From contig JBHHUM010000010.1 of the NCBI GenBank assembly GCA_046861645.1, positions 1 through 51,874 on the forward strand: 51,874 nucleotides of DNA, read 5' to 3'. Source of the stretch: Fidelibacterota bacterium (GTDB lineage: Bacteria > Fidelibacterota > Marinisomatia > Marinisomatales > UBA2128). The notes under the pieces were generated by a model, which saw only the letters and a list, made by a program, of their open reading frames with translations, was not told the origin of the DNA and did not search any database. The position numbers and the translations under genes were made by a program. Positions within the stretch are counted from its first letter, which is position 1, and each line of letters begins with the position of its first letter. Positions 1 through 51,874 of the stretch are shown piece after piece.

Positions 1-348
1 GGGTGAGCATTAAGGGAACAAAACCATGAAACAAACTAATTATAAAATAATTTTTTTATTCCCAGACAAAGTCTATGGGAAAGTTGCCATATTTTAGTGG
101 AAAAACCTTGATCTTCTCCAATGACCGTTTTAAGTGAATTATTAATTGATTAGAAAATGACCCAGTTAAAGTCCAGTTATTCTAACATGATTAAGAATTT
201 ACAATTAATCCTTTCCACTTGATTTTGAACTTCTTCATTGAACAACAGAAAAAGGGGAAATTTCCCCAAAATAGTAATCACCATGAGCGGTTATTATTGC
301 GAAAATTCGGAGTTATTTCTACTTTTCATCAAAGTATTCACCCATTCT

Positions 349-819
349 ATGTCTGACACCATCGCACTAAAGAAAATCATGATCACTACCGACTTCTCGG
401 AATTCTCCCGTTATGCTTTTCGTTACGCCACAATACTAGCAGAAAAGTTTACAGCAGAACTCATTATTGTCCACGTAATACAACCAACCATAACTCCCGC
501 AGATTTCGCCTGGGCTGTCCCACCTCCCAATCTTTCTGGAGAATTTGACGAATTAGCTAAACAGTCATTAGATCGACTAGCCAAAGAACTCATACCGAAT
601 TCTATAAAAAGTCGAACAATCTTGACTCACGGCTCCCCCGCCAGAGAGATCATAGAAACTGGAAGAAAAGAAAACGTAGATATGATCATTATGTCTACTC
701 ATGGACTGGGTGGACTTAGTCATGTCCTTTTTGGAAGTACCACTGAAAAAGTGGTAAGAAAATCACCTTGTCCTGTACTCACCATCAGGCATCCTGAACA
801 CAAGTTTGAGATGCCTTAA
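349..819 (+). CDS. Universal stress protein (UspA family)
   Basis: KKIMITTDFSE start, DMIIMSTHGLGGLSHVLFGSTTEKVVRKSPCPVL motif; ATG at 349 preferred over the TTG at 238. Confidence 0.92.
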   Translation: MSDTIALKKIMITTDFSEFSRYAFRYATILAEKFTAELIIVHVIQPTITPADFAWAVPPPNLSGEFDELAKQSLDRLAKELIPNSIKSRTILTHGSPAREIIETGRKENVDMIIMSTHGLGGLSHVLFGSTTEKVVRKSPCPVLTIRHPEHKFEMP

Positions 820-841
820 AAATTTTCCTAAGGAGAAACAA

Positions 842-1798
842 ATGCAAAAACTGATTATTACCCTATGCATCTTTATAGTATTAAGCCTAAAAGCAGAAGA
901 AAGGATGAACGTTTCCAGTCTCGTATTTTTCGACGCAACCTATAATGAAACGGTATCATTCAACATAACCAGATCCTACCTCGATTTTCGGAAAAGTCTA
1001 TCCGCTGATATCGCTGCAAGGGTTACAGTCGATGCCGCTCGGATTGGTTCAACCGATAGTCTTATCATAAATGAGCATCTCACTTTCTATGTTAAATATG
1101 CCTATCTTGTGTGGAACACAGAAGCCGGTTCATTTCTTATAGGTCAGCAACCTACCAATTATTTTGGACCCAGCACGGCTACATGGGGTTTACGATTTAT
1201 TGAAAAACAACCCTCCGATCTCTGGAAATTTGATCCTACTGCCGATTTGGGTCTATCTTATAGGAAAAACTTTTCTGAGAATCTACTTATTCATCTTGCT
1301 GCCTATAATGGACGAGGATATAAATATGGTGAAAATGATAAATATAAGCGTCTCTCTGTTCTGATTTCACTTGGAGAGCAACGACTTAATGCAAACTCCG
1401 GGTGGAACGCAGGGGGAGTAGTATCCTATGAACCTTATGATGATTCTACCTCAATGAAGAAAGTACTTAGGCTTTCAGGATTTGCTGGTTATGCCAACAA
1501 CTCTTTTCGTCTAGGAGTTGAGGTTCTAAAAAGTGATGATAACGGTGGAAGTAACAGTCAATTATACTCCATCTATGGTAACCTGAGCTTAATGGAAACT
1601 TTAGACGTCCTGGCCAGAGTTGACTTATATAATAGAGATGTTGAGATCGATGGAGATGGAAAAACGTATCTGATTACAGGAATTCATTATCAACCAACAG
1701 TTGGTTTCTCTATAGCGCCTTCAATCCATTATACCAACTACGAAGATGATACCGATCCAGTGATTAGTATTAAGTTCAATTTCCAATTCCGTTTTTAG
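842..1798 (+). CDS. Outer-membrane porin-like beta-barrel protein
   Basis: AAGGAG RBS before ATG 842, signal peptide, amphipathic strands, C-terminal FQFRF. Confidence 0.7.
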   Translation: MQKLIITLCIFIVLSLKAEERMNVSSLVFFDATYNETVSFNITRSYLDFRKSLSADIAARVTVDAARIGSTDSLIINEHLTFYVKYAYLVWNTEAGSFLIGQQPTNYFGPSTATWGLRFIEKQPSDLWKFDPTADLGLSYRKNFSENLLIHLAAYNGRGYKYGENDKYKRLSVLISLGEQRLNANSGWNAGGVVSYEPYDDSTSMKKVLRLSGFAGYANNSFRLGVEVLKSDDNGGSNSQLYSIYGNLSLMETLDVLARVDLYNRDVEIDGDGKTYLITGIHYQPTVGFSIAPSIHYTNYEDDTDPVISIKFNFQFRF

Positions 1799-1808
1799 AT
1801 GGATATTT

Positions 1809-2543
1809 TTATAGTTTGGTGTACCATTTAGACTTCACTAAGGTCTGAGCTAATTCCAGATCCTCGACAAAATCAATCTCTGTGCAAGGCAAATCGGAGA
1901 TATCAGTATAATACACATCAGAATTGGACAATAAGGGATGAAGGGCGGCTTCAAAATAGTCAGCCTTTCCTCCAGATTCGATAAGATGCTTTAATGAGGA
2001 TGAAAATTCCATCCCAAATAATGGGCTGAAACGGGCTATACCAAGGAACTCTCCTAATGAATTTTCTTGAATTAATTCTTTCCCAATAGCTACCAATTTA
2101 TCGTCAGCACCTGCAATAACCTTTACTTCTTCCCGGCCACATTCTTTGACATCAACTGCCATTACGTTATCATGGGATGAATTTACCAGCCTGTTAACAA
2201 GTTCTGGGGGAAAAAGGACATCTGCATTCATGAGAAGAGTTTCGTGTTTCTCCATTTCCTGCCGGCAGAGATAAAGAGAATAGGCAGTGTTGGTTTCAAA
2301 AAAATGCTCATTCTTTACAAAAGTGAGGTTAAAGTCAGGATATTCACTCTGGAAATACATAATCAGTTTTTCTCGAAAGTAACCAACGACAACGATAGCT
2401 TCAGTGATTCCGATCTTCTTTATGGCATCCATCTGGTAATCAACGATAGGACGTTTACCCACTTCTAGGAGGCACTTAGGTGAATCAAACGTTAAAGGAT
2501 AGAGTCGACGTGAAACACCCGCAGCTAAAATGATTGCTTTCAT
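1809..2543 (-). CDS. Phosphocholine cytidylyltransferase-like (LicC family) NTP transferase
   Basis: MKAIILAAGVSRRL..PKCLL; C-terminal EIDFVEDL. Confidence 0.85.
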   Translation of the reverse strand: MKAIILAAGVSRRLYPLTFDSPKCLLEVGKRPIVDYQMDAIKKIGITEAIVVVGYFREKLIMYFQSEYPDFNLTFVKNEHFFETNTAYSLYLCRQEMEKHETLLMNADVLFPPELVNRLVNSSHDNVMAVDVKECGREEVKVIAGADDKLVAIGKELIQENSLGEFLGIARFSPLFGMEFSSSLKHLIESGGKADYFEAALHPLLSNSDVYYTDISDLPCTEIDFVEDLELAQTLVKSKWYTKL

Positions 2544-2595
2544 GAAATGTTAACGAAGTTACGAAATAATCAAGGATGCAATAACACAGTTTTCG

Positions 2596-3570
2596 TTATA
2601 ACGAAGAATAAACCTCCCAAATTTCATCAGCTTTCAGTGACTTCAGACAAAGTAGTGGTTCATCATTATTATGACAGACATTCATTCTACAAGGACTACA
2701 ATGTACACCAGTTCTGATAACCTGAGTGCGAGGCCCTAATGGTGCTGTGTGTGTCGGGTCACCAGCTCCAAAAAGGGACACCGTCGGCAAACCCAGTATT
2801 GCAGCAACATGGCTCAACCCACTATCTGTACCTATGGCTCCTTCACAAAGTGATATTAGTACTAAGCTCTTTCTTAAAGAATAATGACCACATATGGATA
2901 CCGTATTACTTAACTGATCAGCAAGGGCTTCTCCAATAGATCGATCAGGACTACTACCGAAAAATAATATCCTCCTTTCCTGACGTCCCGAGTGATTCAT
3001 TATTTCAATCCATTTTTCTACTGGTACCTTACGTGATGAAGCTATACTGGAAGGAAAAACAGCTATAGGTTTTTTCAGCCCAAGTTTCTCCATCTCCTTT
3101 TGTCCCCACCACGATTCCTCAGGAGTAATTCTTATTCCATCAACCGATCCAATTTCAGTACTTCCGATTAGTCTGAGGTATTTTTCTGAACGATGGAGGG
3201 AATGAGAAGGTTTATTGTTAGCTCTGGTAAGTAAAAAAGAACGCCATTGTCCACGATACCCAATCCGACAATCAGCACCCGAGACCCAGGCTAAATAGGC
3301 ACATCGCCATGAATTTGAGAGGAGATAGAATATATCTAGATCAAGTTTTCTCAGGCGAAGCCCTACACTGGTAGTGGTTTTGGGACCCCGAAAGTGTGAT
3401 AGGTTTACTATTTCATCTACTGCAGGATGATGTTTGAAGAGATCAGTTACCCAGGTACGACCAATAATGAGAATTCTATCTTCAGGACACTCACGCCGTA
3501 TCAAACTGATGAAAGGCAATGCCATTACAGCATCGCCCACCCAATTGGGTACATATATACCAATCTTCAA
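2596..3570 (-). CDS. waaF: LPS heptosyltransferase II (GT9)
   Basis: PNWVGDAVM, DSGLSHVAA, PTVSLFG, CSPC motifs. Confidence 0.88.
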   Translation of the reverse strand: MKIGIYVPNWVGDAVMALPFISLIRRECPEDRILIIGRTWVTDLFKHHPAVDEIVNLSHFRGPKTTTSVGLRLRKLDLDIFYLLSNSWRCAYLAWVSGADCRIGYRGQWRSFLLTRANNKPSHSLHRSEKYLRLIGSTEIGSVDGIRITPEESWWGQKEMEKLGLKKPIAVFPSSIASSRKVPVEKWIEIMNHSGRQERRILFFGSSPDRSIGEALADQLSNTVSICGHYSLRKSLVLISLCEGAIGTDSGLSHVAAILGLPTVSLFGAGDPTHTAPLGPRTQVIRTGVHCSPCRMNVCHNNDEPLLCLKSLKADEIWEVYSSL

Positions 3571-4667
3571 GAGTTTTTCTTTTCCTTTAATAATTTCTCA
3601 ATAGCATTAATTAGACGTGATGATGCCTGACCATCAATTTTATAAAGATGCTTTCTGGCAGCTGACTTTCTTAGATTGGCCAGAGCAGAGGGGTTTTCTA
3701 GTATCTCAGTGATGACTGGTACAAGATCAATTGGACGATGAAGTGAATGGGTAAAGTCAATTTTTTCAGCTCGTTCCAAGTCAAGTCTACGAGAAAGTCG
3801 CCACCGAAAGATGTTGTGTCGGGTCTTTAAAGCATAGAAATACGTCTGTACAATAGGACGATTGACTGCTAAAAATTCAAAGAGAGTGGAAGAGATATCT
3901 GAAAGGAGAATATCCGCTATAGAGAAATAAGGGGTAATATCAAATTCTTCAGGGGGTAAAAGCTTAATCCCTTCATGTTTAGTAATTATATCCAATGCCA
4001 ACTGGCTTTGAAATTTGTACCGTCGTTGATGCCAACTGAAGTTATGAAGTTTTACCAATACATTCACATGCTTAGCAAGAGCGGGCAATTCTGGAAGTAG
4101 TTTTTCCAAGGAGGAGGGATAAAATGAAGGTGCATAAAGAACAGTAGATCGACTTGGATCAAGAACCCATTTGCTCATGAGCTTTTTTCTGAGAGTTTCC
4201 TGATTACCAATCAACGAGTCTAACTTTGTTAAACCGGTAAGTACTAGATTAGACTCGCCCCTGGATTCTAACTCCTCATATCTGGCTTCACTCTCTACAG
4301 CCCTGAGGTCCACCCGCGGGGACATGTCCACATAATAACTCTGCTTCAGCCCAATCCCATGATAGACCATTACCACTACTGAATTCTCTGCAGCTATTGT
4401 TTCCAGCCTACCCACATTCCCTACAATAATCACATCAAATTCCCTCTGCTGCAGACTCTTCACTCTGGTTTCTTCATCTGGGGCGGTGATATGCTCAACT
4501 CCCAGCTTCTGAATAGCCTCAGCAAAAAAACGCCGTTCATCAGCCGCAACAGTTAGCGGGATTGATCCAGCTACTTCATAGTCACCACGCTTCAGTAACT
4601 TTGTAATAATGGGCTCAAAGTGTGGTAAATAGTAAAGATGGTGATTTTCGAAAAGTACTGTAATCAT
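3567..4667 (-). CDS. CDP-glycerol glycerophosphotransferase (TagF/TagB-like) family protein
   Basis: YHGIGLK, VLYAPSF, VKLH, ADILLSDISS..FEF motifs. Confidence 0.8.
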   Translation of the reverse strand: MITVLFENHHLYYLPHFEPIITKLLKRGDYEVAGSIPLTVAADERRFFAEAIQKLGVEHITAPDEETRVKSLQQREFDVIIVGNVGRLETIAAENSVVVMVYHGIGLKQSYYVDMSPRVDLRAVESEARYEELESRGESNLVLTGLTKLDSLIGNQETLRKKLMSKWVLDPSRSTVLYAPSFYPSSLEKLLPELPALAKHVNVLVKLHNFSWHQRRYKFQSQLALDIITKHEGIKLLPPEEFDITPYFSIADILLSDISSTLFEFLAVNRPIVQTYFYALKTRHNIFRWRLSRRLDLERAEKIDFTHSLHRPIDLVPVITEILENPSALANLRKSAARKHLYKIDGQASSRLINAIEKLLKEKKNS

Positions 4668-4823
4668 TTTGTTTTAACCATTAATCTATCATTCCTTTAA
4701 ACCTAAATCCAGTGCTTAGTCTTACTCCACAAAAAGGTGTGAATGAAATTGCTTCCCTCGTACGATCAAGTTAAACTTACAACAATTCAGAATTGAACAA
4801 AAACGAGACTGTTATCTTACTCC

Positions 4824-5864
4824 ATGCCTGACAACAACCAAAAACCTATCTTCATTATAGGTTGCGAGCGCTCAGGAACCACGCTCATCAGGTTGATCCT
4901 TCATAGCCATCCTCGTATTGCTTTACCCCCTCAAACTAAATTTCTCAAGAAAATCTACAAACGTCGCTTACGGTGGAGAGACCTGAGGAAATTAAAGAAC
5001 AGAAGGAGGTTAGCAGATTGGTTTACTAATCACTTTGATAAACGCACCAAATTGCCAGATTTAGGATTAAATCCTGATGTTATTCGTTTAGAAGTAGTTG
5101 CTTCAGCAAACACTTTAGGTGCGGCAGCTTCTGGTGTATTCAAGCTTTACTCCAGCAAATTCGATAAACCTCGCTGGGGAGATAAAAGACCCTATTACAT
5201 TAAGTATCTGCGGCAACTCCTCACCCTATTTCCTGATGCTCAAATCATTCATGTGATTCGCGATGGAAGGGATTGTATTGCTTCGCTAAAGAACATGCCC
5301 TGGTGGAAACAAAATCTACCGTATACTATTCTTAACTGGCAAGAAGCTATCCGCAAAGGAAAGCGCGCCAGAAGCTTATTACCCAAAGAACAGTATTTCG
5401 AAATCCGCTATGAAGATTTTATCTCCCATCCTGAAAAGTGGACACGTGAGATATGTAACTTTTTAGGGGAAACATTCTACCCTGAGATGTTGCAATTTCA
5501 AAAGACTGCTCAAATCGCTGTCCCAGATTATAAAATGCCATGGCATTCTACTACTAGAGAGTCACTCTCCTCCGCTGCTATAGGTAGATGGCAAAGGGAT
5601 CTGGAAAAGTGGCAAATTGGATTGATTGAGAAGAAAGTTGGGCGAGAACTTAAAGAGTGGAATTATCAACTTTCGAATATGAAGTACACAGTACCATTCC
5701 GTGAGCAAATTAAATTTTATTGGGAACTAGTAAAATACAGAACTCAATCACTATTTCTTACTGGACTGGATCGCTTCATGTCTTTCTTTTATCCCTGGCC
5801 TCTAGATTACCAGTTTTACCCCAGCAAGAGTAAAGAAGGTCCTAACCTTGAAAAAGAGCTTTAG
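4824..5864 (+). CDS. Sulfotransferase family protein
   Basis: IFIIGCERSGTT PAPS-binding loop, WGDKRP, IHVIRDGRD, RYEDF. Confidence 0.9.
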   Translation: MPDNNQKPIFIIGCERSGTTLIRLILHSHPRIALPPQTKFLKKIYKRRLRWRDLRKLKNRRRLADWFTNHFDKRTKLPDLGLNPDVIRLEVVASANTLGAAASGVFKLYSSKFDKPRWGDKRPYYIKYLRQLLTLFPDAQIIHVIRDGRDCIASLKNMPWWKQNLPYTILNWQEAIRKGKRARSLLPKEQYFEIRYEDFISHPEKWTREICNFLGETFYPEMLQFQKTAQIAVPDYKMPWHSTTRESLSSAAIGRWQRDLEKWQIGLIEKKVGRELKEWNYQLSNMKYTVPFREQIKFYWELVKYRTQSLFLTGLDRFMSFFYPWPLDYQFYPSKSKEGPNLEKEL

Positions 5865-6573
5865 CCTTCAACAAATCCTCCTCAGTGTCAATTTCATACC
5901 ATAGTGACCCGGAAAATAAAACAATCTGGAGCTGTAGTTCTTCATCAGCCACAGCATCGGCGATGGCTTGCTCATAGTAAAGTTGATTTTGTCCTGAATC
6001 AACTAAGAATCGTAGTCGAGGCACAACGGCAGACATATAATCCTGGTAATTAAAGCTATAAATATTGACTGTTTTATAGAGCGAAGAAAGATCCAATGGT
6101 CTACTGGGAGTTGATTTTAAATAAAATTGTTCTACATTTCCATTATCATTGATACTGACTACAGTTCCATCCATATGAGGTTGAAAGCGATCTAAGGCTA
6201 TCCTGTTAGGAACAAGCATTTTAGAAAAGGCTTCCCATTGAAAAATAAGGTCTCCTTCCAGTAGAATAAAATCCTGATGCAATAAATCAGTAGCTAACGC
6301 CAGAGAAACTACATTATTCGTCTGTTCCCATTCCTGATTTTGAACATACTTGATGGTCATGTTCTTCCAACGTGAACCAATTTGCTGATGGATATAATCA
6401 GCCTGATAACCCACTACTAAGATGGTTTCTTCAATTCGTGCCCTGATTAAATAATTTAACATCCACTCTAACAAGGATTTGTCCTTCACTTTCAGCAAAC
6501 ACTTTGGACGAGATTGATTACGAGAACCTAAGCGAGTTCCTCCGCCAGCAATCAGAATAACAGCTTGTTTCAC
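5842..6573 (-). CDS. Phosphocholine cytidylyltransferase-like (LicC family) NTP transferase
   Basis: AVILIAGGGTRL..PKCLL, LEGDL, WYEIDTEEDL. Confidence 0.85.
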   Translation of the reverse strand: MKQAVILIAGGGTRLGSRNQSRPKCLLKVKDKSLLEWMLNYLIRARIEETILVVGYQADYIHQQIGSRWKNMTIKYVQNQEWEQTNNVVSLALATDLLHQDFILLEGDLIFQWEAFSKMLVPNRIALDRFQPHMDGTVVSINDNGNVEQFYLKSTPSRPLDLSSLYKTVNIYSFNYQDYMSAVVPRLRFLVDSGQNQLYYEQAIADAVADEELQLQIVLFSGSLWYEIDTEEDLLKAKALFQG

Positions 6574-7202
6574 TGGGATTTTTCTTGTTCCTTGGTAAGC
6601 ACTTTTGAGTAGATGATTGCGCCATCATCCTTCCGGTAGTCCCACTTCTCCTGTGGAGTCTTCCAATCACCATAACGAAAAGTAAGATACTCCTCAATGT
6701 GAGCTGGAACAGCATATTGTTTACCCTTGAAGACGACCCCATCCAAATCATCATAATAGCGAGAGGGGACACTTTTCTTGGTGTAGTGTTTGAAGCCACC
6801 ACAAGACCAAATATATTGATCATTATAGCGGGTAGCTATAAAACAGTCCATCATTACTTCGCCTTTGGTGAAAAGATATTTGCGATTGTAAATCTTAACA
6901 ATCCTGATGTCATCAAGTTTTAAAGGAGGATCATCCTTATGTTGGTAGCGAACACGTACAAGATATCCAGCCCACTTTATCTTGGAAATAGCTTTGATGA
7001 TTTTATCCATATCCTCATGAAAGACACGCAGATCCAAGTCATTATCCCACGGTAGAAATCGATTCTCCCTGTATATACCCAACAAAGTCCCAGCAGTCAA
7101 AACGTATTTTATTCCGCATTCTTCAAAAATGGTTGTTATTTTTTCCAACATACGCACAGCGACATCCGCATTCTTACCTTCTAATCTATACTTCCCACTC
7201 AT
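6570..7202 (-). CDS. licD: LicD family phosphotransferase
   Basis: GTLLGIYRE..FLPWDNDLD; YLTFRYGDWKTP. Confidence 0.85.
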   Translation of the reverse strand: MSGKYRLEGKNADVAVRMLEKITTIFEECGIKYVLTAGTLLGIYRENRFLPWDNDLDLRVFHEDMDKIIKAISKIKWAGYLVRVRYQHKDDPPLKLDDIRIVKIYNRKYLFTKGEVMMDCFIATRYNDQYIWSCGGFKHYTKKSVPSRYYDDLDGVVFKGKQYAVPAHIEEYLTFRYGDWKTPQEKWDYRKDDGAIIYSKVLTKEQEKSQ

Positions 7203-7226
7203 TTGTATAAATTCACCATATTTCGC

Positions 7227-8285
7227 CTATAACTCGTAAATATCGCTGAAAAAATCCAGACACCTTTCCGTGGATTTTCCATCGTTAAAATAAAAACACT
7301 TATAAAGGAGTGACTCCATGTCATGGGGTATAGATTTATCGTCCAAATTCCTTTTAATCATATCTAAAATGTTATCACCCTCACGAAAATGCTCAGCCAA
7401 ATGATAGATACTCATACCATCATTATCCATATCGACTTCATTCGTTTCAGTATCGATGATAATTATCGGCCGGCGCATTATTAAGTACTCATAAAGCATC
7501 GAAGATGTCTCACTGATAAGTAAATCAGCAATCAGCAAATTCTCCATATAATGCTTACGAAATATATGGGCAGGGCGGGCAAAGGTAACCCATTTCCTCA
7601 AATGGCGAGGAACCATCTTCTTCAACTTTGAGATATAGCTTGATTCTCCGTAATGAGGTCTGATGATCAAATGGTATTTTTGAGGAATTGTTTTCATAAA
7701 ATGAGGTCCGTACTTAAGTAGAGTTCCTCCACCGTATCCCCATGTGGGAGCATATAGTATAGTTGGTCGAGACTTATCTTCGATTCCAAACCGTGCTCTG
7801 ACAGCCTCTATATTGTAGTTCTGCTGTACGATAGGATCAAACATCCAGTTTCCAACGCGAATAAGACGGGGAGAATCTAAACTGATTCCAGCTGCTTTAG
7901 CGAGTTTAATCTCGTTTTTAGGGCCGGATAGAAGATAATAGTTGAATTGATTGGCTATCTGCTTAGAAACCCGGGGAACCTTGTCTGAAGTACCATGGTA
8001 CATTAAAACAGACTTCATATATTTCTGATTGTAACCAAGTTTATGCAAAGTGTTAGCGATTAGAATTCCTCTCAAGCCTGATATATTGTTACGATCAACC
8101 CACTTTACCCTGGGAAGGACTCCTAGAAAAGATTTTCCTTTAGTTTTGAAAACAAAATGTTGATAAAGTTTGAAATAAGTATCTCGTGTCCAGGCTAAAA
8201 ACTCTCCACCAAGGTTACGATAAATCGGTTCGGAATAGACATACTGGTAAAGATTTCGAGCTATATAGTAATAATCCAAACTCAT
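7227..8285 (-). CDS. CDP-glycerol glycerophosphotransferase (TagF-like) family protein
   Basis: YHGTSDK, ILYAPTW, IRPH, ADLLISETSS..YEY. Confidence 0.8.
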   Translation of the reverse strand: MSLDYYYIARNLYQYVYSEPIYRNLGGEFLAWTRDTYFKLYQHFVFKTKGKSFLGVLPRVKWVDRNNISGLRGILIANTLHKLGYNQKYMKSVLMYHGTSDKVPRVSKQIANQFNYYLLSGPKNEIKLAKAAGISLDSPRLIRVGNWMFDPIVQQNYNIEAVRARFGIEDKSRPTILYAPTWGYGGGTLLKYGPHFMKTIPQKYHLIIRPHYGESSYISKLKKMVPRHLRKWVTFARPAHIFRKHYMENLLIADLLISETSSMLYEYLIMRRPIIIIDTETNEVDMDNDGMSIYHLAEHFREGDNILDMIKRNLDDKSIPHDMESLLYKCFYFNDGKSTERCLDFFSDIYEL

Positions 8286-8310
8286 AGATTTGCTATCGTG
8301 TGCTATTTAA

Positions 8311-9354
8311 TTATGAAATTATTTCCATAATTGAGTCGACAATCCTCTCCGCAGCCTTGCCATCTCCATACGGATTGATACCTTCCCACTGTGGCGATTC
8401 ATTAGCCCAGGAAAAGTTCCCCGTAATATCAGTTCCGATCACTCTAGCTAATCCTACTTTCACTCCTTCAGGACGTTCTGTTTTATCTCGACAAACCAGT
8501 ACCTTTTTTCTGAAAACAGCACATTCTTCCTGAAGACCTCCTGAGTCGCTAATCACAAAACGAACTTTGCCCAGTAATTTCATGAGGACTTTATAGCTAA
8601 GTGGTGGCACAACATTCACATTCTTCAATATGTTTCTATGACGTTGCACTTCCGGATTGGGATGCATGGGAAAAATGAACTCAAGGTCCGGGTAATTAAG
8701 CGCTAATTGCTCCAATTGATGGAACATACTTATCATCCGGTCTCCAAAATTTTCTCGACGATGGAGTGTAACTAAAACCTTTTTTCCGTACGAAACAGGT
8801 GCAATGAATCTGGTACAAATATCTACAATCGTATTCCCGGTAACAATAACATTGTCAAGAAATTCTTGCCTTAGATTACCTGCTGCTGTCTCTGTAGGAG
8901 CCCAATTCATGTAAGCAACACGGGAGATCAATTGTCGGTTTATTTCTTCCGGAAATGGAGCTTGATGATCATATGTTCTCAAACCTGCCTCTACATGACC
9001 CACAGTAATGCCCTCATAAAATGCCGCCAGGGCAACAGCTGCGGCAGAAGAAGTATCACCTTGCACAATGACTAACCGAGGGAAATTCTGGCGAAATATG
9101 GGAGTTATTTTTTGGGCTACTCGACTGAAAACCTCTAATGGTGATTGCTCCTCAACCATGATACTAAGGTCCATATCCGGTTGTGGAATTAAGTCAGCCA
9201 CATCCTCAAATAGTTTATCATGCTGTCCAGTAAAAAGGGTTCGAAAAGAAATTCCCCTGATAGTTAATTCGTCTACGACCGAAGCTAATTTTATTACTTC
9301 CGGACGAGTACCAAAACAGATTAGAGGCATCGATTTTTGTAGTAATTTTCCCAT
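8311..9354 (-). CDS. wecB: UDP-N-acetylglucosamine 2-epimerase (non-hydrolysing)
   Basis: GTRPEVIK, TGQH, QGDT, HVEAGLRT, PFPEE, TLHRREN, DSGGLQEE. Confidence 0.95.
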   Translation of the reverse strand: MGKLLQKSMPLICFGTRPEVIKLASVVDELTIRGISFRTLFTGQHDKLFEDVADLIPQPDMDLSIMVEEQSPLEVFSRVAQKITPIFRQNFPRLVIVQGDTSSAAAVALAAFYEGITVGHVEAGLRTYDHQAPFPEEINRQLISRVAYMNWAPTETAAGNLRQEFLDNVIVTGNTIVDICTRFIAPVSYGKKVLVTLHRRENFGDRMISMFHQLEQLALNYPDLEFIFPMHPNPEVQRHRNILKNVNVVPPLSYKVLMKLLGKVRFVISDSGGLQEECAVFRKKVLVCRDKTERPEGVKVGLARVIGTDITGNFSWANESPQWEGINPYGDGKAAERIVDSIMEIIS

Positions 9355-9371
9355 AATAAAAGGATCAAACG

Positions 9372-11201
9372 TCAGACAGAGTCAGCCCTGAACTGCAACT
9401 CATATAGTCGTCTATATTCTCTGTTATTGCGGAGAAGCTCATCATGTGTACCCTCTTCCACTATTCTTCCACTCTTTAACACCACAATTTTGTCGGCATT
9501 TTGTACTGTGGAGAGACGATGGGCAATGACAAATACAGTCCTATCTTTCATAAGGCGTTCAATGGCTTCTTGTACTTTTTTTTCAGCTTCACTATCAAGG
9601 GCAGAGGTCGCTTCATCTAGAATAAGTATAGGTGGATTCTTTATCAGGGCACGCGCCACAGAAATTCGTTGACGCTGCCCCCCTGATAGTTTAACTCCAC
9701 GATCTCCAACCACAGCATCAAAGCTATCAGGTTGCTCTTCAATAAACCCTAATGCATTTGCCGCAATAGCAGCTTCCCGTATGGCCTCATCTTCCATTCC
9801 TTCAGTACCATAAGCAATATTATTCCTGATAGTATCATTAAAAAGGAATGTTTCTTGAGGAACAATACCCATTAACTTACGCAGAGAATCTAGTTTAATA
9901 TCCCGAATATCAACTCCATCAAGACGAACAGTCCCAGAGAGGACGTCATAGAATCTTGGGATCAAGTCTGCCATCGTCGATTTTCCTGCACCACTTTCAC
10001 CAACTACAGCCACTACATCTCCCTTTCTTATTTCCAGATTTACATTATTTAAAACAGGTTCAGTACTACCATCATATGAAAAGGAAACATTATCAAATAG
10101 AATAGATTCATTAAAACTATCCACATCGATGGCATGGTCGCTTTCTTTAATACTCCGAGGCTTTTTTAACAAACCGAATACTCTTTCCGCTGAAGCCATT
10201 GCCGTTTGCAGGTCTTGGTTGACAGTATTCAATCGACGAATTGGAGTTAATACCGAAAACATAATTAGTATAAAGCGTATGAAATCTTCCGGATTCATGG
10301 CTTTTTCTACAACCTGTAATCCACCCACCCACAAAAGGATCACACCAACAACCACACCGATGGTTTCGGTAACAGGAGTCGATCCGTACCGCAGTTTCAT
10401 CTGCCGGTAAACCAAATGACGATGACGCGCAGTTTTATTCCAGAAAAGTAACCGTTCTGTTTTTTCCGTAACAAAAGCTTTTACTACGCGAATAGCACTT
10501 AATGTCTCCATAAGCGTAGCCGTAATATCTGCAACCTGGCGAGATGTTCGCTTGACTTTTCTGCGAATACTTCTACCTACAACTGTGATGACTATACCCG
10601 CCAGAGGTAAAATCACGAGTGCTGCTAAAGTCAATTGCCAATTAATTATCAGCAGAAGAAATGTAAACATCAAAATATTTACAGGTTCTACAAGTAGACG
10701 ATGAAAACTGACCGATAAAGAGCGTCGGATGTTATTTACATCGTGGAGAACAATCGAAGTTAGTACTCCAGCCCTGGTCTTATCAAAAAAAGATAGTGGC
10801 AGGGAAGTAATATGATCAAAAAGTTTATTCCTCAGATCCCTGACCACACTAATTTGTACAAAACCAATCAATAAATTCTTCAGATAAAGGAAAAGGTTTT
10901 TCAACAGGAAGACAATGAGAATAGTAATACATAAAGCCTTTAACGTATCAAGTTGAGTTTCCTTAAGTACTAATCTGTTTGTCCAAAGCTTAAGTGACTC
11001 ATTCAGATTAAGATTGCTTGCTGATTCTAAAGCCTTTTGCCCTGCAGAAAGAGTTTCGAAATCAGTAAGAATATTGTTGATAAGAGAAGCTGTGATCCAC
11101 ACTGAGAGGGAATTAAATACCACATAAGCTAAAGAGGCAATAACCGAAATTGCTAAAATATACCAGTAAGGCTTAGCGAGTCTTAAAATGCGTTTGTACA
11201 T
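9372..11201 (-). CDS. msbA: MsbA-like ABC exporter (TMD + NBD)
   Basis: Six TM helices, GESGAGKS Walker A, LSGGQRQR signature, ILDEATSALD; LPS gene context. Confidence 0.8.
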   Translation of the reverse strand: MYKRILRLAKPYWYILAISVIASLAYVVFNSLSVWITASLINNILTDFETLSAGQKALESASNLNLNESLKLWTNRLVLKETQLDTLKALCITILIVFLLKNLFLYLKNLLIGFVQISVVRDLRNKLFDHITSLPLSFFDKTRAGVLTSIVLHDVNNIRRSLSVSFHRLLVEPVNILMFTFLLLIINWQLTLAALVILPLAGIVITVVGRSIRRKVKRTSRQVADITATLMETLSAIRVVKAFVTEKTERLLFWNKTARHRHLVYRQMKLRYGSTPVTETIGVVVGVILLWVGGLQVVEKAMNPEDFIRFILIMFSVLTPIRRLNTVNQDLQTAMASAERVFGLLKKPRSIKESDHAIDVDSFNESILFDNVSFSYDGSTEPVLNNVNLEIRKGDVVAVVGESGAGKSTMADLIPRFYDVLSGTVRLDGVDIRDIKLDSLRKLMGIVPQETFLFNDTIRNNIAYGTEGMEDEAIREAAIAANALGFIEEQPDSFDAVVGDRGVKLSGGQRQRISVARALIKNPPILILDEATSALDSEAEKKVQEAIERLMKDRTVFVIAHRLSTVQNADKIVVLKSGRIVEEGTHDELLRNNREYRRLYELQFRADSV

Positions 11202-11204
11202 CAA

Positions 11205-11648
11205 TCAGTTAGAATTTCTGCGGTAGATCATCAAGCGATGTAGAATTCCTGCCTCAGAGAATAACTCACCCTCTACCTGAAAGTCAAACCTTTCATAAAA
11301 AGGAATTACAGCTTTCTGAGCATGGAGGTAAACAGTTTCTTTAGAGTTAATATGCTCTAGAATAAACTCAAGTAACGCTTGACCTACTCCGATTCTCCTG
11401 CAATCCTTCAGGACAGCAAAACGCTCCAGTTTGATTCCCTTACCAGTTTTTCTCCACCGTGCTGTACCCACCGCTTTCCTACGGATATACGCAAGAACGT
11501 GTGAAGCTGTCTTATCAAAATTGTCCAGTTCCATCTGTGCAGGTACTTTTTGCTCCTCAATGAATACTGCTCTGCGAATGGAATAGGCTACCTCTAATTC
11601 TCTCTCTTCGGTAATCAGTTTTACGGTTATTGCAACGGATTTTTTCAT
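11205..11648 (-). CDS. GNAT N-acetyltransferase (ElaA/YjcF-like)
   Basis: IRRAVFIEEQKVP, LERFAVL, LHAQ..FYE..F.EAGILH. Confidence 0.9.
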   Translation of the reverse strand: MKKSVAITVKLITEERELEVAYSIRRAVFIEEQKVPAQMELDNFDKTASHVLAYIRRKAVGTARWRKTGKGIKLERFAVLKDCRRIGVGQALLEFILEHINSKETVYLHAQKAVIPFYERFDFQVEGELFSEAGILHRLMIYRRNSN

Positions 11649-12298
11649 CAGGGATTAAGAAATGCATAAAAGGTGATGGCCATAAAGATAAGAATTAAAC
11701 CCATAATATGCTTTTCATAACGCTCAAAAAAATGAAGTCGAACAACTTCAAATCCCTTCAAACCTAACTGAACCATTAGGACAATCCCTAATACCGTTAC
11801 TAAAAGATACGTCACCAGTACTATTAGAATGCCCTGCCATCCGGCTAAGCTGGCATTGAAGAAATAGGTATCAATCTCCATGCAAGGTGAAAAGAACATG
11901 GCAATAGCAATTGCCATTACAGCGGATCTTTTCTTTCTTTTAGTAACCTCACCTAAATGAATATGCCGGTGTTTATGATGCCGAATGTTATCCCGGATTC
12001 CTGCCAGTACATACATGAACCCAAAAATCAGAAAGATAACAGGTGCTACCATTTCCATAGCCGATTTACTTACTTCTGTCAACCTTACACCCAAAGCTCC
12101 AACCCAAACACCAATGAAGATCGAACTGGCTGTATGGGAAAAAGCTGCCAGAGCTGCAACTCTTAAGGAATGACCCTTATCCCAACCCTCAGATCTAGCC
12201 ATTACTACAATTGGCATCCAGTGGTTAGGGATAAGAAAATGGACTACGCTAAGAGCCAAGCTGCCTAAAAAAATATTCAATAACATGCCGTTTTCCAT
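11648..12298 (-). CDS. His-rich membrane protein, putative nickel/cobalt transporter
   Basis: HFLIPNHWMP, HHKHRHIH loop, FFSPCME, about 6 TM helices. Confidence 0.65.
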   Translation of the reverse strand: MENGMLLNIFLGSLALSVVHFLIPNHWMPIVVMARSEGWDKGHSLRVAALAAFSHTASSIFIGVWVGALGVRLTEVSKSAMEMVAPVIFLIFGFMYVLAGIRDNIRHHKHRHIHLGEVTKRKKRSAVMAIAIAMFFSPCMEIDTYFFNASLAGWQGILIVLVTYLLVTVLGIVLMVQLGLKGFEVVRLHFFERYEKHIMGLILIFMAITFYAFLNP

Positions 12299-12463
12299 CT
12301 TATGTCAGAAGAAATTAGCCACAACATGTCGAAATTTACATTACAAACAGAAACCTAACGGTAAGCTAAGTATGAATTTATAAGAATATTGAATCAGAAA
12401 TCTATATGAACCCATTTTCAGAATAGGACCACTTTTTATGGAAAATTATATCTGGGCTTATTC

Positions 12464-13477
12464 TTACTTCGATGTCCACTGCAGGGCAAAGCCGAGATTA
12501 GTCTGACCTAAATCGGCACCCTTCATACCAACCACAACCGGACCCCCCAGAGAAATTGTAACACCATAGCGATCAGACAACTGCATTCCAATGGAACCCA
12601 AGAGCTGTATAAACCATCCACCTGTCGCATCACTCGGATTTTGAGTCTCCCGTCGATAAACAAGGGCAAGATAAGGTGTGATCTTTTTCCTAGAAAAGCG
12701 GTGATCAATGGTATAAGTAGTCAATTGCACTACTCTGTTGTTAGACACTCCTTCATGCTTTTCGTTCCCTATCTCAATATCAAGCAAACCCTGTACCCCG
12801 AGAGTTCTCTCATTTTTCCAATTAAGCCATATCTCCCCAACTGAGCGATTTAGGAGTCTTCCTTGGATAGGATAGCCAAGATTCCTACTGGATTGCACTG
12901 ACTCATCTGCGGTAGGGAGCACAACACCCTCGTTCAAAAAGAACTGAACTTTTGTGCTTTTAGTCCTAATAGGAAGATTCCACTTCAAGCCAATTCCCAT
13001 ATCACCTATCACCCATAATGCAGTACGATAGATCGGTACTTGAACCCACAGACTTAGTTGACGTTTCAAACCCAATCCAGCAGAAATTATTACACTCTCT
13101 ACTTCAGCTTTTAAATCCACCTTCTGATAATTCATTTTCTTGACGTGGAGCTGGGATCTGTTCAAAAACACTGCTATCTGGTACTGTCCTGGTTTCAAAC
13201 CAGTCACAAAAGTTTCTCCTGCAACGGTGGGGAGTAGACCTACATTCTGAACTGCTGATGTTCCTACTTCACTTCCTCCGACCGGAGGTGGTGGAGCGTT
13301 TCAGAGAGCGCACTGGCTTAGCAATCCATTAAAAGCTAAAAGTGTCAATATAAATGAAGAAATGAGAATACCAGAGTATCGATTGCACGTCCCTTGTTGT
13401 CTAAATAAAACTAATCTGATCGAAAAATTTTTCAACTTGATAGCATTAAGAATGACATATAATCTGTTTTGTTTCAT
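12464..13477 (-). CDS. Putative secreted/outer-membrane beta-barrel selenoprotein, CxxU motif (337 aa, U59)
   Basis: ATG 13477 overlaps upstream stop (ATGA). Frame reads ...AFNGLLSQ-C-A-L-TGA(13301-13303)-NAPPPPVGGSEVGTSAVQNVGLLPTVAGETFV and continues in frame into ORF 12464..13207. SECIS-like hairpin follows the TGA. Confidence 0.8.
13267..13296 (-). promoter_or_regulatory. Bacterial SECIS-like hairpin
   Basis: CTCCAC-CA-CCTCC[GGTC]GGAGG-AA-GTGAAG; loop starts 17 nt after the TGA and begins with G. Confidence 0.75.
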
Positions 13478-14475
13478 TCCTGGTGATGATGCCACAATGC
13501 TCTCAAACTAACAGCTAACGAAATTTGATCCAGTTGTGATCCATCAATTTTACGCCATACAGGAGTATTTAGTGATAATACCGCAGAGATTTTTTCGGAT
13601 ATTTCAACCTCTATTCCAATCATCCCCTCTAGTGAAGTACCACCAGAATTAACCACCCTTACCCCTTCCCAACTATCGGACTTCTCATACCAGATATTTG
13701 CTCTTAAATATGGAAAGACAACCTTGAAAACCGGGGTCTGACGGATTATGTGCAAACTTATAAAAACTTTTTGCCCCGGTTCGTACCCGAGGTTACTTTC
13801 TGTCCAGGGAAAATCATATCTCCCTGATGCTCCCAGTACCAAAGGAAACTCTGAGCGGTACCACCATTCAAAATATAGAGAAGATATCATTACCCCTTTA
13901 CCAAGGGCAAAATGACGATGCTGGAGTGAATCGGCTCCTTCCGAAAATGGATTTACTTTATAACTTTCCCCCGATGGAAGTGTAATATCTGTGCCAAAGA
14001 ATAGCTTAGTTCCTGGACCAAATGATTGATTCCTATAAAGCCAGCGTACCCCCAATACAATATCACCAAACCCCCTGATTGACTCTGTTCGATGGTGGTT
14101 GTCCTCATGCTCAGCTTCCTGATTCCAATCCAAGAAAGGAATAGTGGTAAGTAAATTCACCTTTGGTGTCAGTCCAAATACTAAGAAAGTATTAAACGTC
14201 TGAATTCTGATATCACCAAAGTGACTATCGACCCCATCACTGGAAATGTTTGTGTTTTGCCTGGTTGAAAATCTACTTGGTTCCAGACGGGAAATCATAT
14301 AGTCACCACCTATGACCCACTGTCCTTGGGATAGTCCTAGACCCTCTGTCCCACTTCCGACCGGAAGGGTGGGATTACTTCAGAGTGGTCACTGACCCTG
14401 AAGAAAAGGTTGAGTAAAAACTATTAGAAAAATAAATAGTATAGTCCCAATTAAATGACTCAATCTTTTACGCAT
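13474..14475 (-). CDS. Putative secreted/outer-membrane beta-barrel selenoprotein, UxxU motif (333 aa, U29 and U32)
   Basis: AGGAAG RBS and ATG 14475; signal peptide MRKRLSHLIGTILFIFLIVFTQPFLQG; then Q-TGA(14389-14391)-P-L-TGA(14380-14382)-SNPTLPVGSGTEGLGLSQGQWVIGGDY in frame into ORF 13474..14298. GFGDIVLGVRW and TLPSG motifs resemble 'transporter' (PF13557-like) barrels; His-rich EHEDNHHR loop. Confidence 0.82.
14350..14373 (-). promoter_or_regulatory. Bacterial SECIS-like hairpin
   Basis: CCCA-CC-CTTCC[GGTC]GGAAG-TGGG; loop starts 17 nt after the second TGA and 26 nt after the first. Confidence 0.78.
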
Positions 14476-14586
14476 GATAGACTTCTTCCTACGATTTGAA
14501 ATTACATCCTTCGTTAAGTGCAAAACCGTGTCAGGTTTGGAAGTTGTGTTCAGCTGGAATTCCCACGAATACCATAATGCCAACGC

Positions 14587-14615
14587 TTGACAGCCATGAT
14601 CACTATTTTTATAAT
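14587..14615 (+). promoter_or_regulatory. Perfect sigma70 consensus promoter on the strand opposite the local genes
   Basis: TTGACA(14587-14592)-17 nt-TATAAT(14610-14615), immediately followed by TGTCAA (inverted copy of TTGACA). Confidence 0.45.
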
Positions 14616-14729
14616 TGTCAACACACTAGTTTTATTAATGACTGAATGAATGATAATGTATTACTTGGGAAACGACCATTAATTGCACCCAGTATTCATC
14701 AGTAAAACATGTTATCAGAAGTAACAAAT

Positions 14730-15125
14730 TCAGCTTGTATAAATCAGCTTTTGAGTTTCCGATTGATGAAAAATCATTTCAATAAGTTCGCAAGCTTTTT
14801 TACTCTCCTCATTGTGCTCCAGACGATAATAAATAGTCATTCCGTCTCTTCTGTTGGTAACTAAACCACGATCTCTCAGCCGCCTGAGCTGATGGGAAAT
14901 CGCAGACACATCTTTATTAAGAACATCTGCCAGATCGCAGACGCAGAGTTCCTCCCCTTCCGCCAAAGCATAAAGAATCTTCAAACGGGTCCCATTTCCC
15001 AGCATGGCCAAAATCTCAGCCAATCGATTCAAATCTCTCTGCTGAGTCAATTGTGACTGGAGAAACATCAGCTTCTTATGATCTACATAGGATCGGATAC
15101 ATGATCTTTCAAAAGTGTCTGTCAT
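14730..15125 (-). CDS. ArsR/SmtB family metal-sensing repressor (CadC-like)
   Basis: RLKILYAL, ELCVCDLA metal site, SAISHQLRRL, N-terminal Cys. Confidence 0.92.
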   Translation of the reverse strand: MTDTFERSCIRSYVDHKKLMFLQSQLTQQRDLNRLAEILAMLGNGTRLKILYALAEGEELCVCDLADVLNKDVSAISHQLRRLRDRGLVTNRRDGMTIYYRLEHNEESKKACELIEMIFHQSETQKLIYTS

Positions 15126-15143
15126 TAGTCAATCCCTTATTAT

Positions 15144-15653
15144 CTAGTTCTCAATTGATACCACTTTTGTCTTTAGATAAGTTTTCCTGACATCTCCCAG
15201 ACAACATCTTCCCTTAGGATTCAGTATTTCACAGGAACACAAGTCTTTCCTGACCTTTTCACGTATCTCATCCTCAATTGTTGAATGATTATTTTTCACA
15301 AAATCCTGCTCAATTTCTGACCGGGTATGTTGAAAACAATAACACACTAAGAGTGGTTCTACTTTCTCTTTTAGCCCAACACGAACCAATAAGTCTAATT
15401 TGTTAATTACAAGATTATTGTCTGGAATATAGTATACCGTAGAGTCTTCAGGATTGGTACAATAGAAACCATCTGTTATTTTATTATAATCCGACCATTG
15501 CTCACTTGTTAAGGCTTTTATAGTGATTGCCTTCACTGGAAGACCTTTTATTCCACATGTTGGACAGAAACCGTTTCTCCTTACGTCTTTTTCTGATAGG
15601 ATTGTGCAGCAATCAATCTCTGCAACATCACCGTTCAACTTATGATTCTCCAT
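15144..15653 (-). CDS. Cys-rich CopZ N-terminal-like (zinc / 2Fe-2S BFD-like) metallochaperone
   Basis: CC, CPTCG, VCYCF, CSCEILNPKGRCC; ATG 15653 preceded by a GGGAAG purine run. Confidence 0.8.
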   Translation of the reverse strand: MENHKLNGDVAEIDCCTILSEKDVRRNGFCPTCGIKGLPVKAITIKALTSEQWSDYNKITDGFYCTNPEDSTVYYIPDNNLVINKLDLLVRVGLKEKVEPLLVCYCFQHTRSEIEQDFVKNNHSTIEDEIREKVRKDLCSCEILNPKGRCCLGDVRKTYLKTKVVSIEN

Positions 15654-16239
15654 TAACTTCCCTTTTCCCTCCAGAAATAGCACGATAGCCCATCTTTTTC
15701 ACAAAGGATTCGATTTCATCTTTGGTTACTGTTTGCTGATTGAATGTACAGACCATCGTCTTATTATTATAGTTTACTTGGCAACTGACAATACCCTCAA
15801 CAGCATTCAAACCTTTTTCCAGACCCAAAGCACATCCATTGCAGGTCATACCTTCTACATTCCAAACTTCAACTTCTTCCCCTTTACTCTTACTCTCGCC
15901 TTCTTCTGCAAAAAGATCATATCCAAAATATGGAAACAAGAGTAGAGCGATCACCAGAGGCGTAATTCCCAAAAGTATCCGTTTTTGATTTTTCTTATGC
16001 TTCATGGAATTCTCCTTATCCAAATCACAACATGCCTCGTCTTCACTTTTCCTGAATAACCTTACATAGCCCCAACCTAACATTCCCAAAGCTAAGAGAG
16101 AAAAGTAGGGTCGTATGGGTTCAATAAAAGCAAACATACCTAACGAAGTTGAGCCAACTGAAAGAGCGATTAATGGTCCTGTACAGCAGAGCGTCGCCCC
16201 AAAAGCAGCCAGGACAGATGTAATTACCGTTTTCATCAT
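15640..16239 (-). CDS. MerT-like mercury transporter fused to an HMA (MerP/CopZ) domain
   Basis: ATLCCTGP in TM1, EPIRPY, ACCD loop, C-terminal VEGMTCNGC. Confidence 0.88.
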   Translation of the reverse strand: MMKTVITSVLAAFGATLCCTGPLIALSVGSTSLGMFAFIEPIRPYFSLLALGMLGWGYVRLFRKSEDEACCDLDKENSMKHKKNQKRILLGITPLVIALLLFPYFGYDLFAEEGESKSKGEEVEVWNVEGMTCNGCALGLEKGLNAVEGIVSCQVNYNNKTMVCTFNQQTVTKDEIESFVKKMGYRAISGGKREVNGES

Positions 16240-16264
16240 TTTTGTATTTTCTGAACTAATAGAC

Positions 16265-16286
16265 TATTTGAATATATGTTCAAATA
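16265..16286. promoter_or_regulatory. ArsR/SmtB-type operator overlapping a sigma70 promoter
   Basis: Inverted repeat TATTTGAA-tatatg-TTCAAATA; the minus strand has TTGCAT-17 nt-TATATT across it, upstream of merT-HMA. Confidence 0.8.
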
Positions 16287-16342
16287 CTATAATATGCAAG
16301 GGACATTTTCCTCATCGCTTTCTCTACGTTGTTACATGAAGA

Positions 16343-17215
16343 CTAAGGAAATATTGCAGATTGTTCCTTTGGGAATAAGGTGTAGAGCAAATCTTTGCTT
16401 GTGACATCGCCCTTCTGGATAGCAGCATGTATATAGACAACAGGACAACCACAAGCCTCACAGGAGGCATTCTCTGCAAAAGTACACGGCTTCTTCACAT
16501 TAAAATGGACATCAAAGGCAATTGCTGTATCTCGATAAATGCAGTTTTTTGAAATTTCCTTACAGTAACTTGATCTAAACAATTCTATAGCTTCACGGGA
16601 ATGCAGCAGAATACCGGGATGTTCATTATGTAACTTTAGCAGCTCATCTACAGCTTGATCTCTCCTTTTTAAATCGACTCGTAATGGGTCTTTTGGTCTA
16701 CCTACATGAAACCCAACCAGGACTCCTAAAGCCCCGGTGGATCGAACAAGATTCGGGAGGAGATTAATGTAATCAACTGTAATAGAAGTGAAAGTTGTAG
16801 CCAGGGCGAAAGAACCTCTGTCAAGATTATTGATATTTTGAAGGGCTAAATCGAAAGTTCCCTTACCACGTAAACTATCGTGTACATCCTGAGGACCTTC
16901 AATCGAAACTAAGAGTCCTCCTGATAAACCTGTTGGGATCGGAACTACTCCGGAAGTAGCCACGGCATTCCGGGAGAATAGCCTCATAGCTTGCTGCAGG
17001 AGAGTTGGTTTCAACAATGGTTCCCCTCCAATCCAGAATGCTGAGCGAATACCATAACTGTCACGGACATTTTTAAGTCTGAGCAAAAATTCTTCATCAC
17101 TTAAATCAGTAGGTATATGAGATATATTCGTATAGAAATAGCAATGTTGACATCTTAAAGGACACTCACTAGTGAGATCAAAAATACCAATTGGTCGATT
17201 CTGCAGATTCATCAC
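16343..17215 (-). CDS. Radical SAM protein with Cys-rich C-terminus
   Basis: CPLRCQHC, GGEPLL, HDSLRGKGTF; C-terminal C...C.....CEACGC. Confidence 0.88.
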   Translation of the reverse strand: MMNLQNRPIGIFDLTSECPLRCQHCYFYTNISHIPTDLSDEEFLLRLKNVRDSYGIRSAFWIGGEPLLKPTLLQQAMRLFSRNAVATSGVVPIPTGLSGGLLVSIEGPQDVHDSLRGKGTFDLALQNINNLDRGSFALATTFTSITVDYINLLPNLVRSTGALGVLVGFHVGRPKDPLRVDLKRRDQAVDELLKLHNEHPGILLHSREAIELFRSSYCKEISKNCIYRDTAIAFDVHFNVKKPCTFAENASCEACGCPVVYIHAAIQKGDVTSKDLLYTLFPKEQSAIFP

Positions 17216-17301
17216 GGATTAAATTAAGATACTGTGAATGAAATTTCTCGCTATCTGTATCCCTTTAAAATCAAGCACTCTACGAGAATATCATCTAAAC
17301 T

Positions 17302-18036
17302 TTAGAGAGTAAGTATTGAATCCTCGGAAAAAAGGACTTGTGGTGATAAGCCCAACTGTTCATAAAGTCCTGGTGGTACGCCAATATCAGCTAAATAAAG
17401 TTGACCAGTATAATCTTTTGCACCCGGTGTCAAAAGACCCTTCTTGGGTAAAGCAAGGGTCATGGTGGCACATGCGCGGATACAGGACTTGTATGGCTTA
17501 CCCGTTGTAGAATCTAGTCCAGAGGGGACATCCAGAGAAAGAACTTGGGTATTCCCAGAACGGTTAATTTCGTCAAGTACATGAGCAGCAACTCCCCGGG
17601 GTTCACCGTAGAGACCGTACCCTATGATCGCATCTATGATTAGATTAGATTTGTAAAATACCTCCAACCTATTACTTATGTCAGCCAAGATGATTTTTAT
17701 TGGGAGCTTTTTCAAGGTTAACCAGCGGACTTTTGGAATCGTCTTAAGTTTAGAAGGTGGAGTTGCTAAAATAACTGTCACCTGAACCCCCCTATTGTAG
17801 AGGTAGCGGGCAGCAACCATCCCTCCACCACCGTTATTTCCCCCTCCACAGGTGACTACAATATTGTGCAATCCCAATCCATCCAGGAGCCTCAAAGCCA
17901 AATCAGCTAAATTTCGCCCAGCGCTCTCCATCATCTGCTCTAAGGAAATCTTATATTCTTCAATCATAAGGCGATCCACTTCGCGCATCTGGTCAGCCGT
18001 TATAGCAGGTAGTGAAACTTTATTCATGAAAGTCAT
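17302..18036 (-). CDS. nnrE: NAD(P)H-hydrate epimerase (stand-alone YjeF_N)
   Basis: QMREVD, MMESAG, CGGGNNGGGG, IDAIIGYG, SLDVPSG, ADIGVP. Confidence 0.9.
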   Translation of the reverse strand: MTFMNKVSLPAITADQMREVDRLMIEEYKISLEQMMESAGRNLADLALRLLDGLGLHNIVVTCGGGNNGGGGMVAARYLYNRGVQVTVILATPPSKLKTIPKVRWLTLKKLPIKIILADISNRLEVFYKSNLIIDAIIGYGLYGEPRGVAAHVLDEINRSGNTQVLSLDVPSGLDSTTGKPYKSCIRACATMTLALPKKGLLTPGAKDYTGQLYLADIGVPPGLYEQLGLSPQVLFSEDSILTL

Positions 18037-18299
18037 ATACTTATCTGCGAAGAGCTATTCTGGATCATTTTATTTCCAAAAGTAAGCGATTCATTTCCTT
18101 CAAATTATCCTACTTAACTCTAATAAGTGCCAGTATCTGGGAAATGGAGAAAGGAACATGATTGATTATCAGTAGTGAATCAGTATTCTCACTACCTTCC
18201 CGTAAAGCCAAATATAAACTGCAAACCGGGAATTTTTCTCCTACCAATTTACAGATTTACTAGATCTTAATATTTAGAAAAAATACATGGAAAAGTTTT

Positions 18300-19019
18300 T
18301 TAGTTGTTGGCTTCAATCACCAAATCAAGGACAGCCTCTTCTCCAGGAACAATCTCTACAGTTCTAACCGCTTTCCCCAATCCTTCATGCCAAAAGTGAA
18401 TCTTCTGTGTACCATTATTTATACCCTCAAGCCGAAATTGTCCATTCGAATCGGTGATAGTATAAGCAGCGTTTTTCAACAGGAGAACGTATCCGTTCAT
18501 CCACTTATGAACATCACATCGAAAGCTTACGACATTATCCTCTGTTTCCAGTTTGTGCTGTAATTTCTTTTTGAAACCAGGTTGAGCAAGGTTAAAAAGA
18601 GTCTCTTTTTCGCTGTCGTAAACGTGAACGTTATGGAGAATACCATCATTGTTCACAAATTCAAGAATTGCACCAGGTGACCCAACTTGAACATGAGGAA
18701 CATATCTACAATTAATCTGAGAGACGGTTATCACAGTATTATCTTGCGATATTGATTGTTCCTCAGACGGCCTTTCCCAAAATACTATAACATTGGTTAA
18801 ACCATGAGTAACAGGATCCACTACGAATTCTTCATCCAGAATTCTGTGACCACAGACCCCCTGATCAGTCGTGATGGTAATATTGGTTTGGGGAGGGAAA
18901 GTACCAGCAAACCCCACGAATCCTATAACGGCACCTTCTTCCTGGGCAAACCCTATATTCATAATGAACAAGGGAATTCCTAAAAGCCACTTATTAGAGC
19001 GTAGAAGGGTACTATTCAT
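18300..19019 (-). CDS. Secreted cupredoxin-like / carboxypeptidase-regulatory-like domain protein
   Basis: Signal peptide, HNVH and CDVHKWM (type-1 copper-like ligands), TDSNGQFRLEG. Confidence 0.75.
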   Translation of the reverse strand: MNSTLLRSNKWLLGIPLFIMNIGFAQEEGAVIGFVGFAGTFPPQTNITITTDQGVCGHRILDEEFVVDPVTHGLTNVIVFWERPSEEQSISQDNTVITVSQINCRYVPHVQVGSPGAILEFVNNDGILHNVHVYDSEKETLFNLAQPGFKKKLQHKLETEDNVVSFRCDVHKWMNGYVLLLKNAAYTITDSNGQFRLEGINNGTQKIHFWHEGLGKAVRTVEIVPGEEAVLDLVIEANN

Positions 19020-19021
19020 TT

Positions 19022-20083
19022 TTATTTAAACCTCCACTTTTTCTTCTTGGGGGCAAGAGTTCTTAGAAATACCAATAGATCACTCATTTCGCTATCGGTC
19101 ATATTATTATCCCAACGTGGACAGGAAAACATAGGTGGTTCATTATTGTTAAGAGATGGTGGGGTAGATCCTTCCTTTATCGTTTTAATAATCTCAGCAT
19201 CCGATAACCTGTTCGTTACTCCCCATAACTTTGGTATTCTTTCATCAGGGGCTGCATTGGGATTCTTATCCGGTTTACGGCCTTCCTTTCCATGACACCC
19301 CCAACAGCCAAAGCGCTGGTAAACTAACTTACCTGACTGGACTTGTGACCCACCTAAAAAGAACATGGCGCGACCTTCCCAAAGCTGTCCTTTACGATTA
19401 TGTTGACCCTGTAATGTATGAAGATAGGCTGAAAGTGCTACTGCTTCGTCTTCTGATAAAGCGAAGTTTGGCATAAAAGTATCTGGTTTCCAGGCCTGGG
19501 GGTTTTTTAGCCAGGCAACCTCCCATGCTTGTGGCTTACGTTTTCCTATCCAGGTAAGGTCAACTCCAATAAACCGTCCTTCGTCACCTATCCGGTGGCA
19601 CGCCTTACAACCATATTCTTCTAACAACTGCCGGCCTTTTTCTGTAATTCCCATCTCTGCTGCTAAAATAGTTTCTGATGGGATTTTCTTCTTTAGCTTA
19701 TCTAAATAACCCACCAATACGTCGATCTCCACCTTAGTGAATTGAAAGTTAGGCATTTTTGTCCCTGGTTTTACCGCATTCGGATCTTGTAACCACTTCC
19801 GCAGCCATTCCTCAGATCGGCGATTTGACACTTGGTCGAGGATTGGACCTACGGTTCCACCCCGGTTACCAATAGTATGGCAGGATAGACAAGACCTTTC
19901 ATTCACGATTTTGCTCTGCTGAAACGCTACTACTGCAGATGTAAAAGAGGTTTGATTAGATTCAGGTTTCTCATCTGAGGAAATCATCTCCATTTCCATT
20001 GAAGAAACCTTGCCACCACATCCTCCCAGGAGCAGAAGAAGCAAAAGTTCTCCCGCTCCTTTTTTAAAAAAGGTAATTATCAT
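19022..20083 (-). CDS. Triheme c-type cytochrome lipoprotein
   Basis: LLGGC lipobox; CLSCH, CKACH, CWGCH; two PxTxMPNF Met-ligand motifs. Confidence 0.85.
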   Translation of the reverse strand: MIITFFKKGAGELLLLLLLGGCGGKVSSMEMEMISSDEKPESNQTSFTSAVVAFQQSKIVNERSCLSCHTIGNRGGTVGPILDQVSNRRSEEWLRKWLQDPNAVKPGTKMPNFQFTKVEIDVLVGYLDKLKKKIPSETILAAEMGITEKGRQLLEEYGCKACHRIGDEGRFIGVDLTWIGKRKPQAWEVAWLKNPQAWKPDTFMPNFALSEDEAVALSAYLHTLQGQHNRKGQLWEGRAMFFLGGSQVQSGKLVYQRFGCWGCHGKEGRKPDKNPNAAPDERIPKLWGVTNRLSDAEIIKTIKEGSTPPSLNNNEPPMFSCPRWDNNMTDSEMSDLLVFLRTLAPKKKKWRFK

Positions 20084-20163
20084 GAAGGGGCCTTTTTGAT
20101 TTACCCTGTTAGAACCTGTTGTTAGTGCAGGAATTAACTAGATTCCATTAGAATGGGTTCAGA

Positions 20164-20760
20164 TTACATGCCTCCCATTTTACCAGGTTCAACGGCAACA
20201 CCTTTACTTAAAGATGTGACATAAAGTGCCAGAGCATGCGACTCCTTGCCATTCAAAGGTAGACGTTCTCCACCAACAAACATGGCCACACAATTGTTAT
20301 TCATTTGTGCCAGGCTGATAACGGAGGCGTTAGGAACCTTAAACTTCGGGAAGGTAGCTGCTGACCCATGCAGATCTGGAATGGGGATCTTCCAACCCTG
20401 AAAACCCATCATGGGTGGAATCTCAGCTTCACCACCGGTTGATCCACCACCTGGATGGCAGTCTACACAAGCTACCCCCCGTTTTGCCCCACTCAAGGAA
20501 GGATCATTGAACAGTTTCTCACCATAAGCTATCGCATCGTTCTGGGCTTTCATTACCATCTGTTTCATCTGCTCCATGTTACCCATCATCTTCATGCCCA
20601 TATCGATATTCTTGAGGGCTTCTCCCATCTGTAGGGGAGGATCGGCTTCGGTTTTTACAGGTGCCGGAGCTGCCGTCGATTCCGGGGCGGTAGTACAACT
20701 GATGATTGTGGTCAGTACAGCACCAATTGCTAAAAATGATACATTTCTCAGTGAATTCAT
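20164..20760 (-). CDS. Monoheme SoxA/TsdA-like cytochrome c lipoprotein
   Basis: AAGGAG RBS; IISC lipobox; CVDCH; AATFPKF...SLAQMNNNC...ESHALALYV resembles the SoxA/TsdA Cys-ligand segment. Confidence 0.7.
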   Translation of the reverse strand: MNSLRNVSFLAIGAVLTTIISCTTAPESTAAPAPVKTEADPPLQMGEALKNIDMGMKMMGNMEQMKQMVMKAQNDAIAYGEKLFNDPSLSGAKRGVACVDCHPGGGSTGGEAEIPPMMGFQGWKIPIPDLHGSAATFPKFKVPNASVISLAQMNNNCVAMFVGGERLPLNGKESHALALYVTSLSKGVAVEPGKMGGM

Positions 20761-20835
20761 CTCACATCTCCTTTTCTTCGTCAATTGACATTAGGATTCT
20801 CATCAAAAACATATTCTGGGAGAGGTATGAAAAAC

Positions 20836-20851
20836 TGTCGTCTAAGCGACA
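20836..20851. promoter_or_regulatory. CooA-type Crp/Fnr box
   Basis: Perfect TGTCG-N6-CGACA; minus-strand TATGTT -10-like hexamer 22 nt downstream. Confidence 0.7.
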
Positions 20852-20894
20852 AATCAAAGTAGCTATACAAAAAGAAGATGAGCTGTAGAATTGT

Positions 20895-21998
20895 TCAGTT
20901 CTTCTTCAAAACAATTTCCCTCATTCGTTTCCGGCGCCGGGAGTCAATTGTATCCACAGCTCTTACAGCATATTCCTGTGCGGTATAAACCTGTTTCATC
21001 ACTGGTTCATCATCTCTTTTAGCAGCATCACCCACTACGAAAAGATTCTCTACTGATGTCTCACCCTTATAATCAATCCAGATATGGCGTTTCTCTTCAG
21101 TTTGATTTTGATCCATAAGTCTGGCACTTACCTGTCGGGCTAAATCATTATAAACCCTGTTCAACCCTAAGGATACCAGAGCAAATTTGACTTCAACCGA
21201 ATCGCCATTCTCAAAGACAAAGCCTCGCAGTTGTTTTACACCATCGCCCAGAAAATTTGCAATTAACGTAGGAATAACAACAATACTATATTTTTCTAAT
21301 ATCTTTTTTCGATTTTCTGAAATTACTGGTTTTTCTCCATTCGTCAGAACATAGACTTTAATCCCATAACGTTCGTGCAACATCATAGCTAATTCCGCTG
21401 CTACGTCTGTGTGCCCCAAAACAGCTACTGTATCGTCCTTAGTGAGATGTCCTTCACAACGGATGCAATAAAGCACCTGCTCCCGATTAGCAAAAGGATA
21501 TATCCACTTTGGTGATTCCTCCACCCTTCCGCTTTTCCCTTTTTTACGGAGGTATGGTTGTTGATCCATTACCCCTGTCGCCAGGACTACGGCTACTCCG
21601 GAGAACGATTGACTGGACGTACTCACTTCGAACCCTGAGCTCGCTCGTATCAGTGATAAGACTTCTTCCTCGATTATCTCCAGATCAGGATATCCTTCCT
21701 TAATCCTTTCTAGTGTGTTTCGAATAATAGCTCTATTGTTGATATGATAATGTTCACTTTCTACCAGGGCAGCAGCGTCGGGGAATCCTCCATTTCTAAG
21801 TGTCTTCTGTACTTGATCCTTGATGATATCTTCATGAAACCCTATGATGTTATCAAGGTTTACCACCCATTGTGATCGGCTTCGTTTACGTGTGAACTTG
21901 CTGCCCAAAATCCACACAGCTTTCATACCATTCTGAGCTGCCCTCAGGGCTGCTGCTGAGCCACCAATGCCACCCCCAATGATGATTACATCTTTCAT
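20895..21998 (-). CDS. Thioredoxin reductase-like FAD/NAD(P) oxidoreductase
   Basis: DVIIIGGGIGG, VLATG, YCIRCEG redox motif, TSVENLFVVGD. Confidence 0.85.
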   Translation of the reverse strand: MKDVIIIGGGIGGSAAALRAAQNGMKAVWILGSKFTRKRSRSQWVVNLDNIIGFHEDIIKDQVQKTLRNGGFPDAAALVESEHYHINNRAIIRNTLERIKEGYPDLEIIEEEVLSLIRASSGFEVSTSSQSFSGVAVVLATGVMDQQPYLRKKGKSGRVEESPKWIYPFANREQVLYCIRCEGHLTKDDTVAVLGHTDVAAELAMMLHERYGIKVYVLTNGEKPVISENRKKILEKYSIVVIPTLIANFLGDGVKQLRGFVFENGDSVEVKFALVSLGLNRVYNDLARQVSARLMDQNQTEEKRHIWIDYKGETSVENLFVVGDAAKRDDEPVMKQVYTAQEYAVRAVDTIDSRRRKRMREIVLKKN

Positions 21999-22072
21999 AA
22001 TTTCGTCTTTACACTATCCGAAAATACAACTTGGCTCACTATTCCCATTAACAGTATGGTATTGTTATCATT

Positions 22073-22600
22073 TTAACTCTCCTCTAAAAATGACTCAATT
22101 TTAGAAATATTAATGTGATCTCCTAAATGTCCACCATAAAACGCAGTACTGATTACACCTCTACGATCGATGAGAAAATCAGCCGGAAGAATAGCCTTGT
22201 CCCCTTCCATTCTCCCTGGCAGAAATCCCTTGAGTATCGGTCTCAAAAGCAAAGGTGCTGATAGTAAAAATCTTAACCAAGAGGATTCTGCACAATAAAG
22301 ACGGTGGAGCTTTAGTTCCGGGTCAGGTATGATCGGAAATGGTGGTTTACTTTCACCTAAGTATTTACTGATTGATTCAGATGGAGATTCAAAGACTCCT
22401 ATCATGACTAGTCCTCGATTCTGCCACTCCTTATAGTGTTGACTCAACTCAAAGAGACGCAGATTACAGAAAGGACAAGAGGCATACCTGAACATTGACA
22501 ACAGGACTTTCTTCCCTTTAAGATCTCCCAAGTTAACAATACCACCAGAGATGTCTTGCATAGTAAACAGGGGTGCCCTCTGTCCAGGCTGCAAACGCAT
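22073..22600 (-). CDS. Peroxiredoxin-like (AhpC/TSA, PrxL2-like) redoxin
   Basis: FRYASCPFC, IIPDPE, PADFLID. Confidence 0.85.
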   Translation of the reverse strand: MRLQPGQRAPLFTMQDISGGIVNLGDLKGKKVLLSMFRYASCPFCNLRLFELSQHYKEWQNRGLVMIGVFESPSESISKYLGESKPPFPIIPDPELKLHRLYCAESSWLRFLLSAPLLLRPILKGFLPGRMEGDKAILPADFLIDRRGVISTAFYGGHLGDHINISKIESFLEES

Positions 22601-22603
22601 TGC

Positions 22604-23359
22604 TTACTGTCCATTTGTGGAGTTGAGACTCCAATCGTAAGTAAAATACCTGACCTGATAACTGTTGACAATCTTCTCGATTTCTGTTTCGGAATACCCT
22701 TCAAGATACTGAAAAATATAATGTAATACATCCTCACTCACCGCTTCGAAATCTTCGCTATACCATTTAAAAATTCGTGACAACCAGACAATTTTCTCAT
22801 CGCGATCAATGACGACATTTTCTGGATTATTTATAAACTGTCTCGCTTTTTCATCCAGCTGTTGATCAAGATCCTCACCCGAAAATATCCTCTGCCCCAA
22901 AGGTGGACAACTATTGGAACCGCAATTGATTGCAAAGTGCATTCTGGGATCGGCAAATACATCTCGCAAAATTTTACGTTCAATCTGGTTCAATGTCATC
23001 CTTCGACCACCGATAAGAAAGGTCTTCCGCCAGAATAATCCCATACCCCACCCCAAATCCTTCACACTCTCGATTTCAGGATTCTCTACAATAGAAATCA
23101 TGACCAAAGCATTGTAAGCGTTAATCCAGTAAGCTTTAGCATCATTATTAGTGGGAAACCTCTCTGGATGATTTACAGGGCTTACCTTTTTTAGAAACTC
23201 TACGAAATTCTTTAGATTTACCGGATTTTCCCTGAGGGCATCGTAGTTCACTTCCCCATTTTCGTTAACAAATCTCGAAAATACTTCATCAAGTAATTCT
23301 ACTTGGGGTATGGCATCCTCAGTTGTACTAATTAATGATATTAATCCAAATAACCACAT
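22604..23359 (-). CDS. DUF547 family protein
   Basis: AYWINAYNA, DPRMHFAINCGSNSCPPL, LSRIFKWY, YDWSLN. Confidence 0.92.
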   Translation of the reverse strand: MWLFGLISLISTTEDAIPQVELLDEVFSRFVNENGEVNYDALRENPVNLKNFVEFLKKVSPVNHPERFPTNNDAKAYWINAYNALVMISIVENPEIESVKDLGWGMGLFWRKTFLIGGRRMTLNQIERKILRDVFADPRMHFAINCGSNSCPPLGQRIFSGEDLDQQLDEKARQFINNPENVVIDRDEKIVWLSRIFKWYSEDFEAVSEDVLHYIFQYLEGYSETEIEKIVNSYQVRYFTYDWSLNSTNGQ

Positions 23360-23429
23360 TTTCGATCTCCATTCTCACACCATTTGCTCAATTAGTTTCA
23401 ATCACATCACCTCTTGAGTAAGACATCTC

Positions 23430-25397
23430 CTAGATTAGTCTGGGATCGGAAATAAATTCAACAATGAAAGGATCATTGGAATTTAATGCTGATTCCAATG
23501 CCCCTTCTATTTCCTTCTCATGCGTTACTCTGACTCCACTTCCCCCACAGATTTTGGCATATTCAGAAAAATCAGGATTATGTAAACTGGTATGCCAAGT
23601 TTCCATATCCCCGGCCTGGAATTCTTTCGTAATTTTGCCTAACTCATTATTGTTCAGCAAAATTAAAGTAATAGGCATATTGTATTTCACTGCTGTGGTA
23701 AATTCAGCCATATACTGGCCAAATCCACCATCTCCTGCCAAAGCCACAACCTTCCTTCCTGTACCTGCTGCCCAGGCTCCAATTGCTGCTGGAAAACCAA
23801 AGCCAATTGAGCCCAGGTACCCCGACATGATTATCCTTTGTTCTTTACATTCAAAGTAACGACCAAAGGAGTAAGTATTATTCCCCACATCTACACAGAT
23901 GATCGCATCATCAGGTATATGGCGGCTCAAAGCATCAAATATCACAGCCGAATTAAGACCCATCTCAGATTGATCTTCCCTTCGTCTGGCTTTCTCCTGG
24001 CGCCATTTCCTCCATCGCGAGGATATTTCTTTTTCTACGTGGATCCTGTTCTGTACCTCTAACTGGTCAGATCCAAGAATGGTCTCAACTGTAATACCAA
24101 CATCACCCCAGAGAGGCACATCTACGGAACGAAATTTACCTAGCATCAAGCGATCATGATCAACCTGGATAGTGGGAATATATTCGGCTATACCCGTATG
24201 AACCGAAAATGAAGCACCTAATACAATGAGTAAATCAGCAGTTCCCATCATGACACTAGCTACCTGAATACCACTTCTTCCCAACACTCCACAAGCGAGG
24301 GGGTGGTTATCAGGTATTAACCCCTTAGCTTTAAAAGTAGTCACGATCGGTGCTTGTATTCTTTCAGCTAGTGCAAGGACTTCTTCCTTGAAATTAATGG
24401 CACCCTTACCGACAATAATACAAGGGCGTTTTGATTTATTTATAAGACTAATAGCATTATTCAACTCTTGCTCAGGAGGAGTAATTTCGAGTGCGGCGAT
24501 ACGCCCTTCTCGCTCCACCATTGGACGGGGATGAAGAGCCGGCAATACTTGTACTTCATCTGGTAAAATCAGGGCAGTAGGTCCATTTTCTACTTCAGCA
24601 TGTTTTATTGCCAAAGCCATAAGTTCTGAAGCATTTTCAGCGCGAAGAACCGTCTGTTGCCATCGTGTGACAGCTTCAAAAGCTGAGAATAAATCTACTT
24701 CCTGAAAAGTACCGGGACCCATCACCTGTGTATTCACCTGTCCGGCTAAGGCCAGCAGGGGTACATTATCCACATGAGCATCCCACATACCCGTAATCAT
24801 ATTCGTGGCACCAGGTCCAGCTATTGAAAAGCAAGCCGCCGGGCGACCGGTAAGTTTGGCATAGGCTGAGGCTGCAAATGCTGCTGCTCCTTCATGTCGA
24901 ATTCCAAAGTATGTTAATTTTCCTTCTTTTTCCATCTGATGGAGCGCATCTGCAAAGCCAAGATTTGAGTGTCCTACCATTCCAAAAACAGTATCAACTC
25001 CCCAGTTGACCATTGTCTCAACCATCCGATTAGAAACTGTTATTCTAGGAGTCTGTTCTTCAATGCCAATATAGACTCCATCATCCCTTTCTTCGACAGG
25101 ATAGACTTTCACCTTATCATCAAAACCTTCTGGTGCTACTCCTGTTTGGGGATGAAACTGATAGGCATGCCAGGGACAGATAACCCATCCGTTTTCAATT
25201 AGCCCCTCGCCCAGGGGTCCCCCCTGGTGTGGACATTTGTTATCCAGAGCTGAAATCTTCCCCTGGTGATGAACTAAACAAACTTGACGGGTTCCTGCCA
25301 CCACTGTTTTTACCCTGTTATCGGAGAGAATATCTGATTCCTTTATCTTCCACCAGTTGCACCTATTTTTTTCCTCTGATTTATTTGTAGTTTTCAC
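23430..25397 (-). CDS. Rieske [2Fe-2S] domain fused to a TPP-dependent pyruvate oxidase-like enzyme
   Basis: CPHQGG...CPWH Rieske motifs; RHEGAAAF, GPGATN, GDGG...NN TPP motif. Confidence 0.88.
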   Translation of the reverse strand: MKTTNKSEEKNRCNWWKIKESDILSDNRVKTVVAGTRQVCLVHHQGKISALDNKCPHQGGPLGEGLIENGWVICPWHAYQFHPQTGVAPEGFDDKVKVYPVEERDDGVYIGIEEQTPRITVSNRMVETMVNWGVDTVFGMVGHSNLGFADALHQMEKEGKLTYFGIRHEGAAAFAASAYAKLTGRPAACFSIAGPGATNMITGMWDAHVDNVPLLALAGQVNTQVMGPGTFQEVDLFSAFEAVTRWQQTVLRAENASELMALAIKHAEVENGPTALILPDEVQVLPALHPRPMVEREGRIAALEITPPEQELNNAISLINKSKRPCIIVGKGAINFKEEVLALAERIQAPIVTTFKAKGLIPDNHPLACGVLGRSGIQVASVMMGTADLLIVLGASFSVHTGIAEYIPTIQVDHDRLMLGKFRSVDVPLWGDVGITVETILGSDQLEVQNRIHVEKEISSRWRKWRQEKARRREDQSEMGLNSAVIFDALSRHIPDDAIICVDVGNNTYSFGRYFECKEQRIIMSGYLGSIGFGFPAAIGAWAAGTGRKVVALAGDGGFGQYMAEFTTAVKYNMPITLILLNNNELGKITKEFQAGDMETWHTSLHNPDFSEYAKICGGSGVRVTHEKEIEGALESALNSNDPFIVEFISDPRLI

Positions 25398-26472
25398 TGT
25401 TTACTCTTATTGGTTTGTTAAAAATACTCTGAAATTTCAGTCCTTGGGTGGGACAAATGCTGATACACCCACCACAACCAATACACGGTTCTTCCAGTCC
25501 AAATGAGCCCATGATTGGCTTTCTATCAACATGAGCATAGGACGCTACATCAATACCCATAGGACATGCTCTTGAACAGAGATTGTAACCCGTGCAGTTC
25601 TCATTGGCTTTCACTCTAAATCGTGATCTGGTGAATCTACCAACTAGTTGCATCCCCTTTGCTAAGGGACATCCGTAACGGCACCACACCCGAGTTCCCA
25701 GAAATGGATAAGCTCCTACCCCAACAATAGATCCAAAAATAAGATCTATTACTAAATCTTGTGTATTTTTCATTTCATCAACCACACTATCAGCAGTAAT
25801 TATCTGAGTACTATCGAGTAATAGAAGAAAACCGAATAACAGCACAAAACTGAGAACTATTGTTTCCAAATGCTCAAAGTTTTTTGCCCTCTCTCCTCTG
25901 GGTGTCCCTTGTCGTACCCATTTTTGACCCCACTTCGTGCTCCCCACGGTTTCTGCCAGATTCCCACAAGAGCAAAACCAAGTACAGTAGCGTTTACCTA
26001 AAAACCAGACTGTTGCAGGAATCAATACAAAAAGATAGGCAGCCAAACCCCAATTTAGAAATCCCGGATAGATATAGATATGAGCCTTCTTACTGGCAAT
26101 AGCTGGGACATCACTCCAGAAGGAATTTCCTGCTAAAAGGGGCCCTATTACATAAGGAAATCCAAAAAAGACAACAGTCTGAACAATGACTATAGATACA
26201 AATTTCCAGAATTGATAACTGCTGAGATGACCTGGCTGTTTTTTATTTACACTGTACACATTCTTCTTTCCTAGCAGTACTTTCATTGCCAATACATCGA
26301 CAAGAATTGTGTAAAACAGAGCATACCAAAAAGAGAGATTCTTCCCCAAAAACATTAGTTCACTAACATCGTTGACAAACCATAATGGGTACTTATAAAT
26401 CAGATAAAAGAAAATAACAGAAGGAATAAAGAACACCAGAAACATTTTTTCAGCAACTGATCTTTTCATCAT
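25381..26472 (-). CDS. Membrane polyferredoxin (NapH/YccM-like 4Fe-4S binding protein)
   Basis: GKRYCTWFCSCG, RVWCRYGCP, CTGYNLCSRACP, CIGCGGCISICP; several TM helices. Confidence 0.82.
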   Translation of the reverse strand: MMKRSVAEKMFLVFFIPSVIFFYLIYKYPLWFVNDVSELMFLGKNLSFWYALFYTILVDVLAMKVLLGKKNVYSVNKKQPGHLSSYQFWKFVSIVIVQTVVFFGFPYVIGPLLAGNSFWSDVPAIASKKAHIYIYPGFLNWGLAAYLFVLIPATVWFLGKRYCTWFCSCGNLAETVGSTKWGQKWVRQGTPRGERAKNFEHLETIVLSFVLLFGFLLLLDSTQIITADSVVDEMKNTQDLVIDLIFGSIVGVGAYPFLGTRVWCRYGCPLAKGMQLVGRFTRSRFRVKANENCTGYNLCSRACPMGIDVASYAHVDRKPIMGSFGLEEPCIGCGGCISICPTQGLKFQSIFNKPIRVNSENYK

Positions 26473-26496
26473 TCACTGAAATATTGATTAAATGCT

Positions 26497-27066
26497 TTAA
26501 TTTGTTGTTTTCTCAAAGTCACTTTCCAAGGTTACTCCTAAGGCTAAAACATTACGATTTACAAAATTGAAGTAATTAGCAATTAATACAATCTGTAGAA
26601 TTTGTTCATCGCTGTAACCCAATTTCTTAAGTCCCTCAATGTCTTGATCGGTTACAGCATAGGGCTCCAAAGTTATCTTGTGAGCCAATTGTAAAACGAC
26701 CAGAGTCTTATCTTCGAGATGATCTTCTAAAAATGACCAATCTAGGACTCTGACGGCATTAACAAGATCCTGATCCTTCATTAAACGAAGCAGAGGTTGG
26801 CTATGGTGAGCAACACAATAGTCGCACTGGTTAGTAGCAGAAACGACAACAGCAATGGATTCCAGTAGAACTCTCCCCAATCCTGTCTTCCGTAATTTGA
26901 AAAGTAGAGTGTAGTAGAGATTGAAATGATCCTCCAATGTTTCAGGCAAAAGAGAATGAATCTTAAGTACTTCCGCTACACCTCCACGCTGATTACCTAT
27001 CCGTTGATAAAGAGCTTGCAAGGCACCTGTGGCTTCTTCCTCATCGATCACTTTAATTCGTACCAT
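26497..27066 (-). CDS. AhpD/CMD-like peroxidase-related enzyme
   Basis: ESIAVVVSATNQCDYCVAHH; YFNFVNR. Confidence 0.9.
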   Translation of the reverse strand: MVRIKVIDEEEATGALQALYQRIGNQRGGVAEVLKIHSLLPETLEDHFNLYYTLLFKLRKTGLGRVLLESIAVVVSATNQCDYCVAHHSQPLLRLMKDQDLVNAVRVLDWSFLEDHLEDKTLVVLQLAHKITLEPYAVTDQDIEGLKKLGYSDEQILQIVLIANYFNFVNRNVLALGVTLESDFEKTTN

Positions 27067-27572
27067 TAGTTGCTCTACTCCTTCTATGATATGTGTAAGG
27101 TCATATTAGTATATTAACCCGTAGCACCATTTTTTAGCAGATACTTGTCGACCTCAGGTCAATTCTCCAGCTCAGGAAAAGCAAGATACTTTGAACCTGA
27201 CAGAAATTGATCAACAAAATCTCCTAACATCTTTAAGTTCTTTAAATTACAATAATATCGAAATAAGATCATCAGAAGTAAAACCACCCTGAATAACACT
27301 TCAATAATAGGTAACTGAGTACTTACTTTATTATTCTTAGGGATAGATGTCCAATCCAATAAATGGGTGCTCCTGCCTAGCCTGCGTTCATGACTTTGAT
27401 GTTAAAGTTTAAGTATTCCTTTTATTCTCAAAGCGCCTGAAAGCATCAGTTTTTTCCCAAAAGCCGTGAAGGAGAATGCTCATTTCTCTTAAGATATCCT
27501 CACCAGTAATAAAAAATTCGTGCCATTTAAAATAAATCTTAATCTATCCATCACAGTCGACAATAATTTAAA

Positions 27573-27989
27573 CTAACCCTCTCCATAGACGAGTCCAGTA
27601 ACTCCACCAAAGACTAAATGTCCCATCAGACTGCCCATGATCATCAAGATATTACCACCAGTGAACACACCCATGCCCATCATAGGCATCACCATTAATT
27701 GAGCAACAAAAAAAGGAATAATTCCGAAGATTAATCCTTTTTTCCATCCAGAAGAGGGAAGGATATTACCAATGTAACCGGCGTAAATTCCAGTAAGGAC
27801 GATACCGATGATAAAGTGCATTATCCAACCCATGGTATAAGGTAACTCCATAAAAGGGTTCTTTTTGCCTAACATATTACCCATATCCATCTTAGGTATA
27901 CCCATCATAGGACCTAACAGCATGAGCATAGTCATCGCTAATGTCCCCACCAGTCCAGCTATTACCACTTTTTTTGCGTTGAATTTCAT
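27573..27989 (-). CDS. Met/Gly-rich four-TM membrane protein (DUF2938/DUF1440-like)
   Basis: AGGAGG RBS; AGLVGTLAMT, GWIMHF, MPMMGMG, GHLVFG. Confidence 0.7.
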   Translation of the reverse strand: MKFNAKKVVIAGLVGTLAMTMLMLLGPMMGIPKMDMGNMLGKKNPFMELPYTMGWIMHFIIGIVLTGIYAGYIGNILPSSGWKKGLIFGIIPFFVAQLMVMPMMGMGVFTGGNILMIMGSLMGHLVFGGVTGLVYGEG

Positions 27990-28027
27990 ATTCACCTCCT
28001 TGTACAGTTATAATGACAGGAATTCGC

Positions 28028-28309
28028 TCAATCTGCCAGTAATCGTTGCAACCTCAAGTCGAATCGTTCAAGATTAAGGGCACCATAGGACCATAAACTT
28101 CCATTTACCCAGAGGGAAGGTGTGATATAAACCTTTTTTCCGTTGGGAGTTTGGTGTCCATCGGCAAGATCCAGCACATTCAGTTCCAAAAACGGTCGCT
28201 GTTTACAGTATTGTTTCAGATCATACTCCACCTGTTTACAGGAAGGGCAATCGTCCTCTACGAAGAGATGAATTGCGATGATCTTATGCTGTGATTTACG
28301 ACTGTTCAT
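28028..28309 (-). CDS. Small thioredoxin/glutaredoxin-fold protein
   Basis: CPSC and TP (cis-Pro) motif; start may be 28309 or 28336. Confidence 0.7.
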   Translation of the reverse strand: MNSRKSQHKIIAIHLFVEDDCPSCKQVEYDLKQYCKQRPFLELNVLDLADGHQTPNGKKVYITPSLWVNGSLWSYGALNLERFDLRLQRLLAD

Positions 28310-28344
28310 CTTGTTAGAGGTTAAGGAAAAGTACATTGAGCAAC

Positions 28345-28360
28345 TGTCGTCTGACAGACA
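28345..28360. promoter_or_regulatory. CooA-type Crp/Fnr box
   Basis: TGTCG-N6-AGACA; shares AACTGTCGTCT....GACAA with the 20836 site; TAACCT -10-like hexamer 21 nt downstream on the minus strand. Confidence 0.62.
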
Positions 28361-28366
28361 ATTTGT

Positions 28367-29044
28367 CTACTTCAACCATTTCCTTGAAGTTACCTTCAGA
28401 TATCCCCGTGTGTATTTAATGACCCCCTCACGAACGAGATCATTCAAAATCGTACTTGCCGTTTGACGTGTAGTAGCCGTTAAGTTAGCGATCTCCTGGT
28501 GGGTAAGAAAGGGGCGTACTACCCATCCATCAATTAATTCTTTCCCAAAATCTTTCACATATCGTCGGATAAACGATTCAATTCTCTCTCTGGCAGTCTT
28601 AAAAACAAGGTCCTCAACTTGTGCTTGAATCCTCCTCATACGAAAACCGATAAATTTAGTGATACTTAAATTCAGCTCAGGATTCTTAGCAATTACTTCC
28701 TGAAACTGTTCCTTGGGAATAGAACAGATCACTGCATCCTCGACAACCTCGGCAAAATTTTCTCTCTTTTCCTGGCCCAAAATAGCACTTTCACCAAAAA
28801 TCTCACCTGGTCCAACGAGGTGCAGTGTAGTTGTCTGTCCATCAGGGGAAATACGGGATAATTTTACCTTCCCCTCTTTCAGAAAGTAAATTGTATTACT
28901 GGGCTCATCTGGAAAATAAATAATTTCCTTTTTGCTAGACGTCCGCATACTTGTCATTTTACTCATCTCTTCCATGGATTTTTCCTTCAAGCTTGTAAAA
29001 AGATTGAAGTTCTGCAGATACCACAATTTCGTTTGTTTACCCAT
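28367..29044 (-). CDS. Crp/Fnr family transcriptional regulator
   Basis: cNMP-binding fold (GKVKL, GEIFGE); HTH LTHQEIANLTATTRQTAST. Confidence 0.95.
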   Translation of the reverse strand: MGKQTKLWYLQNFNLFTSLKEKSMEEMSKMTSMRTSSKKEIIYFPDEPSNTIYFLKEGKVKLSRISPDGQTTTLHLVGPGEIFGESAILGQEKRENFAEVVEDAVICSIPKEQFQEVIAKNPELNLSITKFIGFRMRRIQAQVEDLVFKTARERIESFIRRYVKDFGKELIDGWVVRPFLTHQEIANLTATTRQTASTILNDLVREGVIKYTRGYLKVTSRKWLK

Positions 29045-29500
29045 TTTTTAATTTCTCCAGTAAGTCAGAAAAAACTCAAGGTGATAGATGCTTTTCATAG
29101 GTTCGAGGAAAAAGTAAAGCTATCATTTTTTCTTAATTTAAAGGGGTACAATTGTTGTTGCCACAACAGGGTGGAAATCATTGGATTTACATCATCCAGG
29201 TTAAGAATTCTATTATCAATTCGTCCCATGAATATCCTGGTTATTCATTTATCTATAATATTCGATTCTGATCGGTAATATAGCTGGAACTCACTTTCTT
29301 ATGAAGTTAAAACACCTTCCACTAAAATTTCTCTCGACTAGGTTTTGATGGAATACGTATTATGCATACATTGCATAGTAGATTTTCCATCACTTGTTCG
29401 ATAGTGATGAGATAATCACAATTACATCAGTTCACGAAGTATCAACAAACAGGATAGTTCACATAGTATAATTCAATCTAAGTAACTGACATAGATAGGA

Positions 29501-29896
29501 ATGGAATCTCAGAACATTTCCGGAGGATGTTACTGTGGTAACATTCGATATAAGATAAAGGAAATACCACATTTAAGCGTGAATTGTCATTGCCATAACT
29601 GTCGTCGAGCTATTGGAGCTCAGTCGGTGGCATGGATCCTATTGAAAAAGAAATTCTTCTCTTGGGAGAAAGGCAATCCAGTCCGTTATCAAACAGAGAC
29701 TAAAGCCTGGCGGACCTTTTGCCCGGATTGTGGTTCCTCGTTGACCTACGAATCTCCTACAAGATCAGACAATATTGATGTCACTACAGGAAGCCTTGAT
29801 CACCCCGATGACTTCCCACCTACTATGGATGCTTACAAAAAATATCGAATCCCCTGGGTATCCTTAATTCGGGAAGAAGATACTAAGCACGACTAA
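29501..29896 (+). CDS. GFA (glutathione-dependent formaldehyde-activating) family protein
   Basis: GGCYCG, CHCHNCR, RTFCPDCGS. Confidence 0.93.
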   Translation: MESQNISGGCYCGNIRYKIKEIPHLSVNCHCHNCRRAIGAQSVAWILLKKKFFSWEKGNPVRYQTETKAWRTFCPDCGSSLTYESPTRSDNIDVTTGSLDHPDDFPPTMDAYKKYRIPWVSLIREEDTKHD

Positions 29897-30033
29897 TGAT
29901 TTGACTTCATTGGTGTATGATATATCTTCATAGCAAACACTGCCGAATTTAATAACATCAACCATGACATTTAGAGAGCTATTGTACTAGTGATGTTTAC
30001 CTCTATTTATCTGTACCTGAACTGGAACTCATT

Positions 30034-30585
30034 TTAGTAGGATTTAGTAACCTTTCCGTTACGCAAGACAAGTAGTAGAAGGGTAAAGCAGACCAAACCT
30101 AGCGCTAATGGCGCCACTAAGTTGAATGTATGGCCATACCAAACAAAACCCCAAAAACCCAGAATCCATCCTAACACAAAACCATTATTTTCCATAAAAA
30201 ACAACCTGGCTGTAGTTTTAAAAATCAACCTGAATTCTACGAAAAAGCGTCCCGCTAATACTCCCGAAATTCCAATTAAAATACCATAAACCGGTAGAAA
30301 CTTCATCCGATAAGGATAAGTCTGCAGAAGACCAATAACCGAATAATAGGCGCCAATGCTAAGCACTAACCACGTACGACAAGATTTTAGAATCACCCTG
30401 CTGCTTGATGAGAGAATAATTAAACCGGCTATACTCCCAACCAGCCAGCCCAGCATTATTGTCAAAAAAGAAGGATATGCGGCCGTAAGCCATATCTCCA
30501 GTTGAAAAAAATAACATGTTTGCAAAACGGCGAAGAAAACTCCCATTATAATAACAAACAGATATTTGCCAACTTCAGTTATCAT
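30034..30585 (-). CDS. Membrane protein resembling the TM domain of fused MFS/spermidine synthases
   Basis: About 6 TM helices; 3 nt downstream of the fused spermidine synthase gene. Confidence 0.6.
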   Translation of the reverse strand: MITEVGKYLFVIIMGVFFAVLQTCYFFQLEIWLTAAYPSFLTIMLGWLVGSIAGLIILSSSSRVILKSCRTWLVLSIGAYYSVIGLLQTYPYRMKFLPVYGILIGISGVLAGRFFVEFRLIFKTTARLFFMENNGFVLGWILGFWGFVWYGHTFNLVAPLALGLVCFTLLLLVLRNGKVTKSY

Positions 30586-30588
30586 ATT

Positions 30589-32076
30589 CTACTTTTTGCT
30601 TGGGAAAAAAGATTTTTTCACTTTACGTAAACTCCTCTTCAGAGGGTAACTCAAGTTGTAAAATGTTATTGGCTTAATGCCATCTACTATTTCGAGAGCC
30701 TCGGATTTATTAAAAATTTGTACCCTATTTGCCCCCTGCTGGATTAATTCGCTTTCAAGTTGCTCTTGTGTAAAAGGGAGTTTCTGACCAGCAATTGCAA
30801 AGGAGCGTTTGGCGATATCAGGTGTGTGTATTAAAACCTCTTTGAAAACCTGAGTCAAAGCTGCAGCAACCGTTCGAGGTGTTTTATTTTGCTTTTTGAA
30901 CGTCCCACTGAGTGATATAGATATCACGCCCTGGGGAGTAAGTCGCTTTTTGGCTATTTGATAGAACTCCACTGAATGCAATAGTGCTGTCTGGATTTGT
31001 AGTGGAGCGGGAATATCGACGGTAATCAAATCGTAATATTCTTCAGTTTTACTTAAAAAACTTTTTGCATCATCAATAGTTAAAACCCAATTGTCATATT
31101 CATCTATATGATTTGTGTATTTGAAATATAGTTGGCTTCCCTTTGGAACCGCGTTATCTATATCTACAATACGTAAATGGTTGGCCACTGATCCGATATA
31201 CTTCACCGATTCCATAGACCCAGCACCTAAAACCAATGCCTTTGAAGGTTTCACCAGTTGCGCTGGAGTCTGTGAGAGAAAAACATTAAATAATTTAAGA
31301 CTTAAGCTACCATAATTCTTTTTACCATCGAGATAAATATATCTTCTTCCTGTTGCAGATTCCACAATATCAACTTTTTGATATGGACTGTTTGCACTAT
31401 ATAGGACCCTACTACCAGATATACCATGAAATTTCGTATAAAGATATGCTAAACTTTCCTGTTCCAAGGAAGAAAAGGATACTCCGTAAATTATAGCTGC
31501 CAAACCTGAGATCAACCATATTCTCTTTCCTCCAAAAATCAAAGCAACAATGGTAGCTAGAGCCAGCTGATATAATATTTGTTGTGTACCTGGGATCGAT
31601 CCGAGCAAAAATACTACAGCAAGCCCGGACAATGCTCCGAACAATTCCACACTATAGAACTTAGGCAGAGAGTTTGAGCCTGAGGAAGAAAGATCGATGA
31701 ATCTGGGCAGTAATAGACTATAAAAAGAGGTTAATGCAAAAGTTGTAAAAAATAAAATAATCACAAAAGAGATGGTTGGTAGAATTTTTCCCATCGAACC
31801 CATCAAGTATCTTAAGGAGAAAGGAAGCGTTAGATGCACCAACCAGAATAAAATAGAAAAAATGCGAATAACTCGCAGGGTAAGCAAACCCGCCAGGGCG
31901 TAACCAATAGAATATCCAGAGAAATAGGCAATTGCCACCAAGAATATCACTACCTCTGTACCTTTCAAAACAGCAGTTATCTCCCGGATCATGAAAAACT
32001 GTAATAGGAGCATACATAATCCAGCTAAAAAGAGTATAGGAGCCCAATAATGTGGAGATTTCTTCAAATTGTGCAA
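30589..32076 (-). CDS. Membrane-fused spermidine synthase-like (class I SAM-fold) protein
   Basis: N-terminal TM block; SPYQKVD, YLDG, VLGAGS, VDID, DDAKSFL, YDLITVD, EFYQ. Confidence 0.8.
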   Translation of the reverse strand: MHNLKKSPHYWAPILFLAGLCMLLLQFFMIREITAVLKGTEVVIFLVAIAYFSGYSIGYALAGLLTLRVIRIFSILFWLVHLTLPFSLRYLMGSMGKILPTISFVIILFFTTFALTSFYSLLLPRFIDLSSSGSNSLPKFYSVELFGALSGLAVVFLLGSIPGTQQILYQLALATIVALIFGGKRIWLISGLAAIIYGVSFSSLEQESLAYLYTKFHGISGSRVLYSANSPYQKVDIVESATGRRYIYLDGKKNYGSLSLKLFNVFLSQTPAQLVKPSKALVLGAGSMESVKYIGSVANHLRIVDIDNAVPKGSQLYFKYTNHIDEYDNWVLTIDDAKSFLSKTEEYYDLITVDIPAPLQIQTALLHSVEFYQIAKKRLTPQGVISISLSGTFKKQNKTPRTVAAALTQVFKEVLIHTPDIAKRSFAIAGQKLPFTQEQLESELIQQGANRVQIFNKSEALEIVDGIKPITFYNLSYPLKRSLRKVKKSFFPSKK

Positions 32077-32353
32077 CTTACTTCTGATAACTGATCAATA
32101 CTTCCTTTTCTAATTGATACAGTACTGATACTGTTTTATTCAACTTAATTGGTGGAGACAAAGTGGGTCACTCAGGTTAGTAAATTTGTAAAACAAAACA
32201 GGAAAAAGAAAGGAGAAGACCTATTATCGCGATTTAAACAAGAAAAACATCCTTATATATCTCTTGAAAATAAAATTAATCGCATGTCTGAACATAAGTA
32301 GCAAAAAGTTAAGAAATCATCTCGGGTACAAAATAAGAATAATCATTTATTGA

Positions 32354-32943
32354 CTAGAGGAGAGATTGCCTACATACATCTTGACCTCGCCAATGTGGTC
32401 ATAAGTTTCAATATTAAGATGTAACTTGATAATTTTCTGCCTTTAATGATAATTTCTGATATACCTGCTCGCTGAATAACAGGTACGAATTATACCCCGT
32501 TGTATCTCTAATACTACTCTTCATCATCCTGTAAGCAAGAATCACATCAGAACCAAGAATCTCACTCCGGTCACCAATTGGTTTCACAAAAAAATCACCA
32601 CAATGAAAAAATCTTTAAATCTAAACTCGATATATGCACAGGCTTTGCAACTACTGGATGGATTTATTTGCATAACATCCATTTTCTCTGTAAAGGCTTG
32701 ATAAAGTTAATATATCTGCGAGAGGAGATCTTGCGTACTAGTAACATCTCTTTCTGGCACATACCATAAAATTGCATCTCACTGGAAATTAGAAATTTTA
32801 ACAGGTTGTGAAATAACTTTTAATTGAGCATTAAAAAGAGCTGCAATGATGAGATGGGCATGGTCCAACTCAGACTTAGTAAGAAAAATAGTATCTCCTC
32901 TAATATCCGTTATTATGAATCAACCGTTCTCTATGGCAGCCAA
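32354..32943 (-). pseudogene. Decayed DUF2652-like (nucleotide cyclase-fold) gene
   Basis: Manual translation: ENG*FIITDIRGDTIFLTKSELDHAHLII...ISNFQ*DAILWY...IY*LYQAF...SCKAC..[frameshift]..LGSDVILAYRMMK...TGYNSYLL...ETYDHIGEVKMYV; several stops and frameshifts. Confidence 0.72.
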
Positions 32944-33319
32944 AAGATATTTCTCTATCGAAATAAGGGGAAATATCCCTTTTCAGATTAACGTATATCC
33001 CTTTTATTCATTCAATCAAGATTAAATACCATAAGAGTTTGATACGAAAATCATTCCCTACTCACGGTAGAAATCTCTACTGATAAAACCCAAAAACTAA
33101 AATAATTAGAAATCAAATAGACCCTATAGCGACTAACTTTGCGTCTTCCTAAATCGTGATAAGCCAAGCCGTCAAGAAATTTCAATCTTTACAATTATAA
33201 CTAACAAGTCCTACCTGATTCACCTTAAAGAAAGCTTCCAAGATATCTATTATACATTCTCGATTAAGGGAGAAAAATATTAAATTTACTTAGTAGATTT
33301 TAAGGTCATTTTTTCCAAA

Positions 33320-35410
33320 ATGGATAATCAGAACAAAAAAAGAATAAAACGGCTTCGTCAATACATTGAATGGCGGAATGCTTTATCTTCATTTATTCAA
33401 AAATCACTTATTCAGATCAAATCATTTGACCAGCTGTTTGTTATTATAATTGCAGTTATCATTGGTATCGTATCTGGCTATGGGGCTGCTGGATTCAGAT
33501 TCCTGATTGACTTTTTTAGAAACATTACCTGGGGAGAAGGAACCTTTGTTCAGGTAATCAGATCTACACCCTTTTATCTAAAAATTGGAATCCCTGTATT
33601 AGGTGGAATAGTTGTCGCCTTAATTGTGAATCGTTTTGCTCCTGAAGCTAAAGGACACGGAGTACCAGAGGTAATGGATGCGGTAGCAACAAAGAATGGA
33701 TTTATCCGTATGCGAGTAGTACTGGTTAAAGCCTTTGCTTCAGCATTATCGATCGGTACAGGTGCTGCAGTAGGTCGGGAAGGACCTATCGTTCAGATCG
33801 GTTCTGCTTTTGGTTCTTCTGTGGGACAACTTTTTCAGGTATCTACCCGTAGGATGAAAACATTTATTGGTTGTGGTGCAGCGGCGGGAATTGCAGCAAC
33901 TTTTAATGCACCTATAGCGGGAGCAATATTTGCCAGCGAGGTCATCCTGGGCGATTTCAGTGTTGCGGCCATAGGACCCATCATCATTTCCTCCGTCTTC
34001 GGAACTGTTATTTCACGTAGCATCTATGGCGATTACCCAGCTTTCATTCCACCGGTCTACACTTTACAATCCCCTCAAGAAATAATTTTCTATATCGTAT
34101 TAGGCATCATTACTGGACTAGCTGGCTGGCTATTTGTCAAGTCCCTCTACTTTTCTGAAGATGTTTTTGAAAATTTGAATCTGCCAATAAGCATTAAAGC
34201 AGCCATTGGTGGGGCTTTTCTTGGATTTTTTGCATTGTTCATCCCGGAAACATTAGGTGTCGGATACGAGTCGATGGACCGAGTGCTAGCAGGTCATTTG
34301 CCCTATCTTCTGGCTGGAACCTTATTGTTCGGTAAAATTTTCGCTACCAGTTTATCCTTAGGATCTGGAGCCTCAGGGGGTATATTCGCTCCTTCCCTAT
34401 TCATGGGATCAATGTTAGGAGGTGTATTAGGAAACATATTTCACGCTTTTTATCCCGAATTAACAGCAACCTCAGGTGCCTATTCTCTCGTAGGAATGGC
34501 GGCCATGGTAGCAGCTACAACTCATGCTCCAATCACAGCGATTCTTATCATTTTTGAAATGACAACTGAGTATTCTGTCATCCTGCCACTAATGGTTACC
34601 AGTATTGTTGCTACTATTCTTACAACACGATTGTTAGACGGCAATATTTACACCATGAAACTAAAACGGAGAGGTGTTGATATTCATGGTGGTACTGCCA
34701 TTAACATTCTTGATCAGTTAAAGATAGATAAAATTAAACAACAACTAATGGAAGTTATCAGCGAGGATGCAACCTTGGAAGAACTTCTGAAAAGAATGTC
34801 AGCCAGTAATCAATCTGCATACTATATATGTGATAGTGATAAAAAATTATCAGGAATTATCACTCAGGGAATGGTTCGTCGATTTTTAAACCGATTAGAA
34901 GAAATCCCAAAAGAAGCAATGGTTAGAGATATCTATAATACTCACTTTCCAAGAATAAGAGAAGATATGCCTCTTCATGAGGTCCTTAGGCTGATGTTAG
35001 ACTCAGATATGCTAGCCATTCCAGTTGTGGATGATCAAGGCGTGCTGACTGGTCAAGTATTACGTGAAGATATCCTGCGGGAATACCAGGAAATGTTAAT
35101 CCAATCGCAAAGTGCAGAACATCTGGCATCTTCGATGAAGTATGTTCATAACTATTATCACGAGAAAACTGAGGTTATCCCCGGATTTCTCATGGCAAGA
35201 ATCAATGCACCAACAGAATTCGTCCATCAACTTGTCAAAACACTGAAAATCCGTAGTCGGTATAATGTAGAAGTAATGCTCATCAGAAAATCAAGAAATG
35301 GGCAATTCGTTGATATCTTACCTACTCCTGATACTTTGATAGAACTTGAAGATCAGTTACTTATCTTTGGAGAGAAAAAGCATGTTGAATCAGTTTGTGA
35401 ATTATCGTAG
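33320..35410 (+). CDS. ClC chloride channel/antiporter with CBS pair and C-terminal TrkA_C domain
   Basis: GHGVPE, GREGP, GGIFAP, Y in IYT; CBS repeats; RCK-C tail. Confidence 0.93.
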   Translation: MDNQNKKRIKRLRQYIEWRNALSSFIQKSLIQIKSFDQLFVIIIAVIIGIVSGYGAAGFRFLIDFFRNITWGEGTFVQVIRSTPFYLKIGIPVLGGIVVALIVNRFAPEAKGHGVPEVMDAVATKNGFIRMRVVLVKAFASALSIGTGAAVGREGPIVQIGSAFGSSVGQLFQVSTRRMKTFIGCGAAAGIAATFNAPIAGAIFASEVILGDFSVAAIGPIIISSVFGTVISRSIYGDYPAFIPPVYTLQSPQEIIFYIVLGIITGLAGWLFVKSLYFSEDVFENLNLPISIKAAIGGAFLGFFALFIPETLGVGYESMDRVLAGHLPYLLAGTLLFGKIFATSLSLGSGASGGIFAPSLFMGSMLGGVLGNIFHAFYPELTATSGAYSLVGMAAMVAATTHAPITAILIIFEMTTEYSVILPLMVTSIVATILTTRLLDGNIYTMKLKRRGVDIHGGTAINILDQLKIDKIKQQLMEVISEDATLEELLKRMSASNQSAYYICDSDKKLSGIITQGMVRRFLNRLEEIPKEAMVRDIYNTHFPRIREDMPLHEVLRLMLDSDMLAIPVVDDQGVLTGQVLREDILREYQEMLIQSQSAEHLASSMKYVHNYYHEKTEVIPGFLMARINAPTEFVHQLVKTLKIRSRYNVEVMLIRKSRNGQFVDILPTPDTLIELEDQLLIFGEKKHVESVCELS

Positions 35411-35540
35411 GTAACGAATTTAAGGGAACCCCTTTTCTCTTATTTATCCCCCATACATCCAGGATATTAATTATCATTGATGAAAATCATCTGTATACGA
35501 ACTGAACAATTACAACAACTCAAGGGAAAGACTTACTAAA

Positions 35541-36983
35541 TCAAAATCCCCATAATTCTGGAATAAACAGTGAGAAAACAGTCCAGATTTCAAGTCTTCC
35601 CAACAACATATCAAAAGAAAGAATCCATTTTGCTACATCTGAAAACAACGTGAAATTATCAAGTGGGCCAACCCCACCGATACCCGGACCCACATTTCCC
35701 AAGGTTGCTGCTACTGCACTGAAGGATGTAGCTGCTCCGTACCCCATCGCAGTAAGAGATGCCCCGGAAAAAAGAAAAATAAAAATATACATTACTACAA
35801 AGGTCTGTACTTTTAATACCTGATCTGCTCCAATATTCTTTCCGTTCTGGCGGGGAAATACCACTACTCGTCTTTTTAGTATCCTACGAAGATGAAGACG
35901 TAATTCTTTGAAAATGATTTCGTAACGCCACACCTTGATAGACCCACTGGTGGAAGCAGACATTCCTCCAATGAACATTAACAGAACCAAGATCGACACA
36001 CTAAAATCAGGCCAATATTTGAAATCTTCCGTGGCAAATCCTGTAGTAGTAATAATTGAAACTACCTGAAAAATAGCCTTTCGGAGTGAAGAAAGAAAAG
36101 CAGCATCATCTTGATTGATCAGATAGAGGTTGAAAGTAATTAGTAAACTCGACGATAGAAAGACTCCAAAAAATATTTTAAAGGAAGAATTCTTGAAGTA
36201 TCGAAATTTGCCACGAAGAGCATGGTAATGAAGGATAAAACTTGTTGCTCCAATAATCATGAAAATCATAACAACAATTTCAACATATAGACTGTTAAAA
36301 TGAGCAATGCTGGCATTCTTTGTAGAAAATCCACCCCCTGCTATGGTCGCAAAAGCGTGAGTTACTGCATCAAACCATCCCATGACTGGTAAGAGTAACA
36401 AGAACTCGGAAAAAGTAAACAGCAAATATATTTTCCAATAAGATTTGGCAACAGTGGCAATTCGAGGAAAAAGTTTATCTTCATTTGTTGAAACGGGAGA
36501 TTCCGAGCTGAAAAGCTCACTTTTCCCTCTAAAGGAAGGAAAAATTACCATAGCCAGAACAACAATTCCCATCCCCCCCAGCCAATGAGTCTCTGAGCGC
36601 CAGAATAATATACTTCTGGGAATGGTTTCAATGTCAGGAATCACTGTGGATCCTGTAGCTGTAAAGCCGGACAGGGATTCAAAAAAAGCATCCGTAAAAG
36701 ATGGTAAAATATGACTAATAATAAAGGGGAGAGCTCCGAATACTGATGCGCCTATCCATGTTGCCACTACAATAGCGATAGACTCTCTAATTTTAAGATT
36801 CTTAAAATCATGTTTCCGAAAAAAGGAAATCATGCTCATGATTGACAGAATCGCAATAGGAATAATAAAATGAATATGCACTTGCTCGTGAAACAAATAA
36901 GATAATAAAAGTGGGGGAATCATTGCTAAGGAGAGCAGCCCAATGATTCGATTAATGGATTGAAATACTAAACGATAATTCAT
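35541..36983 (-). CDS. trkH: Trk potassium uptake membrane protein
   Basis: FFESLSGFTATG, WLGGMG, GGFS, TTTGF, LGNVGPG, GRLE. Confidence 0.93.
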   Translation of the reverse strand: MNYRLVFQSINRIIGLLSLAMIPPLLLSYLFHEQVHIHFIIPIAILSIMSMISFFRKHDFKNLKIRESIAIVVATWIGASVFGALPFIISHILPSFTDAFFESLSGFTATGSTVIPDIETIPRSILFWRSETHWLGGMGIVVLAMVIFPSFRGKSELFSSESPVSTNEDKLFPRIATVAKSYWKIYLLFTFSEFLLLLPVMGWFDAVTHAFATIAGGGFSTKNASIAHFNSLYVEIVVMIFMIIGATSFILHYHALRGKFRYFKNSSFKIFFGVFLSSSLLITFNLYLINQDDAAFLSSLRKAIFQVVSIITTTGFATEDFKYWPDFSVSILVLLMFIGGMSASTSGSIKVWRYEIIFKELRLHLRRILKRRVVVFPRQNGKNIGADQVLKVQTFVVMYIFIFLFSGASLTAMGYGAATSFSAVAATLGNVGPGIGGVGPLDNFTLFSDVAKWILSFDMLLGRLEIWTVFSLFIPELWGF

Positions 36984-37264
36984 TTATGGCACACGTGTAT
37001 GTATTCAAATGGATGCTATAATTTACTTAACTCCTTAAAAACCCCCAATTGGTTCATCAGTTATCATAGAACTCTAATGTCACTTCTTTTTCTGGTGTTG
37101 AGAGCTTATCGATTACCAGCAAATAACAATAGAATCTCCACAAACAACATAAAAGTCCCTTTCCTTAAAACTAAGCTTTATGATCTACTTTAATTCATGA
37201 GAACAAATGTTCTTTTTGAAGATATTATTTCAACTAGATGAAAATAGTTTAGAAGAATCCATGT

Positions 37265-39358
37265 TTAAACTGTTTCATTCTGAGAGACCACTTCCACGTG
37301 AAGTTTGTTACCTGATAGAAATAGGTGAACATGATGTGCCTCGGGATTTTCCAGCAAAGTCTTGGAAAGTTTTGCTAAGATTTCTCGTTTGATAATTCTT
37401 CTAATCGGCCGGGCACCATATTCAGCTTCATATCCATTATGTATCAAATAATCAATAACCTCTTTATCAATCTTCATATTTACATTCTGTTCAGCTAAAA
37501 CCTTATCAAGGTTTTTTAGTTGCATCAGAACGATGTCTCTTATTTCTGCTTTACCGAGATCGCTAAATGTGATAATCTCGTCGATTCGGTTGAGAAATTC
37601 AGGTCGTAAATAATGCTTCAATTCCAAGTATGGCATATTCGATGTCAAGATAATTATAGTATTTCTAAAGTTAACCAATCTCCCCTTGGCATCAGTTAAC
37701 TGTCCATCATCCAGGATCTGTAATAAAATATTCAACACACTTGGATGTGCCTTTTCGATTTCATCAAAGAGGACCACAGCATACGGCCGCCTCCTGATTT
37801 TCTCTGTAAGTTGACCACCTTCTTCATAACCTACATAGCCAGGTGGACTTCCTATTAGTTTTGCTACGGAGTGTAACTCCATAAATTCACTCATATCTAT
37901 TCTATTTAGTGCTCTTTCATCGTCAAATAATGCTTCTGCTAATGTCTTAGCTAATTCTGTTTTACCGACACCGGTATTACCCGTGAATAAGAAAGTACCC
38001 TGAGGACGATGACGATCTACTATCCCAATCTTGGACATGCGAATGACATCGGCTACTTTTCGGATAGCTTCTTCTTGACCAACAACTCTTTTCTCTAACT
38101 TAGACTCCAAGTGTAGCAGTTTCTCTTTTTCTCCAGACAGCATTTTTGAGACCGGGATTCCAGTCCACTTTGACACAATTTCGGCAATGTCCTCAGTCTC
38201 TACTCCTAATTTTAAAAAGCGACTGGACTTTTGCACAGCTTGTTCCTTCTCGATCTCTTTTTCAATGGCGGGTATTTCACCATAAAGTAATTTTGCTGAC
38301 TTCTGATAATCTCCCTCTCTTTGGGCTTGTTCTACCTGTATGTTCATCCGATCTATTTTTTCCTTCAATTTCTGAATGCGTATGACACACGCTTTTTCTT
38401 TCACCCATATAGAATTTAGATTTTTTAAATTTGACTTTAGTGTTTCAATCTCTTTTTTGACTTCGATCAAACGACCTTTAGAGCGGGTATCCTTCTCCTT
38501 CTTCAAAGCTTCACGCTCAATCTCAAATTGTAAAAGTTTTCTCCTAGCATCGTCTATCTCCTCAGGAGCAGAGTTCATCTCCATCCTAATTTTAGATGCA
38601 GCCTCATCTACCAAGTCAATTGCTTTATCAGGTAAAAATCTATCGGTAATATAGCGATCGGATAAAGTAGCAGCTGCTATAAGGGCTGAATCCGTGATAT
38701 GTAAGCCATGATGTAACTCATATTTGTCTTTAATTCCACGGAGGATAGTAATTGTATCCTCCAAATTAGGTTCAGTAATGTATACTTGCTGAAAACGTCT
38801 TTCCAGGGCTGCATCCTTTTCTATATATTTCTGGTACTCGTTCAACGTCGTTGCTCCAACGACCTTCATATGACCACGAGCTAACTCAGGTTTTATCATA
38901 TTAGAAACGTCCATATGGCCTTCCAAATTTCCGGCGCCAACAATCATATGCAATTCATCGATGAATATAATGATATCTCCTTCTTTTTCTACAACCGCCT
39001 TAATAAAATTCTTCAGGCGTTCTTCAAACTGACCCCGATACATAGCTCCCGCCACCATAGCGCTTAAATCCAATGCGATAAGTTGTTTATTCTTAATATT
39101 CTCCGGTACATCACCTTCAACTATTCGCTTTGCTAAACCTTCTACTACAGTAGTTTTTCCAGTTCCAGGTTCTCCAATCAGAACTGGATTGTTTTTTGTG
39201 CGCCGTGACAGAATCTGGATGATTCTGCGTATCTCTTCTTCCCTGCCGATTACAGGATCAATTTTCCCCTCCTGAGCCAGTTCAGTCAGATTGACTCCAT
39301 ACTGCTCAAGAGCATCAATGCCTTCTTCAGGATTAAATTGATTTGTCATTTGATCCAT
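37265..39358 (-). CDS. clpB: ClpB-type AAA+ disaggregase lacking the N-terminal domain
   Basis: IDPVIGR, RRTKNNP, two Walker A motifs, long coiled-coil M domain, PPGYVGY, YGARP; AGGAGG RBS at ATG 39358. Confidence 0.88.
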   Translation of the reverse strand: MDQMTNQFNPEEGIDALEQYGVNLTELAQEGKIDPVIGREEEIRRIIQILSRRTKNNPVLIGEPGTGKTTVVEGLAKRIVEGDVPENIKNKQLIALDLSAMVAGAMYRGQFEERLKNFIKAVVEKEGDIIIFIDELHMIVGAGNLEGHMDVSNMIKPELARGHMKVVGATTLNEYQKYIEKDAALERRFQQVYITEPNLEDTITILRGIKDKYELHHGLHITDSALIAAATLSDRYITDRFLPDKAIDLVDEAASKIRMEMNSAPEEIDDARRKLLQFEIEREALKKEKDTRSKGRLIEVKKEIETLKSNLKNLNSIWVKEKACVIRIQKLKEKIDRMNIQVEQAQREGDYQKSAKLLYGEIPAIEKEIEKEQAVQKSSRFLKLGVETEDIAEIVSKWTGIPVSKMLSGEKEKLLHLESKLEKRVVGQEEAIRKVADVIRMSKIGIVDRHRPQGTFLFTGNTGVGKTELAKTLAEALFDDERALNRIDMSEFMELHSVAKLIGSPPGYVGYEEGGQLTEKIRRRPYAVVLFDEIEKAHPSVLNILLQILDDGQLTDAKGRLVNFRNTIIILTSNMPYLELKHYLRPEFLNRIDEIITFSDLGKAEIRDIVLMQLKNLDKVLAEQNVNMKIDKEVIDYLIHNGYEAEYGARPIRRIIKREILAKLSKTLLENPEAHHVHLFLSGNKLHVEVVSQNETV

Positions 39359-39884
39359 AGTATTCCTCCTATTTAGCTTTGCAGATATATTACCAATATT
39401 GTGCCCCCATTAAACACAAGCCAAATTGCTGTACTATTTCGACATCCTGTCAGCAACTTTTGAAAAAAAGCAGTTAAAAAGTCGTGTTATAGATAGTAAA
39501 GAAGAACAATTCCAATTAATCGTATTAATAACAAAATCCACTTTCTTTTTGCTTTTTTCTACTGTAAAAAATATGGAATACTTAAAGGAAATTATGACCT
39601 AACATCGACATATAAGTCATCATCATAAGGATATATCTAATTGTTTCAGTTGAATCAATCAAATTGCTTGATAGCTGAAAAATCAGTGTCACTCAGTAAT
39701 TTTCATTCACCTATTGATGTGTGGTTTCACTTGGAAAATCAGCGTTATTTACTCTAAATATCAGAAGATTCAATTGATACATTTTAATTCTCCTGACAAA
39801 TAAACCTGTTAAAACTATTTCTTTTTAAATAAATTACTACCGAGATAAGCTATTAATAAGTTATTATTCATAATCGGGGATTAA

Positions 39885-39900
39885 AAGATATAAATATCTT
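39885..39900. promoter_or_regulatory. Palindromic operator, probable Rrf2 site
   Basis: AAGATAT-AA-ATATCTT adjacent to TTGTCG-17 nt-TAAATT upstream of the rrf2 gene. Confidence 0.5.
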
Positions 39901-39983
39901 CTTGTCGTAATGTAAATTCCTACGTAAATTATCTATGATTTCAGAGTAAGGAACCATGAATCTCCTTAAAAACAGTGGTCAAA

Positions 39984-40421
39984 ATGTTGCTAAAGAAATC
40001 GTCTGATTACGCTTTACAACTGGGTTTTTACTTAAGTCAGGAATCCGGGGATAATTATATTCACCTAAAACAAATTGCGGAAAAATTAGATTTTCCGTAC
40101 TACCAATTAAGTAAAATAGCAAATCTGATGGTACAGAAAGGGATACTAAAATCTCGTACCGGTCCTAATGGGGGTGTTTGTCTGAAAATGAATCCCAAAG
40201 AACTCAGTTTATGGGATATCATCCAACCCTTTGAAGGAGATTCACTTTTTGAAAATTGTGTTCTGGGGATGGCAAAATGTGACGATAAAAATCCTTGCCC
40301 TATTCATGAGTTTTGGAAAAATGCCAGAAATGTGCTACAGGATCTTTTTAAGGCAAAATCTTTAGAGGAACTTTCTTCAACCACACTTCAGGAATTATCT
40401 GCAAAGAACCTTAACACTTAG
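39984..40421 (+). CDS. Rrf2 family transcriptional regulator (Fe-S binding)
   Basis: DYAL, S.TGPNGG, CVLG..KC....PCPIH. Confidence 0.92.
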   Translation: MLLKKSSDYALQLGFYLSQESGDNYIHLKQIAEKLDFPYYQLSKIANLMVQKGILKSRTGPNGGVCLKMNPKELSLWDIIQPFEGDSLFENCVLGMAKCDDKNPCPIHEFWKNARNVLQDLFKAKSLEELSSTTLQELSAKNLNT

Positions 40422-40439
40422 TTTAGGGAGGTACAATAA

Positions 40440-41024
40440 ATGAAAATCAAACATTTATTACTCTTAACAGTTATTATTTCAGCCACTCCTATTCGTTCTC
40501 TATCTGATAATGAACCCCAATATGTGGGGGTAAAGAAATGTCAGATCTGTCACGCTACCCCTGAAATTGGGGATCAATATGGGATCTGGAAATTATCAAA
40601 ACACGCCCAGGCTTTTGCAACCTTACTCTCTGAGGAATCCCTGAAAATCGCAAAGGAACGTGGTTTAACTGTCCTTCCCCATGAAGCACCTGAATGCCTG
40701 GAATGTCATGTTACCGGCTATGGTGCAGATGATTCTAAGTTTGAGTCTCCCCAAGTTATGGAACTTGGCATTCAATGTGAGAGTTGTCATGGACCGGGAA
40801 GTGAATATAAAAAGATTAGCATCATGTTAGATAGAGAGCAATCTTTAGCAAATGGACTGATTATTCCTACCGAGGAAACATGTATTAAATGTCACAATGA
40901 AAGAAGTCCCAGATATAAGTCTTTTCATTTTGAAGACTTTGTAAAAAAAATAGACCACAAAGTACCTGAAGGATACTCTTGGGAAGAAGATGATGATGAA
41001 GATGAAGACGAGGAACTTTGGTAG
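40440..41024 (+). CDS. Tetraheme cytochrome c (c554-like) with acidic tail
   Basis: Signal peptide; YVG..KCQICH, CLECH, CESCHGPGS, CIKCH; C-terminal EEDDDEDEDEE. Confidence 0.88.
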   Translation: MKIKHLLLLTVIISATPIRSLSDNEPQYVGVKKCQICHATPEIGDQYGIWKLSKHAQAFATLLSEESLKIAKERGLTVLPHEAPECLECHVTGYGADDSKFESPQVMELGIQCESCHGPGSEYKKISIMLDREQSLANGLIIPTEETCIKCHNERSPRYKSFHFEDFVKKIDHKVPEGYSWEEDDDEDEDEELW

Positions 41025-41030
41025 ATCATA

Positions 41031-41531
41031 ATGAAAGCTATTATTATCATTCCTGTCATTATTATGATCATTCTAATCCTTTTGTTTGGATTAGGACGAA
41101 GTCCTGAACCAATCATCCAACCTCTATTATTCAACCACAAAGTACATATAGTTGACCAAGATATGGATTGTGAGACTTGTCACGCTCAAGTCTCCATTCA
41201 TGCCAGGGCGACACTTCCCAGTGTAAAAACTTGCAAGAAATGTCACTCTCAGCCCCTCACCAACTCAACAGTGGAAAGTGAACTGCTTGCTTACATTTCT
41301 AAAAGTGCAGAGATCCCGTGGTCAAGAATTTATGAAGTTCCCGACCACGTTTATTTCTCCCATAGACGCCATGTTACCTTAGGAAATGTAAAGTGTGAAA
41401 CTTGCCATGGAAACGTACAGGAATTGGCTGAACCAGCTGAATATCCGCTAGTAGCCGTAAAGATGGATAATTGTATGAAGTGTCACGAAGAGCATCAAAT
41501 CACAAATGATTGTTTAGCTTGTCATAGATGA
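41031..41531 (+). CDS. Pentaheme cytochrome c (QrcA/ActA-like)
   Basis: N-terminal TM anchor; QPLLFNHKVH, five CxxCH, PDHVYFSHRRH. Confidence 0.88.
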   Translation: MKAIIIIPVIIMIILILLFGLGRSPEPIIQPLLFNHKVHIVDQDMDCETCHAQVSIHARATLPSVKTCKKCHSQPLTNSTVESELLAYISKSAEIPWSRIYEVPDHVYFSHRRHVTLGNVKCETCHGNVQELAEPAEYPLVAVKMDNCMKCHEEHQITNDCLACHR

Positions 41532-44026
41532 AAAAGAATAAAACAAAAATAATTTCCAGAAGAGATTTTCTCAAATTGGCTGGTTTGACTGCGGGAGGTG
41601 TAACAGCCGGTCACTTTCTATTTTCAGAGTTAATGGCAGTTCCTGAGCAATTGTTAGAAAAAGTAGCCAGAAGTACTGGAAAAGAAAGTTGGGTGAATAC
41701 CATTTGCCGACAATGCCCAGGAGGTTGTGGTATTAGTATCCGTAGAATTGATGGTATACCAGTCTATGTGAAAGGAAATCCTATTTTCCCTGTAAATCGT
41801 GGTGGTGTATGCCCAATGGCACACACATCGTTGGAAGTCCTTTTTAACCCGGATCGAGTCAGTAATCCTCTCCGGCGTACAGGTAAAAAAGGCCAGGGCC
41901 ATTGGGAAGACATTGAATGGGAAGAAGCCTTAGATACTCTATCGCAACATCTTCGGGATTTAGTAAATAAAGGAGAAGGAGATAAAATTGCCATTATCAA
42001 CGGTGATAGTTCACCCCTGATAAAACGTTTGTGTCAACACTGGATAAACACAGTCGGTTCTCCCAACTATTTTGAAGACGAAGGTCTGCTCCAAAACTCT
42101 ATTGCCGTCCAACTTTCTCAAGGTATTCAAAAAATACCCGCCTATGATTTTACCAACAGCAAGTACATTCTTAATTTTGGAAGTAATTTTCTCGAAGAGG
42201 GGCTTTCTCCTGTCCACTATCAGAATATCTTCAGTCATTTTCGATCAGGCAAAGTAGAAGCCTCTACAACTCTGGTATCCATCGATTCCCGCATAAACCT
42301 CACTGTATCAAATTCCAATCGCTGGATACCAATCTACCCGGGTACCTATGGTGCCCTGGCTTTAGGTATCGCCAATGTTCTAATAGTTAACGATCTCTAT
42401 GATAAAGAATTCGTACGAAAGCAATGCTCAGGTTTTGATTCCTTCCATGATGCTAAGGGCTATGATCATATTGGGTTTGAATCTTATGTGAGAGCTAACT
42501 ACTATCCTGAGAAAGTATCAGAGATTACAGGAGTACCTACCCAGACGATAATCAAATTAGGGGAGGAATTTGGAACTCACAAACCAGCAATAGCAATTTC
42601 CGGGGAAGCCTCACGATTTACGACAAATGGCAGTTTTGCACAATGGTCAGTATACTGCCTAAATGCATTAATCGGAAATATCCAGAAGAAAGGAGGTATC
42701 TTCTTTACCCCACCCTCAGCTGAACTCACCTTTCCTGATATAAAAGGGGAATCTAATAGAAACACTTCTCCCCTTTCTACTAAAATTGGTTCTGAAGTAG
42801 GAGCCACCTCACTTTTTGGAGATATTACTATTGACCAATTTGCCGAAGCTTTAATTACAGAAGATTCTGATAAAATAGACACTTTACTGATCATTGATTC
42901 TAATCCGGTTTTTCACTCCCGCAATAAAGAAACTATGATAAAGGCACTTCACACCGTAAAAAACGTGATCTACCTGGGCATATTTATTAACGAAACAGCT
43001 AAACATTGCGATTTAATATTACCAGACCACTCCTATTTGGAAAAGATGGATATAAGCGGACCCCTTCCCGGTCTCACTTTCAGCCACGTTGGTTTTCAAC
43101 GCCCTGTTATCAAGCCCATCTTCAACACCAAACAGAGCGGGGACATCCTCATCAATTTGGGCAAAGCTGTGATGGGTACAGAAAGTTTTCCCTGGAAAGA
43201 TTACAAGACCGCCGTCCGTAGCTGGTTTGAGGCCCTTTTTAAGTCCGGAGATGGGACAATAATCTCCAAATACTCTGATAAAGAGTGGATAAAGTATCTG
43301 CAAGAACGTGGTTGGAAACTGCATCAGTATGAATCATTCAAATCCTTTCTAAAACTATTGACAAAAAATGGAGGATGGTGGAAGCCGGGAGATTCGTTGC
43401 TACCTAATAAAAAGATATACCAGACTGAATCTAGCAAATTTGAATTTTTTTCTTCTACGCTTCAAAAGCGTCTATTACAGTTATCAGCCCAGATGGAAGG
43501 GACCTCATCTCTCGAAAAACAGGAAAGGTTATTAAGCAATCTAAATATCTCTGCTCGAGGAGATGAACTCTTTTTACCTCATTATGAAAAGACCATCACC
43601 CCCAATAATCTGAATGAGTTCCCCTTAATACTAACCGTTTCTCAACTATTAACCAACCGCGAAGGTAAAGGAGCTTCACAACCTTCTCTCATGGAAATGG
43701 TGGGCATCCAAGTTGGTCGTTATTGGAAGTCCTGGATCGAAATCAATCCTAAAACAGCCGCTGAATACCAATTGAATGATCGTGATCTAGTTTGGGTCGA
43801 ATCAAGTAGCGGCAGGGTAAAAACTGAAGTAAGGCTTTTTCAAGGAATTCGACCGGGTGTTGTACACATGGCATTAGGTTTAGGACATACTTCTTATGGT
43901 CAATTTGGGACAGGGATAGGTGCCAATGCTACAGATTTAATAGAAAACAATTTTGATTTCGTTTCCAATACTCCAGCACTAAATGGAACCCGAGTTAAGA
44001 TCAGTTCCGTAAGGATGGATACTTGA
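41528..44026 (+). CDS. Tat-exported molybdopterin-oxidoreductase-family subunit (QrcB/ActB-like)
   Basis: SRRDFLK Tat motif; CRQCPGGC...C N-terminal Fe-S motif; DLILPDHSYLE; C-terminal dinucleotide-binding domain. Confidence 0.85.
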   Translation: MKKNKTKIISRRDFLKLAGLTAGGVTAGHFLFSELMAVPEQLLEKVARSTGKESWVNTICRQCPGGCGISIRRIDGIPVYVKGNPIFPVNRGGVCPMAHTSLEVLFNPDRVSNPLRRTGKKGQGHWEDIEWEEALDTLSQHLRDLVNKGEGDKIAIINGDSSPLIKRLCQHWINTVGSPNYFEDEGLLQNSIAVQLSQGIQKIPAYDFTNSKYILNFGSNFLEEGLSPVHYQNIFSHFRSGKVEASTTLVSIDSRINLTVSNSNRWIPIYPGTYGALALGIANVLIVNDLYDKEFVRKQCSGFDSFHDAKGYDHIGFESYVRANYYPEKVSEITGVPTQTIIKLGEEFGTHKPAIAISGEASRFTTNGSFAQWSVYCLNALIGNIQKKGGIFFTPPSAELTFPDIKGESNRNTSPLSTKIGSEVGATSLFGDITIDQFAEALITEDSDKIDTLLIIDSNPVFHSRNKETMIKALHTVKNVIYLGIFINETAKHCDLILPDHSYLEKMDISGPLPGLTFSHVGFQRPVIKPIFNTKQSGDILINLGKAVMGTESFPWKDYKTAVRSWFEALFKSGDGTIISKYSDKEWIKYLQERGWKLHQYESFKSFLKLLTKNGGWWKPGDSLLPNKKIYQTESSKFEFFSSTLQKRLLQLSAQMEGTSSLEKQERLLSNLNISARGDELFLPHYEKTITPNNLNEFPLILTVSQLLTNREGKGASQPSLMEMVGIQVGRYWKSWIEINPKTAAEYQLNDRDLVWVESSSGRVKTEVRLFQGIRPGVVHMALGLGHTSYGQFGTGIGANATDLIENNFDFVSNTPALNGTRVKISSVRMDT

Positions 44027-44027
44027 T

Positions 44028-44711
44028 ATGGCCAGCTGGGGAATGGTAATAGATTTAAACAAATGTACCGGTTGCGGTTCATGCGTTTCTGCTTGTAGAT
44101 CAGAAAATAATGTCCCCAACGTTGGCCCTGAAGAATCGCAATTGGGACGAGCTATCTTCTGGATGGATATCCTGGAAGTAATTGAAGGAGAATATCCTGA
44201 TGTTAAAGTGCATTATATCCCCCGTCCTTGTTTCCAATGTGACAATCCCCCCTGTACCAAGGTTTGTCCAGTCAGGGCAACTTATAAAAATGACGAAGGG
44301 CTTGTCGCTCAAATTTACCACCGTTGCATTGGCTGCCGTTATTGTATGGTTGCTTGCCCATATGCTGCCAAATCTTTTAATTGGTATGAACCCGAGCGTA
44401 CGGCAGAATTTTTACAAACTTGCAATCCTGATGTAAGCAAACGGATGAAAGGAGTTGTCGAAAAATGTTCCTTCTGCAGTCATAGACTACTTAAAGCCAA
44501 GGAACAGGCCAAGTATGAAGCAAGGGAAATGAAAGAGCAGGACTATCAACCTGCCTGTCGGGAAGCATGCCCTACTTCCGCTATCACATTTGGTGATTTT
44601 GACAATGATGAACATGAAGTCAGCCGACTGAAAAAATCCTACCGGGCGTTCAGAATGGAAGAATCCCTGGGAACGGAACCTAAAGTCATTTATTTAGCAA
44701 GAGAAGATTGA
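44028..44711 (+). CDS. 4x[4Fe-4S] subunit (NrfC/QrcC-like)
   Basis: CTGCGSC..AC, CFQCDNPPC..VCP, CIGCRYC..ACPY, KCSFC...PAC..ACP. Confidence 0.93.
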   Translation: MASWGMVIDLNKCTGCGSCVSACRSENNVPNVGPEESQLGRAIFWMDILEVIEGEYPDVKVHYIPRPCFQCDNPPCTKVCPVRATYKNDEGLVAQIYHRCIGCRYCMVACPYAAKSFNWYEPERTAEFLQTCNPDVSKRMKGVVEKCSFCSHRLLKAKEQAKYEAREMKEQDYQPACREACPTSAITFGDFDNDEHEVSRLKKSYRAFRMEESLGTEPKVIYLARED

Positions 44712-44712
44712 G

Positions 44713-46059
44713 ATGAACTCAGAAGAATTCAAAAACGATCCTGATTATCAGCTATACAAACCTGTTCTGGAGAAGGGTCGGGGAGCTTTCATCTTAGGAG
44801 GTGTTCTTCTGGCATTATTTATCTGGACCATGTACATGTATAGTATTCAACTGAGGGAAGGATTGGGTGTAACGGGATTAAACCGACCCATATCGTGGGG
44901 TTTTTACATTGTGAATTTTGTCTTTTTTATAGGTATCAGTCATGCCGGTACTTTGATCTCGGCTATACTAAGATTATCAAAAGCTGAATGGCGTAGACCT
45001 ATTACGCGGATGGCTGAAGTTATTACAGCGATTGTACTGGCCATTGGGGGATTACACCCTATCATCGATCTGGGTAGACCGGATAGATTGTTAAACATTT
45101 TCTACTATGGTCGTCTTCAGTCGCCCCTTTTATGGGATGTCACTGCCATTACCTGCTATTTCACTGCCAGTACAGTTTATCTGTTCCTGCCCATGATTCC
45201 TGATATTGCCCGCTTACGAGATATGGGCGCCCGACCTCAATGGCTTTACAGATTTCTTTCCTGGGGTTGGACTGGTACAAAGAAACAAAAGCAAATCCTT
45301 GAACGTGCCATCACCATCCTCATGGTAATGGTTATTCCTATTGCTGTTTCAGTTCATACTGTTATATCATTTATCTTTTCTATGACTCTGCAACCCGGAT
45401 GGCACAGTACCATTTTTGGACCCTACTTTGTGGTGGGAGCCATATTCTCTGGTATCGCGGCACTGCTTATTGTAATGATCGTTTTCAGGAAAGTCTTTCA
45501 CCTGGAAGGTTATCTGAAATTGATCCATTTCCAGTACCTCTCAACTCTTCTACTCATTATGTCTCTCTTGTGGGGCTACTTTACATTTTCAGAATACCTC
45601 ACCGGAGTTTATGGAGCCGAACCCCATGAGATGAAAACCATTCTTTACAAGTTCACTGGAGAATACTCCCCATTCTTCTGGGGTATGGTACTCTGTAATT
45701 TCATAATTCCCATCGTGATACTGACATTTAAAAAATTCAAAACTATTACGGGAATACTTATTGCCAGTATCGCTGTGGTAGTAGGAATGTGGTTGGAAAG
45801 ATTGAACATTGTTGTACCTTCCCTTTCTAATCCCCGGTTACACATTCCCCACCAGATATACATACCATCTCTAGTGGAATGGGCTCTCTTTATTGCTGGG
45901 ATAACAGTTTTTATACTAGCCTTCATCATGTTTTCGAAATTCTTCCCTGTCATCTCCGTATGGGAGATAAAAGAAGGGAGAAAAGAAGGATTAGAAGAGA
46001 TCAAGGATCGTATTACCAGCTATCAACCAGACATAGATATTAAATTGGAGTATGATTAG
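44713..46059 (+). CDS. NrfD/PsrC family quinol-interacting membrane subunit (QrcD/ActC-like)
   Basis: WGFYIVNFVFFIGISHAGTLISA, DLGRP, SPLLWD, PGWHSTIF, GMWLER. Confidence 0.92.
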   Translation: MNSEEFKNDPDYQLYKPVLEKGRGAFILGGVLLALFIWTMYMYSIQLREGLGVTGLNRPISWGFYIVNFVFFIGISHAGTLISAILRLSKAEWRRPITRMAEVITAIVLAIGGLHPIIDLGRPDRLLNIFYYGRLQSPLLWDVTAITCYFTASTVYLFLPMIPDIARLRDMGARPQWLYRFLSWGWTGTKKQKQILERAITILMVMVIPIAVSVHTVISFIFSMTLQPGWHSTIFGPYFVVGAIFSGIAALLIVMIVFRKVFHLEGYLKLIHFQYLSTLLLIMSLLWGYFTFSEYLTGVYGAEPHEMKTILYKFTGEYSPFFWGMVLCNFIIPIVILTFKKFKTITGILIASIAVVVGMWLERLNIVVPSLSNPRLHIPHQIYIPSLVEWALFIAGITVFILAFIMFSKFFPVISVWEIKEGRKEGLEEIKDRITSYQPDIDIKLEYD

Positions 46060-46061
46060 AA

Positions 46062-46322
46062 TTGACGAAGTTTAAGAAACCTGGAATAATATTCACTTTT
46101 CAGATTATCAGTCTATCAATGATCTGGATCTTTGTCTCGGGAATTACCTGGTGGATACTTAACCTGATCATAATCGCTCGCCGGTTGAGAGACTTTCCCG
46201 ATGCCTCTGTCGTTATCAGCATTGTCGTAATTCCCATTTTCATAACATTAGCTGGTGTTTTGACTTATGTATTTGTAGGTCTAAGGAAAAATAAAGAGGA
46301 AAATTATTCTCCAAAAGAATGA
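46062..46322 (+). CDS. Small two-TM membrane protein
   Basis: Two hydrophobic helices; fills the gap within the operon; TTG start. Confidence 0.65.
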   Translation: MTKFKKPGIIFTFQIISLSMIWIFVSGITWWILNLIIIARRLRDFPDASVVISIVVIPIFITLAGVLTYVFVGLRKNKEENYSPKE

Positions 46323-46334
46323 AGGGAGATAATA

Positions 46335-47570
46335 ATGATAAATAAAATTAATAAACATAAGTTCATACATCAGTGGTATTCTTTTATTCTTAAAGGAGTA
46401 GTCTTTATAGCAGCTACTTTCTTGGCTTACATTGTTTACGGAACTGAAAAGAGAAATGAATCTCTTCAAGAAAATTTTCCCGTAAACCCATTATCAGGTC
46501 GAATTGTTTTTGAAGAGAAGGGATGTATTGATTGTCATGCTATCGACGGATTTGGTGGTGACAATGGACCTGATTTAGGTCGGCAAATATTCTTCGGCAG
46601 TTTCTATGATTTAGCTTCCAGATTATGGAATCATGCCCCGGAAATGGAGATACAATCTGACTTTCTAAATAAAAAATGGCCTTCCTTCTCCTCCTTAGAG
46701 ATGGATCAATTGATCAGTTATTTATTCTTTTTACGATATTTAGGTGAACCTGGAAAAGTAGCTGAAGGTAAAAGACTCCTTGATGAGAAAAAATGTTTGA
46801 TTTGCCATCGAATCGATCAAGAAGGGGCTCCCGAAGGAATTGCACTTGATCATCTACAACGATATGCATCACCCCTATTAGTTGCTCAATTGACCTGGAA
46901 TCATATCCCTGAAATGCAAAAGAAAATGGATACTATGGGTTTCGAGCGCCCTACCTTTAACGATCAAGATATAACTCACATTAGTGCATATCTAAGGGAA
47001 TTAAATCGTACAACTCAAATTGAAACTCAATATATGTCCCCTGGAAATCCAAAGAGGGGTGCTAAACTTTTTGTCTCAAAACAATGCAGCTAATGTCATG
47101 CCAGCCAAGAAAATCAACCCTCCATTGGTAAGCGACTCAGTGAAATGAATCTTCATAAAAGTGTAACTGCTATTGCTGGAACTATGTGGAACCATGGCAA
47201 TACAATGCTGGATGCAATATTAACTGAGGAGTTAGAATGGCCTAAATTTGAAGGGTCAGAAATGGCTGATTTGATTGCTTATCTCTATTTCTTTAACTAT
47301 CAGGGTTCATCTGGTAATCCTGTATTAGGTAAAGAAATATTCGAAGGAAAATCATGTATCATGTGTCACGATACCAATGATAGTTTAGCTATTAAGCAAC
47401 TTAAAAATCTTTCAACTCCTACTGATTTGGTTAAATCTATGTGGAATCATGTTCCTTACATGCACAAACTCACAGTTACGAAGAATATTAATTGGCCGGA
47501 TTTGACTTCTGAAGATCTTAGACATTTGTTCACTTATTTGAAAAGTTTCATTAAAAAGGAAAGTAACTGA
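46335..47570 (+). pseudogene. Tetraheme c-type cytochrome (four WNH repeats) interrupted by an in-frame TAA
   Basis: ORFs 46335..47093 and 47145..47570 share a frame; TGC AGC TAA TGT CAT = C-S-stop-C-H; other hemes CIDCH, CLICH, CIMCH. Confidence 0.8.
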
Positions 47571-47643
47571 ATTAATGGTAAATCTGCAATGCAAATACTT
47601 TTTAGAGGGAAACACCCCAAGTTAACAAAAAGGAGGAACAGTA

Positions 47644-48609
47644 ATGAAAAGCCATAAGATAGTGTTCTTTGGTTTTCTCTTAATCTCGATGGCCCTATTC
47701 ATGGGAGCTTGCGAAGATGGAGGAGATAACCATGATCACTTCGACGGGTTGGTTGTGGCTTCTGTTACCACAGGACCTACCATCGACGGTAGCGTCGATG
47801 CGGTCTGGAGTAATGCTACTGAGTATGTCGTCACTGTTGGTGAGTCTGCAGACTACTCCAACGCTTTTGGAGCAATTGACGTCTCTTTGAAGGCGCTCCA
47901 AGATGGTGAATATGTGTATATTCTCGCATCATGGGCTGACGCTACTGAGAACGTGGACAAGAAACTGTGGACTTATAGTGCAGGTTCTTGGAGTCAATCT
48001 GGAAATGAAGACCGGATTTACTTTATGTGGGATACTGGGACTAACGGTACTGAAGGAGTAAATTGCTCCAGCATGTGTCACGTCGGTGATAACCAAATGT
48101 ATACTACCGGCGGAGGTTGGGTAGATGTCTGGCACTGGAAAGCTCACCGGACTAATCCCCTGGGCCATGCTGACGATAAGTACTTCAATGATGTGATCGG
48201 AGGGGATGGAGGTCGTCATGGTGATTCAAAAACCATCGGTCTCTATTCTGACAACAAAGATAACGATCTGCCCAAGTACTCCGGTCCCATTACCGATGGT
48301 CATTTCATCATCATCCAGGAAGGCGAGGATGAAACTTCTCTCACTGCCTTCACGGCTGCTGATACCACCATCGATATCCCCGGGTACATCCTTAATGAAA
48401 ATGCCGATGGTAGCAGGGCTGATGTGGAAGCAAAAGGCGTCTGGAATAATGGCAAATGGACGGTGGAATTAAAACGTATGCTGGATACTGGTAATAGTGA
48501 TGATGATGCTGTTTTCATCGAAGGCCAGACAATTCAAGCTACCATAGCCGTAACAAATAACTCTGGAGGCGATCATTCCGGAGCTATGCCTTTCGAAGTC
48601 AAGTTCTAA
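47644..48609 (+). CDS. Ethylbenzene-dehydrogenase gamma-like (DOMON heme-binding) lipoprotein
   Basis: AAGGAGG RBS; MGAC lipobox; IDG..D..W, WADAT, EDR, CSSMCH, DVWHWKA, GKWTVELKR. Confidence 0.82.
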   Translation: MKSHKIVFFGFLLISMALFMGACEDGGDNHDHFDGLVVASVTTGPTIDGSVDAVWSNATEYVVTVGESADYSNAFGAIDVSLKALQDGEYVYILASWADATENVDKKLWTYSAGSWSQSGNEDRIYFMWDTGTNGTEGVNCSSMCHVGDNQMYTTGGGWVDVWHWKAHRTNPLGHADDKYFNDVIGGDGGRHGDSKTIGLYSDNKDNDLPKYSGPITDGHFIIIQEGEDETSLTAFTAADTTIDIPGYILNENADGSRADVEAKGVWNNGKWTVELKRMLDTGNSDDDAVFIEGQTIQATIAVTNNSGGDHSGAMPFEVKF

Positions 48610-48622
48610 CCCGTAGTTAAAA

Positions 48623-48657
48623 AGAGGAGGCAGCTGTAAGTTGCCTCCTCTCCTTTT
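48623..48657 (+). terminator. Intra-operon stem-loop (terminator/attenuator-like)
   Basis: AGAGGAGGCAGC-TGTAA-GTTGCCTCCTCT followed by CCTTTT and directly by the next ATG. Confidence 0.7.
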
Positions 48658-49920
48658 ATGAAAGTACTTGAAAAATATTTGATCTGCTGTTCGCTCACGG
48701 GTCTATTAATGTCTTCGATTATGGAGGCTATACCCTTATCTGGTATGGTGTCCTCCTCAGGATACTACTTCACTCGTCAGAGCCGGACTGAGCAAGGAAC
48801 TTCTCACCTGTTATTACACGAATCTTTTCGCTTAAAATACCAGAGAAGGGATAATCTAACATTCAACGCATCGGGAGTTTTTGCCTTAGACCCGTTAAAC
48901 AGCTCGATTAATCCATTTTTCAATTTATATACCTTAAGTGTTAGCAAAAAAAATATGCTTTCTCTTTTTGACCTCAAGTTCGGTAGGCTATTCGTTTTTG
49001 ATCAATCCAACTCCGGGCGAATCGATGGATTAAACCTGCAAGGATCATTTTTATCAAAGACGAAATACACTGTCTATGCTGGTGGACTCGTGTTTTCTGA
49101 TGGCGGTTTTTCCAATCCTATGGAAAGTCATTTATTGGGCATTAATATTTCCTGGCAGTTAAAGGATGATGCAAAATTATCTTTTGCTCTATCACAGAAA
49201 GCCCGCAGTAGAGAAGTTTATACTCCATCATATTACCGAAATAATTTCTACGGGGATTACTCTAAATCCATTGAACTTCCCACTGTCTCAGAACGCCGTC
49301 TGGGATTACAATTGGATGTCCACAGAGACGCCTGGTCATTACATGTCGCTACTGTGGGTAATATTAAGTGGCTGAATATCCAACGATTCAACAGTATCCT
49401 GACTTACTCTAAAGGAAATTTCCAGAAACTGCTGTTCGAATATTATTTCAGACGTCCAAGAATCGACTACAACTCAATTTTTTCAGTATTTGATTCACAA
49501 ACCCATCAACAATTCTCCGCTTCTACCATCTATATGGTACGTTCCAAATATCACATTTCCTCAAAACTCCAAACTACACTTTTCTCAGATGAAACGAGTT
49601 TTCTATCTACCTTTGGTGTGGGAACAGATAAAGTGTCTGTTCAATACAAATTTCAGACTGGATATGGTGGAGAATTTCATTGGGGAACTTTAAGAGGACA
49701 AAGACGAGTTTTAACTTCTCTCACGATTAGAGCAAACCTTAATGTAGGAAACTACAAACCACTTGACAATTCCTGGGAGAGTCTGGCAACAATCATGGCT
49801 GGAATCAGCTATAAACCCACTCAATTCCTTACTTTTAGTGCTGACGTCCATTTACTAAAAAATCGGTATTATGACCATGACACTCGACTTCTGATTCGAG
49901 CGAATTATTTTATTAGATGA
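48658..49920 (+). CDS. Putative outer-membrane beta-barrel (porin partner of multiheme cytochrome)
   Basis: Signal peptide, many amphipathic strands, LKFGRLFV...RIDGL motif, C-terminal ANYFIR; ATGA overlap with the multiheme gene. Confidence 0.68.
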   Translation: MKVLEKYLICCSLTGLLMSSIMEAIPLSGMVSSSGYYFTRQSRTEQGTSHLLLHESFRLKYQRRDNLTFNASGVFALDPLNSSINPFFNLYTLSVSKKNMLSLFDLKFGRLFVFDQSNSGRIDGLNLQGSFLSKTKYTVYAGGLVFSDGGFSNPMESHLLGINISWQLKDDAKLSFALSQKARSREVYTPSYYRNNFYGDYSKSIELPTVSERRLGLQLDVHRDAWSLHVATVGNIKWLNIQRFNSILTYSKGNFQKLLFEYYFRRPRIDYNSIFSVFDSQTHQQFSASTIYMVRSKYHISSKLQTTLFSDETSFLSTFGVGTDKVSVQYKFQTGYGGEFHWGTLRGQRRVLTSLTIRANLNVGNYKPLDNSWESLATIMAGISYKPTQFLTFSADVHLLKNRYYDHDTRLLIRANYFIR

Positions 49921-51062
49921 ATAATTTTACTAAAACTTCACTTGCTCTAATACTTATATGGGGAGGAGGTTTGTATAGTCAAATTATTGAATTTGACCAC
50001 TATCTCCATGTAGAAGAGACAGAAATAAAGTGCAGTAAATGCCACAAGAATAAATTGATCAAGAACAGTCTCCATGCGTCAGACAATCTCCTACCGAAGG
50101 AGGCGTATTGTACTAAAAAGTGTCATAAGATCTGGCGTGATGAAGAGGAGTGTGAGATTTGTCATCTGGAAAATCCACCTTATGAAACTTTTCCCAGACG
50201 AAAAGTAAATTTCGACTTCCCCCATAAAACGCACGCCGTGGATCAACGCCTCCCCTGTGAAACTTGTCACGGAACTTTCGAAGAGGAAGGTGCTATACCC
50301 CTTATTCCCTCAATGACTGACTGCATAAGCTGTCATGAAGAAAAGTTGGCCAGGACATCTTGCCTTACCTGTCATGAACATCCTGAGGAACTTCGACCCA
50401 AAGGACATACTCCCTTCTGGCTTACCGAACATAAAATAGCTGCGCTAAGTAATCAAGAGGACTGCTCTTTTTGCCATACAGAAGGGAGTTGTAATAACTG
50501 TCATGCGGGAGGAACCCTCACTCAAGATAAGCTTTCAGCTATGAATCCTTTTCCTTCTTTCCGACCAGATGATACCCATACAACGATGACACTGGTTAGA
50601 AGCCATGATTTGAACTACGAATTCTTCCACGGACTTGATGCCAAGACCCAAGCCAGGGATTGTCAGGTATGTCACCAGACCGATTTCTGTTCAGATTGCC
50701 ATCAAAATGCTGATGATTTTCTTTTGAATAAACCTGATTTTCACGGGGGATTAGATTGGGGAGCTGTCAGGTATCCATCGGGAACAGATTTCGCTGATAT
50801 TACAGGTGGAACCCATGCTGAAATGGCCAGAAGGGACATAGAAGCGTGCCAAGCTTGTCATGATGTGGAAGGGGGTGATCCTGTTTGTCTGCAATGTCAC
50901 TTGGATGCTGATGGAATGAAAGGAACCGACCCAAAAACTCACACTACTGGCTTCATGAACAATATTCGTGGCGATTGGTGTGACCAGGAGATTTCACTCT
51001 GTTACACTTGTCACAGTTTTACCTTCCAAAAAGGGGATGGATTTTGCGGATACTGTCATTAA
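49917..51062 (+). CDS. Multiheme cytochrome c (13 CxxCH + 1 CxxxCH)
   Basis: Signal peptide; heme motifs counted in the supplied translation. Confidence 0.92.
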   Translation: MNNFTKTSLALILIWGGGLYSQIIEFDHYLHVEETEIKCSKCHKNKLIKNSLHASDNLLPKEAYCTKKCHKIWRDEEECEICHLENPPYETFPRRKVNFDFPHKTHAVDQRLPCETCHGTFEEEGAIPLIPSMTDCISCHEEKLARTSCLTCHEHPEELRPKGHTPFWLTEHKIAALSNQEDCSFCHTEGSCNNCHAGGTLTQDKLSAMNPFPSFRPDDTHTTMTLVRSHDLNYEFFHGLDAKTQARDCQVCHQTDFCSDCHQNADDFLLNKPDFHGGLDWGAVRYPSGTDFADITGGTHAEMARRDIEACQACHDVEGGDPVCLQCHLDADGMKGTDPKTHTTGFMNNIRGDWCDQEISLCYTCHSFTFQKGDGFCGYCH

Positions 51063-51436
51063 TAAATAAACAAAGCAATGTTGTTTTGTTATCAATAATA
51101 CTACTACTATTTCTTGTGGGATGCACTGAACTTTCTGAATCTATAACACAACCGGTTGAATCATCTTTAACTTATCTGCATAACATCCAACCCCTTTTAG
51201 AACGTAGTTGTGTACGCTGCCATGGTGGAGATACGATAAGGGGAGACTATGACCTCTCCACCTATGCAACTGCCGTAGACTCTTCAGTTAATATTTTACC
51301 AGGTGATTCCACGAGTCCACTATTGATACAAATCAGGAATGACGGTAGTGATAACATGTATCAATTCCTTAATAACCCTAATGATGCCGTATTAATTTTT
51401 AACTGGGTCGTTCTTGATAGTGCGGTCTTAGATTAA
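51062..51436 (+). CDS. Monoheme cytochrome c lipoprotein (planctomycete cytochrome C-like); start uncertain
   Basis: LVGC lipobox, IQPLLERSCVRCHGG, PGD...SPL; the natural start position is ATA (51062), not ATG. Confidence 0.65.
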   Translation: MNKQSNVVLLSIILLLFLVGCTELSESITQPVESSLTYLHNIQPLLERSCVRCHGGDTIRGDYDLSTYATAVDSSVNILPGDSTSPLLIQIRNDGSDNMYQFLNNPNDAVLIFNWVVLDSAVLD

Positions 51437-51498
51437 CTATACTCAATCAAACAGATAAGGAATCGAATCCCTCGAATTAGATTCATCTGATAATAAAT

Positions 51499-51801
51499 CT
51501 AACTCTCCCGGTTTAATCCCTTAATTTTTATACCTATAGTAATGATGAGATAAGTTATTATTAAAGAAAAAAAGAATAACCATATTCGACGACGTAGAGA
51601 TTCATCCATGCTTTTATTTGCTCCCAAGATAGCAGCCTGAGCAGCTTCAAATCCCGGTCTTGCTAATGAATCAACGTAGTCAATGTTGAAACTATGAATA
51701 TTCGTACGTGTCTGAATAAGTACTTTTTTGGCTTCCTCTAATGGGAAATAAAGGTCTGATAAGTTGTGTCCATAAATTTCTGTACTTTTGCTTCGGGTCA
51801 T
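51499..51801 (-). pseudogene. Orphan C-terminal helical/TM fragment resembling the tail of membrane-anchored multiheme cytochromes
   Basis: L.EA...L...RT..HSF...RR..L + TM pattern; no CxxCH; in-frame TAA 17 codons upstream of the ATG. Confidence 0.5.
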
Positions 51802-51874
51802 GGCTATTCTCCTTTCTATTGAATTTATCCCAACTGGGTCGGGACAAATTTAAGGGGAGACCGTGGCCCTTTTC

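Follow-up and report, generated by a model that had tools for sequence, protein, structure and literature searches.

Two adjoining genes in the analysed stretch of Fidelibacterota DNA (51,874 nucleotides, hereafter the window) encode predicted outer-membrane barrels whose in-frame TGA codons are, judged from sequence, selenocysteine codons, making the barrels exported selenoproteins. They belong to a large and apparently undescribed family and probably serve a soft-metal (Hg-type) relay as its step of entry and hand-off at the outer membrane. The MerT-HMA fusion, Cys-rich chaperone, ArsR regulator, two barrels and His-rich membrane protein listed in the original prediction are all present and, as it had stated, co-oriented, all on the minus strand:

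16266..16285, no strand assigned: ArsR/SmtB-type operator palindrome ATTTGAACATATATTCAAAT, a perfect 7-6-7; by halves, ATTTGAAC-ATAT-ATTCAAAT
15640..16239, minus: MerT-HMA fusion; PF02411 48.5 bits (cut-off 32.9), PF00403 37.5 bits
15144..15683, minus: Cys-rich cytoplasmic metallochaperone of CopZ N-terminal type; NF047645 CopZ_Nterm_CC 104.4 bits (cut-off 100), PF18423 zf_CopZ 36.3 bits
14730..15125, minus: ArsR/SmtB metalloregulator; NF033788 87.3 bits (cut-off 55), PF01022 65.8 bits
14476..14729, minus: decayed thioredoxin-like (Thioredoxin_3-type) gene remnant; aligns with intact genes of L018 and L019
13474..14475, minus: barrel 1; signal peptide, Q-U-P-L-U-SNPTLPVGS, 12-stranded outer-membrane barrel; PF13557 22.7 bits (cut-off 22)
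14380..14391, minus: codons UGA-CCA-CUC-UGA, Sec-Pro-Leu-Sec of barrel 1
14353..14368, minus: SECIS hairpin of barrel 1; GGUC loop at 14362-14359
12464..13477, minus: barrel 2, a divergent paralogue; signal peptide, then Q-C-A-L-U-NAPPPPVGG
13301..13312, minus: codons UGC-GCU-CUC-UGA, Cys-Ala-Leu-Sec of barrel 2
13274..13289, minus: SECIS hairpin of barrel 2, CCUCC-GGUC-GGAGG; loop begins 17 nt past the UGA
11648..12298, minus: His-rich six-helix membrane protein with loop RHHKHRHIH; family from a look-alike search, a lead only

Cluster organization and regulation

The MerT-HMA fusion has three transmembrane helices and, C-terminal to them, a periplasmic HMA domain carrying GMTCNGC, with one CC pair in TM1 and a second in the loop on the cytoplasmic side; this topology is assigned by analogy with MerT. 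Its Cys pairs are invariant in a 9-sequence alignment, and it scored 121.7 bits against NF033556 MerTP_fusion, under the cut-off of 180. The chaperone may instead start at the ATG at 15653. The regulator, earlier called a CadC-like ArsR, is of ArsR type and carries Cys9 as well as a thiolate site, ELCVCDLA; the CadC-like label is weaker, resting on Cys9 and the C-V-C in helix 3 as read. Between regulator and barrel 1, the interval 14476-14729 had been treated as a gap. By its sequence it is a decayed small thioredoxin-like gene, with no start codon, its CxxC lost, and TAA/TAG stops and indels; L021 has a PF13192 gene in the matching position.

The operator occurs once in the window (0.02 copies expected by chance) and overlaps the -10-like TATATT (16276-16271) of a putative promoter TTGCAT-17-TATATT. 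Among the 14 clusters inspected, 11 (that of the window counted) have a complete palindrome of the same type before their first gene. A single half-site is retained in L019 and L068, and neither palindrome nor half-site occurs in L026. Of the ArsR-type operator/promoter claimed originally, the operator is confirmed and conserved; the promoter hexamers, read by eye, are putative.

The His-rich protein is possibly a UreH/NicO/RcnA-like metal permease. A protein-atlas language-model look-alike search, which provides leads only, returned UreH-like, NicO and DsbD_2 clusters at 0.95-0.98, and Pfam gave no Ni/Co-type match at E 0.01, which leaves the predicted gene in place and its Ni/Co-type label weak. 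It lies beside a barrel only in this genus, with an orthologue 3' of barrel 1 in L018 only, and this confined linkage does not support the permease as part of the pathway.

Barrel fold and selenocysteine recoding

Barrel 1 is predicted to be a 12-stranded COG4313/FapF-type channel. Its AlphaFold2 model (pLDDT 79.1, pTM 0.76) matches FapF (E 4.8e-11) and the COG4313 channel 4rl8 (TM 0.77) in Foldseek; N-terminal residues 23-33 have pLDDT <50, so their placement in the model is tentative. Barrel 1 is a marginal member of PF13557, scoring 22.7 bits over 73 residues where the cut-off is 22. Barrel 2, whose ATG overlaps the barrel 1 stop (ATGA), has no PF13557 match in Pfam and lacks the conserved His motifs of barrel 1 (DxHHRTE and HRHFALG), and it aligns with the barrel-1 family profile over 273 columns (hhalign, 97.6% probability, E 3.3e-12).

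The in-frame TGA codons of barrel 1 (14391-14389 and 14382-14380) directly follow the signal peptide; barrel 2 has one at 13303-13301. U-P-L-U follows the signal peptide in all 12 barrel-1 relatives from named genomes. By hand count, 121 of 146 family matches across the phylum have two in-frame TGA codons, and the 18 matches without a TGA all begin at profile position ≥32, short of the motif. Cys also occurs at the Sec positions in relatives; among those of barrel 2, L071 and L097 have CALU, L068 has CAMC and P0017 has CALC. Cys forms, for which no SECIS is needed, retain the peptide [U/C]xx[U/C]xNPxLP as well.

A single SECIS hairpin just 3' would recode the UGA codons of each barrel. In barrel 1 its loop begins 17 nt past the second UGA and 26 nt past the first. 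The hairpins were aligned for 14 sequences and, in a larger set, for 48, in which the stem is paired in 94.4% of cells, with both-side changes at four of six pairs (55 cells). None of 500 shuffles equalled this, and slid registers reached at most 58.3%. The genome encodes the Sec machinery: selB (395 bits), selA (531), tRNA-Sec (63.9) and selD (390).

Read as ordinary stops, the TGAs would close short leader ORFs, the barrels would start downstream and there would be no selenoprotein. Public gene calls do start downstream, 11 of 12 non-self matches are without the N-terminus, an Rfam search returned no SECIS family, and the single-sequence folding z-scores are weak (-2.1 and -0.7). Such downstream ORFs would, however, be without a signal peptide, and all full-length relatives examined conserve the frame, the motif and the residues that flank it through both TGAs. 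Ordinary stop codons, contradicted by this conservation as well as by the covarying hairpin, the Cys replacements and the complete Sec machinery, are scarcely credible and were rejected.

Distribution and gene neighbourhood

The barrel family was found in 137 of 401 sampled genomes of this marine phylum (Marinimicrobia/Fidelibacterota), and no description of it was met in the literature searched. MerT/HMA, CopZ-N or ArsR genes lie upstream on the same strand in 10 of the 12 barrel-1 relatives from named genomes, a linkage that favours the original prediction, which had named gene neighbourhoods as a test; an eleventh relative has MerR-MerA-thioredoxin upstream. Among 40 further phylum loci searched with tblastn, 17 have at least one mer-type neighbour (four of these as weak or partial matches only) and 23 have none, and such a neighbour is present at 13 of the 15 loci whose barrel is at least 38% identical to barrel 1. 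True MerA adjoins the barrel in L021 (551 bits), L028 (507) and L068 (542), and MerB in L020 (197.5 bits).

Periplasmic HMA or HMBD lipoproteins adjoin more distant UxxU barrels. In a Pfam scan of 16 distant loci, HMA, HMBD or YHS neighbours were found at six, three of these neighbours of UxxU barrels being lipoproteins with CxxC. Four further neighbours are small secreted Cys-rich proteins, and five loci (L078, L084, L086, L087 and L105) are without any metal-related neighbour. At ten Cys-form loci scanned in metagenomes of other lineages, the gene directly upstream encodes an HMA-thioredoxin fusion (eight loci), a thioredoxin (one) or MerT-HMA (one); L107 has the order MerT-HMA, MerA, HMA-Trx, barrel. 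The frequent thioredoxin partners suit a redox role as much as a metal role.

The window had been described as free of merA, merB and P-type ATPase genes. Across the full genome (94.5% complete), searches gave no MerA above cut-off and no MerB, and the sole heavy-metal P-type ATPase is on another contig. MerA is absent from all four genomes of this genus. This absence looks like a local loss; because true MerA and MerB stand in the clusters of relatives, a reductase-less pathway as a trait of the family is not supported.

A possible outer-membrane step in a soft-metal relay

The original prediction cast the Sec barrels as an entry or trapping step feeding MerT-HMA. Genes, Sec recoding, predicted fold and linkage stand; metal binding, transport direction, hand-off partners and the identity of the metal we infer. 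In the proposed relay, the mature N-terminus would present a soft-metal ligand pair, Sec-x-x-Sec in barrel 1 and Cys-x-x-Sec in barrel 2, and the barrel would pass a soft metal through the outer membrane. For this subfamily Hg(II) or a neutral/organic Hg complex would be most likely, with Cu(I) possible. The conserved His cluster in predicted extracellular loops would form the entry site, and the N-terminal diselenolate, at the periplasmic end or in the lumen, would capture the metal. Ligand exchange could then carry it to MerT-HMA, first to the HMA domain in the periplasm and next to the MerT Cys pairs, and on to the cytoplasmic CopZ-N-type chaperone, and the ArsR repressor would act on the conserved operator to control the cluster. 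MerA or MerB would be the end of the relay in relatives. Here, in a genus without MerA and with the gene for the periplasmic thioredoxin-like helper decayed, the metal may be sequestered or used; as Hg(II) import without MerA would be harmful, metal or direction may differ here. The placement proposed for the diselenolate follows the solved COG4313 channel 4rl8, whose first 14 or so residues turn into the lumen at its periplasmic end (PMC4493636). According to the part of that paper considered, COG4313 channels are thought to import hydrophobic molecules rather than ions, which counts against a metal relay.

Genes of the thioredoxin fold are the most frequent partners: L018, L019 and L021 have a Trx_3-like gene upstream, L023 and L026 a redoxin downstream, L090 and L095 an HTTM/DCC1 thiol-disulfide oxidoreductase upstream, and most Cys-form barrels scanned the HMA-thioredoxin fusion 5' of them. 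Known UxxC/UxxU selenoproteins are, moreover, mostly redox proteins (PMC13188914, in part). The UxxU/CxxU pair could accordingly be a redox centre instead of a metal ligand, the N-terminus and thioredoxin-like proteins of the periplasm trading electrons, for instance to reduce an extracellular or envelope substrate or to gate the channel. This is unlikely, as the thioredoxin is fused to or alongside a metal-binding HMA domain and both barrels of the window are intact although its thioredoxin-like gene is decayed. In clusters that hold MerT, MerA, MerB, ArsR, MerR and CsoR-type genes, a thioredoxin is more simply a keeper of reduced metal ligands.

Perhaps the mer-like names of the neighbours mislead, and the barrels serve uptake or periplasmic buffering of Cu(I) or another thiophilic metal. 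The chaperone is of CopZ N-terminal type, MerT-HMA falls under the MerTP equivalog cut-off, this genus is without MerA and MerB, and distant members lie near a YHS protein and a multicopper oxidase (L080), HMBD/HMA lipoproteins and HupE/UreJ (L079). We consider this improbable given the true MerA and MerB directly in barrel-1-type clusters of relatives and the PF02411 MerT match above cut-off. Selenolates bind Hg very tightly, which would suit a sink, and import looks costly in a genus with no reductase; the barrels might then keep toxic metal back at the outer membrane or release periplasmic metal complexes, with no import. Yet the constant partners, MerT and a periplasmic HMA, are of import type, the cytoplasmic MerA and MerB of relatives need the metal inside, and a single stoichiometric site per barrel makes a poor sink, so that a trap or exit is very doubtful. 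An outer-membrane step feeding the periplasmic HMA domain would be the best-supported reading, because the barrels are linked to MerT/HMA, HMA lipoprotein and HMA-thioredoxin genes.

Comparison with known systems

COG4313/PF13557 (Phenol_MetA_deg) channels such as Pput2725 (4rl8) and FapF (5o65/5o67) resemble the barrels in their predicted 12 strands, their length of about 270 residues and a segment ahead of strand 1. They share only 10-13% sequence identity with the barrels, however, and have no N-terminal Sec/Cys pair; in the part of PMC4493636 considered they are tied either to taking up hydrophobic organics or to secreting amyloid, whereas the barrels are tied to metal genes. The sole outer-membrane barrel found in the portion of the 2026 prokaryotic selenoprotein list at hand (PMC13188914) is the GSU2204 family/MtrB-PioB selenoprotein (NF041027), a large porin-cytochrome type for extracellular electron transfer that is without UxxU and of a different family; the barrels have no NCBIfam match to NF041027.

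In the proposed relay, as in that of MerP and MerT, the metal would move toward the cytoplasm by ligand exchange, from one pair of soft ligands to the next. The likeness to mer operons lies in MerT and an HMA domain in one cluster, with MerA, MerB or MerR in relatives, although the window's regulator is of ArsR type and its genome is without MerA. The sections of the review PMC8261052 on mer parts describe periplasmic MerP, inner-membrane MerT/C/E/F/G and an outer membrane crossed by diffusion; they name no outer-membrane or Sec-bearing component.

Sec at Hg/Cu ligand positions, as proposed for the barrels, is found in NF041115 UxxU metal-binding (HMA), NF045683 MerT/CopZ-fusion and NF045877 CopZ-N-terminal C-U proteins (PMC13188914, in part). 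The window's counterparts use Cys and score under the respective cut-offs (42.9 against 95, 78.9 against 375 and 73.5 against 190). The UxxU spacing of NF041115 is identical to that of barrel 1; the proteins of these three families are soluble or inner-membrane, while here Sec is placed on an outer-membrane barrel instead.

Gene content of the cluster and its genome

The original prediction described a selenium-dependent, reductase-less capture system for Hg, Cu or Cd, in which two selenocysteine-containing barrels feed a MerT-HMA protein. All genes concerned lie on the minus strand and follow one another in transcription order.

Features of the cluster, in transcription order
16266-16285, ahead of MerT-HMA: operator, perfect palindrome ATTTGAAC-ATAT-ATTCAAAT
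16239-15640, minus: MerT-HMA fusion (PF02411 48.5 bits, PF00403 37.5 bits)
15683-15144, minus: Cys-rich protein, passing the NCBIfam equivalog CopZ_Nterm_CC (104.4 against 100)
15125-14730, minus: ArsR/SmtB regulator (NF033788, 87.3 against a cut-off of 55)
14476-14729, between ArsR and barrel 1: 254-base stretch free of ORFs
14475-13474, minus: barrel 1
13477-12464, minus: barrel 2
12298-11648, minus: His-rich membrane protein

The predicted inventory is correct: the genes are present, and neither MerA above cut-off nor any MerB was found in the whole genome, which is 94.5% complete. The best MerA candidate reaches 336 bits, under the cut-off of 454, and is recognised as a lipoamide dehydrogenase with 563 bits. 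The sole heavy-metal P-type ATPase is encoded on another contig, and HgcA gave no match in the genome. PF02411 and PF00403 are both above their cut-offs in the MerT-HMA fusion, so that a MerT transporter and a MerP-like HMA domain are both present; the NCBIfam equivalog MerTP_fusion reached 121.7 bits, under its cut-off of 180. The regulator is of the ArsR/SmtB type, with no MerR-type regulator in the cluster; MerR genes adjoin barrel relatives at L021 and, by tblastn only, L075.

The label of NicO/RcnA/UreH-like permease for the His-rich protein derives solely from look-alike scores of 0.95-0.98 to UreH-like, NicO and DsbD_2 clusters. No profile of the NicO, RcnA or UreH type in Pfam or NCBIfam matched it, and it shows no similarity to the HupE/UreJ neighbour of the barrel relative at L079. 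Directly upstream of the operator lies a gene for a radical SAM protein whose C-terminus holds a cluster of Cys residues (16343-17215, minus; PF04055 43.4 bits; SPASM maturase matches weak), which was left out of the system because no counterpart adjoins the barrels in the 52 loci searched. Among public runs, no RNA sequencing run containing the cluster DNA is listed; the 12400-16300 DNA occurs in four DNA runs of one study, two of which may be its source, labelled hydrothermal vent metagenome, a label of habitat only.

In-frame TGA codons of the barrels

Read as selenocysteine, the TGA codons of barrel 1 give MRKRLSHLIGTILFIFLIVFTQPFLQGQ-U-PL-U-SNPTLPVGS... and that of barrel 2 gives ...LLAFNGLLSQ-C-AL-U-NAPPPPVGG.... 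Without the part upstream of the TGA, neither barrel has a signal peptide. The alternative that these codons are plain stops is contradicted by the relatives: the signal peptide followed by GQ-U-PL-U-[SG]N..LPVGS is kept in all 12 related loci of a named-genome search (Marinimicrobia, Neomarinimicrobiota or Fidelibacterota MAGs where a lineage is given), and U/C-x-x-U was found by regular expression in 35 of 36 further loci, the match at L075 being spurious and its motif located separately. The genome also encodes a complete selenocysteine machinery, with selB (395 bits), selA (531), selD (390) and tRNA-Sec (63.9) all above cut-off. The selD gene (G000:C34:25008-25934) itself contains an in-frame TGA, so SelD may be a selenoprotein as well.

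A second line of comparison comes from the RNA. A SECIS hairpin follows each barrel motif (CUUCC-GGUC-GGAAG in barrel 1, CCUCC-GGUC-GGAGG in barrel 2), its loop beginning 17 nt past the second UGA. Across 48 distinct sequences and six pairs, 94.4% of cells are paired, and four of the six pairs show changes on both sides (55 cells), columns 33:42 occurring as CG, UA, GC, UG and AU. Neither the covariation score nor the paired share was equalled by any of 500 shuffles, and slid registers reached at most 58.3% pairing. The compensating changes are synonymous ones, in the Leu and Gly codons of L-P-V-G. Single-sequence folds are weak on their own (z-scores -2.1 and -0.7), and an Rfam scan of 11000-17500 returned two chance-level matches and no SECIS family; the case for SECIS and selenocysteine rests on comparison, that is, on covariation across sequences.

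Cys forms of the family complete the picture: P0017 reads CALC, L068 CAMC, L079 and L093 CPLU, and six more distant proteins C[PA]AC. Since these forms also keep the ..NP.LP that follows the residue pair, the N-terminal peptide is under a constraint of its own, in addition to that from the RNA. By comparison of sequences, then, we infer that the barrel TGA codons are selenocysteine codons and that selenium is incorporated there.

Spread of the family

Annotation largely hides the family, because public gene calls drop its N-terminus. A word-indexed protein search returned 13 matches, one being the window's own. Of the 12 others, 11 are without the N-terminus; in P0012, the remaining one, the motif appears as W-PL-W, the form that TGA takes in a code-4 gene call. 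When 1.84 billion representative proteins were searched with a profile, 268 matched at E ≤0.001, 58 at 1e-10 and 20 at 1e-30. Among 33 N-termini examined, seven read W-x-x-W, ten start at [M/L]PVG right behind the motif and two slightly further on, six read C[PA]AC and eight carry CC or CxC variants.

Within the phylum, 137 of 401 sampled genomes hold a family match at E ≤1e-10 (65 of 190 high-quality genomes; 58 of 114 genera). By hand count, the 146 match rows comprise 121 with two in-frame TGA codons, six with one, one with TAA and 18 with none. These 18 do not reach the motif, as none begins before profile position 32, and for three of them (L089, L090, L091) the sequence further upstream does contain it. 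A tandem second barrel occurs in three other genomes (L068, L071, L097).

Metal genes beside the barrels

The original prediction held that relatives of the barrels should be linked to metal genes, and this is borne out in 10 of the 12 named-genome loci, where MerT/HMA, CopZ-N or ArsR genes lie upstream on the same strand. At L021 the upstream genes are MerR, MerA and Thioredoxin_3, and L027, also among the 12, has no metal genes. The order is MerT-HMA, MerB, DUF302, ..., CopZ-N, barrel, ArsR at L020 and MerA, MerT-HMA, barrel at L028. True MerA proteins (NCBIfam cut-off 454) are encoded beside the barrel at L021 (551 bits), L028 (507) and L068 (542), and the MerB of L020 scores 197.5 against 193. 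Flavoproteins of L026, L075 and L099 fell under the MerA cut-off. That of L075 (13528-14871), by a DUF302 gene, has one in-frame stop and, read through the TGA, matches as a disulfide reductase with 359 bits to MerA, below cut-off; the stop could be another selenocysteine site or a break.

In 40 further loci drawn from the phylum search, some on the same contigs as the 12, tblastn found at least one mer-type neighbour in 17 (a weak or partial match alone in L069, L076, L080 and L101) and none in 23. Of the 15 loci whose barrel is at least 38% identical to barrel 1, 13 are among the 17. A Pfam scan of 16 distant or unlinked loci showed HMA, HMBD or YHS neighbours in six, with a multicopper oxidase as well at L080, HupE/UreJ in one, HTTM/DCC1 oxidoreductase in two and nothing metal-related in five (L078, L084, L086, L087, L105). 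At L083, L085 and L104 each HMA/HMBD neighbour is a CxxC-bearing lipoprotein, and four further neighbours of distant loci are small secreted Cys-rich proteins. For the C-P-A-C Cys form, 22 metagenome loci were obtained with a two-sequence alignment as query, and among the 10 scanned an HMA-thioredoxin fusion lies immediately upstream in eight, a thioredoxin in one and MerT-HMA in one. At L107 the order is MerT-HMA, MerA (493 bits), HMA-Trx, barrel, YdjM.

Other genes also recur at these loci. The next gene after the barrel or barrels encodes a DUF3179 protein at L019:3281-4327 (confirmed by Pfam) and, by tblastn, at L068:9088-10107, L071:5787-6776 and L097:9501-10490, the place taken by the putative His-rich permease in the window; DUF3179 appears as a selenoprotein family (UxxC/T) in the list of a 2022 review. 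A gene for a YdjM-family inner-membrane protein adjoins barrels of three subfamilies (L029:7998-8546, L083:7880-8416, L107:4533-5507).

Regulation, decay and loss

Of 14 clusters inspected, 11, among them that of the window, have a full operator-type palindrome ahead of their first gene; the proteins of these clusters are only 30-50% identical. Two more clusters keep one half-site, and L026 lacks it. The window holds one copy against 0.02 expected by chance, overlapping a -10-like hexamer by eye, and no second copy was found ahead of barrel 1 at up to three mismatches. Together, the ArsR/SmtB family match and the conserved palindrome point to a predicted metalloregulator with its putative operator.

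The stretch 14476-14729, which the original prediction took for a gap, is instead what is left of a small thioredoxin-like gene, of which relatives keep an intact version (L018:742-982, in the same genus, and L019:1966-2217). The L019 protein reads MKAEFFSAGCRLCE...ASECVDGRCC. The copy in the window aligns with both and has no start, has lost its CxxC and contains TAA/TAG stops and indels. In the alignment, one Cys of L019 is matched in L018 by an in-frame TGA (SE-C-VDGRCC against SASD-U-TDGSCC), and for this reason the intact L018 gene may encode a further small selenoprotein. A perfect sigma-70 consensus, TTGACA-17-TATAAT (12/12), lies within the dead gene at 14587-14615 on the plus strand, antisense and directed towards arsR; promoter-like sites in the whole region show no excess (16 found, 15.9 expected).

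At L018 (1003-2835) barrel 1 is followed directly by the putative His-rich permease and then by GNAT genes. As barrel 2 is missing there, it was either lost in that relative or regained in the window genome. MerA is lacking in all four genomes of the genus (the window's own and three others) and present in two other tandem-barrel genomes, adjacent to the barrels in one, and the window cluster can therefore be seen as a trimmed mer-type cluster.

Predicted fold and paralogy of the barrels

An AlphaFold2 model of barrel 1 from a 20-sequence alignment (mean pLDDT 79.1, pTM 0.76) shows antiparallel strands in succession from residue 52 onward; residues 23-33, in the N-terminal segment, have pLDDT below 50. 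Foldseek matched the model to FapF (E 4.8e-11) and to the COG4313 channel Pput2725 (4rl8; TM 0.77 on target), both 12-stranded. PF13557 scores 22.7 bits against barrel 1 (cut-off 22), a match covering only 73 of 242 profile positions, and does not match barrel 2 at E 0.01. In Pput2725, about 14 residues before strand 1 fold into the lumen from the periplasmic side (PMC4493636). Going by the strand order in the barrel 1 model, the near-invariant H85, H127, H128, H186 and H188, with the motifs DxHHRTE and HRHFALG, would lie in extracellular loops 1-3 and the selenocysteine pair at the periplasmic end. Profile alignment of barrel 2 with the barrel 1 family (hhalign, 97.6% probability, E 3.3e-12, 273 columns) identifies it as a true paralogue; both His motifs are missing from it.

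Proposed role of the barrels

The reading that we somewhat favour is that the barrels would form an outer-membrane entry and hand-off step for a soft metal. The COG4313-type barrel would let a soft-metal species in, the N-terminal diselenolate (a selenolate-thiolate in barrel 2) would capture the metal, ligand exchange would hand it to the periplasmic HMA domain, and MerT would pass it on to cytoplasmic partners. COG4313 channels prefer hydrophobic solutes (PMC4493636), a preference that would by analogy fit neutral Hg complexes.

Alternatively, and less probably, the residue pair could play a redox role together with thioredoxins. The metal could also be copper, not mercury, and CopZ-N and multicopper oxidase genes are found among the neighbours; for the barrel 1 subfamily, Hg(II) or organomercury is suggested by the co-occurrence of MerA and MerB. 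Less probably still, the barrels could act as a trap and not as an entry.

Entry and hand-off would imply that mercury-type relays own a specific outer-membrane entry step, where textbooks draw plain diffusion, and that a major phylum of the ocean depends on selenium for this step. At the molecular level, the cycles of selenium and mercury would then be linked, [U/C]xx[U/C]xNPxLP would be a new candidate metal-capture ligand motif, and the gene could serve as a marker in metagenomic surveys of mercury handling.

Marinimicrobia are a dominant group of dark and low-oxygen ocean waters. A wider and rather doubtful reading is that of a phylum-wide selenium-dependent gate for mercury-type metals, in which a Marinimicrobia barrel starting with two selenocysteines controls the crossing of Hg and other soft metals at the outer membrane. 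With such a gate, the uptake and detoxification of mercury, and possibly its methylation, would be tied to the supply of selenium, and the mer paradigm would gain its first dedicated outer-membrane component. Members of the Marinimicrobia have been reported with mercury-methylation genes (PMC8163782).

Comparison with known systems

NCBIfam release 20 has no model matching barrel 1 or barrel 2, and no description was found in the literature searched on Marinimicrobia and selenocysteine, on UxxU selenoproteins, or on MerT together with proteins of the MetA pathway of phenol degradation. In its available part, a 2026 review of prokaryotic selenoproteins (PMC13188914) lists a single outer-membrane barrel, GSU2204/MtrB-PioB, and three UxxU entries, namely a Prx-like protein, the NF041115 HMA protein and FmdB; that part makes no mention of PF13557, COG4313, phenol or porin. 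The accessible text of Haft and Gwadz 2022 (bioRxiv 10.1101/2022.07.06.499078) mentions MerT selenoproteins and no barrel, and that of a mer review (PMC8261052) names no outer-membrane component. That selenium takes part in soft-metal handling is not a new idea, since MerT, HMA and CopZ-N proteins have curated selenium forms. The novelty lies in its position on an outer-membrane channel, together with the spread of this arrangement across the phylum.

Follow-up and report, generated by a model that had tools for sequence, protein, structure and literature searches.

Does the minus strand of this 51,874-nucleotide stretch of Fidelibacterota DNA (the window, meaning the whole stretch that was analysed) encode two selenoproteins where table 11 gives only four open reading frame fragments, at 14389..14583, 13474..14298, 13301..13495 and 12464..13207? 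The first-pass annotation, made from the letters alone, had joined these fragments into two genes by reading through three in-frame TGA codons, and translation with TGA read as selenocysteine (U) confirmed this arrangement, with the motifs Q-U-P-L-U in gene 1 and Q-C-A-L-U in gene 2. On the minus strand gene 1 reads MRKRLSHLIGTILFIFLIVFTQPFLQGQ-U-PL-U-SNPTLPVG... and gene 2 reads ...LLSQ-C-AL-U-NAPPPPVG.... The features of the two genes are:

13474..14475, minus strand: gene 1, encoding a predicted 333-residue secreted 12-stranded outer-membrane barrel selenoprotein of the QUPLU type (translated with TGA = U)
14395..14475, minus strand: signal peptide of gene 1, residues 1-27, with predicted cleavage between G27 and Q28
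14389-14391, minus strand: first putative Sec codon of gene 1 (UGA, residue 29), Cys in CPLU paralogs and in distant CxxC homologs
14380-14382, minus strand: second putative Sec codon of gene 1 (UGA, residue 32), TGT (Cys) in a single relative
13474-13476, minus strand: stop codon of gene 1, TGA
13474-13477, minus strand: ATGA overlap of the gene 1 stop with the candidate gene 2 start, as read in the sequence
12464..13477, minus strand: gene 2, 337 residues from the ATG at 13477, of the QCALU type and probably a 12-stranded barrel (translated with TGA = U)
13310-13312, minus strand: Cys codon (TGC) of the gene 2 CxxU motif
13301-13303, minus strand: putative Sec codon (UGA) of gene 2, Cys in one homolog
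12464-12466, minus strand: stop codon of gene 2, TAA

Gene 2 is a distant paralog of gene 1 (20% identity, BLASTP E 2e-9) with six homologs among the relatives, and the UGA is kept in 6/7 members of the gene 2 family. Translational coupling of the two genes through the ATGA overlap had also been proposed. The overlap itself is present, but coupling is plausible rather than established because alternative gene 2 starts exist, namely the GTG at 13495 and one in-frame TTG. Starting from the ATG at 13477 puts a 54-residue leader ahead of Q55; the leader before the motif Gln is 14-19 residues long in five of the six gene 2 homologs and 38 in the sixth, L045, with the start as picked.

The three TGAs very probably encode selenocysteine, a reading that draws on genome content and comparison of sequences. 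The genome contains tRNA-Sec (selC, 63.9 bits), selA, selB and selD, all above their cut-offs, so that the machinery on which the first-pass annotation depended is present, and the selD gene is itself Sec-containing, with an in-frame TGA of its own. TGA terminates 11 of the 42 long open reading frames in the window, gene 1 among them, and is therefore not reassigned in this genome. In contigs assembled from four sequencing runs, each of the three TGAs is free of alternative bases; the runs come from what is probably the source sample and are not evidence independent of the window. Only DNA runs of that one sample contain the stretch, and no RNA run is listed.

Conservation of the TGAs extends across the phylum. 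A homolog was found in 143/401 genomes and in 60/114 genera, and at least two in-frame TGAs are present in 131 of the 150 matches listed in the phylum search. The 14 TGA-less rows among these 150 all start at profile position 34 or later, with the N terminus outside the match, and a single TGA with the N terminus covered occurs in only 4/150 of the matches listed. The pattern GQ-U-x-x-U-x-N-x-x-LPVG recurs in 19/19 of the relatives' loci. Both TGAs, 9 nt apart in gene 1, retain this spacing in homologs with as little as 26% identity, which places the two-TGA pattern far beyond chance. When metagenome DNA was scanned with a pattern that permitted TGA or TGG at either site, TGA was found at both sites in at least 80 loci (80/80; 119 stretches, 67 distinct sequences) and TGG never.

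Exchange with cysteine is also seen, and all four combinations (UxxU, UxxC, CxxU and CxxC) exist among the relatives. The motif is UALC, with TGT, in L103, CPLU in L100-L102 and QCAMC in the gene 2 homolog L043, and seven full-length distant homologs carry CPAC or CAAC (P0071, P0086, P0088, P0089, P0096, P0104 and P0112). At the DNA level the homologs never have Trp, Arg or Gly at the TGA positions, in agreement with the expectation that only Cys or TGA would stand there, and the signal peptide encoded upstream of the TGAs stays in frame across relatives. It is barely credible, then, that the TGAs are true stops bounding four small open reading frames or pseudogenes, sequencing errors, or codons for Trp or Gly. 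Such a reading would draw on the splitting of both genes by gene callers, on the database homolog P0008, annotated as hypothetical and with a truncated N terminus, and on database proteins with W at both sites, but phylum-wide and metagenome-wide retention of TGA, its use as a stop in the window, its replacement by Cys, the in-frame signal peptide, the four-run assemblies and the covarying hairpin described below all speak against it. The W forms most simply result from a gene caller translating TGA as Trp. Gene prediction either ends at the UGAs or translates them as Trp, so members of the family, which would be new among selenoproteins, are now annotated as truncated hypothetical proteins; the phylum that carries them is marine, abundant and mostly uncultured.

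A bacterial selenocysteine insertion element directly 3' of the UGAs had been anticipated, and a SECIS-like hairpin is found there in both genes:

14340..14390, minus strand: SECIS-like hairpin of gene 1, with the core CUUCC-GGUC-GGAAG at 14354-14367 and an extended stem that takes in both UGAs
13275..13288, minus strand: SECIS-like hairpin core of gene 2, CCUCC-GGUC-GGAGG, starting 12 nt past the UGA

The gene 1 core begins 12 nt past the second UGA and is built from the L-P-V-G codons, whose synonymous sites are constrained; the hairpin folds at -24.9 kcal/mol (z -2.13). The gene 2 hairpin has the same loop and spacing, with an energy z of only -0.56 for the stretch alone. Over 48 sequences, pairing is maintained in 90.6% of cells compared with 75% after shuffling, with 0/500 shuffles reaching the observed value, and the covariation score is 0.43 compared with 0.04-0.11 for slid partners. 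Compensatory changes are evident at pair 30-39 (CG 22, UA 10, GC 8, UG 4, AU 2), and the tetraloop is GGUC or AGUU, with G34 and U35 invariant. The Cys-form gene 2 homolog L043 lacks the PVG hairpin codons. The RNAalifold consensus from the first 19 sequences comprises 4 bp only, and covariation is clear only with the 48-sequence set. Folding energies of 45-nt segments are ordinary relative to mononucleotide shuffles (z -0.1 to -1.5), and a search of Rfam at E up to 10 returned no SECIS family and five weak, unrelated snoRNA or sRNA matches (E 0.14-9.8). In gene 1, 21 nt separate the core stem from the first UGA, a greater distance than the spacing in Escherichia coli fdhF. This distance, the short RNAalifold consensus, the weak energies and the Rfam result count against the explanation favoured below. 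In that explanation a single hairpin would decode both UGAs of gene 1, and likewise the one UGA of gene 2, which would make the locus a natural test case for recoding, in which two neighbouring UGAs share one bacterial SECIS and a protein receives Sec before leaving through the Sec translocon. Together, motif and hairpin constitute a simple DNA signature with which the annotation of marine metagenomes could be corrected.

A basic n-region and a hydrophobic core mark the predicted signal peptide of gene 1, whose cleavage site was placed by the -3/-1 rule, with G, A or S at -1 and L or A at -3 in the homologs. The UxxU or CxxU motif sits 0-1 residue from the predicted cleavage site, in line with the proposal that it occupies the mature N terminus. 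The Bacteroidetes Q-rule was tried as support for cleavage before Gln and rejected; according to the part of the source consulted, the rule does not extend to the whole FCB group (PMC5837995). We also considered that the Cys forms could be lipoproteins, with the cysteine in a lipobox.

Both proteins were modelled by AlphaFold2 as 12-stranded barrels, with a pLDDT of 80.9 for gene 1 and 61 for gene 2, and both resemble the COG4313/FapF type, so that the outer-membrane barrel predicted from the sequence is recovered in the models. The best Foldseek match of gene 1 is FapF (PDB 5O65/5O67; E 4e-14, TM 0.62/0.71), and COG4313 4rl8 is matched with E 8e-11 and TM 0.65/0.79. Gene 2 matches outer-membrane barrels that include 4rl8 (TMt 0.59-0.63) and NanC. 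At the level of sequence profiles the relationship is weak, with gene 1 reaching 23 bits against PF13557 (cut-off 22) over only 74 aligned residues and gene 2 giving no Pfam match at E 0.01 or better. Among nine relatives scanned, P0071 alone matches PF13557, at 18.3 bits and thus below the cut-off, and six have no Pfam match at E 0.01 or better. PF13557 is, however, carried by the ESM Atlas clusters nearest to the Cys-form relative P0096. Residues 21-43 of gene 1 have a pLDDT below 50 in the model. In the COG4313 structure, as described in the part of the report consulted, the N-terminal ~14 residues sit in the lumen and occlude it (PMC4493636). By analogy, the N-terminal segments of gene 1 and gene 2 may act as lumen plugs.

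The family to which genes 1 and 2 belong is apparently undescribed, as the first-pass annotation had suspected. Neither protein matched a selenoprotein model in NCBIfam or Pfam, the sole NCBIfam match being FilC at E 0.039, and the 119 selenoprotein families of the 2026 catalogue include no COG4313-like barrel with UxxU (Table 1, PMC13188914). That catalogue does hold two Sec-carrying outer-membrane beta-barrel families (Table 1, PMC13188914), which differ from the present one in fold and size and have a single Sec that is not at the mature N terminus; their models were not returned for the window proteins by hmmscan against NCBIfam at E 0.1 or better. COG4313/PF13557 (Pput2725, PDB 4RL8) shares with the new proteins the 12-stranded barrel, a similar size and a segment ahead of strand 1. 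The consulted part of the COG4313 report describes no N-terminal Sec or Cys pair, which gene 1 and gene 2 have, and implicates the characterised channels in taking up hydrophobic molecules rather than metals (PMC4493636), whereas the new family is marked by invariant HHR and HxHF motifs and by neighbouring metal genes. FapF is likewise a 12-stranded barrel, but its identity to the window barrels is 10-12% and no fap genes lie near them. FapF is not known to have an N-terminal Sec or Cys motif.

Soft-metal sites that contain UxxU or Sec are found in NF041115 (UxxU, HMA type), NF045683 (a MerT/CopZ fusion) and NF045877 (CopZ_Nterm_CU). These are small soluble or inner-membrane proteins, unlike the window barrels, which match none of the three models, and the MerT, HMA and CopZ N-terminal domains encoded beside the window barrels are Cys forms. 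The outer-membrane copper transporters OprC and NosA bind copper through Cys, Met and His; they are TonB-dependent, 22-stranded and without Sec. They offer a functional analogy for a site built from a chalcogen plus histidine and are not homologous to the window barrels.

The genes upstream of gene 1 connect the barrels with metals:

14730..15125, minus strand: ArsR/SmtB-type metalloregulator, directly upstream (Pfam HTH_5, NCBIfam NF033788)
15144..15683, minus strand: putative Fe-S metallochaperone of the CopZ N-terminal type, CC form (PF18423; NF047645 at 104 bits, cut-off 100)
15640..16239, minus strand: MerTP-like gene, encoding a MerT-like membrane transporter with a fused HMA domain (PF02411 and PF00403)

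In several families of the order, genes of these kinds recur next to gene 1 homologs: among 20 loci, ArsR adjoins the barrel in seven, the MerTP-like gene in seven and the CopZ-type gene in six, with all three together in five, and at an eighth locus, L057, weaker MerTP-like matches lie ~3 kb away. Members of clade B adjoin genes for multicopper oxidase, OEP (TolC-like), Cu/Zn-SOD (SodC) or HMA proteins; many clade-B loci are without metal genes and have trypsin-like, BNR or housekeeping neighbours. The split merTP/copZ genes of L052 and L055 were examined as further Sec genes and rejected: in L052 the frame changes and in-frame TGAs are absent, and in L055 the sequence continues in another frame. 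In the genome, which is 94% complete, the best MerA-like match scored 336 bits against a cut-off of 454 and HgcA was not found above its cut-off, so the classical mer pathway appears to be absent; the MerTP-like gene of the window reaches 121.7 bits against NF033556, under the cut-off of 180. An ArsR-type regulator suits detoxification better than uptake. The window also holds a cluster of cytochrome c, SoxA-like and FAD-oxidoreductase genes at 18300-21998.

The barrels themselves have five invariant histidines (H85, H127, H128, H186 and H188). His-rich C termini occur in 9/18 members, and the Cys-form homolog P0104 is fused to a C-terminal HMA domain. Gene context and these conserved residues suggest a soft-metal or redox role for the barrels. 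With moderate confidence, we favour an explanation in which genes 1 and 2 encode selenoprotein barrels of an undescribed family, kin to COG4313/PF13557 and FapF, that are decoded with one hairpin each and use an N-terminal Cu(I)/Hg(II) site, together with histidines, for passage of metal. In this process, the hairpin (an upper stem of 5-6 bp and a G-U-containing tetraloop, 12 nt past the last UGA) would recruit SelB with Sec-tRNA(Sec). Sec-dependent export followed by cleavage would leave Q-U-x-x-U as the mature N terminus of the gene 1 protein and Q-C-x-x-U as that of the gene 2 protein, in an N-terminal segment of ~24 residues that, as in COG4313, could lie inside the barrel lumen or beneath it. 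The diselenol (gene 1) or selenol-thiol (gene 2) pair could bind Cu(I) or Hg(II), both soft metals, acting with the five histidines, which are predicted to lie in extracellular loops, and with the His-rich tail on the periplasmic side. Metal would pass between the outside and the periplasm, with the MerT-HMA protein as inner-membrane transporter and the CopZ-type protein as chaperone, and the ArsR/SmtB regulator would control the set of barrel, MerT-HMA and CopZ genes.

A different use of the same residues, which we think unlikely, is that the proteins are genuine selenoproteins in which UxxU or CxxU forms a redox switch or a catalytic diselenide or selenylsulfide, gating a COG4313-like channel for hydrophobic or sulfur compounds or serving an oxidoreductase of the outer membrane or periplasm. 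Known selenoproteins with CxxU or UxxC are mostly thiol-oxidoreductase-like (PMC13188914, section 7), but the barrels have no thioredoxin-like fold and the cluster contains no gene for a partner reductase. Hydrophobic molecules or peptides are what the fold relatives COG4313 and FapF transport, through a lumen blocked by the N terminus, as far as the consulted parts of the sources describe them, and the clade-B loci lacking metal genes would fit a redox function as well. So would gene 2 and the CPLU paralogs, which are without the HHR and HxH histidines. Recurrence of the ArsR, MerT-HMA and CopZ-type genes beside gene 1 homologs, the five invariant histidines with the His-rich tails, and the HMA fusion in a Cys-form homolog instead favour soft-metal binding.

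Metal binding by the barrels may also bear on why selenium is retained. The site is an unusual one for selenium, being a Sec-x-x-Sec pair at the extreme N terminus of an exported outer-membrane barrel, and within the phylum it is almost never replaced by Cys; it may therefore perform chemistry beyond that of cysteine, for example binding of Cu(I) or Hg(II) against sulfide. More tentatively, we propose that the barrels form a phylum-wide and essentially obligate di-Sec gate in the outer membrane, where the Q-Sec-x-x-Sec diselenol would bind soft metals with very high affinity together with the extracellular His cluster, its two UGAs being served by one SECIS. If so, this gate would be the first outer-membrane metal channel to work through selenium and a major reason why Fidelibacterota (Marinimicrobia/SAR406) retain the Sec machinery, and it would tie marine selenium demand to the cycling of copper or mercury.

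Strict retention of Sec, with so few single-TGA rows among the matches listed, could also be accounted for if the barrels were selenoproteins for chalcogen trafficking, for example capturing selenide, selenite or polysulfide at the outer membrane or relaying it. When barrel and selA were tabulated per family, the barrel occurred only in families in which selA was found: in f12, selA was present in 1/37 genomes and the barrel in 0/37, and neither was found in f25 (0/2) or f26 (0/33). In one barrel-positive genome, G056 (92% complete), a selA match was not found. Chalcogen trafficking would be in line with this distribution, and with the SoxA-like cluster in the window, but any Sec protein needs selA, so that co-occurrence is not specific. 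We consider it quite improbable, as the barrel has no linked gene specific to selenium or sulfur in the 20 loci and the neighbouring genes indicate metals instead.

When TGA is read as selenocysteine (U), the four open reading frames into which translation table 11 splits this region join into two tandem minus-strand genes, as the first-pass annotation had proposed. Gene 1 then translates as MRKRLSHLIGTILFIFLIVFTQPFLQGQ-U-P-L-U-SNPTLPVGSGTEG... and gene 2 as ...ILISSFILTLLAFNGLLSQ-C-A-L-U-NAPPPPVGGSE..., with the following coordinates taken from these translations.

14475 to 13474-13476, minus strand: gene 1, ATG to TGA stop, 333 codons
14389-14391 and 14380-14382, minus strand: the two in-frame UGAs of gene 1
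13310-13312, minus strand: TGC (Cys) of gene 2
13301-13303, minus strand: in-frame UGA of gene 2
12464-12466, minus strand: TAA stop of gene 2

The ATGA overlap from which coupling of the two genes had been argued is present in the sequence, with an ATG at 13475-13477 sharing bases with the stop of gene 1. Used as the start of gene 2, this ATG gives a 54-residue leader; the leaders of five of six homologs have 14-19 residues, and that of the other has 38 by the start picked for it. Coupling is uncertain because the real start of gene 2 is uncertain.

The genome (2.5 Mb in 184 contigs, 94% complete) contains the machinery for Sec incorporation, with tRNA-Sec found at 63.9 bits (cut-off 47), selA at 531 bits, selB at 395 bits, and selD at 390 bits. 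TGA is the stop codon of 11 of the 42 ORFs of at least 150 amino acids in the window as well as of gene 1, and therefore the codon has not been reassigned. The selD gene, which lies outside the window (G000:C34:25008-25934 in the same genome), itself has one in-frame TGA, and a second, selD-like N-terminal piece with a 65-amino-acid frame and one TGA is located ~6.5 kb from it on that contig (G000:C34:32445-32582).

Homologs of gene 1 occur in 24 of 61 genomes of the same order, and the motif GQ-U-x-x-U-[STG]-N-x-[ST]-L-P-V-G is present in all 19 translated loci of the order at protein identities of 26-68%. A profile built from 18 full-length members matched 143 of 401 sampled genomes of the phylum, in 60 of 114 genera. 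Among the 150 matches listed (there were nine more), 131 have two or three in-frame TGAs and five have one; the remaining 14, without a TGA, all begin at profile position 34 or later and leave the N-terminus uncovered. A DNA-pattern scan of metagenomes that permitted A or G at the third position of both codons returned at least 119 stretches, and every one of the 80 loci examined (67 distinct sequences) has TGA at both codons, with TGG in none. Homologs carry the TGA or Cys predicted for these sites, with Cys in some relatives. No alternative base appears at the TGAs in sequencing data from the probable source sample: contigs from four runs, data not independent of the window itself, span the region at 12-23x and differ from it only at 13461, 13608, 13837, 14254, and 14265. 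Some database fragments have W at both Sec positions (P0012, P0050, P0056, P0061, and others), and other fragments of the family are N-terminally truncated and begin at the Leu of LPVG (MPVG...). The W forms are most simply explained as products of gene calling with TGA translated as Trp, and both kinds appear to be gene-calling artefacts because the DNA at the two sites shows only TGA.

All four Sec/Cys combinations are found across the family and its relatives, with U-x-x-U the majority form. U-A-L-C, with TGT, occurs at one locus (L103); C-P-L-U in three paralogs (L100-L102, on G088:C44, G251:C45, and G077:C19); C-x-x-U in gene 2 and five homologs; and C-A-M-C in one gene-2 homolog (L043). 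A profile search of 1.84 billion representatives (525 matches at E ≤0.001, 161 at ≤1e-10) added seven full-length distant homologs with C-P-A-C or C-A-A-C, and in four of these an A-x-A-like signal-peptidase site (AEA, LFA, ASA, or AVA) directly precedes the first Cys. One Cys-form (CPAC) database protein, P0104 (442 amino acids), is fused at its C-terminus to an HMA domain that carries a CGMC motif.

In all Sec forms, the L-P-V-G codons form a stem-loop that begins 12 nt past the last UGA in both genes of the window.

14367..14354, minus strand: gene 1 hairpin core, CUUCC-GGUC-GGAAG
13288..13275, minus strand: gene 2 hairpin core, CCUCC-GGUC-GGAGG

Synonymous choice within the L-P-V-G codons is restricted: the first 19 sequences use only CCG for Pro and only GTC for Val, with free variation at other conserved Pro and Asn codons. 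In a set of 48 distinct sequences, changes in the Leu codon are matched by changes at the third base of Gly and at the beginning of the codon after it, giving the arm pairs CUUCC/GGAAG, CUCCC/GGGAG, UUGCC/GGCAA, and CUACC/GGUAG. In the 6-bp helix 90.6% of cells are paired versus 75.0% in shuffles (none of 500 shuffles reached the observed value), and its covariation score is 0.430 versus 0.141 in shuffles and 0.04-0.11 with partners slid by 1-3 columns; pair 30-39, for example, occurs as CG 22, UA 10, GC 8, UG 4, and AU 2 times. GGUC and AGUU are the two loops seen, and their G and U are invariant. An apical-loop G-U is the feature recognized by SelB in characterized bacterial SECIS elements. 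Loss of Sec goes with loss of the hairpin in the Cys form L043, where the motif has changed to P-A-G. The gene 1 element extends in the window to a 51-nt hairpin that contains both UGAs (-24.9 kcal/mol, z -2.13). Several points weaken the hairpin case: the first UGA is 21 nt from the core stem, folding energies of short segments were not exceptional, the RNAalifold consensus of 19 sequences has only 4 bp, and an Rfam search gave no SECIS match.

The earlier prediction that both products are outer-membrane barrels agrees with structural modeling, which gives 12 strands for each. The AlphaFold2 model of gene 1, from the 18-member alignment, has pLDDT 80.9 and pTM 0.76 (pLDDT <50 at residues 21-43), and Foldseek against the PDB matches it best to FapF (E 4e-14, TM 0.62/0.71) and next to the COG4313 channel 4RL8 (E 8e-11, TM 0.65/0.79). 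In the available text on 4RL8, the channel is a 12-stranded barrel with its first ~14 residues folded into the lumen (PMC4493636). Gene 2 is a distant paralog of gene 1 (20% identity over full length, E 2e-9), and its weak model (pLDDT 61, seven-sequence alignment) matches outer-membrane barrels including 4RL8, NanC, and FapF. Pfam gives a marginal match of gene 1 to PF13557 (Phenol_MetA_deg) and none for gene 2, and an NCBIfam scan of both proteins found nothing relevant. The -3/-1 rule places the predicted signal-peptide cut just before the invariant Gln, after a G, A, or S, and the mature protein would then begin with Q-U-x-x-U. The Bacteroidetes Q-rule was set aside as support for this site, as in the portion of the paper available its authors exclude coverage of the whole FCB group (PMC5837995). 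The alignment has invariant residues H85, H127-H128-R129, and H186-x-H188-F189, which probably lie in extracellular loops 1-3, given the strand order of the model and the orientation usual for outer-membrane barrels; nine of the 18 members end in His-rich tails. In the paralogs L100-L102 the invariant HHR and HxHF are lost, with DHK, EHK, or DHE at the HHR position, and gene 2 is similar.

The barrel does not appear to be a described selenoprotein family, as the first-pass annotation had suspected. Neither a COG4313-like barrel nor a UxxU protein of the outer membrane is among the 119 prokaryotic selenoprotein families or subfamilies in Table 1 of a 2026 review; the closest there are a TonB-dependent receptor (FCYXU motif), the MtrB/PioB-family barrel GSU2204, and a small UxxU metal-binding protein (PMC13188914). 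Full-text literature searching found no description of UxxU outer-membrane barrel selenoproteins, and the accessible text of the GOS study (PMC2398784) and of a 2016 comparative study (PMC5029168) does not mention the family, with supplements that could hold unnamed candidates. The UxxU/CxxU barrels are thus apparently an undescribed family and not a new category, as selenoproteins and COG4313-like channels are both known kinds. P0008, apparently the gene-1 homolog at locus L026 of genome G047 (same sequence), is an NCBI "hypothetical protein" from a MAG of Candidatus Neomarinimicrobiota, which in the taxonomy is the phylum Fidelibacterota of the FCB group. In this phylum selA occurs in 304 of 401 genomes. 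Families largely lacking it lack the barrel (f12, selA 1/37 and barrel 0/37; f26, 0/33 for both; f25, 0/2 for both), several families have selA and no barrel (e.g. f28, 29/30 and 0/30), and one barrel-positive genome, G056 (92% complete), gave no selA match.

Gene 1 and gene 2 follow three metal-related genes, in this order of transcription.

15640-16239, minus strand: MerT-like transporter fused to HMA
15144-15683, minus strand: CopZ-N-terminal-type Fe-S metallochaperone, CC form
14730-15125, minus strand: ArsR/SmtB regulator

Among 20 loci of relatives, the gene-1 homolog adjoins ArsR in seven, a MerTP-like gene in seven, and a CopZ-type gene in six, with all three together in five (L051, L052, L054, L056, and L059). 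The CopZ-type gene is missing from L053, arsR lies downstream rather than upstream of gene 1 in L055, and the only MerTP-like matches at L057 are weak and ~3 kb distant. Gene 1 is followed by a gene-2 homolog in three of the 20, and in L056 a weak match to gene 2 overlaps gene 1. In a more divergent clade (~30% identity), the neighbors at two loci are an outer-membrane efflux protein and a multicopper oxidase that carries a heavy-metal-binding domain, and L058, one of the two, has a Cu/Zn superoxide dismutase as well; one locus adjoins an HMA protein, and the others trypsin-like, BNR, or housekeeping genes. Searches of the genome (94% complete) gave neither a MerA above cut-off nor an HgcA, and therefore the locus is not a mer operon of the classical kind. 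Sec variants of these neighbor types (MerT_CopZ_Se, UxxU_metal_bind, and CopZ_Nterm_CU) already exist in NCBIfam, and such loci therefore recruit selenium repeatedly.

These proteins combine Sec-decoding signals, an export signal, a barrel fold, and metal-gene linkage. We propose that the N-terminal diselenol of gene 1, or selenol-thiol of gene 2, would be placed in or under the lumen and would bind Cu(I) or Hg(II), with ArsR governing the hand-over of metal among the cluster of extracellular histidines, the periplasm, and the MerT-HMA/CopZ pathway. Given its match to 4RL8, the barrel may alternatively be a redox-gated COG4313-like channel, or it may serve chalcogen trafficking.

Directly downstream of gene 2, 11648-12298 on the minus strand encodes a 216-amino-acid membrane protein with an HHKHRHIH stretch; it has no Pfam match above cut-off (YtpI, 25.6 versus 29.4 bits) and no NCBIfam match, and tblastn found no counterpart beside the homologs in the 20 relatives' loci. 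At L052 (9200-10320) and L055 (3990-4850), the merTP-like and CopZ-type genes are divided between reading frames. At L052 the divisions are frame changes and not in-frame TGAs, and apparently likewise at L055, so these are probably not additional Sec genes; the splits could reflect assembly error or decay. Just upstream of merTP in the window are genes for a radical SAM protein (16343-17215, minus strand) and a YjeF_N protein (NAD(P)HX epimerase-like; 17302-18036, minus strand), the latter position being kept in four relatives (L051, L052, L053, and L055). Further upstream, 18300-21998 (minus strand) encodes a multi-haem cytochrome c, a SoxA/TsdA-like cytochrome, and a 367-amino-acid FAD-dependent pyridine-nucleotide-disulphide oxidoreductase, a cluster possibly for oxidation of sulfur compounds.
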